DNA of 64,000 nucleotides from Candidatus Poribacteria bacterium (GTDB lineage Bacteria > Poribacteria > WGA-4E > PCPOR2b): the NCBI GenBank assembly GCA_965215015.1, contig OZ244042.1, forward strand, positions 5,792,001 to 5,856,000. The letters are read 5' to 3'. The notes beneath the pieces are model-generated. The model was given only the letters and a program-made list of their open reading frames with translations. It was not told the origin of the DNA and did no database searches. Made by a program: the position numbers and the translations under genes. The first letter of the stretch is position 1, and each line of letters begins with the position of its first letter. Positions 1 to 64,000 of the stretch are shown piece after piece.

Positions 1-3000
1 TATGGTGAAGCATTAGCCGACGCAAACTCGTCAGATGTGAAACCTTACGGGATCGACCGACGGGTTCCGTGGGAGACATCTCGCGTCGTGGGTGCCCCCG
101 ATGCCTCTGATGATTTTTCAACCCTAGCACGCGAGCTGGAACGGTTTGTGGAAGCAGGCAAAGTAATCTTCAACGGAAAGGGATCGTGCTACTCCTGCCA
201 CACACTCAATCCATCCGCACCGCCGGGCAGAGGGCCCGATCTCACCGATATTGGGGTGAACGCTGCCACGCGAAAGCCGGGCATGGGAGCGAAGGTGTAT
301 CTCATCGAGTCCCTCTATGACCCAGCGGCATTCCTCGTCCACGGGTACGGTAAGACCATGACGCCGGCATGGAAACCACCAATCAGTCTGTCGAATTTAG
401 AGATTGAAGCTGTCATCGCATTCCTTCAGAGTCAGGGAGGAGAGATAGATCTGAAACCGTTTGAACCGCCGATTGATATACAAACCGTTGCGAAAGAGAT
501 GGAGGCACGTCCACTGATCCATGCCGCAGACGCCGAGCGAGGGATGGAGGTATTCGTCAATGTTGTAAAATGTATCGCATGTCACGATGTTGATGGGATT
601 GAGAAGCCGGAGGGGCAGACCCTTGACGATGGAGTTGAGGTCTTTCCAGGTCCTGATTTAACGGATATTGCCGCATTAAACAGCATCGGTTATATCGAAG
701 AATCCATTCTGAAACCCAACGCCGAGATTGTGCGCGGGTACGGTGTGGCATCCGTCGCAACCGGCGGCACGGTTGTTGAGGGAACACTCATCTCACAAGA
801 TAGTGAAAAAATTGTCCTGCATATCAAAGGGTTGACGGAGTCAACGGAGAGGACGCTCCTTTTGAGCGAGATTGACCCCGAACCCATCGAAGAGTTGGCG
901 GATCTGGCGGGAAAAGGGTATTTTTGGATTCAGGTGACGCCCAACAATTCAGAGCCGATCCGCGGGGATCTCGTCGGAGAGGATGAAGAAACGCTTACGC
1001 TCAAGACTGAAGCCTCTCCGGAAGAAATGCAAACCGTGTCAAAATCAAACCTGAAGACCTATGTAACTGTTATCCCATATAACAGAGAGCCGATTGTCGG
1101 GGCATTAATCTCGGAAAATGAGGAGCAGATCGTTTTAGGGGTTAAGGGCATGGAACGCACCATCGATAAATTCGATATTGATGAAGGCCCAACCTATAGC
1201 CGTGCTTTTGGGAAGCGAATCAACGTAAAATCCCCGATGCCGGATAATTACGCACAACTCTTGGCGGTTGATGAGCATTACGACTTACTGGCATTTTTAT
1301 CAACGCTGACCGGCAAAACGTCAGGCTCAGAATCCGGTCCGACCTTATCACTCCGTCCTAAAGGGATATTTACCAAATTTCCGTTAGATCAACCGGTGTA
1401 TATCGAGCCTGAGCCGGGCACCGACCAACTCTTCGTCATTGAACTAGGGGGCAAGATTCGTCGCTTCAAAGACCATCCGGATACAGAAAACGCCGAATTT
1501 CTACTTGACACAGGGCGCGAAACCTACGGCTTGACATTCCACCCAAACTACGAAGAAAACGGTTATCTCTATGTTGTCAGCAATGGACCGATAGGGGGGA
1601 AAGTCACTGAGACCAAAAATCGTGTTTCGCGCTTTACGGTGGAGCGTCAACCGCCGTATGGCTGCGATCCGAATTCCGAGCTGATTATCTTGGAATGGCT
1701 ATCGAACAACCACAACGGCGGGGACCTCGCGTTCGGTCCCGATGGATACCTCTACATCCCCGCCGGCGACGGTGCTATGGACTCTGATACCAACCTCACC
1801 GGTCTCCCCGGAAGCTACGACAGGGACCCAAAGGGACAAGATCTCAGTAACCTACCAGCGACAATCATGCGCATTGACGTTGACCATCCGGAGGCGGGCC
1901 TACCCTATTCGATCCCAAGCGATAACCCGTTTACCCATATCGAGGGAGCCCGGCCTGAAATTTGGGTCTACGGGATTCGCAACCCGTGGAGAATCACCTT
2001 CGATCGCGAGACGGGGCATCTGTGGGCAGGAAATGTTGGGCAAGATCGGTGGGAGATGATTCACCTCGTGCGCCGTGGGGACAATTATGGTTGGAGCCTT
2101 TACGAAGGTAGTCACCCCTTTTTCCTCAACCGCAAACCGGGGCCCACGCCTATTGTCAAGCCAACAGTCGAACATCCCCACTCCGAAGCCCGTTCAATTA
2201 CCGGGGGCGTTGTCTATTACGGCTCAAAATTCCCCGAATTGCGGGGTGCCTACGTCTACGGCGACTACGCAACGGGAAAAATGTGGGCACTCCGCCACGA
2301 CGGGGAGCAACTTATTTGGCATCGGGAAATCGCCGATACAACGTTACAAATCGTGAGTTTCGGCGTTGATCATAACGACGAGATATTAATCGTAGATCTG
2401 GCACGTGGTATCTACCAATTAGAACGCAAACCCAAATCCACAGAAAAGTTTCCGACCCGTTTGAGTGAAACGGGCATGTTCATATCGGTTAAAAACCATC
2501 AGACTGATCCGGGGCTGATTCCCTACTCAGTCAACGCGCCGCTGTGGGTGGATGGGGCGGATGTAGAACGATTCATCGCATTACCGGATGATTCTCAAAT
2601 TGAGATGTCGGCTGCCGATGGAGTTGGATGGAGTTTCCCGGATGGAACGGCACTGATTCAAACCTTCGCACTCAATCTGGAAGTAGGAAATCCCACTTCC
2701 AAACACTGGATTGAAACACGGTTACTGACCCGACAACAGGGTGAGTGGGGGGGATACTCCTATATCTGGAATGACGAGCAAACCGACGCAATCCTTGTGG
2801 ACGCCGCTGGGATAGACCGTGTCTTCACGATTCAGGATTCAAGTGCCCCTAATGGCAGCCGAGAGCAGTCTTGGCACTATCCCAGTCGGGAGGAGTGCAT
2901 GGCCTGCCACAGCCGCGCCGCCAACTATGTCTTGGGACTCACCACGCTCCAAATGAACAAAGTCCACAATTACAGACCCGTTTCGGACAATCAACTACGA

Positions 3001-3432
3001 ACGTTGAATCATATCGGCGTTTTCAAGAAGCCGCTGCCGAAGCTGCCGGAGGAGTACCCCAAGCTAGCTGACCCGTACAATCCCAAAGAACCGCTTGAGG
3101 CAAGGGCACGGTCATATCTACACGCCGCGTGTGCAAACTGCCATGTCCACACAGGCGGTGGTAACGCCCGCATCGTGTTAGATTTCACAACGGGACTGGA
3201 CAAAACCTACAGCGTCGGTTTCCCCCCGCAGCACGATACCTATGGTATCACCGACGCAATGCTCATCGCGCCGGGTGACCCGGAACGTTCGATCCTTTAT
3301 CAGCGTGTCGCCCGGGGGGGCAAGGGTAAAATGCCACCTCTGGCAACCTCACAACAAGACCCGCAAGCGGTGCAACTGTTATACGATTGGATTTCACAGA
3401 TGAAACCGTCTTCTGAGAATGAGAAGCATTAG
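1..3432 (+). CDS. Multiheme cytochrome c / PQQ-dependent sugar (glucose/sorbosone) dehydrogenase fusion, probably 5'-truncated by the window
   Basis: Frame is open from base 1 (YGEALADANSSD-VKPYG). Four CxxCH motifs (CYSCH, CIACH, CMACH, CANCH). GSDH propeller motifs HNGGDLAFGPDGYLY, GIRNPWR, GNVGQDRWE and GDNYGW. Confidence 0.85.
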   Translation, partial: YGEALADANSSDVKPYGIDRRVPWETSRVVGAPDASDDFSTLARELERFVEAGKVIFNGKGSCYSCHTLNPSAPPGRGPDLTDIGVNAATRKPGMGAKVYLIESLYDPAAFLVHGYGKTMTPAWKPPISLSNLEIEAVIAFLQSQGGEIDLKPFEPPIDIQTVAKEMEARPLIHAADAERGMEVFVNVVKCIACHDVDGIEKPEGQTLDDGVEVFPGPDLTDIAALNSIGYIEESILKPNAEIVRGYGVASVATGGTVVEGTLISQDSEKIVLHIKGLTESTERTLLLSEIDPEPIEELADLAGKGYFWIQVTPNNSEPIRGDLVGEDEETLTLKTEASPEEMQTVSKSNLKTYVTVIPYNREPIVGALISENEEQIVLGVKGMERTIDKFDIDEGPTYSRAFGKRINVKSPMPDNYAQLLAVDEHYDLLAFLSTLTGKTSGSESGPTLSLRPKGIFTKFPLDQPVYIEPEPGTDQLFVIELGGKIRRFKDHPDTENAEFLLDTGRETYGLTFHPNYEENGYLYVVSNGPIGGKVTETKNRVSRFTVERQPPYGCDPNSELIILEWLSNNHNGGDLAFGPDGYLYIPAGDGAMDSDTNLTGLPGSYDRDPKGQDLSNLPATIMRIDVDHPEAGLPYSIPSDNPFTHIEGARPEIWVYGIRNPWRITFDRETGHLWAGNVGQDRWEMIHLVRRGDNYGWSLYEGSHPFFLNRKPGPTPIVKPTVEHPHSEARSITGGVVYYGSKFPELRGAYVYGDYATGKMWALRHDGEQLIWHREIADTTLQIVSFGVDHNDEILIVDLARGIYQLERKPKSTEKFPTRLSETGMFISVKNHQTDPGLIPYSVNAPLWVDGADVERFIALPDDSQIEMSAADGVGWSFPDGTALIQTFALNLEVGNPTSKHWIETRLLTRQQGEWGGYSYIWNDEQTDAILVDAAGIDRVFTIQDSSAPNGSREQSWHYPSREECMACHSRAANYVLGLTTLQMNKVHNYRPVSDNQLRTLNHIGVFKKPLPKLPEEYPKLADPYNPKEPLEARARSYLHAACANCHVHTGGGNARIVLDFTTGLDKTYSVGFPPQHDTYGITDAMLIAPGDPERSILYQRVARGGKGKMPPLATSQQDPQAVQLLYDWISQMKPSSENEKH

Positions 3433-3523
3433 GACAAAGGTTCATGTTATGGGAAGCTATTAATCTTTCAAAGACAAATAGATGAACGATTTAGCAAGAT
3501 TACGGATGGAAGCACGGAATTGG

Positions 3524-3775
3524 TCATCCGTTCCGAAACGAAACCCTTATCGCCCCCAAGCCAACCGATGTGAAGCCAGCCCTCTGCCGCGTAGAGGGGC
3601 ACAAATCCGACCACTCTTTGTTCAGAAACTGCTACAAATCCTTCCTGATGTCGTATGTCAGTAGAAATTGACTCACTTCGGGCAGTCTCATCAAACCATT
3701 CAGGGAGTTCCTCTGCAATAGCGAGAATGCCAGAATAATGTTCCTTCCCAAGAGGCTGGATTTGTGCTGATGTCG
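3524..3775 (-). pseudogene. GNAT acetyltransferase remnant (N-terminal half)
   Basis: Minus frame reads QIQPLGKEHYSGILAIAEELPEWFDETARSESISTDIRHQEGFVAVSEQRVVGFVPLYAAEGWLHIGWLGA, then stops. No in-frame start codon. Confidence 0.55.
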
Positions 3776-3935
3776 ATTTGCTGCATATGTTGTTGAATCC
3801 ATTTTAGATAATGAGGACTAGAAACTCGCCACAGTGGTTTTCAGAGGCAATATACTGTACTTAGATGAGAAAGCCAGCTCTGTTTATGAAGTTATCAGAT
3901 TCGCTTGTCAGTTTCATTGACAGATTATCCTGTAG

Positions 3936-4055
3936 GGCTCATGTTAAGAAATTGTGCAACAGAAACCGATTGAGTTCATTAGTGCACTCGTTCATTAATA
4001 AACCGATAAAATAATGAACCAATGAACAAATAATTTTCATGTCACGCTCTCATCA
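3936..4055 (+). mobile_element. MITE family A (GGCTCATGTTAAGAA end), degenerate copy
   Basis: Left end matches copies at 55147 (minus), 59607 and 61698. Flanked by TCCTGTAG / CCCTGTAG, a 7/8 direct repeat. Confidence 0.65.
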
Positions 4056-4072
4056 CCCTGTAGATGGATTTC

Positions 4073-4594
4073 TCAGCAACCACACTCCTTGAATTCTGGC
4101 GAATACTGCACCGTGCCATTAACTTTATCAAGAGTACCATTCTTCAGTTCTATTGCCATGAAATTCTCGTCAGTGTCATATTCATTGCCCAAGCCGTAAA
4201 GGCTGGCACGCGAGAAACCGAATCGTGGGTAGTAATAGGGACTTCCCAACACAACTGCTATTTCAAATCCGGCCGCCGCACACCTGTTTAACCCTTCGCG
4301 TGCCAACATAGAGCCAATGCCGTGCCTTTGGAACTCTGGTAAGACGGATAGGGGTGCTAGTCCGACAGCGCGGAACGCTTGGGGTGCGGCTGTCATCGTA
4401 ACCGGTGAAAACATGATATGGCCGACAATTCTGTTGTTACTGACTGCCACGAGCGCAATCAGTGCCTTATTTCTATCTCTAAGCAATTCAACGACATTGG
4501 CTGCGGGCTCTTCGGGGGCACCACCGAATGCAGCGACGATAACCTGGCGGATTTCCTGATAGTCTTCTTGCTGCTCTTCCCGTATCCCTATCAT
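4073..4594 (-). CDS. GNAT family N-acetyltransferase (YhbS-like)
   Basis: Motifs LAPLSVLPEFQRHGIGSML and VVLGSPYYYPRFGF. Confidence 0.9.
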   Translation of the reverse strand: MIGIREEQQEDYQEIRQVIVAAFGGAPEEPAANVVELLRDRNKALIALVAVSNNRIVGHIMFSPVTMTAAPQAFRAVGLAPLSVLPEFQRHGIGSMLAREGLNRCAAAGFEIAVVLGSPYYYPRFGFSRASLYGLGNEYDTDENFMAIELKNGTLDKVNGTVQYSPEFKECGC

Positions 4595-4653
4595 TGTATG
4601 GATTCCTTTCGCAAGGTAACTTGGGCAATCTGCTATTGTGTTTGAATCTCACC

Positions 4654-5451
4654 TCAACTAATTCTGGAGGCAGCGACTATCAGCCAAACAGGTAATCCAG
4701 CACGGGGATTCCACCTCCAATCAAGTAACGATTCATCGATGTCGGACGTATCACTGCTACCTTGCCAAAATCCAGGATCTTGCGCTGGACTTTCAAGAAC
4801 TTTTTTCAATGTCAATCCAGCTTGTGCCAGTGGATTAAGCAAGTCCGCTAAGGTCCAATTAAACTCATACGATTCGTCCGTGGACTCTCGAAATGGTCCA
4901 GTGTCCCAATAAGGCTTCTCCATTTCAATGGGCGTTACCTGGTCCTTCCATGGCCGCATGAATGGATGAATGTCGTAGAAAACGTAGGCACCTCCTGGCT
5001 TCAGGGTTCTCGAAACCTCACGAAATACCCCACCGAGATCTGCAATCCACACGAAGAAACCGTTTGTGGAGCAGACAAGATCGAAGGTCGAATCGTCTGC
5101 AAATCCAAGATCGGCAGCATCGGAACGGACAAAATCAATCGATACGCCGAGCACTTCTGCACGACTTGCTGCTAGTTTCAATCGTTCCTCTGAAATATCT
5201 GTGGAAGTTACGGCTGCCCCTAATCCTGACATTGCATAGGCCGCCATGTTATCTCCGCTCCCAATGACACACACCTGCTTGTTGTGCAGATTGCCTACCA
5301 TCTCTCGGATTGTGGCAAGTGTCTCGCCCTCAAATGCCAATTCAGGCTCTTTATGGCACCTGCGCCAACGGCCATCACGGTTCAGCCGGTCCTCCCATAT
5401 TGTCGCCTGATTATTCCAGTGCCGCCGATTGGATTCATGAATTTTGATCAT
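4654..5451 (-). CDS. Class I SAM-dependent methyltransferase
   Basis: VCVIGSGD motif I, TDISEE, DSTFDLV and LKPGG. RBS GGAGG upstream. Confidence 0.85.
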   Translation of the reverse strand: MIKIHESNRRHWNNQATIWEDRLNRDGRWRRCHKEPELAFEGETLATIREMVGNLHNKQVCVIGSGDNMAAYAMSGLGAAVTSTDISEERLKLAASRAEVLGVSIDFVRSDAADLGFADDSTFDLVCSTNGFFVWIADLGGVFREVSRTLKPGGAYVFYDIHPFMRPWKDQVTPIEMEKPYWDTGPFRESTDESYEFNWTLADLLNPLAQAGLTLKKVLESPAQDPGFWQGSSDTSDIDESLLDWRWNPRAGLPVWLIVAASRIS

Positions 5452-5514
5452 GGATGATTCAACCTCCTAAGTGTCAACATATCGCTTCAGGTTTTCAAGG
5501 GGTTGAACGCCTAC

Positions 5515-6384
5515 TTATTGAGGCATTCGATAGCCGCCTCCAACATAGAGTAGTTGTCCTGTGAGCCAACGGGCTTGCTCAGAACAGAGGAAGGTAGTAA
5601 TATCTGCCACATCTTCAGGTTTGCCAACCCTACCTAACGGTGTAGATTCTGCAATTCCTTTCTCAGCTTCAGGGGTGATGTAGCCCGTCTGAATCGGTCC
5701 GGGAGCGATTACGTTGACAGTTATACCGTATTTTCCCATCTCACATGCAGCGGAGCGACTATAGGATTCAATTGCGTGTTTGCTCGCGGCGTAGCTGATG
5801 TTCAGCGGGTGGCAATGTGCGGCATCCGTACTGGTGTTTACAATGCGCCCCCAGTTCAATCCGTTTTTGAGGTATCGCTTCAAGTACGCTTGCATCATCA
5901 ATACATACGCTCGGGAATTAATAATAAAGTGAGCGTCGATACTTGAGGTGGTGGGTAGAAAAATGCCCCTCCCGTTTTTTGAAGTTTCTTCAGGGTCAAA
6001 TGTTTCCAACACGCAATGGGTGTGATTGTTAATCAAGATATCAACCGACCCCAGTTCTTTCTCACAGGTATCAAAAAGCTTTGGGATGTTTGTTTCATCC
6101 GCTAGGTCGGCTTCTAAGACAGATAGTTTCATGCCCGCTTCTTCAAACTGATTCGCGAGATGCTCGATGGGCTTTTGTTGCATTGCTCGGTAGAAGACAT
6201 CCCCACCGAATCCGGCTGCCTCGGCTTTCTTCAATTCTGCTTTGCTGTATTGACACGGTGGGCGAAAGAATGATGCGAACACCTTTACGCCTTGGGTGCC
6301 CAGAGCCAGAGCGGTTGCGGCACCGATGCCATGATTGGCACCCGTAATCAGAGCGACTTTGTCTTTTAACTTGGTGTTAATCAT
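5515..6384 (-). CDS. SDR family oxidoreductase
   Basis: TGANHGIG Rossmann motif, catalytic YAASK, NVIAPGPIQT. Likely start MINTKLKDK. Confidence 0.9.
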   Translation of the reverse strand: MINTKLKDKVALITGANHGIGAATALALGTQGVKVFASFFRPPCQYSKAELKKAEAAGFGGDVFYRAMQQKPIEHLANQFEEAGMKLSVLEADLADETNIPKLFDTCEKELGSVDILINNHTHCVLETFDPEETSKNGRGIFLPTTSSIDAHFIINSRAYVLMMQAYLKRYLKNGLNWGRIVNTSTDAAHCHPLNISYAASKHAIESYSRSAACEMGKYGITVNVIAPGPIQTGYITPEAEKGIAESTPLGRVGKPEDVADITTFLCSEQARWLTGQLLYVGGGYRMPQ

Positions 6385-6449
6385 TATATTCCGCCACGTC
6401 ATGAGAATGGAATCACCGCAGCGACAACTGTATGTCAACCGCCGTGGTT

Positions 6450-6641
6450 CTATCCCTGTTTATTCTCCAAGCAGGACAGAACGGCATACAGGTTTGAGAT
6501 TGGGTAAATCTGGTTGTCCGTCCGCGATTTTGGGTCAATGAGGACGCTCGTTATACCTACACCGTTGGCACCAACAATGTCATTTTCAATAGTATCGCCA
6601 ACGAACATCGCCTCTTTTGGTAAAATACTAGCAGCTCGCAT
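6450..6641 (-). pseudogene. HAD hydrolase C-terminal fragment
   Basis: EAMFVGDTIENDIVGANGVG (HAD motif IV) present; N-terminal DxD motif absent. Confidence 0.65.
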
Positions 6642-6657
6642 AGTAACCTGCGTGATT

Positions 6658-7821
6658 CTATGTACTTACACTCTCTATCCAGGCTTCATCAATTTCAAGG
6701 CCGAAACCGGGAGCATCCGATGGTACGAGGTAGCCATCTTTGATGACTGAAGTACCGGGCAACTTGACCATCTCTTCAAGCGGCACACCGGGGGCAGAAA
6801 CGCCCTCAGACCGTTCGCCCCACGTGATAGCAGGCATCGCAAATGACAGATGTTGACCGTAGGGATAATTCATTCCGCCATGTGCAATCACAGAGATGTC
6901 GTTCGCTTCAGCAATGTGGCAGATTTTGACCGCAGCAGTGATACCACCGCACCACAAAACGTCTGGCTGAAAGATGTCGACCAGTCGCCGGCCCGCAGCA
7001 GCGGCAAAAACAGTTGGCAGATACCAATGTTCTCCTGTGGCGAGTGTTTGCCAAGGAATGCGTTGACGCACTGTTTCATAACCCACAAAATCATCGGCGG
7101 GAATATAATCTTCCATCCACTTCAAGCTGTAAGGTTTCATGATTTCGCAGACGCGCACGGTATGTTCAACGTCAAAACCGGTCCAAGCATCCAACATCAA
7201 TTCAATTTTATCGCCAATCGCTTCCCGCGTGCTTGCCACCAATTCTTCAAGCTTGATTAAGCCTTCTTTCCCCTGCTCCGGACCGTAAGGTGTGAATAGT
7301 TTTGTCGCCTTGAATCCAAGCTCCATATACCATTCCTGATCAAAGCCGGAGGCATAGCAGAAAATTTTCTCCTTCTGTGGTCCACCCAGCAATTCATAAA
7401 CAGGTCTCTTCAGAATTTTGCCTTTGAGATCCCACAGGGCACAGTCGATCGCGCTGATCGCATAACTGGTCAAACCGGTCGCGCCAAAAGCGGCTGACGA
7501 CCGCGCCATCATGTCCCACAATTTCTCAGTTGCCATACAGTTTTCGCCAACGAGACGTGGGGCAAAGTGATCCGTGATAATTGGGGTCACGGGACCCCCA
7601 TAAAGCGAGATACCAAATCCCCAGGTGCCATCTTCCGCTGTCACAATACATGCGGGCCTTTTCCATTCTAAGGAGACATCCCTCTCTTTTTTATCGAACG
7701 TCGGATAACGGGAAGTGGGACGATTCAGGCGGTAGGTTCCGGATCGGCTTGGTGCCCGTGGGGGTGTTGTCGGTTTGGGATTTAGCTCAATTTCTACAAC
7801 ACGAATTTCCTTAATCTTCAT
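6658..7821 (-). CDS. Mandelate racemase/enolase superfamily acid-sugar dehydratase (L-rhamnonate dehydratase-like)
   Basis: AISAIDCALWDLKGK; metal-ligand segments LMLDAW, WMED and TGEH; QPDVLWCGG. Confidence 0.85.
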   Translation of the reverse strand: MKIKEIRVVEIELNPKPTTPPRAPSRSGTYRLNRPTSRYPTFDKKERDVSLEWKRPACIVTAEDGTWGFGISLYGGPVTPIITDHFAPRLVGENCMATEKLWDMMARSSAAFGATGLTSYAISAIDCALWDLKGKILKRPVYELLGGPQKEKIFCYASGFDQEWYMELGFKATKLFTPYGPEQGKEGLIKLEELVASTREAIGDKIELMLDAWTGFDVEHTVRVCEIMKPYSLKWMEDYIPADDFVGYETVRQRIPWQTLATGEHWYLPTVFAAAAGRRLVDIFQPDVLWCGGITAAVKICHIAEANDISVIAHGGMNYPYGQHLSFAMPAITWGERSEGVSAPGVPLEEMVKLPGTSVIKDGYLVPSDAPGFGLEIDEAWIESVST

Positions 7822-7851
7822 AAAATCTCCTTTCTACTACGCTCTGATTGT

Positions 7852-8754
7852 TTAATTGGAATTTTTCTCTAATTCGTAAGTCCAATCCACGACACGATAG
7901 CCACAGTTACTGTAAAACAGAAATGCACGGTAGTTCTCCCAGTTGGTGCTAATCGTTGCATGGCAGTATCCGACTTTTTGCATCTCCTGAAGCGAGTATT
8001 GGAGCAGATAACGCCCAATACCTTGCCCTTGGAACAGGTCTTTGATATCGAGCCCGATAGTATGAAACCAGCCCTGTGCATTGGGATGGCTTGAAAACTC
8101 ACCGCCGGAGACAGACTCACAGACGCCAACTTCTTCATCATCTAGATAAGCATGCACAGTGCAATTGGGACGTTGCCCCCTCCCCTGTTCCCAGTCGATA
8201 GAAAACCTTACCGGAGCACTTGAGGGTACTGGTGTGACAGAATAATTCTCCCAATTAAAAAAAACTTCCCCTGAACAGTATTGATAACCGTTGAATCCGA
8301 GGAGTGCTTGAACATGGTCAAGTCCGTCCGATAAGCCAGCGTTTTCAAAATGATAGAAACGATACCGCCAGTCCGCTGAAAAGGCCTCAATGTGGGCGAC
8401 ATTACACGCTTTCAGATAGGCTTCTGCTTTTTCAAGCGCGGCTTGCCCGGCACGCCGCGCCCCGCGCTCATAACCCAAAAACCGAATAACGCCTACAGGA
8501 ATTTCTCTGTTAACTCCAACCTGACCGATACCGACGTGAATAAACGCCTGCACGGTGCGGTTCTCTATCGTAACGAAGGCTGTTTCAAAATCGAGCCCAC
8601 CCTCATTTTTGTCGGCTTTACCATTAACCCCGCGCATCGCAAGGGCAAACTCCTCTTCCGTGACCGGGTAGCAATGCGGCACATTGATGGTCTGACAGTT
8701 ATAGAATTCCGTCAAAGCATTTTGCAGCTTGGGTGTATATTGAACGACATTCAT
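7852..8754 (-). CDS. GNAT family N-acetyltransferase
   Basis: C-terminal FQGQGIGRYLL acetyl-CoA motif and NYRAFLFYSNCGY. Confidence 0.8.
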   Translation of the reverse strand: MNVVQYTPKLQNALTEFYNCQTINVPHCYPVTEEEFALAMRGVNGKADKNEGGLDFETAFVTIENRTVQAFIHVGIGQVGVNREIPVGVIRFLGYERGARRAGQAALEKAEAYLKACNVAHIEAFSADWRYRFYHFENAGLSDGLDHVQALLGFNGYQYCSGEVFFNWENYSVTPVPSSAPVRFSIDWEQGRGQRPNCTVHAYLDDEEVGVCESVSGGEFSSHPNAQGWFHTIGLDIKDLFQGQGIGRYLLQYSLQEMQKVGYCHATISTNWENYRAFLFYSNCGYRVVDWTYELEKNSN

Positions 8755-8797
8755 CTCTACTCCTTTTCAATTTGCATCTTCCCGAATCCATAGAAAA

Positions 8798-9697
8798 CTA
8801 CTGCTCTGTTATCGCCGTGGATAGGAATGTGTTAACCGCCTCGAAATACTCCTCCGGCTGATCAACCCAAGTGATATGCCCACACCGGTTCAGAAAGACA
8901 ATCTCCGTCTGAGGAATCTTCTCCTGGATTAGATATGCCTGTGTAATTGGCTCGTAGTCCTGATATCCATACACAACTAAGGTTGGTACGGTAATCCTAT
9001 TCGCATTTGCCAGTTGCATTTCATGCGTGAAGTTTGTGGGTGATTCAGCATGTCTCAGATAGCCACCACATTTCAGATAGTAGTCGATAAACGGTGCCGC
9101 AGTCTCACGCGAATAGAACATGACACGCGCCCATATCTGCATCAGGGCTTCGTCAATCTCACGTGGAACCTCGCCCTTTTCAGACCTTGCTTGGTCGTAT
9201 GTCCCCCGTATAGCCGCAAATTCTTCAGGCGAGGTCGGGTATGCCATCCGATCTCTATTCGCACGATAACAACTCCTCATTTCTGAATTGAGTGGTCCCG
9301 GACCTACCAAGATGAGATGTGACAGGCGATCAGGATACTCTTGGGCGTAGAGTAATCCCAACCCACTGCCCCACGAATGCCCAAGCAATGCCATCTGATC
9401 TAAACCCAAATGATCTCGAAGCATGTCGAGGTCTTGGGTAAATTTCTTGATATCCATTGCGTCCTTACTGTTCTCAAAAAGTTTCGATTGACCAGACCCG
9501 CGTTGGTCGTAGAGGACACATCTATATTTTTGGGCGAATAGCTCTCCCATCGGACGGTAAAGCAGGTGATCTAAACTACCATGAACGCAAACCAAGGTCG
9601 CTCCTGCACCGATCTCAAACCATGCCATCTCATGCCCGTTCACCTGTAAGGTATGTTCTTTCCAGACGTACACTGTTCTCAACTCCGCATCAATCAT
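8798..9697 (-). CDS. Alpha/beta hydrolase (proline iminopeptidase-like)
   Basis: VHG, YDQRGSG, GHSWG nucleophile elbow, CGH catalytic His. Confidence 0.85.
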   Translation of the reverse strand: MIDAELRTVYVWKEHTLQVNGHEMAWFEIGAGATLVCVHGSLDHLLYRPMGELFAQKYRCVLYDQRGSGQSKLFENSKDAMDIKKFTQDLDMLRDHLGLDQMALLGHSWGSGLGLLYAQEYPDRLSHLILVGPGPLNSEMRSCYRANRDRMAYPTSPEEFAAIRGTYDQARSEKGEVPREIDEALMQIWARVMFYSRETAAPFIDYYLKCGGYLRHAESPTNFTHEMQLANANRITVPTLVVYGYQDYEPITQAYLIQEKIPQTEIVFLNRCGHITWVDQPEEYFEAVNTFLSTAITEQ

Positions 9698-9849
9698 TAT
9701 GGGGTGTGTTCAGAGAAGAAACAGGGTGCTAGTGCCACATCTTTCTGCATGAATAGCACCTCAACCCGTACTTCCATTAACTCTCTATCGAAGACGAAGA
9801 TATTTCAAGTTCTCGACAGGCTTTCAGCAAAGCCTCTTGAATGTTTAGG

Positions 9850-9990
9850 AACTCAAGGTATCCGAGTAGCAGTGGATACTTTGTAAGCTAGACCAATCGG
9901 CAAACTATTTTCACCCTCATTCAATTCCGAGTAAGCACCTGAAAGTGAAATGAGCACGTTTGCGTCGTTGTGAGATTGTATTTCGACCAT
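9850..9990 (-). pseudogene. Decayed gene remnant, possibly a GNAT N-terminus
   Basis: ATG at 9990 after AGGA gives MVEIQSHNDANVLISLSGAYSELNEGENSLPIGLAY, then an early stop. Lies inside an otherwise gene-dense minus-strand run. Confidence 0.3.
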
Positions 9991-10005
9991 TTTGCGTCCT
10001 AAAAA

Positions 10006-10614
10006 TTACCGTTTTCGGACGATAATAGAATTGAAGGTTACGCCTTCACGAGGGTTTAACCTGCGGTAGTACTCCAATCTGAATAATTGTTGTACAACTT
10101 CAAGGAGTGTCTCGACTTCCCAAAAAGAGAAAAATCGCTTTGGTTCGTATGTATCTTGTTCTAGGATGCCTTCAAAATTTTCTCCACCCCAAAGTCCAAG
10201 GTACATTAAACCGTTTCTGTTGAGTCGAGTCGCGATTCGACTGAAAATATGACCGATATCCTTCTTTGGTATATGTAGAAGGCAATTCAGCGTATACACC
10301 GCGTCAAAGGTCTCGTCAATTTGATCAAGGTCGTAGCAGTCCAATACTTGAGCAGTAACACCCTTTTCTGCGGTGAGTTTCACCATTGTTGGTGCGTTGT
10401 CCACCGCAAGAACTTGGACCCCTTGACTTTGAAAGAACTGGGCATCTCGACCGGGACCGCATCCAATTTCAAGGAGACGCTTTCGTCGTTCAACCTTTAA
10501 GAGCTTTAGAAACTCTGACCGCTCTCGTTCCTTAAATTCGGCGGTAATGCTAGCCTCCCTTTGATAGGCGTGTTTTTCATAAGATTCAATGAGCGTGTCA
10601 GTGAATCGCATCAT
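10006..10614 (-). CDS. Class I SAM-dependent methyltransferase
   Basis: LEIGCGPGRD, FDAVYTLNCLLH. Likely start MMRFTD. Confidence 0.85.
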   Translation of the reverse strand: MMRFTDTLIESYEKHAYQREASITAEFKERERSEFLKLLKVERRKRLLEIGCGPGRDAQFFQSQGVQVLAVDNAPTMVKLTAEKGVTAQVLDCYDLDQIDETFDAVYTLNCLLHIPKKDIGHIFSRIATRLNRNGLMYLGLWGGENFEGILEQDTYEPKRFFSFWEVETLLEVVQQLFRLEYYRRLNPREGVTFNSIIVRKR

Positions 10615-10802
10615 ATCGTAGTGCTCCGCGACTGTTTTACCGATTGATACAACCATAGCGCAATCTATAATTGAGGGGTGCTCATAAATCCAATTCGTGG
10701 AATCGTGACACCGGAGGGGCACATTTCTCAGAAGTTGGCAGCGTGAAAACGTCTCTGTATCCCAGATTCATACCGATTCTTGGATGGCATCGAGGGTGCC
10801 CA

Positions 10803-10875
10803 ATCCGTGTTTTCCGTGTCATCCGTTTAATCCGTGATTCAGACAATACTTATGAGCCCTCTTCATCTATAATTT
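10803..10875 (+). repeat. Dispersed ATCCGTG-type short tandem repeat element
   Basis: atccgtgttttccgtgtcatccgtttaatccgtgattcagacaatacttatgagc; similar copy at 56992-57063. Confidence 0.75.
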
Positions 10876-11033
10876 ATCATCCTAAATTCTATAAACATAC
10901 CGCTCCAGAAAGTACCAGTGCTACGAATAATGGAAGAATCACTTTGCTAATATGGTATAATGTAACCCCCTCTTGATGCAAATAATTCTGTTTTTCTACA
11001 AATTAACATCCTGATAACCTGACGCTAACAAAA

Positions 11034-12017
11034 ATGCCAATTATCACAGTCGAACATCTGAGCAAATACTTCAAAGTCTATAAACGTCGCACCGGGTTTT
11101 GGGGAAATCTCAGCAGTACGGTTTCGCGCAAGTATGATGTCATCAAAGCGGTTGATAATGTGAACTTTACCCTTGAGCGGGGGGAATTGGTCGGATACAT
11201 CGGTGCCAACGGGGCGGGGAAATCAACAACCATCAAGATGCTAACAGGGATTCTTGTACCAACTTCGGGGCATATTGATGTGATGGGGTTGACCCCATAT
11301 CGGCACCGAAAAGAAAATACACGCCGGATCGGCGTGGTGTTTGGACAACGAACCCAACTCTGGTGGGATCTACCCGTTATCGACTCCTTTGAACTGCTCA
11401 AGCATATCTACGAGATCCCACAAAAGCTGTACAAACAGAATCTCGAATTTTTCAGCGAACTGTTGCAATTAAAACCATTTCTGTCCACACCGGTGCGAAG
11501 ATTGAGCCTCGGACAGCGGATGCGGTGTGACCTAACTGCGGCACTGCTACATAACCCGGAGATCCTATATTTAGACGAACCGACTATCGGCTTGGATGTG
11601 GTTGCCAAGGAGCAGGTCCGTCAGTTTCTGAGGCAGGTTAACGCAGAACGCCAAGTCACGATTATCCTGACAACGCATGACCTCAATGATGTCGAGAAGG
11701 TTTGTCAGCGACTGATTATCATTGACAGTGGTAAGATCATCTATGACGGTGCGATCAATGCCTTAAAAAAACGCTACGGCAAAACCCGGATGCTCATCGT
11801 TGACCTCGCACAGGCGTATTCCGATATTCAACTTGAGAGTGTGGATCTGATCCGACGAGACGGAAATCGTGTATGGCTCGCATTTGCTCGCGATACAATT
11901 TCTGCCTCCGAAGTCATCGCGCAATTGACAGCACGCTATGAGATTCAGGATCTAACGATATCGGAACCGGAAATTGAGGAGATTGTTCGACGTATCTATG
12001 AATTGGGGGTGCACTAA
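11034..12017 (+). CDS. ABC transporter ATP-binding protein (ABC-2 type exporter)
   Basis: Walker A GANGAGKST, signature LSLGQ, Walker B LYLDEP. Confidence 0.95.
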   Translation: MPIITVEHLSKYFKVYKRRTGFWGNLSSTVSRKYDVIKAVDNVNFTLERGELVGYIGANGAGKSTTIKMLTGILVPTSGHIDVMGLTPYRHRKENTRRIGVVFGQRTQLWWDLPVIDSFELLKHIYEIPQKLYKQNLEFFSELLQLKPFLSTPVRRLSLGQRMRCDLTAALLHNPEILYLDEPTIGLDVVAKEQVRQFLRQVNAERQVTIILTTHDLNDVEKVCQRLIIIDSGKIIYDGAINALKKRYGKTRMLIVDLAQAYSDIQLESVDLIRRDGNRVWLAFARDTISASEVIAQLTARYEIQDLTISEPEIEEIVRRIYELGVH

Positions 12018-12034
12018 TACCCACCGATCATGTC

Positions 12035-12835
12035 ATGATAAAAAAATATCTCACTTTTACGGTGAAAGCCTTTCAGCGAACGCTGACATATCGGTTCGAG
12101 TTGTGGATGGAGCTGCTTATCAACGTGTTGTTCATGTTAGTCTACGTCTATCTATGGAAAGCGTTATACACGGAACGGACATCGGTAGAAGGATACGACC
12201 TGAACGGGATTCTGACATACATCGTCGTCTCACAGACTCTATTGACCTTTACATTTACACTCCGGATAGCACGTATTATCGAAGAGAAGGTACGCACAGG
12301 CGAAGTGGTCACCGATTTAATGAAACCAATTGATTTTCAGTTGATGACGCTTGCAACGGCTGCAGGAACTTCAAGCCATACGGCACTGTTCAATATGCTC
12401 CCAAAATTCTTGCTGTTTTATGGTGCGTTTGGGCTATCGCTACCACCATCGCTTTTGACGGTATCCCTCTTTATCATTAGTGTGGTCCTGGGGTATGTCA
12501 TTCTGTTCAGTATAGAATTTATAATCGGTATTTTCGCCTTCTGGCTTGTCGAGATCCGCGGTCTCTACGCCTTCGTTATATGGGGGCTAGCTATGTTGTT
12601 TTCCGGCTACTTTTTGCCATTGGAATTTTATCCCACTTTCTTAGCTAAAGTTGCAGCGGTTTTGCCCTTTCGTGCGATTATCTATTTTCCTACTGCCATC
12701 TACACCGGTCAATTAATAGGGGAGAACCTCGTCACGGCACTGTTAATACAACTGGCTTGGGTGGCTGCATTGGTGGGGATTGGACGGCTTGGATACCGGG
12801 CAGCCTTCCGTAAACTGGTGATTCAGGGCGGATAG
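12035..12835 (+). CDS. ABC-2 family transporter permease
   Basis: Multiple TM segments, SGYFLPL, C-terminal IQGG; follows the ATPase. Confidence 0.9.
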   Translation: MIKKYLTFTVKAFQRTLTYRFELWMELLINVLFMLVYVYLWKALYTERTSVEGYDLNGILTYIVVSQTLLTFTFTLRIARIIEEKVRTGEVVTDLMKPIDFQLMTLATAAGTSSHTALFNMLPKFLLFYGAFGLSLPPSLLTVSLFIISVVLGYVILFSIEFIIGIFAFWLVEIRGLYAFVIWGLAMLFSGYFLPLEFYPTFLAKVAAVLPFRAIIYFPTAIYTGQLIGENLVTALLIQLAWVAALVGIGRLGYRAAFRKLVIQGG

Positions 12836-12859
12836 AATGGAAACATCTGAAAATGCACG

Positions 12860-12901
12860 GTAGGGGCTACCCTTATGGCTGCCCTTTGGGCATACCCCTA
12901 C
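12860..12901. repeat. GTAG-headed REP-like inverted pair
   Basis: GTAGGGGCTACCCTTATGGCTGCCC...GGGCATACCCCTAC between the two permease genes. Confidence 0.6.
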
Positions 12902-12934
12902 ATTTAAGGGAGAGGGAGCAGACGGTTCTTGGTT

Positions 12935-13738
12935 ATGCGACATTATATCAAACTCTACTTTCTTCTCGCCGGCGCGTATGTGCGCTCCCGGCTTCAATAC
13001 CGACTTTCGTTTGGTCTCATGTGCTTCGGAATTGTTATCGCCGAAGTCTGCTTACTCGGCTTGTTGGGGGCGTTACTCGCCAAGTTTCGCACTGTTAATG
13101 GCTGGACATGGGCAGAAGTGGTATTCCTGTACGGCTTAGGAAACTTGGCGTATTCATTCATGCGGATATTGGGCAGCCAATTAGACGATTTTGATCGGTA
13201 CATTATCCGCGGTGAGTTGGACAGTGTACTGATTAGACCTGTGCCACCGCTATTCTACATCCTTGCGAGTCGTGTGGAGTTAATCCACGTCTCCCGGGCA
13301 TTGACAAGTGTTGCCATCTTCGTTGTCGCGTTCCACTTGACCGATCTCCGTTGGACGCCGAGCGTTGCGCTGTTCACCTTCACAACAATCCTGAGTGGTA
13401 CACTGATTATGTTTACACTCATGCTCATCAGTGCCACCGTTGCGCTATGGACAACAAAATCAGGTAAATTGACGGATCTGCTCGTTAGCGCGACCAAAGA
13501 GGCGACGATTTTTCCTATCTCGATCTATCCGCTCGCCGTGCGGCTACTTTTGACCTTTCTTCTCCCCGTTGCTTTCGTGACGTATTATCCTGCCCAACAC
13601 CTTCTTCAGAAGGGCGAATTTCTTGGTATGCCTGAAATCTTTCAATTCGGAGCACCGGTTGTTGCACTGGTGATGCTCTGTGTTAGCTACCTATTCTGGT
13701 GCAGCGGGCTACGACGGTATCACAGTACAGGTTCATGA
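12935..13738 (+). CDS. ABC-2 family transporter permease
   Basis: GWT, GELDSVLIRP, LPVAFVTYYPA, C-terminal GLRRYHSTGS. Confidence 0.9.
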   Translation: MRHYIKLYFLLAGAYVRSRLQYRLSFGLMCFGIVIAEVCLLGLLGALLAKFRTVNGWTWAEVVFLYGLGNLAYSFMRILGSQLDDFDRYIIRGELDSVLIRPVPPLFYILASRVELIHVSRALTSVAIFVVAFHLTDLRWTPSVALFTFTTILSGTLIMFTLMLISATVALWTTKSGKLTDLLVSATKEATIFPISIYPLAVRLLLTFLLPVAFVTYYPAQHLLQKGEFLGMPEIFQFGAPVVALVMLCVSYLFWCSGLRRYHSTGS

Positions 13739-13764
13739 AGGTTTTTGACAAGACTGATTTTTCC

Positions 13765-13793
13765 TTGCGCTTCGTCAAGCAGTATGTTAAAAT
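13765..13793 (+). promoter_or_regulatory. Sigma70-type promoter of tRNA-Ala
   Basis: TTGCGC, 17 nt spacer, TAAAAT with extended TG, 14 nt before the tRNA. Confidence 0.55.
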
Positions 13794-13807
13794 AAGGGTG
13801 TTCAAGT

Positions 13808-13880
<73 letters not shown>

Positions 13881-13909
13881 CCTTTTTTGTGCCCACAGAT
13901 CCCTGTCTC

Positions 13910-14377
13910 CTACCTGTCGCTTGGTTTCTGTGTGCTGTCTTCTCTTTTCGGAGGAGTGCTGAAGTGCCGGGGGGTTAAGCCGTTGTCTAACACACCTAAG
14001 ATAGTCAGATGTAACTGTGCACGTGGTGGTAAAGATTTGATGAGATTGGCTTCAACTCTCTTAACCTTTTGTTCTTGGGCTAAGCGTTGCTGGTGAAAAA
14101 TTTTTAAAACCTCTTGAATCTCGTCATCTGATGCGATCTTGTCTTTAGCAAGCCGGTTCAAGGGCTTCAGATTTTCGATTGCTTGGCGGTGTCTCTGACG
14201 TTTGAGTGCCCACAAGGCTTTGATTCGCGCCTTTTGTTCCGGTGTCACCCCGAGTGCTTCTAGCGTCACCCCTTCGTCCTCGGTTCTGTTCTCCGTCTTT
14301 TGCGCCCACGCCACAAAACCGAAAAATATGGCGAATATCAACAGGGCAAGTACAATACTAATATAGAATTTGGACAT
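13910..14377 (-). CDS. Secreted helical protein, Spy/CpxP-like
   Basis: Signal peptide ending AWA-Q; LGVTPEQKARIKAL motif; helical content. Confidence 0.55.
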   Translation of the reverse strand: MSKFYISIVLALLIFAIFFGFVAWAQKTENRTEDEGVTLEALGVTPEQKARIKALWALKRQRHRQAIENLKPLNRLAKDKIASDDEIQEVLKIFHQQRLAQEQKVKRVEANLIKSLPPRAQLHLTILGVLDNGLTPRHFSTPPKREDSTQKPSDR

Positions 14378-14674
14378 GTTTCACCTCTTGGCAGGCGTTA
14401 TCCTGTTTTGGGGAATTGTAATCAATCATCTTCAATGCCACAAAATAATACCACAATGTCGTTAGACTGTCAATTGATGGGTTCGGCTCTTCGTGTTTTC
14501 GGCGTGGAGGAAGGTGCGGTGCCGCTTCTCAAAGATTTATCAATAATTGATCTGCCTAATTTTATAAAAAGATGTTATTATATTGCAACGTCATGCACAA
14601 TGGGGCGTTAAAAGAAGCCATCAGATCTTATACCGAACTCTCTTCGTCAGTTTCTATGGAATACTATTTTTCTA

Positions 14675-14912
14675 CGCAATAAGTAGATAGGAGCTTTTCT
14701 CTGAATTTAACGCAAAGTCGCACCCCGCAAGCAGGGGGAGGGGGGCGCAAGTCCCGATTTCGTTGCCCTCCCCCTGCTTGCGTCATCATGGATTCACAAT
14801 TTCATTGGGAGAGACGCAGAAACGAAATAGGAAGCCGGTTCTGTCGCTTTCTTTGCGTCTTAGTCCCCTTGCATCCAAGCGTTTTATTAAAAGCTAGTAA
14901 CTACTTATCCCC
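14675..14912 (-). mobile_element. MITE family B (GGGGATAAGTAG end), 238 bp
   Basis: Imperfect TIR (ATAAGTAGATAGGAGCTTTT vs ATAAGTAGTTACTAGCTTTT). Perfect 8-bp flanking duplication TTTTTCTA at 14667-14674 and 14913-14920. Inverted homologue at 56621-56922. Confidence 0.85.
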
Positions 14913-14952
14913 TTTTTCTAAATAACTCTGCTAAACGAAAGGAAAGAAGCAA

Positions 14953-16023
14953 ATGAAAGCGTTGTTGCTAAGCCCAGGACATGCTCATTTTGAAGCCCAT
15001 TTCAGTACATTGCAGGAATTGCCGGAGATTGAAAGCATTTTTATTTGGGGAGAAGACCAGTCTGCCCTAGAGACCATCCAACAGTCGAAGGAGCATAAGG
15101 TGGAAAGTATCACCACCGATTTGGATGAAATTCTGGCACGGGACGATGTCTTCTTTGCGATTGCCACCATGAGAACAGACTTGAAGCCGGATATTTTTAT
15201 ACGTATACTGGAGTCCGGCAAACACCTAATGGCAGAAAAGCCAATCGGCAGAACCGCCTCAGATGTGCAGCGAGTTGTCGAGGCGGCGGAACGCGCACGG
15301 ATGCAGTTGGGTGTCTGCTATCAAAATCGGTACAATCCAATGATTCGTGAAGCACGGGATTTGGTGGGGCAGGGCTTGTTGGGACCGCTGATGTCAATTG
15401 AAATGCGGATGCTAACGACACAGGTACAATACCGCGACCCCCAAGGCTGGCTGTTTCGCCACAAATACGCGGGGAGTGGGATCTTAGCGTGGTTGGGTTG
15501 TCATTATATAGACATGTTACGCTACATCACCCACGACGAAATTGTATCGGTCTCTGCGGAAGTCGCAACGCGCAGCGGTGAGAATATCGATGTGGAGGAT
15601 ACTGCTACGCTCTCTTTTCGTTTGCGTTCGGGGGCAGTTGGTTCTCTACATGCGGGATATACCCTTGCGTTGAGTGGATCAAAATATCCCAACCAACCCA
15701 GTTACGATACCTATGTCGGTGTCAACGGTCAAAATGGTCGAATCCACTGGGCTTCCCCAGGCGTTGCAGAACATATGAGCGTTGAAACAACTCAGGGTTC
15801 TTGGGCGGCTGCGCCTCAGCGGGAATTTGACTATACCTTGGGCGAATCTCCGGCGTATGGGGGCATTGCTGGGGAGGCCTTCATCCGGGACTTTATCCGT
15901 GCGGGACAAGGCGAAGGTGCCCCGCCTGCCTCGGGCCGTGACGCTCTCCAAGTCGCTCGCATTATTGACGCAGCGTTGGAATCCAGTCAAACGGGTCGGC
16001 GGATCGAGGTTGAGCAACCTTAG
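14953..16023 (+). CDS. Gfo/Idh/MocA family oxidoreductase
   Basis: GKHLMAEKP, YQNRY, GILAWLGCHYID, VED motifs. Confidence 0.9.
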   Translation: MKALLLSPGHAHFEAHFSTLQELPEIESIFIWGEDQSALETIQQSKEHKVESITTDLDEILARDDVFFAIATMRTDLKPDIFIRILESGKHLMAEKPIGRTASDVQRVVEAAERARMQLGVCYQNRYNPMIREARDLVGQGLLGPLMSIEMRMLTTQVQYRDPQGWLFRHKYAGSGILAWLGCHYIDMLRYITHDEIVSVSAEVATRSGENIDVEDTATLSFRLRSGAVGSLHAGYTLALSGSKYPNQPSYDTYVGVNGQNGRIHWASPGVAEHMSVETTQGSWAAAPQREFDYTLGESPAYGGIAGEAFIRDFIRAGQGEGAPPASGRDALQVARIIDAALESSQTGRRIEVEQP

Positions 16024-16229
16024 AGGCCCTGTGGAAGATAGGAAAGAGGTTTTAGACATTTCTATAAATGAATAAACAGAATCTTAACCTTGACATTATC
16101 AAAAATCCTTTAGGTCTGTATCCCAAACATCTATGTTGGGGGTAATACCCCTGCTTTAGCATTAGGGTCATTTAGTTTTCCGTTTTTTGACCGATTTTGG
16201 CGGGTAGACGGAAGATTGACCCCTCGGTC

Positions 16230-16252
16230 GTAGGCGGGGCATCTTGCCCCGC
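16230..16252 (+). repeat. GTAG REP-like palindrome
   Basis: GTAG-GCGGGGC-ATCTT-GCCCCGC; related copy TAGGTGGGGTATCTTGCCCCATC near 56946. Confidence 0.6.
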
Positions 16253-16456
16253 TCAAAGAGAATTAAATGAGGGGTGCTCATAAGTCAGATTACGCGTGGA
16301 CACTCGCCCTATGGGTATGGAGATCGGGGGGGGGTGGTTGGACAAGATGCTCCAGCTATGGAGTTGGAAGTGCTTTGTTTTTCTCCATTCGGGGTGGGAA
16401 TTTAATGGAGGTTGGGTGTTAGCCAGGCAATATGCCATAATGGTTGTGTGGTTTAC

Positions 16457-16480
16457 GGCACGACGGATTGTGCCTACTAC
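16457..16480 (-). repeat. GTAG REP-like palindrome
   Basis: Minus strand reads GTAGTAGGCACAATCCGTCGTGCC. Confidence 0.5.
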
Positions 16481-16485
16481 TTTAT

Positions 16486-16816
16486 AAGCACCCCTTGATT
16501 AAATCATCCGACTTCCGCATTGGTTTTTCTTGTTTTCAAAAGCGTGTTGGTGTATAATTGACTATAGCTATACCTCCTGCCAAAAATGGTCATTCGGGGT
16601 AAAAGCCGAGGCGATTTTCCCCTTCTGCGACGGCAGTGTGTTGCAGGAGGTATGGCTGACCAAAGGGGTTCCGATACGGGCCCCATGGGCAAGGCGTTGT
16701 CCATTGCATTAGCGATTGTCAGACGGGCTTAGGCTTGCTATCCGTGTTGATAGCATAATTCGACACCTAAAGGAACAGGTAGGCATCACAATCCTTTAGG
16801 TGTGGGAGTACGTCAA
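16486..16816 (+). mobile_element. Non-autonomous IS200/IS605 derivative lacking tnpB, with omegaRNA-like right end
   Basis: Right end CCTTTAGGTGTGGGAGTACGTCAA matches the tnpB remnant end at 36731. Upstream GATTGTCAGACGGGCTTAGGCTTGCTATC resembles tnpB 3' scaffolds. Left boundary approximate. Confidence 0.7.
16530..16558 (+). promoter_or_regulatory. Sigma70-type promoter inside the IS605 derivative
   Basis: TTGTTT, 17 nt spacer, TATAAT. Confidence 0.5.
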
Positions 16817-16883
16817 TAAGCAGCTTACTTCTGTTTGAAGGGTTTTGAATTTACTTTGCACCTGCTCGTAACTGGAGGAACAG

Positions 16884-17303
16884 ATGGCGTCTAAGATAGT
16901 AAATAACCAGGAAAGGCATGATTGGATTGAATACCCAGTACAGGATGACGTTCGGTTGGAAGTGTACTGGAGGGATGACCAAGGTGGTCGTGGGCCCGCA
17001 GCCTCGCTATATTTCTATGATGACGAGGTTTTGCGGTTCGACTGTTTTGGCGGGGATGAGGGCCACTGTCATGTAAATCTGCAACAGACCCGAGGGCAAC
17101 GGTGGTATTACCCGGAAGGGTCTGTGAAAGAAAACATTAAACAATCAGGCTTTGATTTGAGGAAAAACTACATGTTTTGCATCCTGTCACACCAAGATGA
17201 TAGGATTCGACGATTGAAAATCGATCCAGAAAAACTTGAAGTAGCCGCAAGCCAAATGGAAAACAGATTGACCGAAATTGCTACTCAACTCAACATGCTT
17301 TAG
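16884..17303 (+). CDS. Hypothetical protein (LRFDCF...HxH motif)
   Basis: RBS GGAGG; 139 aa ORF with globular-protein composition. Confidence 0.75.
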   Translation: MASKIVNNQERHDWIEYPVQDDVRLEVYWRDDQGGRGPAASLYFYDDEVLRFDCFGGDEGHCHVNLQQTRGQRWYYPEGSVKENIKQSGFDLRKNYMFCILSHQDDRIRRLKIDPEKLEVAASQMENRLTEIATQLNML

Positions 17304-17347
17304 ATTTGTATTGCCAGTACGCTATCAATTTTGTAATGACGGGGTAC

Positions 17348-17375
17348 TAGGGGCAACGGGAAGCGTTGCCCCTAC
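17348..17375. terminator. Hairpin between convergent genes (REP-derived)
   Basis: TAGGGGCAACG-GGAAG-CGTTGCCCCTA; begins with GTAG on the minus strand. Confidence 0.55.
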
Positions 17376-17395
17376 TTCCATCTAAGTGCTCAGAT

Positions 17396-18586
17396 TTACC
17401 CCGCCCCTTCGATTACTTCCATCCACACACCACGAACAAATCCCGGATATTCCCCCTCGCTGAAAGCGGGATAATAGACATTCTCACCGGTAAAATCGTG
17501 GACAACCTCACCACCTTTGCTGTCGGGGATATGCACACGGCAAGTTCGCTGCCCCTGTTTATAGAGTGCTGTGGGCGAAGGGGTTCCCGGTGCAACGCGG
17601 TAGCGTTGCAGCGCATACTCATCAACTTCGACTCCCAGTCCCGGTGTTTCCGGTGGGGCAATCGTTCCGTCCACCACCTCCAACCGTTGCGTTAAAAGAT
17701 CATGCTCCCACAACTCAAAGCAGGTGATTGCCGGCAGTTGTGCATGGGACAGAACCGCGCCGATGTGCATGGCATAAGCGGTCGTAATGCCCGTTCCGAC
17801 CATTTGCAGCCAGAACGGCTTATCGAACGAAGCGCACAACGCATTGAGTCGCCGTGTCTCCGTTGCCCCGCCTCCAACGACAAAACCGCCGCAGCAGCGG
17901 GCGTGCAGGCACGGTTCATTAAAGTGTTCGACAATCCGTTTTTCTACCGCTTCCTGTAGACGTCCGGCACCTTCGATATCTGTGCCGAGGTAGTAGGGGC
18001 TTTCGTAGTATGCGACGTTGGGGTGCTTATCCAACTCCTGCAAAACGGGTTGGGCGCCATCCGCTGTTCGGAGAAAACCGTTGAAATCGATGTCCAATTT
18101 GTAACCTTCTGGAACAACCTTTCCGACGGCTTCCACTTGTGCAAAGATGTCCCGCCACGGACGGGCTTTCAGCTTAATTGATGTGTAGCCGCGTTTTACG
18201 GACTCCTCCGCCTCTTTCACCCAGTCCTCCGGCGGCATGTCAATATCCCACCACGAAATCGGACATCGATCCCGAAGCTTTGTACCCAGCAATTGGTAGA
18301 CAGGCACACCAACCGATTTACCGACGGCATCAAACAGGGACATCTGAATACCAAAACCGATGCTGTCATCCTGCATGATTGCAAACGGGTTTTGTCCAAT
18401 GACCCGATCGAAGTTGCCGGATTCATCGCCCATATTTTCGCCATAGCCGATAACGCCGTTATCCAACTCAACGCGGTATATCTCTATCTGTTCCGAGTGC
18501 GTCAAGGCGCGTTGCATGTGTCCGGTGACATAATCGGTGTAAAAAGGGATGTGTAGCGTAAGCATTTCAAGGGTTTTAATCTTCAT
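17396..18586 (-). CDS. Mandelate racemase/muconate lactonizing enzyme family protein
   Basis: FDAVGKSVGVPVYQLLG, KLK motif, DIDFNG, YESP. Start MKIKTL after GGAGG. Confidence 0.85.
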   Translation of the reverse strand: MKIKTLEMLTLHIPFYTDYVTGHMQRALTHSEQIEIYRVELDNGVIGYGENMGDESGNFDRVIGQNPFAIMQDDSIGFGIQMSLFDAVGKSVGVPVYQLLGTKLRDRCPISWWDIDMPPEDWVKEAEESVKRGYTSIKLKARPWRDIFAQVEAVGKVVPEGYKLDIDFNGFLRTADGAQPVLQELDKHPNVAYYESPYYLGTDIEGAGRLQEAVEKRIVEHFNEPCLHARCCGGFVVGGGATETRRLNALCASFDKPFWLQMVGTGITTAYAMHIGAVLSHAQLPAITCFELWEHDLLTQRLEVVDGTIAPPETPGLGVEVDEYALQRYRVAPGTPSPTALYKQGQRTCRVHIPDSKGGEVVHDFTGENVYYPAFSEGEYPGFVRGVWMEVIEGAG

Positions 18587-18729
18587 CACTGAAATCCTCC
18601 AAAAGGTTGAAAATCCAGTGTGTATTGTAGCACAGTTTTCGGCTGCGGGGGGAAAATTGTAGCTAGTATAGACCTTTTGCTCTTTTTTTGGTATCATGTG
18701 TCCAACACATTTACTGGAGAGGAGTCCCA

Positions 18730-19680
18730 ATGAATTACGGAACAATCCCAGGAATAGACAGAGAAATTTCACAGCTCGTGCTCGGGTGTATGCTATTTAC
18801 GCCCGATGAGATGAAACACAGTTATTTGATGCTAGACGAATTTTTTGCGGCCGGCGGCAATGCACTCGATACCGCGTACAGCTATGGCGGCGGCGATAGC
18901 GAGCGGCTGCTCGGTATGTGGATGAAAAATCAGAAAAATCGATCCGAGGTGTTTTTGGTTGACAAAGGGGGGCATCCACATGCCGCGGTGCCACGTCCCC
19001 GCCTGAGTCCGGAGGAGCTTGCACACGACATCCACGAAAGTCTTCTCCGTCTACAGACCGATTATATTGACCTGTTTCTGCTGCATCGAGATGATCCAAG
19101 CATTCCAGCCGGTACAATCATCGAGCACCTAAATCAAGAGATTCGCGCGGGCAACCTTCGAGCGATTGGTGCATCGAATTGGGAGCTGGAACGCCTCCAG
19201 GAAGCGAACGAATATGCCGCGAAACATCGGTTACAGGGATTTGTGGTCAGCAGCAACAATATCAGCTTGGCTGTTCCAATGGAACCGATGTGGAAAGGTG
19301 TCGTGTCCGTGTCGGAAGCGGCATGGGAGTGGCACCACGAAACACAATTTCCGCTCCTACCCTGGTCCTCGCAGGCGCGGGGGTTCTTTAGCGGGCGTTT
19401 TGCTCCTGAAAAACGGGAAAATCAGGATATGGTCCGGGTGTACTATAACGATGCCAATTTTGAGCGACTCAAACGTGCACAAACACTTGGGGAGAAGAAG
19501 GGGTGTACGGCAATACAGATTTCACTTGCACATGTTTTGCACCAACCGTTTCCCACTTTTCCGCTCGTTGGTCCCGTGAATCAAGAGGAGCTATCTTCGT
19601 GTCTTGAAGCGTTGGCAATCCAACTATCTTCCGATGAGATGCGTTGGTTGAATATAGAAACCGACGACATTGATTTGTAA
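18730..19680 (+). CDS. Aldo/keto reductase
   Basis: DTAYSYGGG, SLLRLQTDYIDLFLLHRDD, IGASNW, WSSQARG. Confidence 0.92.
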   Translation: MNYGTIPGIDREISQLVLGCMLFTPDEMKHSYLMLDEFFAAGGNALDTAYSYGGGDSERLLGMWMKNQKNRSEVFLVDKGGHPHAAVPRPRLSPEELAHDIHESLLRLQTDYIDLFLLHRDDPSIPAGTIIEHLNQEIRAGNLRAIGASNWELERLQEANEYAAKHRLQGFVVSSNNISLAVPMEPMWKGVVSVSEAAWEWHHETQFPLLPWSSQARGFFSGRFAPEKRENQDMVRVYYNDANFERLKRAQTLGEKKGCTAIQISLAHVLHQPFPTFPLVGPVNQEELSSCLEALAIQLSSDEMRWLNIETDDIDL

Positions 19681-19704
19681 ACGATGTGTGGGAAGGAATA
19701 ATCC

Positions 19705-21198
19705 ATGTCTACCAAACCAAATGTGCTTTTAATAAGTACCGACCATTGGCCCGCTGCCCTCTTGGGTGCTGCGGGACATCCAGCCATCCAAACCCCGACC
19801 CTTGATGAACTCTGTCGCAGCGGCGTTCGTTTCACTAACACCTATGCTGAATGCCCGGTCTGCATTCCAGCCCGTCGAACCCTTATGACAGGCGTTACAC
19901 CCCGCACCCACGGGGACCGGGTGTTTAAGGATAAACTGACCATGCCCGCAGTCCCAACGATGGCACAGACCTTTCGGGACGCAGGCTATCAAGCGTATGC
20001 GGTCGGAAAACTGCACGTCTATCCGCAACGGGATCGCATCGGCTTCGATGATGTGATTTTGGACGAGGAGGGTCGTGTCCAATATGGGGTGTTAGATGAT
20101 TACGAACTTTTTCTGGGTGACCAGGGATATGCAGGACGGCACTTCGACCATGGCATGAGTAATAACGAATACGGCACCCGCCCATGGCACCTGCCAGAGG
20201 AGACCCATGCAACCAACTGGGCGACGAATCAGATGGTACGCACCGTTAAACGCCGCGATCCGAATCGGCCCGCTTTCTGGTTCATCTCCTACCGTCACCC
20301 CCACCCACCAATCGTTCCGCTGCAAACATATCTGGAGCATTACCGCGATATTCCGATTGATGAACCGTATTGCGGAAACTGGTCAACTTCCTCAGAAGCA
20401 CTACCTTTTAGCCTGAAAGCCAACACCGCGCGAGGGGCTAAGTTCACACCTCACCAAATCGTCTCCGCCCGTCGCGCCTTCTACGCCCTCTGCACCCATA
20501 TCGACCATCAGTTGCGCGTCCTTATCGGCACATTGCGTGAAGAAGGTGTCCTCGACAATACGATTATCTGCTTCACGTCCGATCACGGTGACATGCTAGG
20601 CAATCATAGTATGTGGGCAAAACGGCTCTTCTACGAATATTCCGCCAATATCCCGATGATTCTGCTCGGCGTTGCCGGGGATGAACGGGTGGGTTACAAC
20701 CGTGTTGATGACCGACTGGTCGGCTGGGTGGATGTGATGCCAACGTTGTTGGACTTGGCAGGTGCCGATATCCCTGAGACGGTCGAAGGAATTTCAATGG
20801 TCGGCGAGCAGAGGCGAGATTGGTTTTACGGCGAGGTAGGTGAGGATGACCATGCCACACGTATGATCCACGATGGTCGTTATAAGCTCATCTACTATCC
20901 TGTTGGCAACTGTCGACAGCTTTTTGATTTACAAAGGGATCCAGATGAGTTAACCGACCTCTCTACTTCCGCTGAACATGCCGACATCCTCACCAATCTG
21001 ACTGACATCCTCACCAGTCAACTCTACGGCGGCGACGAAGCTTGGACTGAAAATGGGCAGCTCATCGGCGTTCCTGACCGAGATTTTATCCCCGGTCCTA
21101 ATAGAGGGCTTACCAGCCAACGCGGTTCTCATTGGCCCCCGCCGCCACGAACGAATATGTCGCAGATTCAGTGGCACTCTGAGAAAAAAGAGAGGTAA
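19705..21198 (+). CDS. Cys-type sulfatase
   Basis: PNVLLISTD, CIPAR (CxPxR), GKLH, SDHG. Confidence 0.93.
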   Translation: MSTKPNVLLISTDHWPAALLGAAGHPAIQTPTLDELCRSGVRFTNTYAECPVCIPARRTLMTGVTPRTHGDRVFKDKLTMPAVPTMAQTFRDAGYQAYAVGKLHVYPQRDRIGFDDVILDEEGRVQYGVLDDYELFLGDQGYAGRHFDHGMSNNEYGTRPWHLPEETHATNWATNQMVRTVKRRDPNRPAFWFISYRHPHPPIVPLQTYLEHYRDIPIDEPYCGNWSTSSEALPFSLKANTARGAKFTPHQIVSARRAFYALCTHIDHQLRVLIGTLREEGVLDNTIICFTSDHGDMLGNHSMWAKRLFYEYSANIPMILLGVAGDERVGYNRVDDRLVGWVDVMPTLLDLAGADIPETVEGISMVGEQRRDWFYGEVGEDDHATRMIHDGRYKLIYYPVGNCRQLFDLQRDPDELTDLSTSAEHADILTNLTDILTSQLYGGDEAWTENGQLIGVPDRDFIPGPNRGLTSQRGSHWPPPPRTNMSQIQWHSEKKER

Positions 21199-21246
21199 GA
21201 GATTCAAACACCTTCTTACTTGGCGCAAAAATTGCCAGTAGCGAAT

Positions 21247-22227
21247 TCAATCTGTGGATTCAGGAAGGGTCGGATTGACCTGAAAAAAATCGACTGGAAA
21301 GTCAATATTAAATTGAGCTTCTTTAACAACAAATGTATTAATACGGTCTAATTTTCCTCCTGGCCATCTATGTATGTGTTTGGACACCATGGGGAACCAA
21401 ATGTTCCCATATTTCCGAAAGTTCTCATAAATCATAGTCCACTTATCATCATCATAGTGCTCTTCCTTGAGAATACAGAACTCTTTTCTCACATCCACCC
21501 ATATCTTCACAGTTCGTTTGACAGATGGCACGCCAGCCCCCTCTTCTGGCTGGAATTCAAGTACATAACAGTCTACCCCAGCGATCGTTTCTCGACCAAC
21601 AAGCATTGCATCAGAAGGCACTCGATGGCTGGAACGCCCATATAGCTCAAAATACAGAAAACTCCTATATTTACTAAAGTTTGCAAAAGCAACGGAGTAA
21701 TAGGGAAATTCATCTAACGCTTCGTAAGCCTGGGTTTTTCCATCGTAAGTTATGACATGATAATCACCTGCAGTGGTATATTTTGCTTCCTCGCTAAATA
21801 AATTTACCTTTAGGCGATCCACTTGGGTCATTTTGTATTGAAAAATCTTTGGATAAAACTCAGAATCTCGGTCGAAAATTTGGAACGCAACATTTGACTC
21901 TTCAACCACCCGGCGTTTTTCATACCAGTTGGTGTCAAAAGGTATCGCTTTGAGTTCTTCCTTTCGGATTTCCTCTTGGTGAGGCATTGCGTATTCCTTC
22001 AAGATTCTTTGCCGCTCTTTCTGTCTCAACGCTCGAATCTCTTCAGGTGATTTTTTCGCTTCATAGTCGAATGTTATGATGATTCTCATTTCACCACTTC
22101 TGATCCGGCTACGTGCCTGATTAACCCCGTTGATTAACTGTTTTGTTGTAAGCCCTTCAGACTGGCATAACGGACCTAGCGAGAAGAGTGCAATGGTGAA
22201 GAATATTCTGAACATCTTTTCCTCCAT
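21247..22227 (-). CDS. Secreted hypothetical protein with LolA-like C-terminal region
   Basis: Signal peptide; GRETIAGVDCYVLE, KIWVD, GNIWFP and FNIDFPVDFF resemble the LolA-like fold. Confidence 0.55.
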   Translation of the reverse strand: MEEKMFRIFFTIALFSLGPLCQSEGLTTKQLINGVNQARSRIRSGEMRIIITFDYEAKKSPEEIRALRQKERQRILKEYAMPHQEEIRKEELKAIPFDTNWYEKRRVVEESNVAFQIFDRDSEFYPKIFQYKMTQVDRLKVNLFSEEAKYTTAGDYHVITYDGKTQAYEALDEFPYYSVAFANFSKYRSFLYFELYGRSSHRVPSDAMLVGRETIAGVDCYVLEFQPEEGAGVPSVKRTVKIWVDVRKEFCILKEEHYDDDKWTMIYENFRKYGNIWFPMVSKHIHRWPGGKLDRINTFVVKEAQFNIDFPVDFFQVNPTLPESTD

Positions 22228-22416
22228 TGATACCTTGGCTATTCAATGCGCCTATTGTAGTGAAGTCATTTCTTGACAAAAGCAAAACAGATCGGTTTTA
22301 CACAAAATCAACTGATCTGCAGAGGGGCTCTTTTCTCCCGGCGTAGCAACCCGAGGAAAGAAAATCCAAAAGTGGAAATACCTCTCGAAAAGCTCAGGAA
22401 TCGTGACAAGAAATGT

Positions 22417-22497
22417 TCAGCGAAATCTCACAATCATCTCTTTTGTGAGAAGATTTACTACCATTGCCCCGATAAGGCCGAACCGTTTTTTTGACAT
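22417..22497 (-). pseudogene. 26-aa ORF with perfect Shine-Dalgarno; probable truncated secreted protein
   Basis: AAAGGAGGTGATATAGG-ATG gives MSKKRFGLIGAMVVNLLTKEMIVRFR*. Confidence 0.4.
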
Positions 22498-22613
22498 CCT
22501 ATATCACCTCCTTTACCTTGATGTTAAACTCACCTTCTTTCCAGTCGCCCCGCCTGGCTAGAGGTATTTCCACATTCAAAATTTATATTATAGTCCTCAA
22601 ATCAGAGATTATG

Positions 22614-23297
22614 TTATTGCTCTGATTTCCAAGATTCATACTTTTCGCTGTATCTTTCATCGAATTCTTCGACAGTCATTCCGTAGTCAAATACTATCTG
22701 CTCGACCTCTTTTTCAAGTTGAAGTCTTTGATCATCAAGAAGAGCGATTATAGTACGTAATTCTTGCATTCGGTTTTGACTCCTGTGAAATTCTTCGTGT
22801 AGCCTCTCCGTTTCCTCCCCCCTGGCTTCGACTAAGTCGTGCAAACCAATTTCTATCTGTCTGTATTTAAGTTTATGAAGTTCTCTAGAGAACGGAGCGG
22901 TTTTGCGGTAAATGACTTCTCGTTGGTCATATAGTTGTTTGAGATCTATGAAAAGAGCCTCCAGTTCCGGACTGCTTTGCTCTTTAGAAATCTTCGCTTT
23001 GAACTCCTCAAAGTCCTCTATCTCGAAAATAACTTCTGGCTCTCCCAATTCTGTACTTTCGGACGTCTTCTCAGACGTTTTCCACTCTTCCTCGGTCGGT
23101 TCTGGATTTGAGCGTTCCAGCGTTAAGGGTTGAAAAGAGCTGCTCGCCCCCCGCGTTCCAATCAAAGGCACCTCTGGTTCAATTTCCATTGCTTGTCGAT
23201 TTTTGCTTTCTATATGTAATTGATAACTAGTATAGATGAAATACACGATTGAAACCAGAAGCACGAAACATGAAAAAGCCAAAAATTTTCTTTCCAT
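22614..23297 (-). CDS. Membrane-anchored coiled-coil hypothetical protein
   Basis: RBS AAGGAGG; single N-terminal TM segment; Glu-rich helical body. Confidence 0.75.
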   Translation of the reverse strand: MERKFLAFSCFVLLVSIVYFIYTSYQLHIESKNRQAMEIEPEVPLIGTRGASSSFQPLTLERSNPEPTEEEWKTSEKTSESTELGEPEVIFEIEDFEEFKAKISKEQSSPELEALFIDLKQLYDQREVIYRKTAPFSRELHKLKYRQIEIGLHDLVEARGEETERLHEEFHRSQNRMQELRTIIALLDDQRLQLEKEVEQIVFDYGMTVEEFDERYSEKYESWKSEQ

Positions 23298-23330
23298 ATT
23301 CTCCTCCTTATGAAAATCTTGCAGGGATAC

Positions 23331-24182
23331 TCATCTGTCGGATGCATCCTGAACACAACGAAATCCGACGTTATAGGTTCTTCGGCCTTCTAGGTCATAA
23401 TACCGATAGGAACATTGGAGTTGAATCCGAATTGAATCCCAACCCCCACCACGCAAAACCCTGAACTTACCACTGTCCGGCCCTTTGGGGTTTTTCCGTG
23501 AACTTTGTGGATAGTAACTCTCACTATACCAATCCGCACACCATTCCCAAACACTACCCGCTATATCCATGACACCGTAAGGACTGGCACCCCCAGGGAA
23601 ACTGCCGACCGCTTGAAGTTTAGTGGCATGGGGAAAATAACGGAGTCTAGAAAAGTCCATCTCGTTCCCCCATGGATAGATTTGTCCCTCTGTTCCCCTT
23701 GCGGCTTTTTCCCACTCCGCTTCGGTCGGAAGTCTTTTTCCCGCCCAAGTCGCGTAGGCATTCGCTTCATACCAACTCACGCCAATCACGGGGTGGTCTG
23801 GCTCCGTTGAAACCGAATTTTCTCCATATTGCATGGGGGTTTCAACTTGATGCCATTCACCAGCATCAAATTGAAATTTCTGAATGAAATCCCACCCTTC
23901 TTCCGTCCAAAATTCTCCCTTTTTGTATCCACCTGCTAAGATAAACTCCTCATAGTGAGCATTAGTCACCTCGTATTTATCAATGTAAAAGGCATCCAAA
24001 TAGACCTGATGCGAGGGTTTCTGATCCGCGTTTGCCCCCCCAGAATCTGTTCCCATGATGAATTCACCGGCAGGAATTAAAATCATATCTTCGGGAAGTT
24101 CTGAGGAAACGGAAGATTGATTGCACGCTGCAAGCACCGTCAGCATCATCCCAATGAGCAAAAGACTAGCACATTTTCTCAT
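23331..24182 (-). CDS. FGE-sulfatase (SUMF1) domain lipoprotein, probably non-catalytic
   Basis: Lipobox LAAC; IPAGEFIMG, YEVTN, RLPTEAEWEKAARG, GFRC. Confidence 0.88.
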   Translation of the reverse strand: MRKCASLLLIGMMLTVLAACNQSSVSSELPEDMILIPAGEFIMGTDSGGANADQKPSHQVYLDAFYIDKYEVTNAHYEEFILAGGYKKGEFWTEEGWDFIQKFQFDAGEWHQVETPMQYGENSVSTEPDHPVIGVSWYEANAYATWAGKRLPTEAEWEKAARGTEGQIYPWGNEMDFSRLRYFPHATKLQAVGSFPGGASPYGVMDIAGSVWEWCADWYSESYYPQSSRKNPKGPDSGKFRVLRGGGWDSIRIQLQCSYRYYDLEGRRTYNVGFRCVQDASDR

Positions 24183-24199
24183 CGCTGATACTCCTCCTC

Positions 24200-25289
24200 T
24201 TAAGCAATACTGGATAACAGCCAAATCCCTAGTCCAAATAACAATACTCCTGTCCCTAACTTCACCGGCATTAGATGTCGTTGCAGCACACCACCCAATT
24301 GTATTGAAGTCGTTCCCCAATACACAAAAACGAACACCACCAACAGCGGTACGATAAACATTAGGTTATACAAAATCAGGTACGCCAACGCATGATCCCA
24401 CATCCCCTCAACACCCATCACAAACGCAATCGTTGGCAAATAGACCTGCCCCGTGCAGACCAACTCCAGAGCGGAAATTGCAAACCCAATGACCAATGCA
24501 CCGATAATCACTCCCGATGTTCGCGTTTGCTCACGGATGACTCTGTGGATGCGCTGCTTCAATGATTTAGGTAGCTGTAACGTAATTTCTTTCACTTTCC
24601 CCTGTTTCGCTTTATAAGCATCATACAGACTCAAAAACGCTAGTACAAACGTCCCAATCGCAGCAAGCAGATAGACGCACTTGGCAACGACCGAAAACTT
24701 GTTGAGGAACGAGAGAAACTTGAGGATTCCCATCCCCACAAGTAAGTACGTTACAAACACGGCGGCGGCGAATGCACCACCGGCCACTCCTTCCTTTCTC
24801 GCCCAACAAGACTCATGTAAGAGATAAAAAATACAATTGTGGCAAAGGCGCATGGGTTAATCCCGTCAAGCAATCCCGCGCCCGCGACCGTCAACGTGCC
24901 AAAAGCGTTAAAACGTTCAACAATTTCGTCTGAAGCCTCCCCAGTCTTGACTTCTGCTTCCGGTAGTCGAGAGGCAACCCCGGTTGTCAGATATTTCCCG
25001 ATAATTGTTTCCAGGAGCTTTTCATCAAGTTCGTCTAGCAGATACACATCACCGATAAATACCGCAGGTGTGGTCAGTCGCTTCACTTCGGGAATTTTGT
25101 ACAGAGCCCCCGTCGCTTCAAGCAGTTCTCGGCTCTCTTTTGCATACTTCATTTCAACGACAATCTGCGGATACTTCGTTTTGAGTCGTTTCAAAATCTC
25201 GCTGGCTCTCGCACATCTTTGACACCCGCGTTGAGGAAGGTGATTAGAACAGTAGCAAAGTACCTGCCAAATTTATCATAACTTGCCAT
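24200..25289 (-). pseudogene. Thioredoxin-like (CxxC) / CcdA-DsbD-like membrane protein, disrupted
   Basis: Start MASYDKFG at 25289 is out of frame with CQRC...DGINPCAF. A second frameshift near 24790 leads into VAGGAF...ELVCTGQVYLP. Confidence 0.75.
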
Positions 25290-25337
25290 GACTCACTCCA
25301 ATTTAATCCGAATTCCACCTTGATAAGCCAAGCACCA

Positions 25338-25428
25338 AAAACCGAGTTTCTTACAAACGCGATTTTTAGGAAAATCCAACCGATTTGCTCAAAGTCAGGG
25401 GAGACGAAGCACGAAAAACTCGGTTTCT
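25338..25428. repeat. Inverted repeat element AAACCGAGTTT...AAACTCGGTTT
   Basis: Inverted arms between the sigma gene and the pseudogene; same motif type as the MITE cargo at 55091-55118. Confidence 0.6.
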
Positions 25429-26034
25429 CTAATTGAGTGCGTGACGTTTAGCACCTTCAGTCATTTTGGGTATCAGCACCTTCACTTTTGCTCGCGCCCG
25501 AGCCAACCGATTGCTTACCGCCCCTTCAGTGATAGCCAATTTCTGGGCAATCTCTCTGTAGCTCATGCCATTCATTTGCAGGAATAGTGGCAATCGCTCC
25601 GAATCAGGAAGCCTCCCTATTGCCATGATGAGGCTTCCCCACAAATCACTGTTCTCTGCCTGTTGTTCAGCGTTCCGATGCCTAATAATTGCTGCCTCCT
25701 CAAGTGCCTTATCCACATCGGAAACGCGAGAGAGGGATATGGACTCGATACGTTTCTGGTACTTTCGGTGTAGATCTACATTGAGTTGATGTGCTATCCT
25801 GAACATCCATCTGGAAAACTTTTCCGCCTCCCGCAGTTCGGCTATATGCTGAAAGACCTTGAGCCACGTCTCTTGGACAAGGGTTTGAGCATCATCTAAG
25901 TTGGCAGTTCGCTTAACAGCATAAGAAAGCAGCTTAACTTTGTAGCGGTCATGAAGAACCGAAAAGGCGTTTTCATCACCATCTATGATTTGACCAATCA
26001 ATTCAGTATCGTTTAATTCCTCACTAGGTCTCAT
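25429..26034 (-). CDS. ECF RNA polymerase sigma-70 factor
   Basis: Region 2 (DAQTLVQETWLK, FSRWMFRIA) and region 4 (GMSYREIAQKL, VSNRLARAR). Confidence 0.92.
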   Translation of the reverse strand: MRPSEELNDTELIGQIIDGDENAFSVLHDRYKVKLLSYAVKRTANLDDAQTLVQETWLKVFQHIAELREAEKFSRWMFRIAHQLNVDLHRKYQKRIESISLSRVSDVDKALEEAAIIRHRNAEQQAENSDLWGSLIMAIGRLPDSERLPLFLQMNGMSYREIAQKLAITEGAVSNRLARARAKVKVLIPKMTEGAKRHALN

Positions 26035-26160
26035 AATCTCCTCCAATCTAGGGTATAAATGGGGAGCTTGTACCTTACTGAAGAGTCGTAGTTGTTGTTA
26101 TTAATAGAGAACGTGAATAGGACGGAAAACTATCATAAAAAAAACAGTTGGGGTTTGTGT

Positions 26161-26260
26161 TAGGAGTTACGCACTTGAGTTTGGAGTCAGGCAGTTCAAC
26201 CCGCGTCCTTAAGGTAGCATACGCCGTGCCGACTCCTTCAACTCAGAGAAAAGCCTCTAT
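26161..26260 (+). repeat. TAGGAGTTACGCA-type palindromic element
   Basis: End shared with the element at 58118; internal stem TGAGTTTGGAGTC / GACTCCTTCAACTCA. Confidence 0.45.
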
Positions 26261-26329
26261 CTACTCATTACGTTTTTTTTAGATTACCCCAACAGATCGG
26301 AGTGAAAACACTTGGGGCCAGGGGTGAAT

Positions 26330-27589
26330 TTATGCCAAACAACACTGTTTGTACTTCTTGCCACTGCCACAGGGGCAGGGCGAATTGCGTCCAACTTTCT
26401 GCGTGCCCACTACCGGCTTGGGACGCAGTAATGGCATAATGCTATCGGCGGGTCGGCCAGCCTGTAATGCCGCAGCCATCATTTTCATCGGTCGGTCAAT
26501 GTGGTTGAAGAACTGCTTATAGCCCGCACAGAGATAGTTCAGACCGTCCTCACCGCTGGGGGTCTTGATGAAACGGTTTTTTGGGCAGCCGCCGTTGCAG
26601 ACGAAACGGACCTCGCAGTCTCGGCAATACTGAGGCAGGGTATCCCGCTTGTCGGTTCCGAATTTCCGCTGGAACGTTGACTCTACTAGTGCTTCCATCG
26701 ACGTATCCATGACGTTTCCGAGGAAGTATTCTGGGTCAACGTAGTGATCGCAGGAGTAAAGGTCGCCGTTATGCTCGATTGCCATCGCGTTTCCGCAGGT
26801 CTCGTTGAAGATACACAAACTCGGTTGATACCCCAACCAAGCTTCTAACGCGACATCAAAGATCTGGACAAAGATTTTGCCAATATCGTTGATAACCCAT
26901 TCATCGAAGATCGCGCAGAGGAATTTACCGTACTGCGCTGCGCGTACCGTACGGTCGGTCACACCTTTCTCATCCACGCGCTCGACAGCGGGAATAAACT
27001 GCATAAACTGGGCACCAAGTTCTTTGAAATAACGATATACCTCAAACGGATAATCGGCGTTGTGGCTATTTACGACACAGAGCACATTGTAATCAACCTG
27101 ATGCTTCTGTAGGAATCGCAATCCCCGAAGGACATCATCGGAGGAGGGTCTACCCCGTTTGTCATAGCGATATTTATCGTGTAGTTCGGGGGGGCCGTCA
27201 ATGCTAATACCGATTAAGAAGTTATTCTGCTTGAAGAACGTGCACCACTCATCATTTAGGAGCGTTGCGTTGGTCTGGAATGTATTCTGGATGCGCGTCC
27301 CGACCCGGCGGTATTTCTGCTGATATTCGACAGCGCGTCGAAAAAAGTCAACCCCCATCAGCGTCGGTTCGCCTCCTTGCCAAGCGAAGGTTATCTCATT
27401 AACCTGTTGTGATTCGATATATTGACGCACATAGTTTTCCAAAACCTCATCGGTCATCCGAAATGACCGTGTATTGGGATAAAGGTTCTCTTTGTCCAGA
27501 TAGAAGCAGTATTCACAATCCAAATTACAGATTGCCCCAATCGGTTTTGTCATCACATGAAACGCACGCGGTGCTTTGTATTCAATCAT
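26330..27589 (-). CDS. Anaerobic sulfatase maturase (radical SAM/SPASM) with C-terminal SEC-C motif
   Basis: CNLDCEYC, WQGGEPTL, SPASM cysteines (YSCDHY, CRDC, CNGGCP), CPCGSGKKYKQCC. Confidence 0.95.
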   Translation of the reverse strand: MIEYKAPRAFHVMTKPIGAICNLDCEYCFYLDKENLYPNTRSFRMTDEVLENYVRQYIESQQVNEITFAWQGGEPTLMGVDFFRRAVEYQQKYRRVGTRIQNTFQTNATLLNDEWCTFFKQNNFLIGISIDGPPELHDKYRYDKRGRPSSDDVLRGLRFLQKHQVDYNVLCVVNSHNADYPFEVYRYFKELGAQFMQFIPAVERVDEKGVTDRTVRAAQYGKFLCAIFDEWVINDIGKIFVQIFDVALEAWLGYQPSLCIFNETCGNAMAIEHNGDLYSCDHYVDPEYFLGNVMDTSMEALVESTFQRKFGTDKRDTLPQYCRDCEVRFVCNGGCPKNRFIKTPSGEDGLNYLCAGYKQFFNHIDRPMKMMAAALQAGRPADSIMPLLRPKPVVGTQKVGRNSPCPCGSGKKYKQCCLA

Positions 27590-28935
27590 TTTTTTACCTT
27601 CCTCTGGGTTGTAATCATCGCCACGTTGAAAACCGACCGCTCGTAGCCGTGCGATGGACGGTTCACAATGCTACCGAGTCCCCATAGTGCCGATGAACTC
27701 CCGCCATCAAAATTTATTGCGTGTTTCGCTCCAAGTGCCCGCAAAAAATCAGCCATCTCATAAAGCGTCATTCCGATGCTATATCCGTATTGACGACCGT
27801 CCACCGCAATAAGGAACAGTTTATCATCGTTAAATCCCAATGCACTCCGCGGATTCTGCCTCGCTCCGTTGCGGTGACGATAATTGGATCTGCCGCCTGA
27901 CTGGTGAAATTCTACAAGCTCCGGTTCAATTTTACCATTCCGTAAGAGACGAATATTTCCCCCGATTCCATCACCGACTCGCTGCCATTTGGTGGGTGAA
28001 AGTGCGATTTCGAGCGTTCCTGTTCCACCCGCACTAAATGTGGCATCCCATTTTTGTGCCAATTGATAGTCGAGTGCCAATACAACTCCGTTAGGAGGGA
28101 TTGTGCTATTGCCCTGCCGATTGACCGCATCAATCTTGAAACTGCTCCGATACCTACCTGTAAGTGGCAATTTGAGTCCTTTGAGGACGATTTCATAGCT
28201 CCTTCGTGCAAGGGTCTGCTCCCCAAATCGGGGTGTGTAGATTACGGCAGCGCAGCCGGTCTCACGAATCTGATTGATGCCATCAACTTCAAGCGATTCT
28301 CCATTGATGTGAATAACCCCGTTTAATTCAACAGCGTCAAGTAAAAATTCGCCATCAGTTGTTACACCAAAACTGGTTTCACCCCAAGGGGATGGCGGTG
28401 GAAAGCCCCACCAATTGCGTCGAGGAGCAATACTGACCAATTCCCAATCTTGGATATGGAGGTTAAAGATAACCCCGCCTCGCCCGATCCGATCCCCACG
28501 GAGACCGAAGCTCCCGTTGACACCAGCTAACAGAGGCATATCTTGTTGTGCGAGTCGTCTCGCCATGCTGCTGATTGTCTCCCTGCCCAAGAGACGGGTG
28601 TTGGCGAGTTCAACCCCAAAGCGAAGATTTTCGGATTCGCGCCTCATTTCAGCGACATAAACCGCTGCATCCCGCTCTTTCCACCAATCACGATAGATTC
28701 GCAAACCTTGGGGCCAATTCGATTTTTTAAGGTAATCCCGTTTTTTGGATGCGGGATTTGGACGGTCAGGAGGTGGCTTGCTAGTAAGTCTAGAGATAAC
28801 GGAAGAGGACGCAGAACTGGTGCCGGGGTTCAAAGTTGTCTTTCGCAACGCACCAATCCCCAAAATCAGGAGAATGGCTAGGCCCCAAACGATGACGATC
28901 TTGATAAAATAAGTGCGTTGATTCCCCTTTTGCAT
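27586..28935 (-). CDS. Phosphodiester glycosidase (NAGPA) family protein
   Basis: GVNGSF, NPRSALG, VDGRQ, AINFDGGSS; N-terminal TM segment. Confidence 0.88.
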   Translation of the reverse strand: MQKGNQRTYFIKIVIVWGLAILLILGIGALRKTTLNPGTSSASSSVISRLTSKPPPDRPNPASKKRDYLKKSNWPQGLRIYRDWWKERDAAVYVAEMRRESENLRFGVELANTRLLGRETISSMARRLAQQDMPLLAGVNGSFGLRGDRIGRGGVIFNLHIQDWELVSIAPRRNWWGFPPPSPWGETSFGVTTDGEFLLDAVELNGVIHINGESLEVDGINQIRETGCAAVIYTPRFGEQTLARRSYEIVLKGLKLPLTGRYRSSFKIDAVNRQGNSTIPPNGVVLALDYQLAQKWDATFSAGGTGTLEIALSPTKWQRVGDGIGGNIRLLRNGKIEPELVEFHQSGGRSNYRHRNGARQNPRSALGFNDDKLFLIAVDGRQYGYSIGMTLYEMADFLRALGAKHAINFDGGSSSALWGLGSIVNRPSHGYERSVFNVAMITTQRKVKK

Positions 28936-29222
28936 CTTCCATTGTCCTCGCTATCCAATCGAAACTCATCCTCACGTTACTTTTTATAAAGACAGTAAAT
29001 ACTATTTTCACAAATGGTATGCTAATCTGTCAAGGATAAACGCAATATAGTTCCCCACCACCCCCACCGATAGGTCATAAACCGGTTTGACTCCAACAGC
29101 GTTTTTAAGTAAAATAACCCAAGTTGCTAGTGTTTCTATGTAATGATAAGCGTAATCTAGGGCATGTTGACATTTTACTATCGCCAATTCGGCAAACACT
29201 GTAAGCCAATCTGCCAAACGTT

Positions 29223-29435
29223 GTAGGTCGAGATTCATATCTCGATAAAACACCCGGACTCTCGCGTAATGTCCCGGGCGGATGGAGCCAATCGTGGGGC
29301 ACCACAGTGTCTGATATTCTATAGCGTCATGTTGTAGGTATTTTCCATTTTGGAAAATCGACCGACGACAGGGCAACCACAAGGGTTGCCCCTACAGGAA
29401 TTGACTAAATGTAGGGGCAGGTCTTGTACCTGCCC
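29223..29435. repeat. Cluster of three GTAG REP-like palindromes
   Basis: GTAGGTCGAGATTCATATCTCGA at 29223; GGGCAACCACAAGGGTTGCCCCTAC at 29371-29395 (minus); GTAGGGGCAGGTCTTGTACCTGCCC at 29411. Confidence 0.7.
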
Positions 29436-29892
29436 AAAATATTTTGCTTGATACTGATGCGGATTGTTGCTTTACAATCGGTAGAATCAGCAGCAAGCGA
29501 TTGAAAAAGGGGTTGAAACATAGGTGCGATGTGGTAGCGGCTTCGATGGAATCGTGCGTTACTGAGCATACCGGGGATATATCCCTGTTCTTTGGGTAGA
29601 AAGGGTGCCATTTGTTGATTGCTCCAAACAACGGTGCAGCAACTCATGGGGTAGTCCCCACTGCGGCGGCACCCATTTTGGTTCTTCGGTCGTCTTGCTG
29701 GCTATTTCAAATTAAGAGATTGTCACAGAGGGTGTAAAATGCTACGATGAGTAAGTTCGGGGCATTCTCCTGTTTATCAGTTCTGTTTTGGCTAACAAAT
29801 ACTCTAACGAAATTCCATGGATATTCAACTAGCAACTTACGTTAAAACAGTCTGTGTCAATTAGTAAATATTAGACAAATGGAGGGATTCCA

Positions 29893-30879
29893 ATGAAATA
29901 TCGAACATTTGGACAAACGGGTCTCAAAGTTTCAGAGATTGGGATAGGAGCGTTTCCAATCTCTGGCGTGCAACAGCAGACAGATGGCACACAGAAGGGG
30001 TGGACAGGGACCGACGAGCAGCAATCGATCGCACTCATCCATCGCGCGGAAGAACTCGGCGTGAACCTGATTGATTCCGCGGAGAGTTATGGTGCCGGTC
30101 ATAGTGAGGAAGTTCTCGGACGGGCGTTGCAGGAGAGACGGGATAAATGGATTATCGCCACCAAAGTCAGTCCAAACAGCGGCTGGGACGCGAACGATCC
30201 AGATCTACCGACGCAAGCGAAAAAGCGAATCATTGAAGCAGCCGAAGGGAGCCTGAAACGTCTAGATACAGATTACATCGACATCTATCAACTTCATGCC
30301 ATTCCGTTAGAAGGGGCGATGTCCGCTGTCATGGAGACGTTGGCAAAATTGCGGGAGGAGGGCAAGATCCGCTGGTACGGTGTTTCGACCAATGATCGGG
30401 AGGCGATTGATAAACTGCGAAAGTTGGGCGAGATTCACATGCTGCAAATTGGCTACAACCTGCTTGAACGCGATGCAAACGACCTACTTCATTTCGCCAA
30501 GCAGGAAAGTATCGGCACGCTCATCCGCGTTCCGTTGGCGAAGGGGATGTTGACGGGGAAGTATTTCCAGAGCAGTGAAATCCCGAAAGAAGATATACGT
30601 TATGAACGTTTTAATCGGCCGGGGTCAATTGATGCCTTCCAGAAACTGCCGGCACTCGGTTTCCTGGCAGAAAACACGGGACGTACAATGGTTCAAGCAG
30701 CACTACGCTTTACACTTGACCATCCCGGCACCTCTTGCGTCATCGCCGGTGCGAAAACGATACAACAGATAGAACAAAACGTGGCTTCCATCAATGTGCC
30801 ATCTCTCACTGAACCTGAACTTCAAAGGGCATTCGCCATCGCTGACACTATTCAGACGCCCAATTGGAGCGCGAACTGA
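29893..30879 (+). CDS. Aldo/keto reductase
   Basis: DSAESYGAGHSE, IATK, SLKRLDTDYIDIYQLH. Confidence 0.93.
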   Translation: MKYRTFGQTGLKVSEIGIGAFPISGVQQQTDGTQKGWTGTDEQQSIALIHRAEELGVNLIDSAESYGAGHSEEVLGRALQERRDKWIIATKVSPNSGWDANDPDLPTQAKKRIIEAAEGSLKRLDTDYIDIYQLHAIPLEGAMSAVMETLAKLREEGKIRWYGVSTNDREAIDKLRKLGEIHMLQIGYNLLERDANDLLHFAKQESIGTLIRVPLAKGMLTGKYFQSSEIPKEDIRYERFNRPGSIDAFQKLPALGFLAENTGRTMVQAALRFTLDHPGTSCVIAGAKTIQQIEQNVASINVPSLTEPELQRAFAIADTIQTPNWSAN

Positions 30880-30906
30880 TTCAGGGGGAAAATGTGACAA
30901 GCGATC

Positions 30907-32025
30907 CTATTGCTCAAAGCGCGCCAACTGAAATGGGCTTATGTCGAAACCTGTTTGACCCTCAAGTGCCGTTTCCGAAAGTATACGTCCAACAAGGCTG
31001 GCGAACTTGAAACCGTGACCGGAAAACCCAGTCGCTAAGACAAGATTTCCGCAATCCGGGTGTGTGTCAATGATGAAATCTTCGTCGGGCGTTTCTGTGT
31101 AGAGACAAACTTGTGCGAAAAGTGCCTCGCCAGCAGCATCGGGAATGCGGTCACGCATAAAAGAACGGAGGTGCTCGATGTAGGCGGGGTCGGGCGTACG
31201 ATCACACGTATCGGGAGACACCGGCTGCCCCATGCCGTGCCGCGCAACTTTCACGCCCTCACGTCCAAACACGGGAAATCCATACAAAACCTCATTCCAC
31301 GTTACATCAAGGAAAATCGGGAATCTTCCCCGCTGAAACAGACCCGTATCGGTGGGTCGATAATAGACAACCTGCTGCCGCGTTACGGTCAACGGAAGAT
31401 TCAGTTCACTGAGAATCTGTCCAGTCCAACTCCCCGCGGTCACAATCACTTTTTTCCCTCGAAAGCGTTCCCCTTTTGTGATTACTTCGGGATGTGTTCC
31501 CCGCCAGTTAATCTCTACTACCGGCGTATTCTCTCGTACCTCCGCCCCGTGCGCTTCGGCGAGTTGCAGGTAAGTCAAAACACACCCTGACGCATACAGG
31601 AAACCGGTGTCCCTCTGCCACAGAACGTCCACTCCGTCTCCAATCCTGAATTGTGGGAAGCGGTCTGAAAGCTGTCGTTGGTCCCACCACTCGGATTCGA
31701 CGCCGGCGGCATCGAGGCTCAGACGCATATCACGGAGATAATCGTGTCCTTCGGGCCCAATCACCACGCTGCCGGTTGTAAATAGCAGATCCTTCCCCGA
31801 TTCCTTTTCCACTTCCCGCCATTCTGCATAGGCAGGCTTCATCAATTCTGTATAAAATTGCTTCTCGTAGATTAGGCGGATAATGCGATTGTCTCCGTGA
31901 GAGCTGCCGAAGGTATGCCCACGCGAGAATTGTTCCAATACCAGCGTGCCTGCTCCCGCCTTGGCGAGATAATAAGCTGTCGCGCTTCCCATTGCCCCTG
32001 CTCCGATAACAATGGCGTCATACAT
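30907..32025 (-). CDS. solA: N-methyl-L-tryptophan oxidase / monomeric sarcosine oxidase-like flavoprotein
   Basis: GAGAMG, GSSHGDNRIIR, CLYT (flavinylation Cys), GFSGHGFKF. Confidence 0.88.
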   Translation of the reverse strand: MYDAIVIGAGAMGSATAYYLAKAGAGTLVLEQFSRGHTFGSSHGDNRIIRLIYEKQFYTELMKPAYAEWREVEKESGKDLLFTTGSVVIGPEGHDYLRDMRLSLDAAGVESEWWDQRQLSDRFPQFRIGDGVDVLWQRDTGFLYASGCVLTYLQLAEAHGAEVRENTPVVEINWRGTHPEVITKGERFRGKKVIVTAGSWTGQILSELNLPLTVTRQQVVYYRPTDTGLFQRGRFPIFLDVTWNEVLYGFPVFGREGVKVARHGMGQPVSPDTCDRTPDPAYIEHLRSFMRDRIPDAAGEALFAQVCLYTETPDEDFIIDTHPDCGNLVLATGFSGHGFKFASLVGRILSETALEGQTGFDISPFQLARFEQ

Positions 32026-32127
32026 TTCTTTTATCTCCTGACACGGTGATGCGTGAAGTGGAAATTGGGCAATTCAGATTGTAAACCATTTCGTTGACCG
32101 ATCTTCGATTCCTATGTTCCCAATCAG

Positions 32128-32886
32128 TTACTTCATCGAGAATGGTTTGGGGAGTTCATCAAAATTCTTCTCTCTGTTTTCGCCACGCAACAGAATCGTT
32201 GACCAATTATGTCCCAATGAATTCCTTTCAACCTGCCTGACCCAAGGTGGAATGTAACGAATTGTCAATCCACACCGCCGCCGTGTAGATTGGTTGGGCA
32301 GACTTCCGTGAATTAACATGCCGTGATGGATTGAGATTTCGCCCGCCTTCAAAACCAAATCTACAGCATTCTGCTCCTCATCCTCACTGACCGGCACTTC
32401 CTGATCGATACTTAACAAATTTCCTTCCTGTCCGGATTTTCCATGATCCCGAATACCGGGACGGTGGGTGCCAGGAATCACACGCATACAACCGTTTTCG
32501 CAGTCGCTGTCGTCAATCGCATACCATGCGGTAATTGCTTCAGACGGCTCAAGCCCCCAATAGGTTACATCCTGATGCCATGCCACAAACTTTTTTTCGT
32601 CAGGACCATATTTACAAAAGAAGTGCGTTGATAGCATCATAACATCGGGGCCTATCAGGGCTTCGATACAGTCGAGAATCTTCGGATGGGTTGCAATCTC
32701 CCAGATGAACTCTTCGTCAAAATGTCGGTTGACTAATCCGATATGACATTCCTCGCGCCCTAGTCTGGCTTCTAATTCGTCGAACAATTCCCGATGTTGG
32801 GTGGCTTCGGTCTCGTCGGAAATTTGAACTTTTGGAACAAAGCCTTCTGTCTCATAAGCCTGGATTTGTCTTTCGGTGAGGGACAT
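32128..32886 (-). CDS. Phytanoyl-CoA dioxygenase (PhyH) family Fe(II)/2OG enzyme
   Basis: WHQD, NGCMRVIPGTH, HGSLPN, RRCG. Confidence 0.92.
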   Translation of the reverse strand: MSLTERQIQAYETEGFVPKVQISDETEATQHRELFDELEARLGREECHIGLVNRHFDEEFIWEIATHPKILDCIEALIGPDVMMLSTHFFCKYGPDEKKFVAWHQDVTYWGLEPSEAITAWYAIDDSDCENGCMRVIPGTHRPGIRDHGKSGQEGNLLSIDQEVPVSEDEEQNAVDLVLKAGEISIHHGMLIHGSLPNQSTRRRCGLTIRYIPPWVRQVERNSLGHNWSTILLRGENREKNFDELPKPFSMK

Positions 32887-32906
32887 TTTTCGCTCCTTTC
32901 ATCTAT

Positions 32907-33836
32907 CTAGCCGCGATTTGGCACACGCCATTGAGCGTACCAACGGGAATCCCGCGACGGTCCTTCATCATCGCTCCAGCGGGTTTGCATACTTTCAAAT
33001 CCCTTCAATTGTGGACGAACATCGCGTTCCCAGATTTCCTCAATCTGATCAAAGGTGAGCGGCTGACGCTTCCCGCGAAGCGAGGACTCCGATCCGATCG
33101 GAGCCGACGTCAATTCAGCGTAGGTATTGAGAAGTTCTTTCGCCCTGGTGCCAAGCCACTGAACTTCATCGGCAACCATTCGCTCACCAACTTGGCGATC
33201 CGATTCGTGTGCAGTTGGTCCCATAGCAAAGTGGGGCCCCGGCGCATCTTGCTCTGGTAGACGTGAGACATCAACGCAATCCGGCTCCAATGCCCAGAGC
33301 AAGGAGGTCTCGACTTTACCGGCGTGATCGCCTCCGCTTTTACCATCACCATCGAAGCCGGGCTGATTCGCTTCAAAATCGGGCAGACCGTATAGCCGCA
33401 TACCAAAATACGGTTGGAGAATTTCAAGCAAAGTTTTGAGATCTTTCCAGTTGGGACCGTAGTGTCCCGTCAAAAGGAGAGCGGCATGAAATCCCAAGGC
33501 ATCGGCTGCGCGGACATGATAGCAGATATTCTTGAAATGCATCCATGCAGGCATCGCGGTCAGCCACGGACGCACCTCTCCGACGGTTCGATTTGCCCAG
33601 AGTGCATAACCGCCATGTTCGTGGATGTGCCAATAATCAGGTGGAGCAACAATACCGCCGTGCTCACGAGCTGTTCGGCACGCAATCGCATGTGCTTTCA
33701 AAGCATCAAGCCCGACCGCATTCTGGGGACCATGGGGTTCGCACAAACCATAGCAAAAATAGACAACAGGGTGTTCCTCTAACGCAGCTTCCAGTTCATC
33801 GGGAAACATCCGTTCCCAGCGCACTTCTCTTCTCAT
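32907..33836 (-). CDS. Creatininase family amidohydrolase
   Basis: EPHGPQNAVGLD, TGHYG, DHAGKVETS metal ligands. Confidence 0.88.
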   Translation of the reverse strand: MRREVRWERMFPDELEAALEEHPVVYFCYGLCEPHGPQNAVGLDALKAHAIACRTAREHGGIVAPPDYWHIHEHGGYALWANRTVGEVRPWLTAMPAWMHFKNICYHVRAADALGFHAALLLTGHYGPNWKDLKTLLEILQPYFGMRLYGLPDFEANQPGFDGDGKSGGDHAGKVETSLLWALEPDCVDVSRLPEQDAPGPHFAMGPTAHESDRQVGERMVADEVQWLGTRAKELLNTYAELTSAPIGSESSLRGKRQPLTFDQIEEIWERDVRPQLKGFESMQTRWSDDEGPSRDSRWYAQWRVPNRG

Positions 33837-33914
33837 CTTAGTTCCCTTTTACATTATAACCAATGGTGCGAGTTTGCAACTGTTGATACACTCTCCAATC
33901 AAAACAGGCGTGAA

Positions 33915-34280
33915 ACTGACAATAGTAGGCATACAGCGTATGCTGTAACCGTTGTGACTCGGAACGGCACCCCGCCTGCGGTGCCAAGGGACTTCTCCTC
34001 ACTTAGGGGGTGTTGTCCTTTTCCCCGCTAAGCCCCCCTCAGTCCCCCCGCAAGCAGGGACGCAACCCGGTGGGGTGTTCGTCAATTCTAGGCTCAATGA
34101 GCATGGAACTGACACATTAGCAGACAGGGTATTTAGCAGGGAGAAGAAATGCCAGCACGGCGGAGCGTGCCGGCTCCTTTGGGATTAACTGTCACCGTCC
34201 GATTCATCGGGCGGTGAAAGACATCTTCACCGGCGGCGATGAATCGCCAAGGACACCCTGACTATAGCGCAATAGTCAGG
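33915..34280. repeat. Composite array of nested palindromes
   Basis: GTAGGCATACAGCGTATGC, GGCACCCCGCCTGCGGTGCC, CCCCCTCAGTCCCCCC, CACGGCGGAGCGTGCC and CACCGTCCGATTCATCGGGCGGTG in a non-coding gap. Confidence 0.6.
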
Positions 34281-34784
34281 ACTCAACCCATGAACATTGA
34301 ACGACCTTTTCTAGTATTAGCGTTGAGGGGGAAACTCCGTCAGGCCTAAATGTACGAATGAACTCTTGTTTAATGAACCGATGAACTATTGAACGATGTG
34401 AAAACGACAGCGTCACCAACTCGCACCAAAGGTTTATATGCCGACGTAGATACAGTTTCCTGTGGCACTTCCGATATAAAGTTGTATCATTGTTGCCACA
34501 ATCTTTTCGGATTCAATTTCTGTTTGCTACATTTATTTAGACAATTTCGTAAGAATTCCGCTCTGCTTCCACAGAACCGGCTTATGGCATCTTAATTGCT
34601 CATATCAAAGAAAACTATTGCCGAGCAAAATTTTATGCTAACTTAGCAAGTCTGTCAACCACAATCTAACAGGGCGCGGACTTAACAGATGTTGATTTTT
34701 CGCTTGGCAGCGGGTATGTCCTATGATATACTTGACATATCTTGTTGAATCAACCTACGACCATGTACGAAAGGAAGGATAACC

Positions 34785-35408
34785 ATGAACAGACTCGTTC
34801 TCACTGTTATATCCCTGCTGATAGCAGTTACCCTCGCGGGGTGTTACACGCAGATTGGTTACTATGAGCCCCGTTCTCCAACCCGACAACCCTCCTATCA
34901 TCACCAAGATGAACGCCGGCACCAAGACGAGGACGAAAAGATGGAATCCGAGCAAGAGGAACAAGGAGAAGTCGCAGCGGAAGGGGAACCATCTGAATTA
35001 GAAGATGAAGGGTACTACGGACGTCGCAAACCGAGCTACGGTTATTCTGACCGTTACTATCGATCTTACTACGACGACGACTACTATTCCGTCTATCCAT
35101 ACTATGGCGGCTATCATCCCCTGTATCCTTATTACAGGTATTCCTACTATCCGTATTATTCATACTATGGACCCTACCATTATTATGGATATCATCCTTA
35201 CCGGTATCGCTACTCGAAGCGGCTCTCCAAGATTGATGATTTGCATTTTGGTAAGAGACGCTCGCAAAGCTATCGGGGGGTCAGATCCGGTCACCCGTCT
35301 TCAAGGCGTCCAGGTAGGTCATTGAGGGAGGGCGAAGAGAGTCAGGCTCCCGCGCGCAGTTCGTCTGGGTACCGGCGCGACAGATCCCGAAGATCCGGAA
35401 GGAGGTAA
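34785..35408 (+). CDS. Low-complexity Tyr-rich lipoprotein
   Basis: Lipobox LAGC; acidic, Tyr-rich and Arg/Ser-rich blocks; RBS AAGGA. Confidence 0.8.
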   Translation: MNRLVLTVISLLIAVTLAGCYTQIGYYEPRSPTRQPSYHHQDERRHQDEDEKMESEQEEQGEVAAEGEPSELEDEGYYGRRKPSYGYSDRYYRSYYDDDYYSVYPYYGGYHPLYPYYRYSYYPYYSYYGPYHYYGYHPYRYRYSKRLSKIDDLHFGKRRSQSYRGVRSGHPSSRRPGRSLREGEESQAPARSSSGYRRDRSRRSGRR

Positions 35409-35415
35409 CAATCCA

Positions 35416-36705
35416 ATGAGAAGATTGATGAGAATCACCATTGCTTTGGTGTTGATGTTCACCTGCTTTGTGCTTGGGAGCAGCGTCGGAGTTGCACAGG
35501 TGGAAGAAATTGCCATCGGTAATACCTTTGGCCTTGGCGCAAGGACCATGGGGATGGGTGGGGCGTTTCTCGCCGTCGCAGATGATTTCACGACACTGTA
35601 CTGGAATCCGGCGGGGCTCGCTCAGATTAGAAAGTTTGAGCTGTTTGGCAGCTTGTCACATAGTGAGCAGGACGTAGAAACAGAGTTCAACCGCGGGCGT
35701 GCTGCGGAAGCGGACAGATCAAAAACCCATCCCAACTCGATTGGGCTAGTCTACCCTTTATACGCAGCTCGTGGCGGATTTGCGTTCGCGCTCGGATATA
35801 ATCGTCCCCAAAATTTTGATTCGGAGACTGCCGTTAAAGGATTGGATCCGTCTTCTGACTCAGTGTTTAGTGGACTGGATGTGGATGAAACAACCGCTAA
35901 CAGCGGTGGCATCGGTATCTGGAGTTTTGGGACAGGTGTCTTTATATCGAATAATATCTTGCTTGGTGCCTCAATAGACTTTTGGCACGGCTCAAGTTTC
36001 AACGAGCTAAATAGCGCGGCGGAAGACATCAATAGCATTGATGCAGAAATAGAAAGTTTTGCTTTTCACGACACCGTGGATCGAGAATATACAGGACTCG
36101 GTGGCAGGGTAGGCATGCTTGCTTTCGCCGGGGAAAATGTGACGCTCGGTGGGACCATCACGCTGCCGGTAAACCTTGAAGTCAGCGAGGTATGGGAACA
36201 ACAAACCATAGTACAACTCGACGATGGTGAAGAAATTGTGGAGGGTGATAATGGGGCTATCTTATTTGATATTGAACGCCCGTTTGAGTTTGGCGGTGGC
36301 GTTGCTATCAAGCTCTTAGAGAAACGTCTGACGCTTGCTGGTGATGTACAGTTTACAGACTGGACACAGACGGAATACGACCCGGTGCCAGCAGAAGATG
36401 TGCCGCAGAACAACTTTGATCGATTTTATGATAGCACCATACAGGTTCGCGTCGGTGCAGAGTATCGTATCCCGGAAATCGAAACCAATGTACGTGTCGG
36501 CTACTTCCGCGATCCAATTCCGTTCCAAGATAAAGAGATAGACAACAATCGGGACTTTCTGACTATCGGGATAGGTAAGATCTTCGACCAAATTATTAAA
36601 ATTGATATTGCCTACATGCGAGGTTCATGGGAGCAATCAAACAGTTCACTGACAGAAAATCAAACCTCCAATCGGGTGTTCGTATCTGCGGGATATCGAT
36701 ATTAA
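35416..36705 (+). CDS. Outer-membrane beta-barrel, FadL/OmpP1-like
   Basis: GARTMGMGGAFLAVADD and YWNPAGLA; C-terminal aromatic residue (SAGYRY). Confidence 0.85.
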   Translation: MRRLMRITIALVLMFTCFVLGSSVGVAQVEEIAIGNTFGLGARTMGMGGAFLAVADDFTTLYWNPAGLAQIRKFELFGSLSHSEQDVETEFNRGRAAEADRSKTHPNSIGLVYPLYAARGGFAFALGYNRPQNFDSETAVKGLDPSSDSVFSGLDVDETTANSGGIGIWSFGTGVFISNNILLGASIDFWHGSSFNELNSAAEDINSIDAEIESFAFHDTVDREYTGLGGRVGMLAFAGENVTLGGTITLPVNLEVSEVWEQQTIVQLDDGEEIVEGDNGAILFDIERPFEFGGGVAIKLLEKRLTLAGDVQFTDWTQTEYDPVPAEDVPQNNFDRFYDSTIQVRVGAEYRIPEIETNVRVGYFRDPIPFQDKEIDNNRDFLTIGIGKIFDQIIKIDIAYMRGSWEQSNSSLTENQTSNRVFVSAGYRY

Positions 36706-36730
36706 AAGTCGCTATGACGAAGGAAAATTA

Positions 36731-37100
36731 TTGACATACTCCCCAGCCTAAAGGCTTTGAATTCTTACTCATTCCCTGCGAGGCAACTGCTTTAACTTTG
36801 TCAGGTGCCGCATCAGTGCTGTCTTGCCTGCCCGGATATGTGCTGTAGATAGCATAGTATCTGCGACACCAGGCGACAAAGTGATTCCACACTTCAGCGT
36901 GTGTCTCAATCGTTTGTTGCAATTCACGGTTGCCGTGATGGCTATACATCTCGAACTTGTAGATTTTCATCGGAGGGTCTTTCGGTCCTATAGCATGTGA
37001 GGAACACCCCAAGCGACGGTGCAGCATTCCCCCACAAAAGACAAGAAAATTATACCCCATTTTGCGATTGTTCGGTAACCGCTCGAATCTGGTCTTGAGC
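36731..37100 (-). mobile_element. tnpB: IS200/IS605 element with internally deleted tnpB (only about 50 N-terminal codons from 36970)
   Basis: MKIYKFEMYSHHGNRELQQTIETHAEVWNHFVAWCRRYY resembles a TnpB N-terminus. Right end GAATTCAAAGCCTTTAGGCTGGGGAGTATGTCAA. TATAAT at 37049-37054. Confidence 0.75.
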
Positions 37101-37107
37101 GAGAAAT

Positions 37108-37142
37108 AAAAAAGGCGTTGATTCTCAATCAACGCCTTTTTT
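37108..37142. terminator. Bidirectional intrinsic terminator after rplQ
   Basis: AAAAAAGGCGTTGATT-CTC-AATCAACGCCTTTTTT. Confidence 0.88.
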
Positions 37143-37172
37143 CTGCTTTAATGACTTTAATGAATATCCACA

Positions 37173-37526
37173 CTATTCTACTAACTGGATATACCCCATC
37201 TGAGCGGCATCGCTACGTCTCAGCTCACCTCTGATGATACGAGTATATCCACCATTACGGTCTTGATAACGGGGGCCGAGGTCGTCAAATAATTTTTGCA
37301 GAACATCGTGGTCGTGGATGACCTTAGCGGCCTGACGGCGCGCATGTAAATCCCCTCGTTTAGCAAGCGTAATCAGTTTTTCAGCAACCCGCCTGAGTTC
37401 TTTGCACTTTGGCAGGGTTGTACGAATTTGCTCGTGCTCAAATAGTGCGGTGGCTTGATTACTAAACAATGCCTTACGGTGTCCGCTTGTTCTCCCGAGC
37501 TTCCTTCCCATTTTCCGGTGACGCAT
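37173..37526 (-). CDS. rplQ: 50S ribosomal protein L17
   Basis: MRHRK...[18 protein letters not shown]. Confidence 0.98.
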
Positions 37527-37557
37527 GATTTTTCATCCTCATTGTATTTTAGGCAAC

Positions 37558-38544
37558 TCAATTATCGTTGCCAAGGGTCATCCCTAAAGAAAGTCCCATG
37601 CCCGAAAGAATATCCTTAATCTCGTTCAGGGATTTTCTGCCGAAGTTACGAAATTTCAACATCTCTTGTTCGGTCTTGACCACGAGGTCTCGGATGGTTG
37701 TAATCTTCGCAGCTTCCAGACAATTGGCAGATCGCACCGAAAGTTCGAGTTCTGCAACAGGCTTCGATAGCCACTGCTCACGCTGGAGTTCTTCCTCATC
37801 AATTTCCTCAACCGGTTCCACATAGGTTTCATCGAAATCGCTAAATAGCTTGAGTTGATCTAACAGAATATCCGAGGCTTGTGTAATTGCTTCTTTCGCT
37901 GTGATGCTTGCATCCGTCCATACTTCTAGGATAAGCCGGTCATAGTTCGTCATGTGTCCAACCCGTGTTTCTTCAACAACGAAATTGACTTTTCTGACCG
38001 GTGAAAACTTGGAATCGACCTGGATAACTCCAATCTGTTGATTGTGAGTTAGATGTTCTTCCCCGAACTCATATCCTCTGCCTCGGCAGACTTGTATGTT
38101 CATATCCAGACCATCGCACTTATCAAGTGTTGCAATATGCTGGTCTGGGTTGATGATGTCAACCTGACCGTTCGGCTGAATATCAGCTGCGGTAACGTTA
38201 CCAGAACCCTCTGCGGATAAAACCAAGGTGACAATCTCATCGGTGTAAACGCGGAATCGAATCTCTTTGAGGTTAAGGAGAACTTGGGTAATATCCTCTT
38301 TCAGGCCGTCAAGCGTTGAAAACTCATGCTTCACTCCATCGATTGCAACGGAAATAACAGCGGCACCTTGAATTGAAGAAAGCAAGATGCGTCGGAGCGA
38401 GTTACCAATAGTCATCCCAAATCCTCGCTCAAGCGGTTCAGCGATAAATTTCCCATAATCAGGCTGCAAGTTATCAAAGTCCGCAACGAGGCGTTTTGGC
38501 TTGGTGATTTCCCGCGTCGGTGTGGCGATTTCCCTCCCTGTCAT
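37558..38544 (-). CDS. rpoA: RNA polymerase alpha subunit
   Basis: [38 protein letters not shown]. Confidence 0.98.
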
Positions 38545-38572
38545 CTATCTCATCCTCCTACAAGTGGCTGCA

Positions 38573-39199
38573 TTATTTGGAGTAAAGTTCAACGATTAAC
38601 TGTGTTTGGAGGTCTGTGGCTAGTTGCTCAACGTTTGGAAACGTCCTAACAACTCCCTCTTGTTTATCGATATCCAACTCAAGCCAATCTGGTGTACCCC
38701 TGTGTTGAGAACGTTCTAATGCTTCTTGAATAACTGCCACGTTGCGACTTTTCTCTCGAGTTTGAATGACATCACCAGGTTGTATCAGGTAAGAGGGAAT
38801 ATTGACTCTTTTTCCGTTCACAAGGAAATGGTTATGTGTGACGAGTTGTCGAGCCTGCAAGCGTGAATTGGCAAAACCTAAGCGGTAAACCGCATTGTCC
38901 AACCGACACTCCAGTAATGTTAGCAAATTCTCTCTTACAACGCCTTTCTGATGCGCGGCTTTTGTATAGTAATTTTTAAATGGTTTTTCCAAAATACTAT
39001 AAATCCGCTTCGATTTCTGTTTAGTGCGCAATTGGTGTCCGTAATCTTTGACCTTGGGTAGTTTCTGACCATGTTGACCGGGCGGATAACTACGACGCTC
39101 AAATGAACACTTCGGGGAATCGCAGCGTTGCCCCTTCAAAAAGAGTTTTTCACCCTCTCTTCGGCACAGCTTACATACAGAACCTAAATATTTACTCAT
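38573..39199 (-). CDS. rpsD: 30S ribosomal protein S4 (Zn-binding type)
   Basis: [28 protein letters not shown]. Confidence 0.98.
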
Positions 39200-39257
39200 A
39201 CTTTTCTGGTTAAATTTGGACCATTTCCCCCTTTCTTAAAACCCCGATTTTCAAATA

Positions 39258-39650
39258 TTAGACACGACGCCGTTTAGGTGGTCGACAGCCATTATGAGGA
39301 ATTGGAGTAACGTCTTTCATTGAAGTAATTTCTAGCCCAGCTGCTGACAGAGACCGAATTGCGGACTCTCTGCCGGACCCCGGTCCTTTGACCCGTACCT
39401 CAACGCGTTTCATACCGTGTTCCATTGCCTTCCTAGCACAAGCTTCGGCTGTCTGTTGGGCTGCAAATGGCGTGGATTTCCGAGAACCTCGAAAGTTTGT
39501 CCCTGCACTTGCCCACGCAATCGCATTCCCGTTGAGATCGGTAATGGTTATAATTGTATTGTTAAAGGTTGCTTGGACGTGAGCAATTCCTTCAGAGACA
39601 TTCTTTCGTTCTCTCCTCCGTGGACGACTAGAGGAACTTGAATCTCGCAA
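39258..39650 (-). CDS. rpsK: 30S ribosomal protein S11 (TTG start)
   Basis: [33 protein letters not shown]. Confidence 0.97.
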
Positions 39651-39688
39651 AATGAATCTCCTTTCTGACGCGTAATTCACAAACGGTA

Positions 39689-40084
39689 TTAACCACCCTT
39701 ACGCGCAGCTTCTTTTGCTTTTCTGCCGACCGAGATGGTTTTTGCTTTTCCTTTGCGTGTCCGTGCATTCGTGCTCGTCCGCTGTCCTCGGGCGGGTAAT
39801 TGCCGCCGATGGCGTAATCCACGATAACTATTGATATCCATCAACCGTTTGATATTCAACTCGATTTCGCGTCGTAAGTCTCCTTCGACCTTGTAATCTT
39901 GGTTAATCGTTTCTCTTAATCGGCTGATTTCAGACTCATCAAGATCTTGGGACTTTTTGGCGGGATCGATTTGTAAATCCTCGACCATTTTTGAAGCGGT
40001 ATGGTGCCCAATCCCATAAATATAGGTTAAGGCAATGTCGATTCTTTTCGTTCGGGGTAGATCAACACCAGCAATTCTTGCCAT
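39689..40084 (-). CDS. rpsM: 30S ribosomal protein S13
   Basis: [24 protein letters not shown]. Confidence 0.98.
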
Positions 40085-40116
40085 GCTTTTTCCTCCTTAC
40101 ACGCTAGATAAAGTGT

Positions 40117-40233
40117 TCAACCCTGTCTTTGCTTATGCTTTGGATCTGCAGGGCAGATCACACGAATAACACCTTTTCTTTTAATTATTTTACACTGATT
40201 GCACATTTTCTTTACTGAGGAACGGACTTTCAT
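40117..40233 (-). CDS. rpmJ: 50S ribosomal protein L36 (Zn-binding; absent from the ORF track)
   Basis: Translated by hand: [38 protein letters not shown]. Confidence 0.97.
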
Positions 40234-40269
40234 GATTTCTCCTGTACTGGAAAATGAACCCTATTGGAT

Positions 40270-41616
40270 TTATCGGGAGCGCCGTCCTCTCACACGCCTG
40301 TCCTTCAGAAATCCTTCGTAATGTCTCATCGTCAAATAGGATTCAATTTGTGACACTGTATCTAATACGACTCCCACAACGATTAGGATTGAAGCACCAC
40401 TGATTAATGCGCCAGTACCCAACCATCCTTGCAGGAGTAAAGGGAAGACCGCAATTGCGGCTAGAAATACCGCACCGGGTAAAGTAATTCGGGTTAAGGT
40501 ATCGTTAATATAGTCTGCGGTCTTTTTCCCCGGGCGAATGCCCGGAATAAATCCACCATACTTCCTTAAGTCATCTGCCATTTGGACAGGATTAATCTGA
40601 ACGGCGGTGTAGAAGTATGTAAAACCGATAATAAGAAGAGCATAAATCACCCAATATAAAGGGCTACTTGCGCTGAAAACTGCCGCTAGCCCCCCAATCC
40701 ATGCCCATGAGGGAAATTGACTTTGCAAAAACCCTAAAACTGTTGACGGAAATTGTATTAGGGTAACGGCGAAAATAATGGGAATCATACCAGCCGCATT
40801 AACACGCAGCGGGATATGCGTTGCTTGCCCACCCATTACCTTACGTCCTACGACTCGCCGGGCATATTGGACAGGGATTTTGCGAACACAAAAGGTAATG
40901 TACACAGTTCCCATAATCGCTATAACTCCCAAAGCGACGAAGATAACCAGTTTCGGCAGATCAATTTGACGATTAAGAAGTTGGTTGAATATTGTTTGGA
41001 TTCCGCCCGGCATACCCGATAGGATACCGATCGTGATAATTAGAGAAATACCATTTCCAATGCCACGTTCTGTTATTTGTTCGCCGAGCCACATGACGAA
41101 AGACGTTCCAGACATCAAGGTAATCATGGTTAGCAAAGTCCACCAAATACCCGGATTCGTCACGATTTCAATGCTTTCACTACTAATAACACTTCCAGGC
41201 CTTTGCAACACAAAGCTAATCATGATGCCTTGGATAGCACTCAATATAACAGTGGCATAGCGTGTATATTGGGTAATTTTTTTCCGGCCGTCCGGTTCTT
41301 TGGAAAGCTTTTCAAGGAAGGGGATAACAACGGTTAGGAGCTGCATGACAATTGACGCACTGATATAGGGTTGGATACCGAGTGCAAAGATTGTCATCTG
41401 CTTGAATGCACCGCCTGAGAAGATATCTACGAAGTCAAGGACACTTCCACCAGTGCGGCCTCTTAAGCCATCGAAAAACTTTTCCAATTCAATATCATCA
41501 ATGCCGGGGAGTGTAATATGGGCACCCAAGCGATAGACAATTAACAGCAGTGCTGTAAAAATGATTCGTTGCCGCAGTTCTGGAATTTTGAAAGCGTTTT
41601 GGAATGCCTTAATCAC
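40270..41616 (-). CDS. secY: Preprotein translocase SecY
   Basis: IFALGIQPYISASI, GIGNGIS, FIPGIRPG. Confidence 0.98.
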   Translation of the reverse strand: MIKAFQNAFKIPELRQRIIFTALLLIVYRLGAHITLPGIDDIELEKFFDGLRGRTGGSVLDFVDIFSGGAFKQMTIFALGIQPYISASIVMQLLTVVIPFLEKLSKEPDGRKKITQYTRYATVILSAIQGIMISFVLQRPGSVISSESIEIVTNPGIWWTLLTMITLMSGTSFVMWLGEQITERGIGNGISLIITIGILSGMPGGIQTIFNQLLNRQIDLPKLVIFVALGVIAIMGTVYITFCVRKIPVQYARRVVGRKVMGGQATHIPLRVNAAGMIPIIFAVTLIQFPSTVLGFLQSQFPSWAWIGGLAAVFSASSPLYWVIYALLIIGFTYFYTAVQINPVQMADDLRKYGGFIPGIRPGKKTADYINDTLTRITLPGAVFLAAIAVFPLLLQGWLGTGALISGASILIVVGVVLDTVSQIESYLTMRHYEGFLKDRRVRGRRSR

Positions 41617-42063
41617 TTAAATCACCTCAATGCTACCGCCGGTGGATTCTATCTTTTCAACAGCAGACTTTGAGAATCGGTGTCCCTGTACCGTTAATTG
41701 CTTTTCGAGATTACCTTCTCCAAGAATTTTGATTTTTCCGCTTTTCTTTTTCGTAATTCCAGCTTCCCACAAAATCTCAGGGGTAATCGTTATTCCATTA
41801 TCAAAATGATTGAGTGTCCGGATGTTGACAATTTCATACTCAATCCGTTTATGTGCAGTCCTTCTCGGACCACGCTTAGGCAAGCGTCTCACTAGGGGCA
41901 TTTGGCCCCCTTCAAACCAAGCGGGAATGGAGACACCAGCCCGGGATTTCTGCCCTTTGTGACCACGACCACAGGTTTTACCCCACCCGGAACTTTCGCC
42001 ACGCCCAACTCGCTTCCGAGTGCGCGTTGAGTTTTCTGCAGGCTTGAGTTCGTTTAGTTTCAT
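41617..42063 (-). CDS. rplO: 50S ribosomal protein L15
   Basis: RVGRG, GRGHKGQKSR, FEGGQMPL. Confidence 0.97.
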   Translation of the reverse strand: MKLNELKPAENSTRTRKRVGRGESSGWGKTCGRGHKGQKSRAGVSIPAWFEGGQMPLVRRLPKRGPRRTAHKRIEYEIVNIRTLNHFDNGITITPEILWEAGITKKKSGKIKILGEGNLEKQLTVQGHRFSKSAVEKIESTGGSIEVI

Positions 42064-42181
42064 CAGCATTCACTCCGTTTTATGGATTAGTAATTACGCT
42101 TAAAAGTCCTTGTTTTTTTTAGAGGGTAACCTTTCCGAACAAATTAGGAGCACACCCTATCGGGGTTCTGAGAAAGGAACG

Positions 42182-42685
42182 TTAGTCGAGTAATTCCTCA
42201 ACCGTTTTGCCGCGCAAACGAGCCACATCGTTAATGTCTTTTAGACTTTTCAGGGCTTGCATGGTAGCTTCTGCCGTATTTTTTACGTTTCGAGAACCGA
42301 GCCGTTTGGTCAATACATCTTGCACACCGGCAAACTCCAAAATGACCCTCGTTCCAGGGCCAGCAATAATCCCTGTGCCGGGACCGGCTGGCTTGAGTAG
42401 AATCTTTGCACCCCCATATTTCCCGATAATTTCATGAGGGATGGTATTTCCTGATAAAGGCACGCGAATCAAGTTTTTTTTCGCATCAGCAATGCTTTTA
42501 CCTATGGCTGATGGAATTTCGTTGGCACTCCCAAAACCAAGTCCGACCACCCCCGACTGGTCCCCCACGACGGAAAGCGCATTAAAGCTGGGTGTTCGTC
42601 CGCCTTTACGAACGCGCATGACACGATTGATGTCAATTGGGCGTTCCTCAAATTCAAATTCATTCGGGTCTATTCTTTCCCTCAA
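42182..42685 (-). CDS. rpsE: 30S ribosomal protein S5 (TTG start)
   Basis: KGGR, VVGD, KPAGPGTGIIAG. Confidence 0.97.
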   Translation of the reverse strand: MRERIDPNEFEFEERPIDINRVMRVRKGGRTPSFNALSVVGDQSGVVGLGFGSANEIPSAIGKSIADAKKNLIRVPLSGNTIPHEIIGKYGGAKILLKPAGPGTGIIAGPGTRVILEFAGVQDVLTKRLGSRNVKNTAEATMQALKSLKDINDVARLRGKTVEELLD

Positions 42686-42757
42686 AAGCGACTCTCCTTC
42701 ATTATCAAGTGTCGATTCATTTTGCGAACACGCTTACGGCGCACTCTCTTACGATTT

Positions 42758-43126
42758 TCAGAACCGGAGTCCCTCTTCTCTTGCAGCTTCTGCCAGGGCT
42801 TTAATTCTTCCATGATAGAGGTTTCCGCCGCGGTCAAAGACGACTGATTCAATTTGATGCTCTTTTGCTCGGCGAGCGATTAATGTGCCCACCTGTTTCG
42901 CTGCACCGATGTTGCCTTGTGTTGACAGGTTGTCTTTCAACTCTGGGGATAGGGTTGAGGCTGCAGTGAGTGTATTGCTGGCTTCATCATCAATAATTTG
43001 TGCGTAAATGTGCTTCAAACTTCTAAAAACCGAAAGCCTTGGTCTTTGCCTAGTACCGATTATTTTTTGTCGCACTCGCTGCTTTCGCTTATGTCTCGCA
43101 ATATATTTTTTCTTAGACCGATCCAA
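42758..43126 (-). CDS. rplR: 50S ribosomal protein L18 (TTG start)
   Basis: [24 protein letters not shown]. Confidence 0.97.
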
Positions 43127-43239
43127 CGATTATCCCTCCGATAATAAGAAAAAGGATTGACAAATCCGGCTACGATAATTTTGGCTGACCGACTTGTAAA
43201 TCCTTTACTCTACAAAAATATACCCATTAAATCACTGCC

Positions 43240-43806
43240 CTACACCCCAGTTTTACCTTCCTTCATGCGGACGCGCTCCCCTTCGTAACGGAGGCCCTTG
43301 GAAGGTTCATAGACTTCGGGTTTCTTAATCTGACGAATTGAAGCAGCCACTTGGCCGACAAGTGCCTTATCAATACCATTCACCGTTATTGGTATATGAG
43401 GTTGGCCTCCCACAGTTTCGGGAGCACCAACACTCAAGGTGATACCGTCAGGTGGATCGTAGGTTACAGGATGAGAATATCCGACATTTAAGACCAAACG
43501 TTTTTGGCGGTCTATTTCCGCACGATATCCGATGCCAACGAGGAGGAGTTTTTTTTCAAAACCTTCAATCACACCCGTTACCATATTGGCGATAAGGCTT
43601 CGGGTCAGTCCGTGCAAAGATCTGTGCGCCTTCTGATTCGTCAATCTTTTAATTATGATTAATCCGTCCGCTAAGTTGACCGCTATGCCTTCAGGAATTG
43701 TCCAATTAAGACTGCCCTTGGGACCTTCAACAGTAATGTCTTTTTGGTCCAAGGCAACCTTAACTTTTGAATCCATCTGAATCGGCATTTGTCCTATTCG
43801 TGACAT
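43240..43806 (-). CDS. rplF: 50S ribosomal protein L6
   Basis: MSRIG, GPKGSL, GYSHP. Confidence 0.97.
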   Translation of the reverse strand: MSRIGQMPIQMDSKVKVALDQKDITVEGPKGSLNWTIPEGIAVNLADGLIIIKRLTNQKAHRSLHGLTRSLIANMVTGVIEGFEKKLLLVGIGYRAEIDRQKRLVLNVGYSHPVTYDPPDGITLSVGAPETVGGQPHIPITVNGIDKALVGQVAASIRQIKKPEVYEPSKGLRYEGERVRMKEGKTGV

Positions 43807-43835
43807 TGTGTTCGTCTCCGAATTCAAACTGAGAA

Positions 43836-44234
43836 TTACCAGATATGACAGAGGACCTCACCACCAATGCCGGATTTCCTGCATTCGGAGGCTGTCTTAA
43901 CACCTTGGGAGGTCGACAATATAGCAATTCCTAAATTTCCGTACACATTGGGCAGCCGGTCCGCTTTCACGTATACACGCCGCCCCGGTTTGCTAATTCT
44001 CTTGAGTCCTGTAATAACTTTTTCTTTCGATTCGCCATACTTGAGATAGATGCGCAAGATACCTTGTTTACCATCATCAATCCAACGATAGTTGCGGATG
44101 TACCCTTCCTCATGTAAGGTGCGAGTAATCTCCATTTTGAGATTTGATGCGGGTATTTCAACGCGCTCATGTCCAACCATATTCGCGTTGCGAACGCGGG
44201 TCAACATATCCGCAACCGGATCTGTCATTGACAT
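43836..44234 (-). CDS. rpsH: 30S ribosomal protein S8
   Basis: [22 protein letters not shown]. Confidence 0.98.
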
Positions 44235-44270
44235 AAGTTTTCTCCTTTACCAGTCCCGATAAATGGGGTA

Positions 44271-44456
44271 CTACCAACTTGCCTTTGTGACTCCCGGAAT
44301 TTTACCGGATCTTGCGAAGAGGCGAAAACAGATTCGGCAAAGATCAAACTTTCGCAGATAACTGCGGGAGCGCCCACAGTGACGACAACGATTGTATTTT
44401 CGAACCCGGAACTTTGGGGTTCTTTTCTGTTTGGCAATGAGAGCTTTTGTTGCCAA
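44271..44456 (-). CDS. rpsN: 30S ribosomal protein S14 type Z (TTG start)
   Basis: 61 aa; CRHCGR and CRIC Zn ligands; PGVTKASW. Confidence 0.96.
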
Positions 44457-44503
44457 ATAAAGGCTCCTTTCATTCACTGCTATCAAGGGGCAGTGTGCGC
44501 GTG

Positions 44504-45046
44504 TTACAATTCTCGAAACGGCATTCCCATCAGGTGTAATAACTCGCGTCCTTCTTCATCGGTTGGGGCTGTTGTTCCAATAGTGATATTCAATCCGCGC
44601 ACCTCACTTATGGTGTCGTATTCAATCTCTGGAAAAATGACTTGTTCTTGAATGCCCAAGGAGTAGTTGCCACGCCCGTCAAAGGAATCCGGCGAGAGAC
44701 CACGAAAATCGCGAATTTGTGGAAGAACAACGTTGACAAGTTTATTAAAAAATTCATACATCCCATCCCGCCGCAGGGTCGTTTTACAACCGATAGCCAT
44801 ACCTGTGCGGACCTTAAATGCTGACACAGATTTCTTGGCGCGGGTAATAACTGCGCGCTGACCACCTATTTGTGTCAGTTCTTCGACAGCATTATCCAAG
44901 AGTTTTGAATCTTGTATAGCAGCACCAACCCCCATATTTAGAGTTATCTTGTCAAGTTTTGGCACTTGCATAACGTTTGGATATTTGAAACGCTGTTGCA
45001 ACGCAGGGAAGACCTCTTCTTGATAAAAAGATTTAAATATACTCAT
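44504..45046 (-). CDS. rplE: 50S ribosomal protein L5
   Basis: [21 protein letters not shown]. Confidence 0.98.
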
Positions 45047-45099
45047 TAATCTTTACCTTATAGATTGCGAAACTCCATCGAGAAAGTCATTATGCCCAC

Positions 45100-45450
45100 C
45101 TAGTCACGTTCGACAACCTCGCCACATTTCTTGCAGACGCGCACGCGGTATGTTTTTGTCCGTCCTGCAATTTCCTTCTCAAAAGTGCGCCGCGTTGTTC
45201 GAGTGGGTGTGTTACATTTTGGACAAATCAGCTTTAAGTTGGCGATGTCAATTGTTCCTTCTTTTTCGATAATACCACCCTGTGGTGCTTGAGGGCTCGG
45301 ACGGGTGTGCCTTTTAATTAGGTGAATGCCTTCAACGGTAGCACGACGTTTATGCGGAAGCATTTCTAGAATAACACCTGTTTTGTTCTTATCCTTGCCA
45401 CTCAATACTAACACATGGTCGTTTTTCTTTACATGGAATTTGGTCTGCAA
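45100..45450 (-). CDS. rplX: 50S ribosomal protein L24 (TTG start)
   Basis: KOW motif VLSGKDK, GGIIEKE, CPKC and CKKC. Confidence 0.96.
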   Translation of the reverse strand: MQTKFHVKKNDHVLVLSGKDKNKTGVILEMLPHKRRATVEGIHLIKRHTRPSPQAPQGGIIEKEGTIDIANLKLICPKCNTPTRTTRRTFEKEIAGRTKTYRVRVCKKCGEVVERD

Positions 45451-45471
45451 CGATGCTACCTCCTAGGAGAA

Positions 45472-45840
45472 TTAAATAACCTCTGGTGCTAAAGAGACGA
45501 TTCGTGCAAATGCTTTCTCTCTGAGTTCACGAGCAACGGGACCAAAAATGCGTGTTCCACGCGGCTGGTCTTGAGCATCAATGAGAACAGCTGCATTCTT
45601 GTCAAATTTGATGTAAGAACCGTCGAGTCTGCGATGTTCCTTGGTTGCACGGACCACCACAGCTCGTACGACATCCCCTTTTCTAACTTGGCTATTTGGA
45701 TTTGCTTCTTTCACACTTGCTACAATTACATCGCCGACTCGCGCGTAACGCCTTTTACTACCGCCGAGCACACGAATACACATGAGCTGCTTTGCTCCTG
45801 TATTATCCGCACAATTCAACAAAGTGTATGCTTGAACCAT
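45472..45840 (-). CDS. rplN: 50S ribosomal protein L14
   Basis: [27 protein letters not shown]. Confidence 0.98.
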
Positions 45841-45884
45841 TGCTATTACCTTCCTTGGTTTACCCCCGTCCTCCACTTCACGCA

Positions 45885-46148
45885 TTAACTAGTTCTGTCA
45901 ACAACCTGACGAACTTTCCAACGTTTACGACGACTAAGTGGGCGAACTTCGACGATTTGGACAAGGTCGCCAACATGGCACATATTCTGCTCGTCGTGAG
46001 CTAGAATCTTTGTGGTACTTCTCACAATTTTCTTATAAAGGGGATGCTGATAAGCACGAACAATTTCAACAGCAACCGTCTTATCCATCTGATCACTTGT
46101 AACAGTACCCGTCCTGAGCTTACGATTCCCTCGCCTCTGCTTATCCAC
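45885..46148 (-). CDS. rpsQ: 30S ribosomal protein S17 (GTG start)
   Basis: SDQMDKT, HPLYKK, AHDE, RPLSRRK. Confidence 0.96.
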
Positions 46149-46170
46149 GCTTTTCCTCTCGTAACTAAAG

Positions 46171-46377
46171 TTATGGTGATTCTTCGATCCCCAGTTCACG
46201 TAGACGAAGGATTGTATGAATACGTGCAATATCCTTCTTGACTTTTTTTAACTGAGATGTATCTTCAAGTTGTCCTAGTATGCTTCGGAACTTAACGTTA
46301 AACGCAGTATCCTTAAAATCTCGAAGGTCGTTTTCTAGTTCCTCAGATGATTTGCTGCGCAACTCATTAGCAGTCAT
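46171..46377 (-). CDS. rpmC: 50S ribosomal protein L29
   Basis: [16 protein letters not shown]; conserved operon position. Confidence 0.94.
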
Positions 46378-46384
46378 TGCTTGA

Positions 46385-46798
46385 TTATTCTCCCATTCGA
46401 CTGATAAACTTGGTTTCAATCGGCAATTTGTGGGCTGCTCTGCTCATCGCTTCCTTTGCCTCTTCTTCTGGAACCCCACTCAACTCATATAAAATGCGTC
46501 CCGGTTTAACAACAGCAACCCAAAACTCTGGGGCTCCTTTCCCACTTCCCATTCTGGTTTCAGCGGGTTTCTTTGTTACCGGCTTATGTGGAAAGATTTT
46601 AATCCAAACCTTGCCGCCCCGGCGGACATGACGTGTGATTGCGACTCGTGCTGATTCAATTTGGCGGCTCGTCAGCCAGCCCGGCTCCATTGCTTTCAAA
46701 CCATATTCGCCAAAATCTATTCGTGAACCTCGATAAGGTTTGCCACGACGCTTACCGCGCTGTACTTTACGGTGTAGGACCCGTTTGGGCATCAACAT
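46385..46798 (-). CDS. rplP: 50S ribosomal protein L16
   Basis: [15 protein letters not shown]. Confidence 0.98.
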
Positions 46799-46939
46799 TT
46801 TATCTGCTCCTTATTATCAAAACCTTTCTACGCACCGATTCGAGGAACCGAGCCTAAATCTCCAATCAACCGCAGAGATTTTTTATATTTTTTGTCTGTA
46901 ACCTCTGCGTTTCTGTGGTGAGTTTTCAAAAGGAAACAC

Positions 46940-47809
46940 TTACGATTCTGTACGCTCACGGTTGCTTCTGCGCGATCCGCGTCGCCTGTCCTGACCTCTT
47001 CTTCGTCTGGGTCTGCTGTCAGGGCGCGATGCTGAGCGTTCTCCCGACTGACCATCTAGGCGTCCGGAGCCTGAAAGCCGGGACGGACGTCTTCGAGAGG
47101 ATTCAGTTGGCACCTGCATAGCACGGCTGGAAGGGGGAGCCGTCCCTGGAAGCTCCGGTCTGCCAATAATCTCTCCCTTAAAAATCCACGTTTTAATGCC
47201 AATCTTACCGTAGGTTGTATCAGCTTCAGCAAAGCCATAATCGATATTTGCTCTGAGCGTATGCAGCGGCACTCTACCTTCGATATTTGATTCTGATCGA
47301 GCCATGTCGGCACCTCCAAGCCGACCACCGATGCTGATTTTAACTCCCTGGGCACCGGCTTTCATTGAAGCGATAATACTTTTCTTCATCGCCTGCCTAA
47401 AATTGGATCGACGTACGATTTGCAGTGCAACCGCTTCGGCGACAAGTTGAGCATCTAATTCAGGACGCTTGATTTCATCGACACTAATCCGAACCGTCCT
47501 TTCAGTGCTCGAGCTTGAATCTGTCTGTAGGATACGCTCTAAATCCGCTTGTAACTTTTCCGCTTCAACGCCACGCCGGCCGATGACGATACCGGGACGC
47601 GCTGTGTGTATATGAATATTACACCTATCCCCAACCCTTTCGATTTCGATACGGGAAATGCCGGCACGCGACAATCTTTCCTTAATGAAGGACTGGATTT
47701 TCAAATCCTCATGAAGCCATTGGGCGTACTCTTTTTCGTTATACCATTTTGAGTCCCAATTCTCAATAATTCCTAGGCGTAGTCCACGCGGATGCGTTTT
47801 TTGTCCCAC
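46940..47809 (-). CDS. rpsC: 30S ribosomal protein S3 (GTG start) with Arg-rich C-terminal tail
   Basis: [23 protein letters not shown]. Confidence 0.97.
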
Positions 47810-47904
47810 TAAAACCTCCTCCTCAAAATTCAGTTGGGCAAAGGTTGCCGAGCGAGGGAGGTAAAGGAGCATATATCAGTTTGTTCAGAAGACTGGTCGG
47901 ATTT

Positions 47905-48270
47905 TCAATCTCCATTTTCACTTTCCTCCTCATCTAGCACGACTGTAATATGACACCTACGATGTAAGATCCGGTTTGCCATACCTCGTGCCCGTGGGCG
48001 AAACCATCTTCGGGTAATGCCATCGTTGACGACAATCTGTTTGACAACTAAATTGCTTTCATCAAGGGTGGCACCCTGCTGTTGTGCATTATATCGTGCA
48101 TTCGCTGTAGCCGATTGAATCAATTTGCGAATTACCGGAGAGGCATTTTTGTGTGTAAATGTTAATTGGTTTATTGCCTCCTCGACATATTGATCTTTAA
48201 CTAAATCGGCAACCAGACGCGCTTTGCGCGGGGCAATTGGCACGTTTCGGATACTTGCTCGAGCCTCCAT
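47905..48270 (-). CDS. rplV: 50S ribosomal protein L22
   Basis: PRKARLVAD, SATANA, PRARG, HITV. Confidence 0.96.
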   Translation of the reverse strand: MEARASIRNVPIAPRKARLVADLVKDQYVEEAINQLTFTHKNASPVIRKLIQSATANARYNAQQQGATLDESNLVVKQIVVNDGITRRWFRPRARGMANRILHRRCHITVVLDEEESENGD

Positions 48271-48364
48271 ATTAATAATCTCCTAAATTAGCTTGAGCAT
48301 TTATAATAACTTCCGCTCATGATCTCGATTTTTCAAAAAGGGTTGTACAAGAATCGAGTATATT

Positions 48365-48631
48365 TTACCTTCCACTACTCGCATGCGATCTGAATGTTCG
48401 AGTGGGAGAAAATTCACCGAGTTTATGTCCCACCATGTTTTCTGTAATATAAACAGGGAAAAATTTCTTGCCATTATGAATGGCGAGCGTGTGACCAATC
48501 AGGTCGGGTGTCACCATAGATCTGCGTGACCATGTGCGAATCACACGTTTTGTCCCAGACCGATTCATCACTTCGATTTTTTTGAGAAGTTTTGGATCTA
48601 TGTAAGGCCCTTTTTTCACAGAACGGGGCAT
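48365..48631 (-). CDS. rpsS: 30S ribosomal protein S19
   Basis: [20 protein letters not shown]. Confidence 0.98.
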
Positions 48632-48689
48632 GACGCACCTCCTGAAAATGGTAAAAAAACACGAATAACTCTCTGTTAGTCGAGACAGC

Positions 48690-49514
48690 TTATTTCCGAC
48701 GACTGACAATGTATCTGCCAGATCGCTTTTTAGGATTTCTTGTTTTATATCCTTTAGTTGGAACTCCCCAAGGCGTTACGGGGTGTCTGCCGCCGGCACT
48801 TTTCCCTTCGCCCCCCCCATGCGGATGATCATGTGGATTCATTGCCACACCACGAACTTTGGGACGATGCCCTTTCCATCGGTTCCGTCCCGCCTTCCCA
48901 ATTGATAAGTTTGCATGGTCAACATTCCCTACTTGCCCAATTGTTGCCATACATTTCACTGGGAGTAAACGAACTTCGCCAGAAGGCATTTGGATCCGGG
49001 CATACTTTCCTTCGCGATCTACTAGCTGCGCTGCAACCCCGGCACTTCGTACCAGCTGTCCCCCTTTACCCGGCTGCATCTCTATGTTATGTATCGAGGT
49101 GCCGAGGGGAATCTGTTCAAGGGGCAAGGCATTGCCAACTTTGATAGGTGCATCTGGACCAGCATTGAGTACATCATCAACCTGTAATCCTAGAGGTGCG
49201 ATGATATAGCGTTTCTCTCCATCGGCATAATGGAGGAGGGCAATACGGGCGGATCTACTGGGGTCATACTCGATTGACGCGACCTTGGCAGGGATGCCAA
49301 ATTTATCACGCTTAAATTCAATCGCTCGATATCGACGTTTATGCCCGCCGCCACGCCTGCGGACGGTCATACGTCCCAGCGTGTTACGCCCGCCCTTTTT
49401 CTTTAATCCCTTCGTTAACGATTTTTCGGATTGGCGCCGAGTCACTTCTTCAAAGGCATCCCCTGTTATAAATCGGCGACTGGGTGTGACGGGTGAATAT
49501 GTTTTAACTGCCAC
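48690..49514 (-). CDS. rplB: 50S ribosomal protein L2
   Basis: [23 protein letters not shown]. Confidence 0.98.
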
Positions 49515-49551
49515 GCTAAATCCCTCCTAGTAAACCTTCAAACACGCACCA

Positions 49552-49851
49552 CTAGATGCTTTCAAAAGCGTCAATGGTAGTTCCTTCAGTAACAGTAATG
49601 ATTACCTTTTTCCAATTTGGTCGCCGCCCCAGTCGATACCGCCAAAATTGTCCCTTGGTCTTTCCGCGAACCTGCATGGTGTTAATCTTCAAAATCTTAT
49701 CTTTGAGATCGAAGAGTTCTTCAGCTGCTTTACGGATTTCTGCTTTACTGGCTTTTATATCAACCACAAAGGCGTATTTGTTCGATTCCCTGAGAATTGT
49801 GGTCTTTTCTGTTATTAACGGCTGCTTGATAATCCGATATGGATCTTTCAT
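49552..49851 (-). CDS. rplW: 50S ribosomal protein L23
   Basis: PLITEK, KAEIRKA, WKK. Confidence 0.95.
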   Translation of the reverse strand: MKDPYRIIKQPLITEKTTILRESNKYAFVVDIKASKAEIRKAAEELFDLKDKILKINTMQVRGKTKGQFWRYRLGRRPNWKKVIITVTEGTTIDAFESI

Positions 49852-49861
49852 CTATCCTTCC

Positions 49862-50485
49862 TCAACTGAATTTTTCTTCTAGCTTTTCCGCTGCGCTTTC
49901 GGTGAAGACAATCTTATCATGCCAAAGCACATCGTAAACATTCAGGGTATCCCAAACACAACTATTGACGTTCGAGATATTCCGCACAGATAGGTAGATG
50001 TTTGATTCTGGCTGACCGAGGACAAAAAGAACTTTATCCGCCAACCCTAAATTCCTCAAAACTTGAACCATGTCCTTCGTTTTGGGGGCATCTAGCGTAA
50101 AGTCTTCAATCAGGATGCAATCGTCATTTTGAAATTTATCTGCTAAAGCCGAATGTAACCCCAGCTGACGCACTTTCTTCGGGGTGCGTTGACGATAGCT
50201 GCGCGGCTTCGGCCCGAATGCAACGCCGCCATGCACCCGTATTGGGGATTGACCATCCCCCGCTCGGGCACGCCCGGTCCCTTTCTGGCGATATAGCTTT
50301 TTGCCACTTCCTCGGACTTCGGACCGTGTTTTGGTGGAAGCAGTGCCTCGACGTTGGTTCGCAAGGTGTGCAACGACACATTGATGTATCACTGCCTCAT
50401 TAACAGCTGCATTTATGAACGCGTCAGATAATTCTCTTTGTCTTTGGGTATCCCCAGAACGATTATATACATCTAAAGCTGCCAT
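49862..50485 (-). CDS. rplD: 50S ribosomal protein L4
   Basis: [21 protein letters not shown]. Confidence 0.97.
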
Positions 50486-50510
50486 AAGCAATAATCCTCA
50501 AAAGGTATAT

Positions 50511-51149
50511 TTACTGTTTACCCTTTACTGCTTTCTTGATAATAAGTAGTCCATTAGGGGGACCAGGAACAGCACCTTTAACGAGTAACAGGTTCCTGGC
50601 GGCATCGGCTTGGATAACTTGCAGATTCTGGGTGGTCACCTGTTTACCGCCATGTCGTCCGGGCATCTTTTTGCCCTTGAAAACACGTGCGGGCCAAGCA
50701 CTGTGACCGATAGATCCTGCTCGTCGATGGTTTTTCTCACTACCGTGGGTCTGCCTCATACCCGCAAACCCCCATCGTTTAACCACACCCGTGAATCCAC
50801 GCCCTTTCGAGGTACCCGTTACATCAACGAAATCCCCGGGCGAGAAAATAGTTACCTCAACGTTTGAACCTACGTCCAAACCTTCTGTGCTGTCAACACG
50901 CATTTCTCGCAAAAACCGATGTGGTTCGACATTTGCTTTTTGGAAATGTCCCTTCTCGGGGCGATTGACCTTATTTGCACGCCGAAAGCCAAAGCCTAAT
51001 TGGATAGCGTTATAACCCTCACGGTCTTGAGTTTTGACCTGTACTATCGGGCAGGGGCCCGCTTCGACCACCGTGACCGGAATCGCAGCCCCGGATTCGT
51101 CAAAGATTTGTGTCATGCCAATCTTCTTTCCTAATATTCCATTACTCAT
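50511..51149 (-). CDS. rplC: 50S ribosomal protein L3
   Basis: [22 protein letters not shown]. Confidence 0.98.
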
Positions 51150-51193
51150 GTCACATCTCCGCAATGAGGGTATTCTGATTAAACGATGTGTAT

Positions 51194-51505
51194 CTACAGA
51201 AGCGTAATCTTGACATCAACGCCAGCTGGTAGATCTAAGCGCATTAGCGCATTAACTGTCTTGGGGGTCGTTTGTAAAATGTCCAATAACCGTTTGTGGA
51301 TTCGCATGGCGAACTGTTCACGGGATTTTTTGTCTTTGAAGGTCGATCGCTGTACAGTGTAAATATGCTGCTTAATCGGAAGCGGAATCGGACCTGAGAC
51401 TAATGCGCCTGTTCGCTTAGCGGTTTCTGCAATTTGGCCTGCAGAATGATCTAACAAACGATAATCAAATGATTTCAAACGAATCCTTATTTTCTGATTA
51501 TCCAT
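51194..51505 (-). CDS. rpsJ: 30S ribosomal protein S10
   Basis: [23 protein letters not shown]. Confidence 0.97.
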
Positions 51506-51525
51506 CAGTACTCCAGCTAAATTTG

Positions 51526-51571
51526 GTTCATTCACTCATTGGTGCATTAATGCACCAATGAGTGAATGAAC
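51526..51571. repeat. Perfect 46-bp palindrome between tuf and rpsJ
   Basis: GTTCATTCACTCATTGGTGCATT|AATGCACCAATGAGTGAATGAAC. Confidence 0.95.
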
Positions 51572-51575
51572 GAAA

Positions 51576-52775
51576 CTACTCAATAACTTCTGAAACAACG
51601 CCAGCTCCAACGGTGTGCCCGCCTTCACGAATCGCAAACCTCAGCTCCTCTTCCAGAGCGATAGGCTTGGTGAGTTCAACAGTAATTTGGACATTATCTC
51701 CGGGCATTACCATTTCAACACCTTCAGGAAGATGCATTATGCCAGTCACATCCGTTGTACGGAAGTAGAACTGCGGACGATAGTTACTGAAAAATGGCGT
51801 CCAACGCCCACCTTCGTCTTTGTTCAGAATATAGATTTCAGCCGCAAATCTTGTGTGTGGGGTAATACTGCCCGGAGCGGCGAGAACTTGCCCACGCTCA
51901 ACATCATCACGCTCAATACCGCGAAGCAGAACTCCGACATTATCACCCGCACGCCCTTCGTCAAGCAGCTTACGGAACATCTCTACACCGGTTGCAACCG
52001 TGCTGGAGGTGGGGGCCAGTCCAACAATCTCGACGGTGTCGCCGACGTGAACAATGCCGCGTTCGATACGGCCAGTCACAACTGTACCCCGCCCAGTGAT
52101 TGAGAAGATATCTTCCACAGGCATTAGGTAGGGGCGATCAATGTCTCGGACCGGCTCCGGAATCCAATTGTCACATGCCTCCATGAGCTCTAAAATTGAC
52201 TCACACTCCTCAGCATTCGGATTGCCGCCACTTTCCATCGCTTGGAGGGCAGACCCACTAATAACTGGAATGTCATCACCGGGGAACTCGTATTCAGTGA
52301 GTAGCTCTCGAACTTCGAGTTCTACCAATTCTAGGAGCTCCTCATCGTCAACCATGTCTGCCTTATTCAGGTAGACAACGAGGCTTGGCACGTTCACCTG
52401 CCGTGCCAAGAGAACGTGTTCACGAGTTTGGGGCATGGGACCGTCAGCGGCAGAGACAACAAGAATTGCGCCATCCATCTGCGCTGCACCGGTAATCATA
52501 TTTTTGATGTAGTCAGCGTGTCCGGGACAGTCTACGTGAGCGTAGTGTCGATTCTCCGTCTCATACTCAACGTGCGCGGTGTTTATGGTAATCCCACGCT
52601 CTTTTTCCTCAGGAGCTGCATCAATCTCTTCATAAGTTTTTACGTACTCGCTCCCAGAGAGATTTGACAACACCATGGTAATTGCAGCCGTTAATGTGGT
52701 TTTACCATGATCTACGTGTCCAATTGTGCCAACATTGATGTGCGGCTTAGTCCTTTCAAATTTTTCCTTTGCCAT
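51576..52775 (-). CDS. tuf: Elongation factor Tu
   Basis: [27 protein letters not shown]. Confidence 0.99.
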
Positions 52776-52865
52776 GTGTAAATCTCCTCACATTCTATTA
52801 AACTTAAGTAACCCCAAACCTCACTGATGAACGTTACCAACAAGCCATATCAACAGCGGGAACGG

Positions 52866-54959
52866 TTAAACAGAAAATCCTTTCGACGAGATAATTTCTT
52901 GAGCAATGCTCTGGGGAACATAACTATAATGTGCAAATTCCATCGAATAAGTTGCCCGTCCTTGCGTCAGGGAACGGAGCATTTTAACATAACCGAACAT
53001 TTCAGCAAGTGGAACATAGGCTTTAATGACCTGTATTCCGGACTTGGGGTGCATATCTGTCTGGAGAATTTGTGCACGCCGCGCATTTAAATCCCCCATT
53101 ACCTTTCCCAAATAGTCATCCGGAACAATAACTTCAATCTCCATGATTGGTTCAAGCAGTATCGGATCTGCGCGTTTCACCGCGTCTTTGAAGGCAATCC
53201 GAGCAGCGTTTGAAAATGCGATTTCTGAAGAATCAACGGGATGGTAAGAACCATCATACAATCGCACACCGACATCAACTAGTGGATAACCGCCTAAAAT
53301 CCCGGCAGTTATTCCCTCTTCAAGTCCCTTACGAACAGCGGGGATATATTCTTGGGGAATGGTGCCTCCCTTTATTTCATTAACAAATTCAAAACCGGCT
53401 CCCTGTTCGAGTGGGTAAATTTCAATAACCACATGTCCGAATTGACCACGCCCACCGGATTGCCGCACAAAACGCTCGTTGGCGTCTGCGGAACGCTGGA
53501 TAGTCTCACGATAAGCAACTTGAGGTTGACCAATCTCTGCCGAAACCTTAAATTCCCGAACCAAGCGATCTACGATTATCTCTAAATGTAATTCCCCCAT
53601 GCCGGACAGGACTGTTTGTCCTGTTTCTGGATCTTGATGAACCTTAAAAGTTGGGTCTTCTTCAGCCAACTTTGATAGTGCTATGTTCATCTTCTCAATG
53701 TCCGACTTTGTTTGAGGTTCAATAGCAATGGACATCACAGGAGATGGAAAGGCCATTGATTCCAATACAATCGGGGCATTTGGATCGCAAACGGTGTCGC
53801 CGGTCATCGCGGATTTGAAGCCAATGATGGCGGCGATATCACCCGCATAGATGGCTTGACGCTCCTCACGCTTGTTGGCGTGTAGCTGCATCAGCCTCCC
53901 GATCCTTTCAAACTTTCGGCGCGTACTATTGTATACAGTCATTCCTTTAGCCAAAACCCCGGAGTAAACGCGGAGGAATGTCAGCTTGCCAACATGTGGA
54001 TCGGTTGTAATTTTGAAGGCTAGTGCAGAAAAAGGCTCGTCGTCATTTGCTAAACGTGTCCCTTCCTCTTCAGCTTCTGGATTCAAGCCAGTTACCGGTG
54101 GTACATCTATTGGAGAGGGTAGGTAATCAACCACTGCATCTAGTAACGGTTGGACGCCTTTATTCTTAAGGGCTGTGCCGCACAGGACAGGAACCATTTT
54201 TCCGCTTAACGTCGCGCTCCTTAAACCCGCTTTGATTTCTTCCTCGGACAACTCAACCCCATCAATATATTTTACCAAGAGGTCATCATCACACTCGGCA
54301 ATTGCTTCCAACATTTGCTCCCGATATTCCAGAACACTCTCCATCATTTCATCTGGGATATCTGTATCGAACATAATCGATCCGAAACTCGCTTCGTCCC
54401 ATGTCAGTCCTTTCAGAGAAATCAAATCAACAATTCCACTAAATCTCTCGGAGGAGCCAATCGGCAGTTGAATTGGCACCGCTGAAGTCCCAAGCCGCTC
54501 AACCATCATTTCGACCGTTCGAAAGAAGTCCGCACCGGTTCGATCCATTTTATTAATAAGCGCGATACGTGGCACCTGATATTTATCTGCTTGTCTCCAA
54601 ACCGTTTCCGACTGGGGTTCCACGCCGCCAACTGCACAGAAAACAGCAACGGCTCCATCAAGGATTCGCAGCGATCTTTCGACTTCAACCGTAAAATCAA
54701 TATGTCCCGGAGTATCGATAATGTTGATACCATATCCATTCCATTGGCACGTTGTTGCGGCAGCGGTAATAGTAATCCCTCGTTCCTGTTCCTGTGCCAT
54801 CCAATCCATTGTCGTGGTGCCATCGTCAACCTCTCCCATACGATGCACTTTGCCTGTGTAGTACAACATGCGTTCCGTTACAGTTGTCTTGCCCGCATCA
54901 ATATGCGCCATGATGCCGATGTTTCGTGTATGGGTCAATGGAAATCGACGTTGCTCCAT
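52866..54959 (-). CDS. fusA: Elongation factor G (start uncertain: 54959 or 54983)
   Basis: [23 protein letters not shown]. Confidence 0.97.
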
Positions 54960-55045
54960 GGAACGCCGATTTTCAGAGGTCATTTGATTTTGTTTTTTAA
55001 GTCTCATTTTTTCTAAAACCATTCATGATACGGTAAAAAGATAAA

Positions 55046-55147
55046 GGTTTATTTAAAAAGAAGGTGCAAAGATACCCGGAACATCTATTTGAAACTGAGT
55101 TTTTGAGAAGAAACTCGGGGCTGTTGCGCGATTTCTTAACATGAGCC
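55046..55147 (-). mobile_element. MITE family A copy between rpsG and fusA
   Basis: Minus strand GGCTCATGTTAAGAAATCGCGCAACAG...TTCTTTTTAAATAAACC; flanks AAGATAAA / AAAATAAA (7/8). Confidence 0.75.
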
Positions 55148-55195
55148 AAAATAAAAAATTACCGCCCGATAGATTGGGGCTTCACTGAGCTCAGC

Positions 55196-55666
55196 TTACC
55201 AGCGATAGTGTGCAAATGCTCGATTCGCCTCCGCCATGCGATGTTGATCAAGTTTTCTGCGAATTGAAGATCCGTCATTCCTAGCGGCATCTAATAGTTC
55301 GCCCGCCAGCCGCTCTGCCATCGTTTTCTCTCCACGATCTCTTGCAGATTGAATAATCCAACGGAGTGCCAATGTTGTGCGACGTTCCGCTTTAACATCT
55401 ACTGGCACTTGGTAGGTTTGTCCCCCAACACGCCGAGACCGAATTTCAAGAACCGGCTTAACGTTGTTAATTGCTTCGTGGAAAACTGTAAGTCCATCCT
55501 GGTCGGTGCGTTTTTCAACAATGTCTATGCTATTGTATAGAATTGACCGAGCAACACTCTTCTTTCCACAAGCCATTAAGAAGTTTATAAATTTCGCCAC
55601 CAGTTTACTGTTATATTTTGGGTCCGGGAGTACGTCTCGTTTAACAACCTCTGTACGACGTGGCAT
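55196..55666 (-). CDS. rpsG: 30S ribosomal protein S7
   Basis: [28 protein letters not shown]. Confidence 0.98.
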
Positions 55667-55677
55667 ACCTTCCTCCT

Positions 55678-56049
55678 CTAACCAGCACTCTTTGCACCAT
55701 ATTTTGATCTTGCCTGCCGTCGATTCTCAACACCCGCTGTATCTAATGTGCCGCGGACTATGTGGTATCTGACATTGGGCAAATCCTTAACTCTGCCGCC
55801 GCGCACGAGTACAACCGAGTGTTCCAGAAGGTTATGATCTATGCCGGGGATATAGCAGGTGGCTTCTTGACCATTCGTAAAACGGACACGAGCGACCTTG
55901 CGAAGCGCCGAATTCGGCTTCGTGGGAGTTACGGTCCTGACTTGTAAACAGATGCCTCGCCGTTGGGGACAACTTTCCAGGACCGGAGATTTACTTTTCT
56001 TACGTGGTCTTTTACGAGATTTTCTGACTAATTGATTAATTGTTGGCAT
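55678..56049 (-). CDS. rpsL: 30S ribosomal protein S12
   Basis: [26 protein letters not shown]. Confidence 0.98.
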
Positions 56050-56230
56050 ATCTACCTCGGCTGACTAGTAATGTGCAGACAAAAATAAAGCCCCACTATG
56101 GGGGCTCACAAAGTTGTCCGCTGTAACGAAGTAACTGTGAAAAAACACGCCAAAGTGTTTTGGAACTATAAATTCCTCCCCTTTTCCACCTAATTCAAGG
56201 CGAAAATCCAAAGTTAGCGTCAAAAGGCGA

Positions 56231-56259
56231 ATTATACCAAACTGATAAGCGAATGTCAA
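56231..56259 (-). promoter_or_regulatory. Consensus sigma70 promoter of the str operon
   Basis: TTGACA, 17 nt spacer, TATAAT with extended -10 TG. Confidence 0.85.
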
Positions 56260-56620
56260 GCCCTTTTCTGCGTTTTTATTGAATTTTTTCTAAAGTTTGG
56301 ACAATTTATGGCAATGAGGACGGGTTGAGACTCCTTTTCGTGGGGCGAAACCGCACTCAGAAATCACTCCCACTTGACTGGATAGCATGTGGAGAGAAAA
56401 GGCTTGATCAAAATTGAACATGGCCATCCCATTGACTTAACCCCCGTCGTGGGGGCAAGTTTCCCAACCTGCCGGCGATCACAGTTTGAAAACCTGTGTC
56501 TACGAGTGGATTTGCCTTGTCATGTGCCAAAGTCATAGGCATACGCCTTCTGCTCCCCGTTTACGGGGCCGGGGGTAACAGGGAGAAGCCCCCATATCCC
56601 CCCGCATGGGAAAAACAAAA

Positions 56621-56922
56621 GGGGATAAGTAGTTACTAGCTTTTAATAAAACGCCAAGATGCAAGGGGACTAAGCTACAAAAAAAGGAAACGAGAGAACC
56701 GGCTTCCCCTTCGTCAGGGAAGGGGGGCGTTTCTTCGTTCTTCTCCCGATGAAACCGCGAATCTACGATGCCGTAGGCATTCCCTTGGGCAGGCTACCGA
56801 ATCGGGACTTGCGCCCTCTCCCCACTTGCGGAGCATCCCCCCTCGAATCCCCCACAAATAGGGGGACGGGGGGTAAGGGAGCATCTTTGCGTTAAATTCA
56901 GAAAAAGCCCTCATCTACTCCG
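56621..56922 (+). mobile_element. MITE family B copy, 302 bp
   Basis: Inverted homologue of 14675-14912. Perfect 8-bp duplication AAACAAAA at 56613-56620 and 56923-56930. Confidence 0.85.
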
Positions 56923-56991
56923 AAACAAAATATCCCCAACCCCATTAGGTGGGGTATCTTGCCCCATCTACCGCCTGCGATCAATATCTGT

Positions 56992-57063
56992 ATCCGCGCA
57001 ATCTGCGTCATCTGTTTAATCCGCGATTTAGACAATTATTATGAGCACCCCTCAATTATATTT
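56992..57063 (+). repeat. ATCCGYG-type repeat element (copy of 10803-10875)
   Basis: atccgcgcaatctgcgtcatctgtttaatccgcgatttagacaattattatgagc. Confidence 0.75.
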
Positions 57064-57074
57064 CCTCAAATTAA

Positions 57075-58082
57075 TTACATCCGCATCGCCGGTTCCTGGA
57101 CTGTGTCCAATAATCGGGTGATTACGGCATCAGAATCAACCCCCTCAGCTTCCGCGTGAAAGTTTACGAGTACACGATGTCGGAGAACAGCGTGCGCCAC
57201 CGATTTAACGTCTTCTATAGACGCATTCACACGCCCCCGTAGAATTCCGCGTGCTTTCGCGCCAAGGATTAAATACTGTCCTGCCCGTGGACCCGCCCCC
57301 CACCTTACCCACTGTTGAATAAAATCCGGGGCATCTTTGCTTCTGGGACGGGTCGCCCTTGCTAACTTGACCGCATACTGTACAACGTTATCAGCGGTTG
57401 AAACCCGCCGGACAATCTGATTTAGGGTTATGATGTCTTCGCCGGAAAGCACGGTCTCAAGTTCGGGTTCACCAACGCTGGTCGTCGAAGAAACAATTGC
57501 GACCTCCTCCTCCTCGCTCGGATAGTCGATCACAATCTTAAACATGAAACGGTCTAGTTGTGCCTCTGGCAGTGGGTATGTTCCTTCCTGCTCAATCGGA
57601 TTCTGCGTGGCAAGGACGAAGAACGGTTGTTCCAAATTATACATGGTGCCCCCCGCTGTGACATGATATTCCTGCATCGCTTCAAGCAATGCAGCTTGGG
57701 TCTTGGGTGGGGTTCGGTTGATTTCATCGGCAAGCAAGATGTTGGCAAATATGGGTCCCTGGATGAAGCGAATCTCCCGATGACCGGTGGAGCGTTCTTC
57801 TTCTAAAACGTCTGTGCCGGTAATATCGGCGGGCATCAGATCCGGTGTAAACTGAATTCGCTTAAACTGGAGATTGAGAATTTGGGCAAGCGTCTTAATC
57901 ATCAAGGTTTTGGCGAGCCCGGGCACGCCTTCAAGCAGGCAGTGCCCCCCTGCAAAGAACGCCATCAGCATCTGATCAATTACTTCCTCTTGACCGACAA
58001 TTGCTTTGTTGAGTTGTTCCGAGATGAGGTCTCTGGCATCCATTAGTTTTTCAATCGCTTGAACTTCTTCTGTTGCTGGCAT
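57075..58082 (-). CDS. MoxR family AAA+ ATPase
   Basis: [45 protein letters not shown]. Confidence 0.96.
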
Positions 58083-58117
58083 GGTGTCTGTGGCTCCTTA
58101 TCAGTTTCAATCTCTAT

Positions 58118-58288
58118 TAAGAGTTACGCAGTTTAGCTTGTAGTAGCACGTTCATTGCGCGTCAGATACCAACAACGTCGCGCGATAGTATCTAGCTCAA
58201 TTCATCAGATACTATCGCATAACCCACCGGGTATTCGATAAATCGCCCGACCACAAACCTTTAAGCGTTCAACTGTATAATCCCTACT
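58118..58288 (+). repeat. GAGTTACGCA-type element enclosing REP-like arms
   Basis: TAAGAGTTACGCAGTT...AACTGTATAATCCCTA degenerate inverted ends; internal stem GCGATAGTATCT / AGATACTATCGC. Confidence 0.55.
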
Positions 58289-58384
58289 CTAATGAGAACT
58301 ATTTTCTTTCTTAATCCTTGTCTAATCAACCGGTTGAAATGGTTTTCATATCTTTCACTTTTTTCTGCCAAAAATCTTCCCCAA

Positions 58385-59548
58385 TCAACCCAAGTAGCTC
58401 CAACTCGCCACGAAATCATCGATGTCGAAGGCGGGCATCTCGTTGAAGATGTAGGGGGTCGGCTCCTTGTTCTGGAAGCCGGGCACGAGTTGGGGCGAAT
58501 CGGTTTGGAGTGCTCTATCTAACGGCAGGAACCGCTGCCAGAGCAGCTGACGCTCCGGTTCCGTGAAACGATTGTACATGGGCTCGCGTGGCTGATGGCG
58601 TATGTTCTTCGCACGTTTAGATAACAACACGAGACATGTCATTCGACCTTCGGCACCCGGGTGCAGTTCAGCCAACCCCTGACGGAACCCTCCTTCATCT
58701 AATCTAATGGTCGCACGGAAAATGCGTTCAATCAAGGCGAGTTCGCCTCGTTCTAGTTCGAGAAAACCTTCAAACTTAATCGCTAGATGCACCGGCAACC
58801 TATCAATCAGCCCCGGCTGCCAGACGAAGGAGTGCGCGTGTGGGTATATACCGACCCCAAAGGCACGGTAGGTATACTGCAAGGTCCGGCGCAGCTTCGT
58901 GCTATAGTTACTGCCCCAGTGAAGGATTGTGTTCAGGTATACGACACCGTCACCTGCCTTCAATTCGATTGGGATGCCGCCCTCCACCGGCTCATGTTCA
59001 CTCTTGGATAACTGCCGGTTTTCCGCCTCAGTGTTGAATCGCCTGTGGCTGCCGGGGACCGCCCACAGTACATCATCGTCATACAATGCAATGTTCCACT
59101 GCGTATATGCCGGAGGATTCGCTAGGGAATCCGTGAACAACCCCTCCAACGGTCCCTCGCGCCACGACCGGATATCGCGATGCCAGTCCCATGGGCCGTG
59201 GTCTACCCGTGGGTTGCAGAACATGCCGAATTGCAGGGGTGCCACCTCCTCTGCCTGCATTAGCTGCTTGCTGATTCCGTATGTATTCTCGTGAAATACG
59301 AACTCTATTGATTCTACCGCGGCTGAGTCAACCACCCGATCAAACAACACCCGCGGCTGCGGACCGGACTCCCACTCTCCGCCCGGTGGCTCGCCCGGCT
59401 TACGATTGTCCGTCCACCACCGCTTATGCCGTTCAAGCATCTGTTCGCAATGTGTCCGCAACGACCCAAGTTGTTTCGGGGGCACGCACCCGCGCACGAT
59501 GATGTAACCTTTGTCCTGAATCTCTTTTGTGTCTGCGAGTGTTGTCAT
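58385..59548 (-). CDS. PhyH family dioxygenase with C-terminal extension
   Basis: WHRD, VPGSH, LKAGD, LHWGS. RBS GGAGG. Confidence 0.88.
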   Translation of the reverse strand: MTTLADTKEIQDKGYIIVRGCVPPKQLGSLRTHCEQMLERHKRWWTDNRKPGEPPGGEWESGPQPRVLFDRVVDSAAVESIEFVFHENTYGISKQLMQAEEVAPLQFGMFCNPRVDHGPWDWHRDIRSWREGPLEGLFTDSLANPPAYTQWNIALYDDDVLWAVPGSHRRFNTEAENRQLSKSEHEPVEGGIPIELKAGDGVVYLNTILHWGSNYSTKLRRTLQYTYRAFGVGIYPHAHSFVWQPGLIDRLPVHLAIKFEGFLELERGELALIERIFRATIRLDEGGFRQGLAELHPGAEGRMTCLVLLSKRAKNIRHQPREPMYNRFTEPERQLLWQRFLPLDRALQTDSPQLVPGFQNKEPTPYIFNEMPAFDIDDFVASWSYLG

Positions 59549-59606
59549 GACCTCCACCCTGACTGAAGTATAAATGCTTGGGATTGCCTAAATAACTTTC
59601 ATTTTT

Positions 59607-59732
59607 GGCTCATGTTCAGAAATTATGCAACAGAAACCGATTTCGTTCATTGGTTCATTAATGAACCAATGAACGAAATCGGTTTTCACGTTTCATACTC
59701 TTCGCGTTTCACACTTTCTTTTAACATGAACC
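59607..59732 (+). mobile_element. MITE family A, best-preserved copy, with perfect 52-bp internal palindrome
   Basis: TIR GGCTCATGTT / AACATGAACC; flanks TCATTTTT / TCATTTCT; palindrome at 59634-59685. Confidence 0.85.
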
Positions 59733-60677
59733 TCATTTCTTTCCGTGAATCCCCGCCGTTTGCTTCGCAATCATTGCAAGTTGGTCCTCATCCCACTCCT
59801 CTTGCTGCTGTAATGCGTACAGCGATGTATAACCCCCCGACCAGTCTGGAGGCACTAGACATGGGCGATTATCGTGGTGTGCCCAGCGGGCCGGTTTGCC
59901 CCTTACTATAGTGCCCTCATATTGACTAGGTAACGGATTGGCGGTGTAGGTGAACGCATCGGCTGACGAATAGACATTCAGCAACAGGGGCCGCCCTTGA
60001 TCGGAAAGGTTCGGCTTGGATCCGTGAATCACACGGCAGTTATGAATTGTGAGAGATCCGGAGGCCCCCTTCAGATAATGGACATTCTCCGTGTCAACGC
60101 GTTTGACATCTTCATCGCTGAGGCAACCAACCCATTGATTGTTCGCATTGTATTGATTGAAAAGTTCACCCTTGTGGCTTCCGGGGATAGCACCAAGGGG
60201 GCCCTGATCATCACCGACACCATGAAGATAAACGCCAATTGTGAGCGGACTATAGTTGGTGTGGGGCCAATAGGTAATGTCTTGATGCCACTTAACCTCT
60301 TCGCCACCTTCTGCCCATTTGAAATTTAATTTAGAGTGATGGAATTTGACGTCCGGTCCTACCAGATCTGCTGCCACCTCAACGATAACCGACTGGGAAG
60401 CAAACTCCCAATAGGTTGGGTGCTGTTCAACGGGACTGGTCAGCCGGCGTAGACGCGGATTGTCCGCCGTGTGGCCCGGTTCCAGATCGAACACCATGTC
60501 CGACTTATCCAGGGCCCGGCTGCGCTGCACCATTTCATCTGTAACGTCAATCAGGCGTTTGACCCAATCCTGCGGTACAATGCGTTCAACGAGCAGGTAT
60601 CCGTTATCAAAGTAAAATTGACGCTGTTCTTGGGTGAGCACTTCAGGTTTGTGAGACAATATCTTCTCAGGTGTCAT
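59733..60677 (-). CDS. PhyH family dioxygenase (ectoine hydroxylase-like)
   Basis: SKLNFK, WHQD, IPGSH, HGSKPN. Confidence 0.9.
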   Translation of the reverse strand: MTPEKILSHKPEVLTQEQRQFYFDNGYLLVERIVPQDWVKRLIDVTDEMVQRSRALDKSDMVFDLEPGHTADNPRLRRLTSPVEQHPTYWEFASQSVIVEVAADLVGPDVKFHHSKLNFKWAEGGEEVKWHQDITYWPHTNYSPLTIGVYLHGVGDDQGPLGAIPGSHKGELFNQYNANNQWVGCLSDEDVKRVDTENVHYLKGASGSLTIHNCRVIHGSKPNLSDQGRPLLLNVYSSADAFTYTANPLPSQYEGTIVRGKPARWAHHDNRPCLVPPDWSGGYTSLYALQQQEEWDEDQLAMIAKQTAGIHGKK

Positions 60678-60726
60678 CGGATAACCTCCTTCTATGAAAA
60701 ATCAATAACGGGGGGTATGTTTTCTG

Positions 60727-61557
60727 CTAATCCAATTGTCGGCGATACAAAATCCGTCCATACGGTTTAGCATCGCCAGCGTATTTTGGATTCAAACGGC
60801 GAACCATTTCCTGCGCTTCCTTGGACCAATCTTCGGGGATGGGATGTGTCTTGCTAGCCAGCTGTGCCTTGATGCGCTCCGGCAAATCGCAAAAATCAGG
60901 CTGAAACCAGAGTGTAATAACCATGCGGCGTTCATCAGAGTTGTTCGCATACGAAGCGTGCAGCAGGCGTGCATCACCAATCAACAGGTCACCCGCTTTG
61001 ACCGGGACATCAATTTCGTCAGGGCGTGTCGAAAATTCCGGGCGGTTTAGGTTCTTTGCCTCTGAAATCTCACCGGCGTGTGGTTCCATGATTAAATCAT
61101 GGAGTGGGTTGTGCTTGTAATGCGACCCCGGAAGCACGCGGAGACAACCGTTATGCGGCGTGGTGTCGGTCAGGTAGTACATAAAGAATACCTGTTGGGG
61201 TCGTGGGTCGTAGGTGGTTGGATCCGCCCAACCAAACCAGTCGTAGTGCCAAAACAGAGCCGGACTGTGCGGCGGCTTGCTGAGGATATATCCACTGGTA
61301 AAGGTTGGATCCTTGAACCCCATTGATTTCAAAGCATCAAGCGACAGCTGCCACGAAATCAGTTCCGCGAAAACCGGGTCCTCGTAAGTTCTGAACGCGC
61401 TCCCCTGAGAACGGTAATATCTTTTGTGCGCCTCTGTCATATTTTCACAGAGTCGGTCTGTCCCACTCCGGAATCGGTCGAGTAGCGCATCGCTCAGGAT
61501 ATTCTCAAAAATACAGAACCCTTCATTGATGAGTTGGTTATATTTCTCTTTCGACAT
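60727..61557 (-). CDS. PhyH family dioxygenase
   Basis: WHYD, NGCLRVLPGSH, LLHASYAN. Confidence 0.9.
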   Translation of the reverse strand: MSKEKYNQLINEGFCIFENILSDALLDRFRSGTDRLCENMTEAHKRYYRSQGSAFRTYEDPVFAELISWQLSLDALKSMGFKDPTFTSGYILSKPPHSPALFWHYDWFGWADPTTYDPRPQQVFFMYYLTDTTPHNGCLRVLPGSHYKHNPLHDLIMEPHAGEISEAKNLNRPEFSTRPDEIDVPVKAGDLLIGDARLLHASYANNSDERRMVITLWFQPDFCDLPERIKAQLASKTHPIPEDWSKEAQEMVRRLNPKYAGDAKPYGRILYRRQLD

Positions 61558-61697
61558 GCAGCCCCTCACATCGCAGTTCAATTAAGTCAGATTAAAACCC
61601 TGATTATTGTAGTCGAATGAGAAGGCCAAAGTCAAGGATAGAAATTTACGAGCAGGGCGAGAGTCAACAGATATCACCGCAATTTCTCCCTTTCCAT

Positions 61698-61809
61698 TGC
61701 TCATGTTAAGAAGCTGTGCAAAGAAACCGTAGGAGCCGATGAACTAATGAATCAACTGTCTTCACGTTTCACGCTTTTGGCGTTTTACGCTCTCTTTTTT
61801 TTATAAGCC
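61698..61809 (+). mobile_element. MITE family A, degenerate copy
   Basis: GCTCATGTTAAGAAGCTGTGCAAAGAAACCG...TTCACGTTTCACGC...TTTATAAGCC. Confidence 0.6.
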
Positions 61810-61889
61810 TTCTACTTTTATCTTTGCAAATCAGCGAAATCTGGGTCCGTATCCACTTTCAAAATCGAAGCGCGTCCGCCCTATTTTCA

Positions 61890-61919
61890 TTGACTTTCTT
61901 TTAGCAGCTCATGTATGAT
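61890..61919 (+). promoter_or_regulatory. Sigma70-type promoter
   Basis: TTGACT, 18 nt spacer, TATGAT upstream of the gene at 61973. Confidence 0.45.
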
Positions 61920-61972
61920 TGAGAAATCAAATCAGCGCGGTCACATAGTGATCCGGATAACGGGGAGAACCT

Positions 61973-62872
61973 ATGATTAAACTCGGTTGTAACAGCTTGG
62001 TGAAAGACAGAGATAACCCCGGTGGGTGGATAGATATTGAGACGATGATTGATTTAATCCATACACTGAGACTGGATATCATTGATTTTCAACTCGATAG
62101 AGGATTTCGCTCTCTAGAACCGGCGTATCTCCGCAGGGTCAAAATTCTGTGCCATAGGTACGGTTTGCCGATAGGTTTCATAGGAGTCGGTAGTGGATTT
62201 GTCGGCACCGCTCAGCTGCCGAATAGAGGGGTGGTTGGTGCGTCGCTATCGCCGGACGAACTACAGCGGCGAATCGATGAAGTCAAGGAAGCCGTGGATG
62301 TTGCAGCATTTATGGGCACACCCCTGATTCGTCTCTTCGGCGGAGGGGTGCCTGAAGGTACGGAGAACCGTGAAGCGGTATGGTCAACGATGATCACCGG
62401 TTTCCAAGCGGTCTGCGATTACTCAGCTGAGAAAGGTATCCTTATTGGTCTTCACAACCATCCGCCGGCTGTGGAACCAACAAGCAATGATATTCGCCGC
62501 ATCTTGAATGACGTTGACCGTGAGAATTTCACCTTCATCTTAGACACCGGCCGGTGGCGGGGTGCACCGGGATCGGATGGGGCGGGAACCTCCGATACAA
62601 TTTATAAATACATGGAACAGACCGCGCCTTACGCTTCATACGTGCGCGCCAAAATTTATAAGGTTGATAGCGGTCAGGAGGAGTTACTTGATTATAGACG
62701 TATTATCTCTATTCTCAAGAAGGTGAATTTCAACGGGAATATGTCGATTGTTTTCGAGGACCGGGGCAATCAGTGCGATTACACCGAAGCCATTGGGTTG
62801 GCAGTCAAACATTTACGGAGGTTACTTGCAGAATCGGAGGGTAACAAAAATGACCTCAACCCAAAAGCATAA
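61973..62872 (+). CDS. Sugar phosphate isomerase/epimerase (xylose isomerase-like TIM barrel)
   Basis: PLIRLFGG, GLHNH, LDTG, FNGNMSIVFE. Confidence 0.85.
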   Translation: MIKLGCNSLVKDRDNPGGWIDIETMIDLIHTLRLDIIDFQLDRGFRSLEPAYLRRVKILCHRYGLPIGFIGVGSGFVGTAQLPNRGVVGASLSPDELQRRIDEVKEAVDVAAFMGTPLIRLFGGGVPEGTENREAVWSTMITGFQAVCDYSAEKGILIGLHNHPPAVEPTSNDIRRILNDVDRENFTFILDTGRWRGAPGSDGAGTSDTIYKYMEQTAPYASYVRAKIYKVDSGQEELLDYRRIISILKKVNFNGNMSIVFEDRGNQCDYTEAIGLAVKHLRRLLAESEGNKNDLNPKA

Positions 62873-64000
62873 AATTCCGTGGGAGAACATAGGGGAACCG
62901 CTAGCAGAGTTGCTTCGGTATGAGCACAAGATTGGCTACTACGAGCACGCAGGCTACGCTTTGCTGTCAACGGTTGTCCATGAAATGGCAGATTCGGCGT
63001 GGCGGCGATTCCTTTTGACGGACAATAATTTCGCTGCAGTAGTTAGTCAGGTCATCGCGCTATCCGATAGGGGCTCCAAAAGCCCCAAAGAGGTTCTTGA
63101 CTCAATCCACGAACTTGTCCACGCCGCTCACACCCATACGCCAGAAGGATCTGTACCGTTCCTGAAAGCATATCTAAAGTACAGACCGAGTTTCCCAGGG
63201 GCTATCCGAGAGGGATTGGACGCGCTCTCAATGCAGGGAAAACGTCAGCTAGCTCTTCGTGCAATCGCTTTTGCAGCGGAGATGGAGCGTCTCCAACCGT
63301 TCCAGCCACACACTGAAATGGCAGCGGTGGTGTCCGAACATTGGTACGAACAGATTCTTGGCGGGAACCTAACCGTGCCTCAAGCGCGTAGAATACCCGC
63401 GCAGATACTCACCGCGAAAAAGCACTTGTTCAACCACCTGCGCCGGACCGAAGAAGATAGCCAGATCGATGAAGAGACCGTCTTCGATAGATATGCAGAC
63501 GTATTCAAGTCAACCGATATTTTAGCTGTGACGGATATCATCGTTAGTATGCACCGTTTCAATCTGATACGTCAGTTTCATGTTAAGTTCCGATTTATTC
63601 CCGAAAATCGGGATCGTTGTAGAGATCGGAACGCTCTTACAACCTTGGAGTTTGATGTGAAACAGATTGAACTTTTCCTAAAGAACTTCCCGAAGGCGGA
63701 GGTGTTAAACCGCTTTGAGAAATTAGAGGAGTGGCTGGGTAAATACCACAAGACAAATCACGATGGCACGATATTAACCCCACCCCTAATTGATTTTCTA
63801 TCAAAGGGTTCGGACTTTGACGCTCTTCTAGATGAACTCGACCGATATAGAGCGGATACGCGGAACGGGCGATTCGATATAAACAACATCTTGCAACGAG
63901 ATCTGGAATTCAGACGCTTCGCCTACGAGTACACACGCGTTCTAGAACCGCTGACCTATCAACTCCAGAATCGCTATCCACCGCCGAAATCGAACGAAGA
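62850..64000 (+). CDS. Hypothetical protein, 3'-truncated by the window
   Basis: RBS GGAGG; ATG overlaps the upstream gene; open frame MTSTQKHKIPWENIGEPL...RYPPPKSNE runs to the window end. Confidence 0.8.
   Translation, partial: MTSTQKHKIPWENIGEPLAELLRYEHKIGYYEHAGYALLSTVVHEMADSAWRRFLLTDNNFAAVVSQVIALSDRGSKSPKEVLDSIHELVHAAHTHTPEGSVPFLKAYLKYRPSFPGAIREGLDALSMQGKRQLALRAIAFAAEMERLQPFQPHTEMAAVVSEHWYEQILGGNLTVPQARRIPAQILTAKKHLFNHLRRTEEDSQIDEETVFDRYADVFKSTDILAVTDIIVSMHRFNLIRQFHVKFRFIPENRDRCRDRNALTTLEFDVKQIELFLKNFPKAEVLNRFEKLEEWLGKYHKTNHDGTILTPPLIDFLSKGSDFDALLDELDRYRADTRNGRFDINNILQRDLEFRRFAYEYTRVLEPLTYQLQNRYPPPKSNE

Follow-up and report, generated by a model that had tools for sequence, protein, structure and literature searches.

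Two replacements in the accuracy centre of the bacterial ribosome, threonine for lysine at position 42 and asparagine for glycine at position 91 of ribosomal protein S12 (E. coli numbering), occur together in an uncultured, sponge-associated member of the Poribacteria, and their interest lies less in a double mutant of one genome than in what they show of the whole lineage. We consider it rather probable that the allele is a genuine, inherited one and that the streptomycin pocket and decoding-centre interface of this lineage differ from the bacterial norm. Lys42 and Gly91 are regarded as near-invariant, and what is known of their replacement stems from laboratory mutants, usually with a fitness cost. 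Poribacteria, with a phylum-wide Asn91 and more than half of the species devoid of Lys42, provide a natural data set on tolerance and compensation in the accuracy centre. Target-site variants of S12 are already known as a class; for the poribacterial pattern no earlier report was found, the literature on Poribacteria and streptomycin (subscription journals and supplements lying outside the search) yielding no account of S12 variants in this phylum.

The rpsL gene and the authenticity of its codons

The window, that is the whole stretch of 64,000 nucleotides analysed here, holds a str operon with the gene for uS12 at its head (Table 1). The rpsL product matches the bacterial S12 profile TIGR00981 (NCBIfam, rpsL_bact) with 209.4 bits over residues 1-121 of 124 profile positions, where the curated cut-off is 112.95 bits, and it aligns at an E value of 5.9e-58 with solved uS12 chains, which have K, G and L at positions 42, 91 and 56, respectively. 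A search of the whole 5.94-Mb single-contig genome (98% completeness) returned this one S12 match and no second rpsL copy. Full length, above the cut-off, single copy and leading its operon, the protein is a bacterial uS12. The genes rpsG and fusA served as the flank in trees that leave rpsL out.

Table 1. Features of the str operon in the window and of the 16S rRNA drug pocket (E. coli numbering for residues and 16S positions)
Feature	Position in the window	Strand	State in the window (codons) or in Poribacteria (16S)	State in E. coli	Basis
rpsL, uS12, 123 aa	55678..56049	-			ORF and TIGR00981 match; single copy in genome
rpsL codon 43, residue 42 (TPTKPNSA)	55921..55923	-	Thr (ACG)	Lys	sequence and alignment to solved chains
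rpsL codon 92, residue 91 (KDLPNVRY)	55774..55776	-	Asn (AAT)	Gly	sequence; phylum-wide state
rpsL codons 88-91	55777..55788	-	K87 (AAG), D88, L89, P90 (CCC)		sequence
rpsL codon 57, residue 56 (VRFTNG)	55879..55881	-	Phe (TTT)	Leu	sequence and alignment
rpsG (S7), next str operon gene	55196..55666	-			named from translation and rpsL-rpsG-fusA-tuf order, without family search
fusA (EF-G)	52866..55022	-			named from translation, without family search
tuf (EF-Tu), str operon end	51576..52775	-			named from translation, without family search
16S positions 13/20/915			A/C/G	U/U/A	
16S central pseudoknot, 17-19 with 916-918			UAC/GUA	UCA/UGA	
16S pair 505-526			A-U	G-C	
16S pair 1410-1490			G-C	A-U	

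K42 is the lysine that forms a hydrogen bond with streptomycin and a salt bridge with A913 (PMC2916820). In the window it is replaced by a residue linked to resistance (Thr, from the known set T, N, R and A), which by sequence puts the gene among the classical K42 alleles, and N91 is a substitution at one of the two dependence sites P90 and G91, with P90 itself retained. The loop encoded by codons 88-91 is where the remaining classical sites of resistance and dependence lie; it is unaltered in the window and carries R87 together with A90, or S90, in relatives. A preliminary description of this DNA had singled out the motifs around residues 42, 91 and 56 as departures from the bacterial consensus. 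The first two are confirmed by the sequence, the alignment to solved chains and independent contigs; the phenylalanine of VRFTNG is likewise present and is nothing special, being frequent also in G91-type S12 proteins (K-K-K-F-R-K-P-G-Q, for instance, is the state of 20 among 119 homologues), and it is ordinary variation.

Read support, which the preliminary description had put forward as a check, was sought in Logan contigs from runs of four studies, aligned on positions 55600-56150, and all four carry the Thr and Asn codons of the window, not Lys and Gly. Run X1, possibly the source, shows no difference over 55600-56150; X7 and X8 are likewise free of differences over the parts that they cover (55600-55964 and 55741-56145), and X5 differs once, by a synonymous C>T at 55906 in the third position of codon 48. 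As this evidence consists of contigs and not of raw reads, it demonstrates the presence of the allele and not its frequency. In RNA runs, 0.05-0.07 of the sampled words were present. Assembly, polishing or binning errors could in principle generate odd codons, the more so as the window's genome and its relatives are metagenome-assembled and some bins contain foreign 16S contigs (G069:C232, G125, G136:C47). However, the contigs of four studies bear identical codons, the same ACG codon for T42 recurs in the genomes of four species (G000, the genome of the window, and G002, G003 and G022) and N91 is found in nearly every S12 gene of the phylum; the probability of such an artefact is negligible, and for the window it is already refuted. 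Selection on streptomycin plates in the laboratory is ruled out as an origin, because the lineage is uncultured and both the genome and its relatives are MAGs.

Asparagine 91 is shared by the phylum

A pattern reading position 91 (G-G-x-V-[87]-D-x-[90]-[91]-V-R-Y) matched 163 of 176 phylum genomes, and among the rows listed (13 of the 163 matches being unlisted) a hand count gave N91 in 149 of 150, the exception being G044 with Gly. Family f8 escapes this pattern because Gly replaces Arg93; of the five f8 genes examined, four read Asn at 91 and that of G049 reads Gly, which brings the total to 153 of 155 S12 genes. The S12 of this family (L139-L143) reads GGNVRDLPNVGYH and combines R87 with the glycine in place of the conserved Arg93. 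In a Planctomycetota control, N91 occurred in none of the 131 genomes matched out of 151 sampled, all 131 having G91. Among the proteins with N91, the one label other than Poribacteria belonged to P0064, which bears a Zixibacteria name.

Judged from these counts, N91 is a trait of the phylum and the ancestral state of nearly all of it. The preliminary description had paired G91N with K42T as a double allele; this pairing does not hold, since a state ancestral across nearly the whole phylum is not a second hit beside K42T. Its fixation in all but two of the genes examined in a wild phylum also renders N91 implausible as a dependence allele.

The 16S rRNA drug pocket

The genome has a single 16S gene, located outside the window (G000:C1:4801421-4802978; L131:1501-3058, minus strand), which was aligned to E. 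coli rrsH. Besides the departures given in Table 1, positions 523-525, 527, 530, 912-914, 1408 and 1491-1493 are the same as in E. coli. The triple 13/20/915 and the pseudoknot state are identical in 17 of 17 Poribacteria 16S genes aligned (including G000, G049 and G054). On a wider scale, G915-G916-U917 is found in 110 of 112 rows from 108 phylum genomes and U526 in 114 of 125 rows from 120 genomes, 94 with A505 and 20 with G505 by hand count; five rows have A526 (G021, two copies in G074, G075 and G172) and six have C526, four of these on probably foreign contigs.

Resistance, or weaker binding of the drug, results from C526U and from changes at 13 or 915 taken singly. In the Poribacteria, the partners have changed too and pairing is kept, with C20-G915, A505-U526, 18-917 and 19-916 all complementary, and no pocket change that breaks its pairing, as expected of 16S target-site resistance, was found in the 16S of the window's genome. 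The compensated pairs may leave the geometry of the pocket, and hence drug binding to the RNA, unchanged. Streptomycin contacts C526 and G527 (PMC10525438), and in the Thermus 30S structure U13-U20-A915 form a base triple (PMC3278836).

When T42 genomes were set against K42 relatives, no T42-specific pocket change emerged: G000, G003 and G022 are set apart from the five relatives with K42 by no 16S columns other than 218 and 546, both outside the pocket, and G002, which also has T42, carries the K-type base at both. Co-variation in 16S, as the preliminary description had envisaged it, thus extends to real changes at pocket positions, but these are phylum-wide, pairwise compensated and in no case specific to T42. 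A coupling of N91 with U526 was suggested by the comparison of G049 (G91, G505-C526) with G054 (N91, A505-U526) and is contradicted by G043 (N91, G505-C526).

Several observations on 16S stand apart. A526 lies opposite G505, so that two purines face each other in the 530 pseudoknot as a mismatch, and occurs in genomes with R42 (G021, L244, and G172) and S42 (G074, L245, and G075); the 16S of G021 additionally has U1409-A1491 and A1410-U1490. In some Poribacteria bins, 16S fragments of the consensus type are located on contigs of their own (G069:C232, G125:C282, G125:C339 and G136:C47) and are probably foreign DNA. Positions 13, 18-20 and 915-917 fall within regions targeted by universal primers in wide use, and given these changes amplicon surveys may under-count Poribacteria.

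Residue 42 and its coupled sites

Residue 42 was read with the pattern P-[42]-K-P-N-S-A-x-R-K, which matched 171 of 176 phylum genomes and by hand count returned K in 76, N in 77, R in 12, T in four and S in two. Both substitutions of the preliminary description are real, but K42T is one of five states at a site that is variable in this phylum; T42 is confined to four species among the 171 genomes with the motif. Within genus g13 a script count gave N 33, K 21 and R 10 of 64; family f2 has mostly N, and in f1, the window's own family, there are 23 genomes with K, four with T and two with R. The deep lineages have K42 in 32 of 32 listed (three in f10 and f11, 12 in f5-f9, 11 in f3 and six in f4), as do the Planctomycetota in 144 of 144 S12 rows. 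A change at 42 is no inevitable consequence of N91, since 76 of 171 species keep K42 together with N91.

The arginine state is strictly coupled. All 12 R42 genomes (two in f1, ten in g13) have R87 and A90, and the ten whose residue 85 was read have K85 as well. This haplotype arose at least twice, as the rpsL tree separates the two f1 genes from the alleles of g13. In the flank tree of family f2, residue 42 changes at least nine times and the R haplotype occupies six places, and in the rpsL tree, with the four coupled codons removed, a single R clade is not rejected (AU p 0.076); one R clade is shifted between the two trees, which fits allele exchange. We argue that sites 42, 85, 87 and 90 would act as one epistatic unit, on the grounds that R42, R87 and A90 are strictly coupled and that suppression linking 42 with the 90 loop is already known.

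T42 is natural elsewhere, too, though apparently rare. A scan of one genome each for 185,579 species gave 98 matching stretches, and among the 80 listed at least 34 are T42 S12 genes, three from Poribacteria and 31 from others, mostly CPR/Patescibacteria MAGs; the remaining 46 are unrelated by translation. These figures are minima, since the scan used a fixed motif and did not count the record of the window itself, and since 18 matches are unlisted. Among the matches listed, the T42 genes outside Poribacteria have G91 (29 of 31) or S91 (2 of 31) and never N91 (0 of 31), and the combination of T42 with N91 is found in Poribacteria only; with 29 of 31 carrying G91, T42 evidently does not require N91. 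Many CPR proteins with T42 among the listed matches L033-L112 (for example L046, L057, L075 and L088; Saccharibacteria, Paceibacterota and others) combine G91 with a CPR-type insertion proximal to the N-terminus. G179, a Victivallales MAG, has two S12-like matches, one reading V-R-D-L-P-G and the other, the T42 copy (L099), G-V-K-D-L-P-G, which could represent two copies or a mixed bin.

These distributions bear on the question of whether residue 42 simply drifts. According to such an explanation the constraint has shifted: with N91, U526 and G915 in place the contacts of Lys42 are dispensable, slow-growing symbionts pay little for a restrictive ribosome, position 42 wanders and resistance is a by-product. 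The phylum-wide remodelled background, the five residues tolerated at 42, the regain of K within genus g13, the failure to find an rRNA change specific to T42 and the occurrence of T42 elsewhere mostly in CPR bacteria are all in keeping with it. Drift nevertheless accords poorly with the tight constraint on the remainder of S12 (94-98% identity within the window's genus) and with the retention of K42 in every listed member of the deep families f3, f4, f5-f9, f10 and f11 despite N91, and the invariable company of R42 with R87 and A90, and with K85 wherever it was read, speaks for epistatic selection rather than free drift. We regard neutral drift as somewhat unlikely.

The history of T42

The flank tree was built on 1,474 columns downstream of rpsL. 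In it G022 (T) is sister to the genus, G000 and G003 (both T) lie at its base, and the remaining 18 species make up a crown in which all have K except G002 (T). By its flanks G002 has the K42 species G004 as its sister, with support of 100/99, and an AU test rejects the monophyly of T42 (p 0.00017). The rpsL gene of G002 is itself a mosaic: at the 46 sites that differ between G003 and G004, it is of the G003 type at 16 of 17 within nucleotides 43-147 and at 4 of 29 outside, a clustering whose degree was reached in 0 of 10,000 shuffles. In addition, a decayed T42-type rpsL fragment (codons ~26-59; L151:4270-4383, G002:C1:5300269-5300382) sits out of context, 4.6 kb upstream of the actual rpsL gene, within a 295-nt stretch that is missing from the sister species G004, and shows 10-15 differences from T alleles and 22 from K-crown alleles. 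It is possible that this fragment is the donor or a relic of the recombination that imported T42.

Taken together, the flank tree, the mosaic gene and the upstream fragment point to short-tract recombination having carried T42 into a K42 lineage. Strain mixing during assembly or polishing could mimic recombination, as the G002 mosaic and the scattered R haplotype are MAG consensus sequences. The origin of T42 can be accounted for by one gain and a reversion in the crown, or by two gains, each scheme comprising two changes plus the transfer into G002.

In an alternative explanation drugs drive the variation: streptomycin-like aminoglycosides produced in the sponge consortium, or another ligand of the pocket, would select against Lys42, and fluctuating selection would maintain the K, N, R, T and S alleles while recombination disperses them. 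The non-lysine states N, T and R, as well as R87, are classical resistance alleles (PMC12416847, PMC2916820), changes at 42 are recurrent (at least nine in f2), one K42 species has acquired a T42 tract and some of the runs in which the stretch occurs are labelled sponge metagenome. Yet the aminoglycoside producer or gene cluster is putative only, about half of the species keep K42 and nothing in these data links the state of the allele with host or habitat. Most Planctomycetota sampled, moreover, have R87 with K42 fixed, which indicates that resistance-type residues can be plain wild types of a lineage. We therefore hold drug-driven target-site resistance to be quite unlikely.

Expected effects on drug binding and decoding

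In the reading that we favour, that of an inherited allele in a remodelled ribosome, the S12 loop of Poribacteria, with N91 and usually S or A at 90, stands beside a 16S background of U526 with A505 or G505 and of A/C/G instead of U/U/A at 13/20/915. Within this background Lys42 is no longer fixed, species carrying K, N, R, T or S; R42 travels as the four-residue haplotype R42-K85-R87-A90, S12 alleles would move between species through short-tract recombination, and the T42 form of the window is common to two congeners and a sister genus.

High-level streptomycin resistance is described for K42R, K42A and K42T, of which K42T and K42A are strongly error-restrictive and K42R is not (PMC2916820), and the resistance alleles of E. 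coli include K43N, K43T, K88E, K88R and P91Q (PMC12416847). G91D and changes of P90 lead to streptomycin dependence, with changes of R85 as companions (PMC3082907), and dependent mutants at P90/G91 are likewise described in PMC3884664, where dependence through P90 is suppressed by changes at K42. These papers agree with the preliminary description, both in calling K42T a classic resistant and hyperaccurate allele (PMC2916820) and in naming P90 and G91 as dependence sites (PMC3082907, PMC3884664).

By extension from E. coli, Thermus and mycobacteria, Thr42 would be without the hydrogen bonds of Lys42 to streptomycin and without its salt bridge to A913 in helix 27, and with these contacts lost the ribosome is expected to bind the drug poorly. 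T42 alone would move decoding towards the slow, error-restrictive side, but its effect and that of the N91 loop may balance out, since changes at K42 suppress dependence mutations of the P90 loop. By homology, the ribosome of the window is quite likely to be insensitive to streptomycin. Whether its fidelity is altered is a more tentative matter, for which we would put the chances a little below even, given a background that differs at 91, 526, 13 and 915. The intrinsic resistance and the re-tuned decoding centre proposed in the preliminary description are thus extrapolations from other species. As to the driving force, a compromise between the accuracy and the speed of decoding may be at work, beside antibiotics or drift.

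In a profile search no protein of the genome reaches the RimO cut-off; the two radical-SAM methylthiotransferases found score as MiaB (474 bits) and MtaB (452 bits; G000:C1:3243170-3244453 and 4739626-4740810; L155, L156), and RsmG is present (154 bits). As RimO was not found, the methylthio modification of S12 D88 may be absent.

A more far-reaching, and in our estimation improbable, proposition is that the pocket haplotypes K-K-P/S, N-K-S, R-K85-R-A and T-K-P, set on N91/U526/G915, pass between species through short-tract recombination under fluctuating selection by a decoding-centre ligand of the sponge consortium, and that the remodelled background renders resistance alleles nearly cost-free; if true, this would constitute a natural experiment on epistasis in the accuracy centre of the ribosome at the scale of a phylum. 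Resistome surveys that flag rpsL variants at K42 and K87 as acquired resistance should in any case be read with caution, and if the ribosomes are indeed insensitive to streptomycin, the drug could be of practical help in the enrichment or cultivation of Poribacteria.

Comparison with known systems

A parallel at the level of a phylum is found in Planctomycetota, where the K87R state (K88R), likewise a classical resistance residue, is the normal one. In the sample (G176-G330) R87 is usual, with Lys in ~8 of 131 and Pro or His in ~9, and both K42 (144 of 144) and G91 (131 of 131) are fixed, in contrast to the variable residue 42 and the N91 of Poribacteria. Planctomycetes are known for their tolerance of aminoglycosides; our search found no publication that ties this tolerance to rpsL. 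The S12 proteins of CPR/Patescibacteria and scattered MAGs share with the window a natural T42 in uncultured bacteria and differ in having G91 or S91 where the window has N91.

Resistance mutations of the 16S 530 loop and the 915 region (523-526, 912-915 and 13) include sites that are changed here as well, with U for C at 526 and with 13 and 915 altered. Poribacteria differ in that the pairs are kept, the partners A505, C20, 18-917 and 19-916 having changed too.

The streptomycin-dependent alleles (G91D and P90R/L in E. coli, P90L in Thermus) lie in the same loop and include position 91, where asparagine is shaped like aspartate. Their ancillary changes at R85 (PMC3082907) parallel the K85 that accompanies R87 and A90 in Poribacteria, and the K42 suppressors of P90 dependence (PMC3884664) offer a precedent for the coupling between 42 and the loop. 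Poribacteria nonetheless have N and not D at 91, combined with K42 in 76 of 171 species, and since N91 is fixed in a phylum of free-living and symbiotic bacteria, drug dependence in nature is not to be expected.

The laboratory rpsL mutation K42T (K43T if the numbering begins with the start codon), known in E. coli, Salmonella and mycobacteria, is the same replacement, brought about by one A-to-C change from AAG to ACG. It combines high-level resistance with strong error restriction (PMC2916820, PMC12416847), a phenotype that follows from the loss of the drug contact and of the A913 salt bridge. The poribacterial T42, in contrast, is the wild type of uncultured species, apparently inherited and exchanged between them, and it is set in a background of N91, U526 and A13/C20/G915.
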